12,773 bases of DNA from Candidatus Thorarchaeota archaeon. Its GTDB lineage: Archaea > Asgardarchaeota > Thorarchaeia > Thorarchaeales > Thorarchaeaceae. Position numbers and translations under genes: made by a program. Position 1 is the stretch's first letter, and each line of letters opens with the position of its first letter. The stretch lies in assembly GCA_016839605.1 (NCBI GenBank), contig JAEOTX010000162.1, positions 1 to 12,773 of the forward strand, read 5' to 3'. A model generated the notes under the pieces. It had not been told where the DNA came from. It saw nothing but the letters and a program-made list of their open reading frames with translations, and made no database searches. Shown piece by piece: positions 1 to 12,773 of this stretch.

Positions 1-2
1 GA

Positions 3-1445
3 GATATCACTGTTGGCAATTGGTTTGACTTTCTGGATAGTACAACAGGATTCGCATTTCCAAATAGAGACCTAGATCCTTTAGTTATACAGGCGAAAGT
101 CACACTGGCAATCAAGGCAAAATCTGCGATACTGGATGCACCTGATGTGAGCTGGCGTGAGAAGGCACGTGTGCTCCTAGCTCTCTCACGAACAGGATGC
201 ATTAGACTGGCAAAGGAGCTATCATTAGCGGTAGGCAAACCAACAATGGTCCCGACAGATGCAGATTCCTCAGTCCTCGGACCGTATCTTTGGGGGACAC
301 TGCAATACTATATTCACAGCAGTGACGTTGGATTCCTTCGAAGCGTATCTCCATTTATTGATGACATGACGAAAAGACTTCTAGAAACAATCGAAGAGCA
401 ACAGATTGTACCTGAACCCCCAGCGATTACTGAAGATTTGACAGAAATCCTAACTCCTGAAGACAAGGAATTTCTTGGAGTAGATGAGATACTTGATGTC
501 ACCAGAGATGCTCTCGGTGAGCCAGCGGATCCTGAACCTCAAGTTCCAGAAGTTATTGAGCCATGGCAACTTACTGATCTCTCTGATGCCCTCTGGATGC
601 TATCTGCACTTGTACTTGTTAGTAATGCATACGACACTCTAGGAAATAAGGAGAGATTCGACTCTATCAGTGAAGCAGTTGTGCAATACATGTCGTTCGT
701 ATCAGAGAATGCAGAGCGACTAGCTGCTGAGAAGGATGTGCTTGCATCTGCGAAGGGGCAGACGGATGCGTTATCTTTGCTCGATGCGATTGTTCTCCTA
801 GGAGGCGACCTTATTTCGAGTGACTTTGTTGAGGCTATAGTTGCCTCAGTAAATAGCTTGGTCACCAAGCACTTAGTGAGACTGCCTGATCCAGAAGGAA
901 AGGTGTCTAGTCATTTAGGACTCAGACTTGCTCACTATCATGTCCTCAGGAAGGATGAGTTTGTTACTCTACAAATCCTGGAGCGAATGATGGAATTCGT
1001 TTCAGAGTTTTACACAATCCCGGAATTCGTGAACCCCCGAACATCCGGTGGTAGTCATGGTGATGGTTGTAGTCTTATGGCTGCTGTAGATCTCCTGTTA
1101 CTCGTACGAGAGATGATCCTGTCTGAAGATGGTGAGGATCTAATCATTCTTCCTGCTATCTCAGATGAGTGGTATACGTCTTCAATTCCATTGACGGTGA
1201 AATCACTCCCGACGAGTCATGGCGAGGTGAATATTGGAGTCGGAGTTTCAACCAATCAGCATCAGATTGAAGTTCGGATGAAGAATCTCCCAAGAGAGCT
1301 GATCATACACGTTCCTACTCACTTTGCATTGCCCATGATGAAGGCGTTTGGTGGCGGAATTGTAGACCGAGCAAAGGACCCCGACTCCCCATACATCAGG
1401 ATTATGCCACTCTCCACCAATATAGTCGCGACAGTCCATCGGTAA
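3..1445 (+). CDS. Six-hairpin (alpha/alpha)6 glycosidase-like protein, C-terminal part (5'-truncated by the window edge), possibly catalytically degenerate
   Basis: The frame of the 147..1445 ORF is open back to position 3 (DITVGNWFDFLDSTTGFAFPNRDLDPLVIQAK...), so the GTG at 147 is probably not the true start. A helical body is followed by PEFVNPRTSGGSHGDG...LLLLVREMILSEDGEDLIILPAISDEWY...VKSLPTSHGEVNI. This is the last-helix plus beta-sandwich tail typical of GH65/GH78/GH95-like six-hairpin proteins. The exact family cannot be assigned by eye. Confidence 0.6.
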   Translation, partial: DITVGNWFDFLDSTTGFAFPNRDLDPLVIQAKVTLAIKAKSAILDAPDVSWREKARVLLALSRTGCIRLAKELSLAVGKPTMVPTDADSSVLGPYLWGTLQYYIHSSDVGFLRSVSPFIDDMTKRLLETIEEQQIVPEPPAITEDLTEILTPEDKEFLGVDEILDVTRDALGEPADPEPQVPEVIEPWQLTDLSDALWMLSALVLVSNAYDTLGNKERFDSISEAVVQYMSFVSENAERLAAEKDVLASAKGQTDALSLLDAIVLLGGDLISSDFVEAIVASVNSLVTKHLVRLPDPEGKVSSHLGLRLAHYHVLRKDEFVTLQILERMMEFVSEFYTIPEFVNPRTSGGSHGDGCSLMAAVDLLLLVREMILSEDGEDLIILPAISDEWYTSSIPLTVKSLPTSHGEVNIGVGVSTNQHQIEVRMKNLPRELIIHVPTHFALPMMKAFGGGIVDRAKDPDSPYIRIMPLSTNIVATVHR

Positions 1446-1499
1446 TATACAGTGCCCCTGGGGGGAATGACTTAACTGCGGGAAGGGGTTGCCACCACA

Positions 1500-3104
1500 A
1501 TGGTGACAGCCACCTTGAGTGATATACGCAAGTGTGATTTTCTCGTGATTGGTACAGGAATCTCTGGCCTGTTGTTCTCTCTCAAAGCGTCAAAACATGG
1601 TAGAGTGCATCTGCTGACCAAAGCAGCCCTGGCTGATAGTGCGACAAGTAAGGCACAAGGTGGAATTGCTGCAGTCATCTCAGAGGAGGACTCTCTAGAT
1701 TCGCATATCGAGGACACAATCCGTGTGGGTGCAGGTCTCTGCCATCGAGATGTAGCTGAGAATATTATACGTCAAGGACCCGCGATTGTAAAGGAACTGG
1801 TGGAGTTCGGAGTCGCTTTCTGTGAAGATGATAAATGCGATAAGTTCGACTTAGGAATGGAGGGTGGGCACAGTCATAGAAGGGTCCTGCATGTGAAGGA
1901 CCACACAGGTGCAGACATTGAGAATGCGCTCATAGCCAAGGTCCAAAAGGAATCCAATATCGAGATTTTCGAACACCATATGGCTGTCAACCTCTTCACT
2001 CAGAACGCGAGGGTCATGGGTGCCTATGTTCTTGACCTCAATACCGGAGAGATTGACCGTTTTATTTCCAAGATTACAGTTCTTGCCACTGGGGGTGCAG
2101 GAAGGGTCTTTCTTTACACGAGCAATCCTGACATCTCTACAGGTGATGGCATTGCGATGGCCTATCGTGCAGGGGCCTCGATCACTAATCTAGAGTTCAT
2201 CCAATTTCATCCAACAATCTTGTTTCACCCCAAAATCCGCTCATTCCTCATCTCAGAGGCACTGAGAGGAGAGGGCGCGGTGCTCCTTGGTCCTGATGGA
2301 GAACGATTCATGGACAAGTATCACAAAGATGCAGAACTAGCCCCTCGTGACATTGTGGCCAGAGCAATTGACAATGAACTGAAGCAGACCGGTGCTGACA
2401 ATGTCTTCTTGGACATATCCTCCAAAGATGCAGATTTTGTTCGGGACCGATTCCCTGCTATCTATGAGACCTGTCTTCGGGCAGGCATCGATATCACGAA
2501 GGAACCGATTCCTGTGGTACCCGCAGTGCATTACGTCTGTGGTGGTGTCAAGGCGGACATCAATGGTCGGACTGATGTCGCTGGCCTCTATGCAATCGGA
2601 GAGACTTCAGGTACAGGCTTCCATGGCGGGAACCGGCTCGCTTCCAACTCACTCTTAGAAGGTGCAGTCTTAGCACATAACGCCTCCATAGATGTCGCAG
2701 AAGCGATTAAGCAGCCAATAGAGGTGGTAGAGATGCCTCCCTGGGACCCTGGCGAAGCAACTGACCCTGATGAGCATGTTGTCATCTCCCATCTTTGGGA
2801 TGAGGTTCGCAGGCTAATGGTCAACTACGTTGGCATCGTGAGGACAAACAAGAGGCTCATCCGTGCTCGAAACAGGATCGGGTTTATCGCCAAGGAGATC
2901 GAGCAATTCTACTGGGACTTTGTTATCACTCCAGATCTTGTGGAGCTACGTAATATCGCCACTGTTGCAGAACTGATTATCAAGATGGCTCGGATGCGGA
3001 AGGAGAGTCGGGGGGCTCATTTCAACAGGGACTATCCAGATCGGCTCGAAACACCAGTTGACACAGTGATTAAGAAGGGTCTACTTCCCATCAATGACAA
3101 TTAG
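1500..3104 (+). CDS. nadB: L-aspartate oxidase
   Basis: FAD-binding DFLVIGTGISGL, plus AQGGIAA, EGGHSHRRVLH, EFIQFHPT, LISEALRGEG, ELAPRDIVARAI, HYVCGG, HGGNRLASNSLLEG and C-terminal RKESRGAHFNRDYP. It lacks the covalent-FAD His motif of SdhA/FrdA. Length 534 aa. Confidence 0.93.
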   Translation: MVTATLSDIRKCDFLVIGTGISGLLFSLKASKHGRVHLLTKAALADSATSKAQGGIAAVISEEDSLDSHIEDTIRVGAGLCHRDVAENIIRQGPAIVKELVEFGVAFCEDDKCDKFDLGMEGGHSHRRVLHVKDHTGADIENALIAKVQKESNIEIFEHHMAVNLFTQNARVMGAYVLDLNTGEIDRFISKITVLATGGAGRVFLYTSNPDISTGDGIAMAYRAGASITNLEFIQFHPTILFHPKIRSFLISEALRGEGAVLLGPDGERFMDKYHKDAELAPRDIVARAIDNELKQTGADNVFLDISSKDADFVRDRFPAIYETCLRAGIDITKEPIPVVPAVHYVCGGVKADINGRTDVAGLYAIGETSGTGFHGGNRLASNSLLEGAVLAHNASIDVAEAIKQPIEVVEMPPWDPGEATDPDEHVVISHLWDEVRRLMVNYVGIVRTNKRLIRARNRIGFIAKEIEQFYWDFVITPDLVELRNIATVAELIIKMARMRKESRGAHFNRDYPDRLETPVDTVIKKGLLPINDN

Positions 3105-3117
3105 AGGAGCTTCACAA

Positions 3118-3633
3118 ATGAGCAGAAGGGCACACGCTCAGTCATTCATGCTGCCAATTGCTGTCACAATCCTGATGCCTCTTCTCATCCTGCTTCTCAC
3201 TAGTTGGATGCCCGGATGGCTGCTGATATTTCCACTCAACTATCTTGCAGTTGTTCTCTCCATTCTTTCTATAGTTGGGGGGCTGTATCTTCTTGCATCC
3301 ACTATCAGAATGTTTGATAGAATCGGACAAGGCACTCTTGCACCTTGGACTCCCGCTCAGAAGCTAGTTGTTCATGGAATCTATCGTTATGTGAGGAATC
3401 CAATGATAATAGGAGTTCTCTTGATACTTCTTGGAGAATCCATCTTTTTCGGTTCTATCTGGCTGTATCTGTGGTTCCTGTTTTTCCTTATTGGGAACCA
3501 TTTCTATTTCATCAAGTCTGAGGAGCCAGGTCTTGTGAAAAGATTCGGCGACGGGTATGTACGATATGCTGAGAACGTTCCTCGGTGGATTCCACGTAGG
3601 ACTCCATGGGACGGCTCTTCAGACAGTGCTTGA
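3118..3633 (+). CDS. Isoprenylcysteine carboxyl methyltransferase / phospholipid methyltransferase (ICMT/PEMT) family membrane protein
   Basis: Hydrophobic TM segments plus GTLAPW...LVVHGIYRYVRNPMIIG and EEPGLVKRFGDGYVRYAENVPRWIPR. I prefer the ATG at 3118 over 3094 because AGGAG (3105-3109) lies 8 nt upstream of it. Confidence 0.88.
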   Translation: MSRRAHAQSFMLPIAVTILMPLLILLLTSWMPGWLLIFPLNYLAVVLSILSIVGGLYLLASTIRMFDRIGQGTLAPWTPAQKLVVHGIYRYVRNPMIIGVLLILLGESIFFGSIWLYLWFLFFLIGNHFYFIKSEEPGLVKRFGDGYVRYAENVPRWIPRRTPWDGSSDSA

Positions 3634-3656
3634 ACTCCTCGTGCAAAACCTGATGC

Positions 3657-3664
3657 TTTTATCA
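3657..3664 (+). promoter_or_regulatory. Possible TATA-like box for the Ldh_2-family gene
   Basis: TTTTATCA in the 75-bp intergenic gap, about 45 nt upstream of ATG 3709. Weak match. Confidence 0.3.
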
Positions 3665-3708
3665 TAGAAACATCCGGTATCGCCTATCAGCTCTAGGGCG
3701 AATCCACA

Positions 3709-4806
3709 ATGAGTGAGAGGTTAATTCACTGGAAGAATCTGTACAGCTTTGTTAAGCGAGTAATGATGAAGTGCGGCGTGCCTGAAGAGAGCGCACATCA
3801 CGTAGCCGACAATCTTGTTGTTTCGAATCTGAGAGGCATCGACTCCCATGGAGTGGGCCGTGTGAAGAGGTATGTTGGAGGAATCAAGGATGGATACATC
3901 ATACCTGATATTGCTCCAGAGGTTGTGAAGGAGAACAGCGTTCTCGCCAATGTAGATGCTAGAAACGGAGTGGGACAGAATGCTGGTATGTTTGGGATGA
4001 ATCTGGCCATTGAGAATGGGCGTAAGGAAGGGATTGGACTCGTCACTGTCTTCAACTCGAACCACTATGGCTTTGCAGGCTACTATGCCATGAAGGCTCT
4101 TGAGCACGACCTAATCGGAATATCACTCACCAACTCAGAGCCCCTCGTCGTTCCTACCTTTGCCAAGGATGCAATTCTGGGTACAAACCCAATCTCCATC
4201 GCAGTTCCTGGCTCGCGAAACCGTCCCTGGGTGATGGACCTTGCAACAAGTGTTGTCCCCCGAGGAAAGCTCGAGGTCTATGACCGACTTGGGCAGAAGA
4301 CCCCTCTGGGGTGGGCCACTGATGAGAGAGGGATCAGTACCGAAGACCCGGCTAAGGTTCTGAACAATGTCTTGCACGGCTATGGAGGAGGCATTCTGCC
4401 CTTAGGCGGTGAGGGTGAACTACATGGAGGGCACAAGGGCTACGGGCTCTCAATGATGGTAGATGTGCTGAGTGGTGTTCTATCTGGCTCCAATTTTGGA
4501 CCTGACGTTATATTCAGAAAAGAAGGGGCTGTGAATCACCCCAGGGTTGGTCATTTCTTCATGGTTCTCGATCCCGCGTTCTTCATGGGCATTGATGCGT
4601 TCAAGAAGAGGATGGATGACTATATTGACCTTCTCTATAAGTGTGACAAGGCTGAGAACTGCCCTCGGATATACGTTCACGGAGAGAAGGAGTTTGAGAT
4701 GCACGATAAGCGGGCCAAGGATGGTGTACCTTTAGACGCAAAGACAGTGGAGAGTCTCACAGGCTTTGCTGATGAGTACGATGAAGAGATCGAGTTCATG
4801 GATTGA
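3709..4806 (+). CDS. Type-2 malate/L-lactate dehydrogenase family oxidoreductase (Ldh_2; ComC/AllD/YbiC-like), substrate unknown
   Basis: Motifs RGIDSHG, NSNHYGFAGYY, GTNPISIA, DLATSVVPRGK, GGHKGYGL, GHFFMVLDP. Length 365 aa. Confidence 0.9.
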   Translation: MSERLIHWKNLYSFVKRVMMKCGVPEESAHHVADNLVVSNLRGIDSHGVGRVKRYVGGIKDGYIIPDIAPEVVKENSVLANVDARNGVGQNAGMFGMNLAIENGRKEGIGLVTVFNSNHYGFAGYYAMKALEHDLIGISLTNSEPLVVPTFAKDAILGTNPISIAVPGSRNRPWVMDLATSVVPRGKLEVYDRLGQKTPLGWATDERGISTEDPAKVLNNVLHGYGGGILPLGGEGELHGGHKGYGLSMMVDVLSGVLSGSNFGPDVIFRKEGAVNHPRVGHFFMVLDPAFFMGIDAFKKRMDDYIDLLYKCDKAENCPRIYVHGEKEFEMHDKRAKDGVPLDAKTVESLTGFADEYDEEIEFMD

Positions 4807-5605
4807 CAGGAATTGGCTTGACTAGAGGTGCATTTCTGAATCTATTGTTGTAGGGGTTTCGAGGCCCCCTCGGCGACCTGCTGTCACCCCACCTTCCCTC
4901 ATAGTCGACGAAGTTCGTGTCATCGATGGACTTCAGAACTGGTTCTGTGTGCCAGACCTCTCCCCCATCTGCGGTGGTATCTCTCCAGAACAGGGCAATC
5001 CTCCTCTTCGGGCCATCAGGTGAGGGGAAGATTGCATGAGACCCCAGCGCTACCCACACGTGGACATGGTCGTCAGTGAGGATGATCGGCTCCGGGGTGA
5101 ACCCGGGAAGTGTATAGACCCCCGGATATGACACAAGCAAGGCATCAAGGTGGTTCGAGAGCAGCCAGATAGTACCCGGGGTCTTCGACGCAGGTAGATA
5201 GTGTCTGACCTCCACATGCTCCCAGTCTCCCTTGTGTTTTCCCCGTCTGGCAGGGGCTCCCGGGAAGTCGTTGTATCGATACCAGAACCAGTACTTAATC
5301 TGGAACATGTTCTCATCGTGCCAGTATTCATAGTAGCAGGGGGCATCGCTCTGGAACATCTTGGGAGTCATATCTTCCTTGAATTGGGTCCAATCAGAAC
5401 TAAACTTGGAGAATGTCTCCTCTGCGTCAGAGGGATAACAACAATGCTCTCCCTCTCTAGGGTGGAAATGAAGAATCGGTGCGTAGGCTTGAATGAATGC
5501 CTCAGGATCCGCAGAAGGGTCGAGCATAGCACCTCGGTTGTTGGAATTGTTCCTTATGGTTGTGTCGTCAAAACGAAGAGTGCTATCTCTCAAGCTCACT
5601 GACAT
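4796..5605 (-). CDS. Vps62-like protein (NPP1/Vps62-related fold); start may instead be the ATG at 5527
   Basis: Ordered Vps62-type motifs: YAPILHFHPRE..YPSD, IKYWFWYRYND, GKHKGDWEHVEVR, VWVALGSHAIFP, DTTADGGEVW, YEGRWGD..PRGP. The alternative ATG at 5527 (MLDPS) follows GAGGTG at short spacing. No signal peptide or TM segment is visible. Confidence 0.75.
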   Translation of the reverse strand: MSVSLRDSTLRFDDTTIRNNSNNRGAMLDPSADPEAFIQAYAPILHFHPREGEHCCYPSDAEETFSKFSSDWTQFKEDMTPKMFQSDAPCYYEYWHDENMFQIKYWFWYRYNDFPGAPARRGKHKGDWEHVEVRHYLPASKTPGTIWLLSNHLDALLVSYPGVYTLPGFTPEPIILTDDHVHVWVALGSHAIFPSPDGPKRRIALFWRDTTADGGEVWHTEPVLKSIDDTNFVDYEGRWGDSRSPRGPRNPYNNRFRNAPLVKPIPVNP

Positions 5606-6644
5606 AGCGGTCCATGAACATCTTTACCCATCGGTAGAAGTCTCCAAACATCTCCCTGACCTTGGGTAAATCTACCCTGTCCCGCAGGATTATATCCACA
5701 ACTGCCTTTCTCAAGAATGGGTAGTAGTGAGGTAGTGGAAAAACGTTCTTGGGGAACACCCGGTGATTGGTGAGGAAGATGTTGATTCGCTCTACCCAAC
5801 GGGCATTGATGACATCTTCAGAGTAGCTACTAGGGTCTTCAACACTAAGTGAGTCTAGCTCGGAAAGAATAGGCGAGAAAATCTCTCGCTGGACCTGGTC
5901 AAATGTGAAACCTTGAGCCTTGGATGTCTTGTCCTCAGCGATTCTTCGGTAGAGGTCTGCCAGGTCATCTGAACCCGGGACCGAATACATCGCCCTCTGA
6001 AAACGAATGAGCCTGGACATTTCAGATGCGAGCCTTCTCTCTTTCTCAAGAACCGTGAACACATGGATGAAGTTGGTACTGTCCCATGAGTCTGCTTCAA
6101 ACCAGTCCTTGTAGTTCAAGATGGTATTGCGATAGTCCTTGGGCATTCGCAGCTCATGCGGGCTAGTGATACTCCAGATATTGAAGAACACAAATGGCGG
6201 GTAGTCCATGGCTAACTTCTCTGTGATTCGATAGCTAGGGAAGCAGTAGTTCCCGTCCAATACTATCAAGTCTGGGTTGAACACGCCCTTTCCCTTCTGT
6301 GAAGCAAACTGTGTAGTTGATTTAGTTATCATCTCAACAGCTTGAGAGGGTGTCAGTGGCTGGAATGCTCGTGAGCGGACAAGATGCAGATTTTCTGCTA
6401 ACGGAAGATAGTACGCCGTTCCGGTCTTCTCAAGGCTGAATGCGGTCTCAAAGCCGCCTCCGTTTCCTATAGTAAGATGCTGCATTGCTTGGAACAGGTC
6501 CTGATTTGTATGATTGATGTCGATGACGAGGACCTTCAATGGTGGGTCTTGTGATAGTCCCCAAACAGCGAGGTTCAGGGAGATTGGAGTCTTTCCACTA
6601 CCTCCCTTGTTGCTGGTGACGATCACAGTCAATGGCTTCTTCAT
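5583..6644 (-). CDS. Divergent MinD/ParA-family (SIMIBI) P-loop ATPase with an unrecognised C-terminal region
   Basis: Deviant Walker A SNKGGSGKT with the signature Lys, then ISLNLAVW, KVLVIDINHTNQDL (A'/switch I) and PDLIVLDGN (Walker B). The ATG at 6644 overlaps the upstream TGA (ATGA) and has GGGTGG upstream, so I prefer it to the GTG at 6656. Confidence 0.75.
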   Translation of the reverse strand: MKKPLTVIVTSNKGGSGKTPISLNLAVWGLSQDPPLKVLVIDINHTNQDLFQAMQHLTIGNGGGFETAFSLEKTGTAYYLPLAENLHLVRSRAFQPLTPSQAVEMITKSTTQFASQKGKGVFNPDLIVLDGNYCFPSYRITEKLAMDYPPFVFFNIWSITSPHELRMPKDYRNTILNYKDWFEADSWDSTNFIHVFTVLEKERRLASEMSRLIRFQRAMYSVPGSDDLADLYRRIAEDKTSKAQGFTFDQVQREIFSPILSELDSLSVEDPSSYSEDVINARWVERINIFLTNHRVFPKNVFPLPHYYPFLRKAVVDIILRDRVDLPKVREMFGDFYRWVKMFMDRYVSELER

Positions 6645-7570
6645 GATAGTATCCACCCTATTATGTACTCAAGTACAGTGCCCCATCCTATGTACAGAAC
6701 GACATCAGTGATGATCTGAATTATTACGACTCCGAGGAATGTTGTAAGGAGCTTCTTGATGATACCTCTAGGTGATGCAATTCGTGAAAGGTCGCTCTTG
6801 GACCTCTCAAGCAATCGTATATCTGACTTCATGTCTCTCGTTGCATCCTCTAGCTTTGCCCTCACATAACCAGGGTCTCTTGAGAGGAGTGCCTCTTCAA
6901 CCAGAATCATCTCGTTTCTCCATCTGGTCATATACTCAGTCAGTGAGCCAGCGATTCGGGTTCTATTGGCTTCGACCATTGTTTCATAGCGGCCTATCTC
7001 ATAGACTACTACCTTGATCACACTGGCAAGGACTACGAATGTTCCAAAACTCAATGCGCTGCTGATGAAGAAGCCGATGTTGAGGGCTGGGCTGTCGGGG
7101 AAGAACTCCTGAAGGATTGAGAAACCCGCCAGTCCACTCAGTTTGTAGACGGCAATGAAGAAGAGTAACCTGATTGTGAGGGAAAGTCTGGAGAGGCTTA
7201 GCCTCCACCAGGAGACCGTTGGAGTACCCCCTGCACTGAATGATTTGTGGATGAACACAGAGAAAATGATCCCTCCAGTGTTCAGGATGAACATGAGTGA
7301 CATGAGAAGCAGGCCAAGACCAAAAGCCACTCGAACCCATCCCGTCACTCCCATGACACCATCGGCGACTGCCTCCAGTGCACTTTGAAGGGCAATAAAG
7401 TCCCAGTCTACGAATGCTTGCTCTATCTGCTGCATAAGCTCATTGTGTGTGAGAAGATATCCAAAGAAGAAGACTCCATAGAGGGCGATTGCGACTATAG
7501 ACCCAACATTGACTGACATGAACAGATTTTCAATACGGCTGTCGTGCGCGGTCCTATGGGTCGTATCCAT
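6641..7570 (-). CDS. Uncharacterised multi-pass membrane protein (about 4 TM, a ~78-aa soluble helical region, then a C-terminal TM region)
   Basis: 309-aa ORF with hydrophobic stretches at about aa 21-41, 81-107, 130-153, 163-190 and 274-308, and a charged helical segment at aa 191-268. It has a 4-nt stop/start overlap with the ATPase gene. Confidence 0.75.
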   Translation of the reverse strand: MDTTHRTAHDSRIENLFMSVNVGSIVAIALYGVFFFGYLLTHNELMQQIEQAFVDWDFIALQSALEAVADGVMGVTGWVRVAFGLGLLLMSLMFILNTGGIIFSVFIHKSFSAGGTPTVSWWRLSLSRLSLTIRLLFFIAVYKLSGLAGFSILQEFFPDSPALNIGFFISSALSFGTFVVLASVIKVVVYEIGRYETMVEANRTRIAGSLTEYMTRWRNEMILVEEALLSRDPGYVRAKLEDATRDMKSDIRLLERSKSDLSRIASPRGIIKKLLTTFLGVVIIQIITDVVLYIGWGTVLEYIIGWILS

Positions 7571-7604
7571 TCCCTATACCCCGTGGCGTGCGGCTGGTAA
7601 AAGA

Positions 7605-7674
7605 GTACTATTAATTGCTATTCAAGTATATTTAAGCGTTTGATGTAGGAACTTTACACTGTATATAAATTGCT
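7605..7674 (-). promoter_or_regulatory. Archaeal promoter region (TATA boxes) for the membrane protein/ATPase operon
   Basis: AT-rich 121-bp intergenic region. On the - strand: TTTATATA (7669-7662), TTAAATA (7635-7629, preceded by CAAACGC) and ATTAATA, all oriented toward ATG 7570. Confidence 0.6.
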
Positions 7675-7691
7675 GGTGAATTTCTCCGCTT

Positions 7692-10616
7692 TTAGATATC
7701 AAGAAGCAATGTCAAGAGACCCCGCTGCTTGATCTTAGTGTGGATGATACAATCATTTTCCACTCTCACGTCAACTCCTTCTATTGGTGTTTCATCCGCG
7801 CGTGCTGGAGTCGCATTTTTGATATCAAAACCAAGGTGGACTGTACACTCCTGTTCTGTATCAGACGAGTTCCATAGTCTGAGAGCTAACTGATCTCCAT
7901 CTTCACACTGCTTGAATGCTGACATCTCAATGCACTCTGGTTCAACGTTCATGTATACAGCACTATGAACCCCTTTTGCTCCTTCTCTCCCAGGAACGAG
8001 TATAGTGGTCATGGGAAGAAGGTATGCTTCGGATTCGGCTAGGATGTCCTCGGACCACTCTCCTCCATGCGGAGTGATTGCGTACTCGAATATCTGAATG
8101 CCAGGACACTGTCCTCCGGGGGTTTCCAAGATTGGGCCTGCAGCATCTTTTCGCGTCCTAAGTTTCAGTTTTGAGAGCCACCCAACTGATCTCAAGGTGG
8201 TAAGTGCAATTGTGCCTCCTTGCTCCTCCAGAATTTCAAACTCAAGCAAGCCTCTTGTTGTTACAGTGAGCCCTCGGGTGTCAGAATTCAAAGAGACAAA
8301 TCTTCGCAATGGATAAGTGGGTGCAACGGGCTGTTTCCAGTTCGAATCATCATCCAGTGGCCGGATGGGTCTCTCTATGAGGTCAAAAGCACTGTCAGCA
8401 AGCACTGTCTTCGGATTGGTGCCACTGGGAAAGAGAACCCGCAGTCTATGATCTTCAGCCTGGTTGATGAACTCGGTGGCTACATGCAATGTTGGACTGT
8501 TGGCATGCATTGTGACTTCTGTAACAAAGTCACAAAGGACTGTTTCTTCAACACATCCCTCGTTTCCTTGCATTGCACCTAACGGTATTTCAAGTACTCC
8601 TGTTATTAGCAATGAACCAACTAATGGGCCAGTGTGAACGACCTCCACATCGACCTCAATGTCGCCAGAACGAATAGACGAGTCTGTTTTTGTTGGGCTG
8701 TAATCATACTCATCGCCTATATCTCCAGAGTCTTCCCATTCTAGGAGTCCATTGTACTCTTCGCCATTCCTCTTGTCAGTCAGACGGATAGTGCCATTAG
8801 ACGAGGCGGTCACCTTGATGAAATTGTTTTCCAGTACATTGTCAGTGCCGCTCACCGCTCCTTCGACATCTGCACCCGCCTCTTTAGTGGTGCTAGTCAA
8901 ATCCAATCTAAGCGTACCTAAGCCATTTAGTTCTCTAATCTGCAAGGCTAGGGTCAAGAACTCCTCTCTGTCTGCAATGAGTCTAGCATCAGCATCCTTT
9001 CTAGTTTCACGACTAAGGAGTTGAACTGGAATTGCGTCTCCCCGTTCATTATGGAGAGATGGGATTCCCATCATTTCATTCTCAGCATATGCCTTCCTGG
9101 CCCAGACCTCAACTATCCTATTTGCAGAATTCACTCTGATTAGATATGCTGTAGAAACATTTGTCAGAACCTCAATGAATTGTGGGAACATAAGGGCAAT
9201 CGCACTGAAATCAAACTCAAACTCGGTGATTAGTTCTTTCTCAATCTCAATCTCTCTCGTTTGAGAGGGCGATGGATCAAATCCCCATCTCTTAACGAAA
9301 TCGAGGTGCACCTCGTTCTTTGCCGCCTCAAGGGGAGTTTCAGGTTCTAGCTCCTCATTGGCAAGCTGGATGTCTGCTAGTCGAGTGTATCGAAAGTCTG
9401 ATGCTGGTATTTCCATGACAACTATATCATTCCGCACTCTCGGTGAGGGATTGACAACTACTATTCCTGTAGACTCTGTTTCATGCACTTTTACAATGGC
9501 TTCGTATGCGTCTTCCAAAACAGATTGAGCAATCTCGTCCACCCATCTGAATCTCTGAACCATGTCGTCATGGACCTCATCTATACTGCATCCACATATG
9601 TCATCATGGGGGTGGTTCCGCAGAAGATACTTCCATGCCATTGTAATCTGGTCTCTAGGATACGCTGATCCGAGCGCATATGCAACTGAACACCACGGTT
9701 CCACCGTTCTCTCAAGTAGCCTCTGAACATACTCGTTCATTTGCTTGAGGTATATCCTAGTGGAATACACTCCTGAAAGCAGGTTCTCATATTTGGACCT
9801 TCTAAACTCGCCCCGAAATCGCTTGAGGCTATCTTGCTTCTTCTTTATCCTATCAATGAACTTGGGAAGCGTGCCAAAGATAATCTTGTCTTTGTATTTC
9901 GCATTGTAAGTCCGTATTACTTCAGGAACTTGAGGCTGCGGCAGCACATGGTCTGAACCATTCATCAAGAGAACAGTGCCTATCCGTGACCAGGGTTTGA
10001 GCTTCTGAACTACTTCGTCAAGTGTGTCCAGTGCGTCATCAATATCTTCTGGCAGCCTGGCTGCATTGCCGTATGAATATGGCAACCAGTGAGTCAGGAC
10101 CTCGCTCCCATCTGAGGCCTCCCATATGAATTCCGCACCGAGATCGTCAATCTCATTGCCTGTCCCCCGGGCAAAGATTGCCGAGTTGTAATTGAACTGT
10201 GAGAGTATCATCGGAATTTGACTGACATGTCCAAATGGATCTGGTATGTATCCTACATCTATGACTCCACCATACTCCCTACCAATTCTACGTCCCATCA
10301 GGAGGTTGCGAATCAGAGCCTCTCCAGACACAAGGAACACATCTGGCAGAACGTACCATGGTCCAATATCAATACGTCCAGCTTCCACATGCTCTGTAAA
10401 TCTCTCGCGCTGATGTGGCACCATCTCGAGATAGTCTTCTATCACAACAGTCTGACCATCAAATGTGAATGTCTTGAACTCCGGGTCTTCATCTAAGATG
10501 TCCAGAAGTTTGTCAACGAGATTCACAAGTCTGAGCCTGAATTGCTGAAATGTTCTGTACCAAGCCCTATCCCAATGGGTCTCACTGATTAGAAAGGCCT
10601 CAACATGGTCCTGCAT
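7692..10616 (-). CDS. Glycoside hydrolase family 38 (alpha-mannosidase, MngB-like)
   Basis: Zn ligands in THWD, GPWYVLPD, nucleophile in GYIPDPFGH, NGSDH, NHPHDDICGCS. C-terminal domains include DSGDIGDEYDYSP, DHRLRVLFP, TLRSVGWLS and SAFKQCED. SD GGTGA lies upstream of the ATG. Confidence 0.93.
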   Translation of the reverse strand: MQDHVEAFLISETHWDRAWYRTFQQFRLRLVNLVDKLLDILDEDPEFKTFTFDGQTVVIEDYLEMVPHQRERFTEHVEAGRIDIGPWYVLPDVFLVSGEALIRNLLMGRRIGREYGGVIDVGYIPDPFGHVSQIPMILSQFNYNSAIFARGTGNEIDDLGAEFIWEASDGSEVLTHWLPYSYGNAARLPEDIDDALDTLDEVVQKLKPWSRIGTVLLMNGSDHVLPQPQVPEVIRTYNAKYKDKIIFGTLPKFIDRIKKKQDSLKRFRGEFRRSKYENLLSGVYSTRIYLKQMNEYVQRLLERTVEPWCSVAYALGSAYPRDQITMAWKYLLRNHPHDDICGCSIDEVHDDMVQRFRWVDEIAQSVLEDAYEAIVKVHETESTGIVVVNPSPRVRNDIVVMEIPASDFRYTRLADIQLANEELEPETPLEAAKNEVHLDFVKRWGFDPSPSQTREIEIEKELITEFEFDFSAIALMFPQFIEVLTNVSTAYLIRVNSANRIVEVWARKAYAENEMMGIPSLHNERGDAIPVQLLSRETRKDADARLIADREEFLTLALQIRELNGLGTLRLDLTSTTKEAGADVEGAVSGTDNVLENNFIKVTASSNGTIRLTDKRNGEEYNGLLEWEDSGDIGDEYDYSPTKTDSSIRSGDIEVDVEVVHTGPLVGSLLITGVLEIPLGAMQGNEGCVEETVLCDFVTEVTMHANSPTLHVATEFINQAEDHRLRVLFPSGTNPKTVLADSAFDLIERPIRPLDDDSNWKQPVAPTYPLRRFVSLNSDTRGLTVTTRGLLEFEILEEQGGTIALTTLRSVGWLSKLKLRTRKDAAGPILETPGGQCPGIQIFEYAITPHGGEWSEDILAESEAYLLPMTTILVPGREGAKGVHSAVYMNVEPECIEMSAFKQCEDGDQLALRLWNSSDTEQECTVHLGFDIKNATPARADETPIEGVDVRVENDCIIHTKIKQRGLLTLLLDI

Positions 10617-10644
10617 GATAAATCACCGTCAGTGAACTACCTCG

Positions 10645-10669
10645 ATTCATATTCTGCCCCAATATGAAT
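10645..10669. repeat. Perfect 9-bp inverted repeat ATTCATATT-N7-AATATGAAT (operator or RNA hairpin)
   Basis: Read directly from the galK-GH38 intergenic region. Outer arms also pair (CTAC/GTAG and AGTGAA/TTCACT). Confidence 0.7.
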
Positions 10670-10688
10670 GACTCGTAGGGGCGCTTCA

Positions 10689-11846
10689 CTAGCTTAGTCT
10701 ATCTACCAAGACCCCGCCAGGGATGTCAGACACATACACATCTGGTGTTGCACCTGTCTGAGCTTCGTAGGCCTCTGAGATTTCCTTTCTGAATCCTGCC
10801 ACATACTCATCGGCAACCATACTCAGAGTTGCTCCTCCTAGTCCTGCTCCAGTCATTCTACTTCCATACACGCCTTTGTGACTCCGAGCAATGTCAACCA
10901 ACAGGTCAAGCCTGGGGTGTGATACCTCATAGAGTTCTTTCGAGCTCTTATGCGACTCATAAAGGAGGACTCCAAAGCGACGTAAGTCTTCCTCCTCCAG
11001 AGCATTGATTCCCTCCCGAACACGGACATTTTCCAATACAACATGTCGAACCCGTCGAGCTAGTCTTTCATCTAGGATGTCATCTACATCCTCCAGCTGC
11101 TCTGGTCCAATCTCACTCAGATTCCGCAGATCCATACCACTCTCGTTGAGCTGAGTCAGTGCAGACAAGCATTCCGCCCGTCGCTCATTCAGCACATCTC
11201 CAGCTAGTCTAGAAACCTTCGAGTCGGTGATGACCATCTTGAGTTTGGGAGTCATCTGTATGCTCTTGGTCTGAAGATTGAAACATTTGATTGCTAACAC
11301 TGAATTGGGGTCTCCAAGTTGCGAGGTGAATTGGTCCATCACACCACACGAAACTCTACAAAAGAGACGCTCAGCCTCAAAAGCAATCATAGCTGCGGCC
11401 TTAGGATTCAAGGTAAGTCCACTTGCAGCAGAAATCAGGTTCACCATGGCGACCTCCAAAGCCGCTGAGGAGCTTAGGCCAGCTCCTATTGGGATATCTC
11501 CATGGATTACTCCTGTCAGGCCCGTTACTGCATGCTTTCTTCTCTCAAAGGCCCAATAGACGCCTTTCACATAACTGTCCCACTGAAGCACATCAGTCGA
11601 TTGTAAGCCCCTTGGCAGAAATGTGGAGCTCTCTTCAAAGTCCAGCGAAAAGATGTCAACCTCGTCAGAAGCAGCTCCTGCAGCCCAGACAAATCGATCG
11701 ATTGTAGCTGCCATTACCAGTCCGCTATTGTAGTCAGTGTGATTTCCCAGCACCTCTACTCTCCCCGGCGCTCTCGCAGCCCAGACAGCACGGTCCATTT
11801 TCTTGAGGCTCTGCACTCTATCATGCATCTTCGCTGGAAAATCCAT
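10689..11846 (-). CDS. galK: Galactokinase-family GHMP sugar kinase (variant sugar-binding motif)
   Basis: APGRVEVLGNHTDYN, IPIGAGLSSSAALE, CGVMDQF, RRVRHVVLENVRV, YEVSHPRLD and GSRMTGAGLGG. Its ATG directly follows the galT TAG. Confidence 0.85.
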   Translation of the reverse strand: MDFPAKMHDRVQSLKKMDRAVWAARAPGRVEVLGNHTDYNSGLVMAATIDRFVWAAGAASDEVDIFSLDFEESSTFLPRGLQSTDVLQWDSYVKGVYWAFERRKHAVTGLTGVIHGDIPIGAGLSSSAALEVAMVNLISAASGLTLNPKAAAMIAFEAERLFCRVSCGVMDQFTSQLGDPNSVLAIKCFNLQTKSIQMTPKLKMVITDSKVSRLAGDVLNERRAECLSALTQLNESGMDLRNLSEIGPEQLEDVDDILDERLARRVRHVVLENVRVREGINALEEEDLRRFGVLLYESHKSSKELYEVSHPRLDLLVDIARSHKGVYGSRMTGAGLGGATLSMVADEYVAGFRKEISEAYEAQTGATPDVYVSDIPGGVLVDRLS

Positions 11847-12773
11847 CTAAAGAGCCTCTCTCAGTTCCTCTGCAATATCTTCTGGAATCGAGTCATTGGT
11901 GTAGAGGCCTGCCCCCAGCTCAATGCCTGCCAGGTACTTCAATCTTGTACGGTCCCGCCACGGCGGATAGAACTCCACATGGAAGTGCCAATAGGGGTGG
12001 TTTCCAGTTGCAGGGCGGGGATGAAAGACCATCACATATGCTAGGTCTTCGAACACCTTAGAATATCGTCGAACAACGTCTTGGATTACCCGGCCAAGCT
12101 CAAGCAGATTATCCTCTAGGTCCACCAAACTTGACACATGCTTTCTTGGATAGATATGAACCTCATATGGGAGCCTCGCTGAGAATGGGACCAGTGAAAC
12201 GAAGTTGTCTGTTTCATTAATCACCCGTGATTCTAAGGACTTCAGTTCGTTCTCCAGCATCTTGCATACGAGACAAGTGTCTTCATTGTCCCAGAACTTC
12301 TTGGATTGGTCCAACTCTCTGGCGACTCTTGGAGGAACAAAGGGCAACGCATAGACCTGAGCATGAGGATGATCCAGGCTTACCCCAATCGCTCTCCCTC
12401 GGTTCTCAAACTGCATCACATACGAGATTCCGCTCTTCTTGTCGAGGTCTCTAAAGACCTCTAAGTATTCCTTGAAGACTCGTTCAAGCTGCTCATCATT
12501 CATCCTTTCAATCTGCTCGCTGTGATCAGGAGAGAGGAGGATTATTTTGCAATATCCATACGCTGGAGCATCCATTACAACATTCTCATCTAGAGGGATT
12601 GGCCCTGAGTCTGGACTAAGAGCAGGGAATCGATTATCCAGTGTAAGTACGCGCCATTTTCCTTGCGTTTCAGGACCGTCAGGGCAGAAGGGGCACGCAT
12701 AGTCTTCTTCCTGAAATGGCCTACTCGCCCTCTTGGGTGTTACAATTACCCACTCGCCAAGAAAGGAGTTCCA
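11847..12773 (-). CDS. galT: Galactose-1-phosphate uridylyltransferase (5'-truncated by a few codons)
   Basis: The frame is open to the window edge: WNSFLGEWVIVTPKRASRP...CPFCP...DNRFPAL. Catalytic FENRGRAIGVSLDHPHAQ, plus PYEVHIYPRKH, WHFHVEFYPP and KYLAGIELG. Confidence 0.92.
   Translation of the reverse strand, partial: WNSFLGEWVIVTPKRASRPFQEEDYACPFCPDGPETQGKWRVLTLDNRFPALSPDSGPIPLDENVVMDAPAYGYCKIILLSPDHSEQIERMNDEQLERVFKEYLEVFRDLDKKSGISYVMQFENRGRAIGVSLDHPHAQVYALPFVPPRVARELDQSKKFWDNEDTCLVCKMLENELKSLESRVINETDNFVSLVPFSARLPYEVHIYPRKHVSSLVDLEDNLLELGRVIQDVVRRYSKVFEDLAYVMVFHPRPATGNHPYWHFHVEFYPPWRDRTRLKYLAGIELGAGLYTNDSIPEDIAEELREAL

Follow-up and report, generated by a model that had tools for sequence, protein, structure and literature searches.

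A conserved and apparently undescribed gene pair in some Thorarchaeota encodes a polytopic membrane protein and a very divergent ParA/MinD-fold ATPase

ParA/MinD-type ATPases such as pSM19035 Delta, Soj/ParA, McdA, and MinD carry a D-x-D switch I motif and have ParB, MinE, or McdB as partners. Other described systems combine an ATPase with a membrane protein: Get3/TRC40–Get1/Get2 (WRB/CAML) and ArsA–ArsB feature a SIMIBI ATPase and a membrane protein with a cytosolic helical hairpin between transmembrane (TM) helices, while split BY-kinases have adjacent genes, that of a membrane protein (the CapA activator) preceding that of a cytosolic ParA-like P-loop protein (CapB). Both layouts recur in the locus described here, which lies in a 12,773-nucleotide stretch of DNA (hereafter the window) from a Candidatus Thorarchaeota archaeon, an Asgard host as the preliminary description of this DNA had wondered. 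The list of open reading frames and direct reading of the sequence reveal three co-oriented genes, A, B, and C, on the minus strand between positions 7570 and 4796, with the following features:

7571..7691, minus strand: 121-nt intergenic leader 5' of A, from direct sequence reading
6641..7570, minus strand: gene A, 309 aa, polytopic membrane protein of no known family
5583..6644, minus strand: gene B, 353 aa, highly divergent ParA/MinD-fold (SIMIBI) ATPase
4796..5527, minus strand: gene C, probably 243 aa, Vps62-like (PF06101-related) and soluble, outside the conserved module

The leader contains two TATA-like boxes, ATTTATATA and TTAAATATA, and is a candidate archaeal promoter for the A-B operon, whose two genes share an ATGA overlap between the TGA stop of A (6643-6641) and the ATG of B (6644-6642). 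We place the start of B at ATG 6644 rather than at GTG 6656 because its homologues open with MK(K/R)P. For C, two candidate starts are available, ATG 5605 with a 23-nt overlap with B and ATG 5527 with a 55-nt gap, and we prefer the latter given that C homologues span 228-250 aa and that the first 24 codons fall in another frame in L013, a locus of 94% identity. The flanks are metabolic and unrelated: GH38 mannosidase, GalK, and GalT genes border the three on one side, and Ldh_2, PEMT-like, and NadB genes run convergently to them on the other. None of the adjacent genes in the window encodes a ParB, MinC/E, pilus, archaellum, or chemotaxis domain. The gene arrangement, TATA-bearing leader, flanks, and missing Par, Min, flagellar/pilus, or chemotaxis neighbors given in the preliminary description are thus all borne out.

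Comparison across genomes singles out A and B. Orthologues of the two occur in the identical 23 of 400 Asgard genomes, as single copies on one contig and one strand, and they are adjacent in all 20 loci of a genome-contig scan, where B identity drops to 59% and the flanks are unrelated. The two genes either overlap by as much as 4 nt or are separated by up to about 30 nt. Pairwise distances of A and B correlate with r = 0.96, and GalT-GalK synteny near the pair is retained across genera. A-B is found in 23 of 86 family genomes and in 9 of 17 genus genomes. As related genomes are not independent samples, the genome and locus counts for the pair overstate the support. One same-genus genome, a single contig listed as 77% complete, carries C and lacks A-B; the presence of the pair thus varies even inside the genus, and the pair is dispensable. 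When the complex of B and A was predicted from alignments of both, the score was 0.00, which gives no verdict and speaks neither for nor against binding. Our literature search found no description of the pair, and A-B is apparently an undescribed conserved gene pair of some Thorarchaeota.

The distribution of C is far wider, with 63 of the 86 family genomes versus 23 for A-B, and C adjoins A-B only in the window's genus, g1. Outside g1, C and A-B are on different contigs or about 12 kb apart, C is missing downstream of B in at least 10 loci, and at the four C loci examined its recurrent neighbor is a convergent NadB. Furthermore, one locus (L067) reproduces the GalT-GalK-GH38-C-Ldh2-PEMT-NadB order of the window without A-B. 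The preliminary description had proposed that A, B, and C could form one functional module of membrane anchor, ATPase switch, and Vps62-like effector, to which the co-orientation and tight spacing in the window lend some credit, as do the A-B-C order in every g1 locus with sequence past B and the 55-nt B-C gap, where the lack of an evident TATA-like box makes read-through transcription possible. Set against the breadth of C, its variable contexts, and its occupied slot at L067, however, this three-gene reading appears very unlikely and is largely refuted by comparative genomics: the A-B part of the proposal stands, with adjacency kept, whereas the third component is decoupled, a result that the preliminary description had itself named as grounds for refutation. 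As judged from gene content and synteny, C is a chance neighbor of A-B in one genus; it belongs to the local syntenic backbone beside NadB and adjoins A-B only owing to the position of the pair in this genus.

The homology of C to Vps62 is supported through its relatives only. PF06101 scores 14.9 bits against a cut-off of 22.1 (E 0.009) on the window protein read as 269 aa and yields no match at E ≤ 0.01 on the 243-aa reading, and it matches 18 of 26 aligned C homologues with a best E of 3.9e-17. The C family shares a conserved H-x-G-D-W-E-H core, and the protein differs from the Vps62 model in its size (about 243 aa versus 541 model positions) and has no predicted TM segment. A PDB sequence search with the C profile gave no match, and thus no solved relative, and our literature search found no description of Vps62 homologues in archaea. 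A link of C to vacuolar sorting cannot be inferred, and nothing supports the ligand-binding effector role or the membrane-trafficking idea that had been attached to it; leaving C out of the module spares readers a misleading 'proto-vacuolar-sorting' story.

Gene B features a deviant Walker A, N-K13-G-G-S-G-K18-T, with the signature lysine by which the ParA/MinD superfamily is recognized, a switch I of D42-I-N44-H-T-N47-Q-D49, and a Walker B aspartate, D130. The Walker A is invariant across 24 B orthologues, and throughout the wider clade G17 and K18 stay unchanged, with K13 almost invariant. The ParA/MinD family had been assigned to B in the preliminary description, and on the window protein itself this label is weak: Pfam matches cover only residues 7-44 and fall short of the gathering thresholds (CbiA 20.8 bits versus 25.4; AAA_31 20.6 versus 27), and a PDB sequence search with the B profile returned P-loop matches only, with E of at least 0.09. 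Relatives recover CbiA at E ≤ 1 in 18 of 19 clade members (best 1.4e-07), and the assignment is confirmed indirectly by the ParA/MinD-type alpha/beta fold of B, which matches the structures of plasmid or chromosome ParA proteins best. Taken together, fold and motifs indicate that B is a very divergent deviant-Walker-A ATPase of the ParA/MinD fold, with ATPase activity predicted.

Those structural matches, along with a database record that calls one B orthologue a 'ParA family protein', would fit an ordinary DNA-partition ParA or cell-division MinD with A as an unrelated neighbor. We consider this highly improbable in view of the strict A-B co-occurrence and adjacency and of curated models that B misses by a wide margin: the ParA partition model NF041546 scores 18.4 bits versus 180, minD_arch 14.1 versus 201.75, and minD_bact 13.9 versus 212.9. 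In contrast to pSM19035 Delta, Soj/ParA, McdA, and MinD, whose sequence HMMs match B at the P-loop only and below cut-offs, B has a D-x-N-x-x-N-x-D switch I instead of D-x-D, exceeds them in length by about 100 residues, contains a beta-hairpin insertion and additional C-terminal helices, and has a polytopic membrane protein as its conserved neighbor rather than a ParB or centromere-binding partner. No Min partner is present in the B neighborhoods examined, and the window's genome encodes five canonical CbiA-type ATPases. The resemblance to split BY-kinases extends to the CapAB chimera 2ved, which is among the Foldseek matches of B. Unlike BY-kinases, B lacks a D-x-D Walker A' and a conserved C-terminal tyrosine cluster (2 Tyr in the last 20 residues), its locus has no polysaccharide-export context, and the NCBIfam models match at the P-loop only and far below cut-off (TIGR03018 16 bits versus 231; TIGR01007 11 versus 108).

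By hydropathy and structural modeling, A comprises about four N-terminal TM helices, a cytosolic helical hairpin at approximately residues 193-268, and a C-terminal TM region, as well as a conserved cytosolic loop at about 107-127; its AF2 model is all-helical with a pLDDT of 75.5. A has no match in Pfam, NCBIfam, PADLOC, or PHROG, and the organism-named members among its 39 homologous clusters are all Asgard, nearly all Thorarchaeota and one Hodarchaeota. Such a hairpin between TM helices could signify a system akin to Get3–Get1/2 or ArsA–ArsB, where a SIMIBI ATPase docks on the cytosolic coiled-coil hairpin of a membrane receptor or transporter and thereby either hands over a client or powers transport, and the B switch I, written as D-x-x-H-x-x-x-D-x-F, resembles the Get3/TRC40 motif D-P-A-H-x-x-x-D-x-F, a likeness that we treat as a lead only. 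Nevertheless, we found no significant sequence or structural homology to Get3/ArsA, B fails as a family member when judged by a PF02374 score above cut-off, a CxxC zinc site, and a helical client-binding subdomain, the CxxC motif being absent from B, and the genome has a canonical ArsA/Get3 gene at another site. We regard this explanation as quite unlikely.

An exhaustive HMM search of 1.84 billion proteins confines the B clade to 18 cluster representatives. Distant relatives of B share the D-x-N-x-x-N-x-D switch I, and most have a polytopic membrane protein directly beside them (11-12 of 16 contexts). When the profile of A was compared with those of the membrane proteins beside these relatives (P0213, P0214, and family A6), nothing was significant (probability < 1%), and without detectable homology the recurring adjacency could be convergent or coincidental; the sole aligned stretch in this comparison lies just after TM4 in both, which is not evidence of kinship. 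We tentatively entertain, as a possibility short of an even chance, that A-B is the best-conserved case of an undescribed Asgard-centered class of ParA/MinD-like proteins (D-x-N-x-x-N-x-D, approximately 330-390 aa), each with its own polytopic membrane partner, and constitutes a new membrane-organizing or gating machine that differs from the Min, Par, Get, and Ars systems.

Some of the distant relatives lie near MazE-PIN and CHAT-protease genes and one forms a fusion with a STAND-type NTPase, which, together with the patchy presence of A-B and its presence/absence polymorphism at one syntenic site, would fit an accessory conflict, defense, or mobile-element cassette of an NTPase sensor or switch and a membrane effector. 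MinD/ParA-like ATPases reported in Heimdallarchaeal mobile elements (aloposons) (PMC8813620), the sole related mention in our literature search, also count for this alternative. PADLOC, however, run on A, B, C, and five distant relatives of B, gave no match at E ≤ 0.01, the P-loop is the sole PHROG match, and at A-B we detected neither an integrase nor flanking repeats nor a GC anomaly. A search for insertion scars at the A-B site, by aligning the L067 GH38-C gap with the GH38-A and B-C gaps of the window and by scanning for repeats, revealed no target duplication, terminal repeats, or shared promoter sequence. Moreover, the strong conservation of the single-copy pair, its divergence in step with host taxonomy, and the kept GalT-GalK synteny look like vertical inheritance with losses, and a cassette origin therefore seems unlikely.

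We consider it probable, if with some reserve, that the actual unit is an operon of two genes, A-B, confined to a Thorarchaeota subclade, in which B is an ATP switch and A its dedicated membrane partner. From gene structure, conservation, co-occurrence, fold, and motifs, we infer that B may bind ATP, form a nucleotide-sandwich dimer, and work as a switch, and that it would interact physically with A as its dedicated polytopic partner by docking on the cytosolic hairpin, the 107-127 loop, or the basic N-terminal tail, thereby organizing or gating a membrane-associated process. The Asn in place of the second Asp of the MinD/Soj D-x-D switch I suggests slow or partner-dependent hydrolysis by B. 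This atypical switch I and the patchy presence of the pair are points that we counted against the switch reading of A-B.

No closer relatives of eukaryotes are known than the Asgard archaea, whose membrane and cytoskeletal organization is poorly understood. The A-B operon would offer a small, testable two-component system for Asgard membrane organization, in which a lineage-specific ParA/MinD-type switch is hard-wired to a membrane protein, and would widen the known partner range of ParA/MinD ATPases.

Three co-oriented ORFs on the minus strand of the window sequence encode a polytopic membrane protein (gene A), a divergent ParA/MinD-type ATPase (gene B) and a Vps62-like protein (gene C):

7570..6641, minus strand: A, a 309-aa ORF
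6644..5583, minus strand: B, 353 aa from its ATG
5605 or 5527..4796, minus strand: C, with two candidate starts

The stop TGA of A and the start ATG of B share an ATGA overlap, two TATA-like boxes lie in the 121-nt leader 5' of A, and C either overlaps B by 23 nt (start at 5605) or follows it after a 55-nt gap (start at 5527). Of the two, the later start is preferred, since C homologues are 228-250 aa long and, in L013, a 94%-identical locus, the long form's first 24 codons fall in another frame. GalT, GalK and a GH38 mannosidase flank the genes on one side, and convergent Ldh_2, PEMT-like methyltransferase and NadB genes on the other. The preliminary description had captured this layout accurately, from the co-orientation and both junctions to the TATA-bearing leader and metabolic flanks. 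The Asgard host that it had considered is also borne out, as the nearest loci in a genome-contig scan with B come from Thorarchaeota, Promethearchaeota or Hermodarchaeota MAGs; the window's own assembly is 80% complete in 259 contigs.

The flanks show conservation of their own. The plus-strand genes for NadB (1500-3104) and the PEMT-like membrane methyltransferase (3094-3633) share 11 nt (3094-3104), and their pairing, kept in relatives, suggests co-transcription. A partial 480-aa ORF without a Pfam match (3-1445, plus strand) is retained at 74-77% identity and in the same relative position in Thorarchaeota loci L015, L017 and L030. GalT-GalK adjacency is kept across several Thorarchaeota genera (window 7692-12773; loci L021, L024 and L070); the GH38 mannosidase occurs in only some of these clusters and thus appears to be an insertion.

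To follow the neighbourhood across genomes, the 20 loci retrieved by the genome-contig scan were searched by tblastn with all window proteins. A lies directly 5' of B in every locus reaching that far, down to 59% B identity, and C follows B only where B is at least 71% identical. Elsewhere, the genes upstream and downstream of A-B vary by locus and include an HhH-GPD glycosylase, a helicase, DinB, a PAS/GAF histidine kinase, a radical-SAM enzyme and an M23 peptidase. When a fixed set of 400 genomes from the phylum was scanned (E <1e-100 for B orthologues), the 23 genomes with an A orthologue proved identical to the 23 with a B orthologue, and all belong to one family, Thorarchaeaceae; in 23 of 23 the two genes are single-copy and adjacent on the same contig and strand. 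The spacing between A and B runs from a 4-nt overlap up to about 30 nt. Pairwise A and B distances correlate across 16 loci (r = 0.96, with none of 2000 Mantel permutations as high), a value that shared ancestry alone would also give, and the two genes are passed on as a unit. GalT-GalK also lies 5' of A-B in a second genus, and no repeats or scars marking insertion were found beside the pair. The simplest history for the pair is vertical descent with several losses.

C, by contrast, is found in 63 of the 86 family genomes, against the 23 with A-B. Outside the window's genus, where a genome carries both, C lies about 12 kb from B or on a different contig; within it, five genomes carry C without detected A-B, one of them a single contig listed as 77% complete. 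A further relative, L067, has the window's exact backbone, GalT-GalK-GH38-C-Ldh2-PEMT-NadB, with nothing between GH38 and C, and no B homologue was found in its 1.7-Mb assembly. Ldh_2 and the PEMT-like gene separate C from NadB in both the window and L067, and C sits directly beside convergent NadB in the four loci from outside the genus examined in the L067-L071 set. C is therefore part of the syntenic backbone, beside which A-B is present or absent. Of the three-gene module proposed initially, the A-B pair is upheld, while C, occurring in variable contexts, is rejected as a component.

C is a near-core Thorarchaeaceae protein in its own right. Pfam Vps62 (PF06101) matches 18 of 26 aligned homologues (best E 3.9e-17), the window's own protein being sub-threshold. 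Invariant H98, G100, D101, W102, E103 (in H-x-G-D-W-E-H), H164 and D183 point to a polar site under conservation, possibly active or metal-binding. No solved relative exists, and our literature search returned nothing on archaeal Vps62 homologues. Otherwise full-length homologues in genomes G385, G342, G384 and G378 contain in-frame TAG, TGA or TAA stops and could be pseudogenes or assembly errors.

Sequence HMMs detect only the P-loop of B, below cut-offs: Pfam CbiA scores 20.8 bits over residues 7-43 (cut-off 25.4), NCBIfam ParA and MinD models 14-18 bits (cut-offs 180-213), and the best profile match in the PDB has an E-value of 0.09. The leading structural matches are:

2oze_A, pSM19035 Delta: score 14.0 (rmsd 3.9, 236 aligned)
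8ray_A, ParA: score 13.0
6noo_A, McdA: score 12.4
6g2g_B, Cfd1: score 12.2

MinD, MipZ, FleN, BcsQ, TRC40 and NifH score around 10-11.5, Foldseek agrees weakly (best E-value 1e-4), and none of these matches assigns B to a subfamily. Across 24 orthologues, the deviant Walker A motif N-K13-G-G-S-G-K18-T with its signature lysine, switch I residues D42, N44, N47 and D49, and Walker B D130 are invariant. The second Asp of the D-x-D switch motif, required for hydrolysis in MinD and Soj, is replaced by Asn in B, from which we infer that its hydrolysis may be slow or partner-activated. Three further features set B apart from a typical ParA: a three-stranded sheet inserted at about residues 56-91, a disordered loop at 204-217 and additional helices at the C-terminus. 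The genome also carries five canonical CbiA-type ATPases, one of them a true ArsA/Get3 (284 bits); B therefore represents an additional, specialised class of paralogue and not the housekeeping MinD, ParA or Get3.

For A, no family was found in any library searched; it has 39 homologous clusters, those with an organism name being Asgard, nearly all Thorarchaeota and one Hodarchaeota. Hydropathy and an AF2 model (pLDDT 75.5) predict four TM helices behind a short, basic N-terminal tail, and a further TM region at the C-terminus. The TM2-TM3 loop is strongly conserved (consensus I-H-R-S-F-S-A-G-G-T-P-T), and TM4 is predicted to continue as a long helix leading into a helical hairpin (about 193-268), which carries a conserved G-Y-V-K-A-K-L-E-D-A-T-R motif.

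A full HMM search with the B orthologue profile against 1.84 billion cluster representatives (E <=1e-3) recovered 18 proteins, one of which stands for all B orthologues. The others are distant relatives at about 20% identity, most of them 305-390 aa long; they share the Walker A G-K, D-x-N-x-x-N-x-D, a Walker B (V-D-T as a rule) and, close to the C-terminus, a P-x-N motif. Relatives of this kind turned up in the phylum scan in five further Asgard families (one has them in 8 of 12 genomes, for instance) and in none of the 135 genomes of the largest sampled family. Of 16 contexts examined, 11-12 have a membrane protein with at least 4 predicted TM segments directly beside the ATPase, its gene often overlapping the ATPase start; one such polytopic family repeats in six loci, and none of these membrane proteins has detectable homology to A.

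Some distant relatives lie near MazE-PIN and CHAT-protease genes, are fused to a STAND-type NTPase, or form tandem paralogues with an AAA ATPase gene behind them. Locus L039 (JBNGVH010000018.1, 1583-11047) resembles the surroundings of a conflict system: its distant B-like gene is accompanied by MazE-like and PIN genes, an Rce1-like protease, a coiled-coil protein that ends in TM segments and a large CHAT/C25-like protease. At L037/L038 (JAEOTF010000230.1, 2704-7305), a 10-TM protein precedes two tandem, distantly B-like paralogues (373 and 357 aa; degenerate Walker A S-K-G-S-A-G-K-T and S-N-R-S-A-S-G-K-T), and next comes a classic AAA ATPase of 403 aa whose N-terminal domain is helical. The 727-aa protein P0211 fuses an N-terminal STAND-type NTPase (nSTAND2/AAA_16 matches) to a C-terminal B-like ParA/MinD domain. 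Such contexts, together with the patchy presence of A-B, make a conflict or defence system a real rival, against which stand the strong conservation, single copy number and apparently vertical inheritance of a pair without PADLOC matches.

Other ParA/MinD ATPases act only with a cognate partner, and by analogy the best-supported reading is that A-B forms an operon in which B would be an ATP-dependent dimerising switch and A its dedicated membrane partner. The pair might position or cluster A in the membrane, gate it, or mediate receptor docking as in Get3-Get1. We found no paper describing the pair. A-B is of moderate interest for its clean conservation signal and its Asgard host, as an undescribed, lineage-specific variant of the theme of a ParA/MinD ATPase with a dedicated partner.
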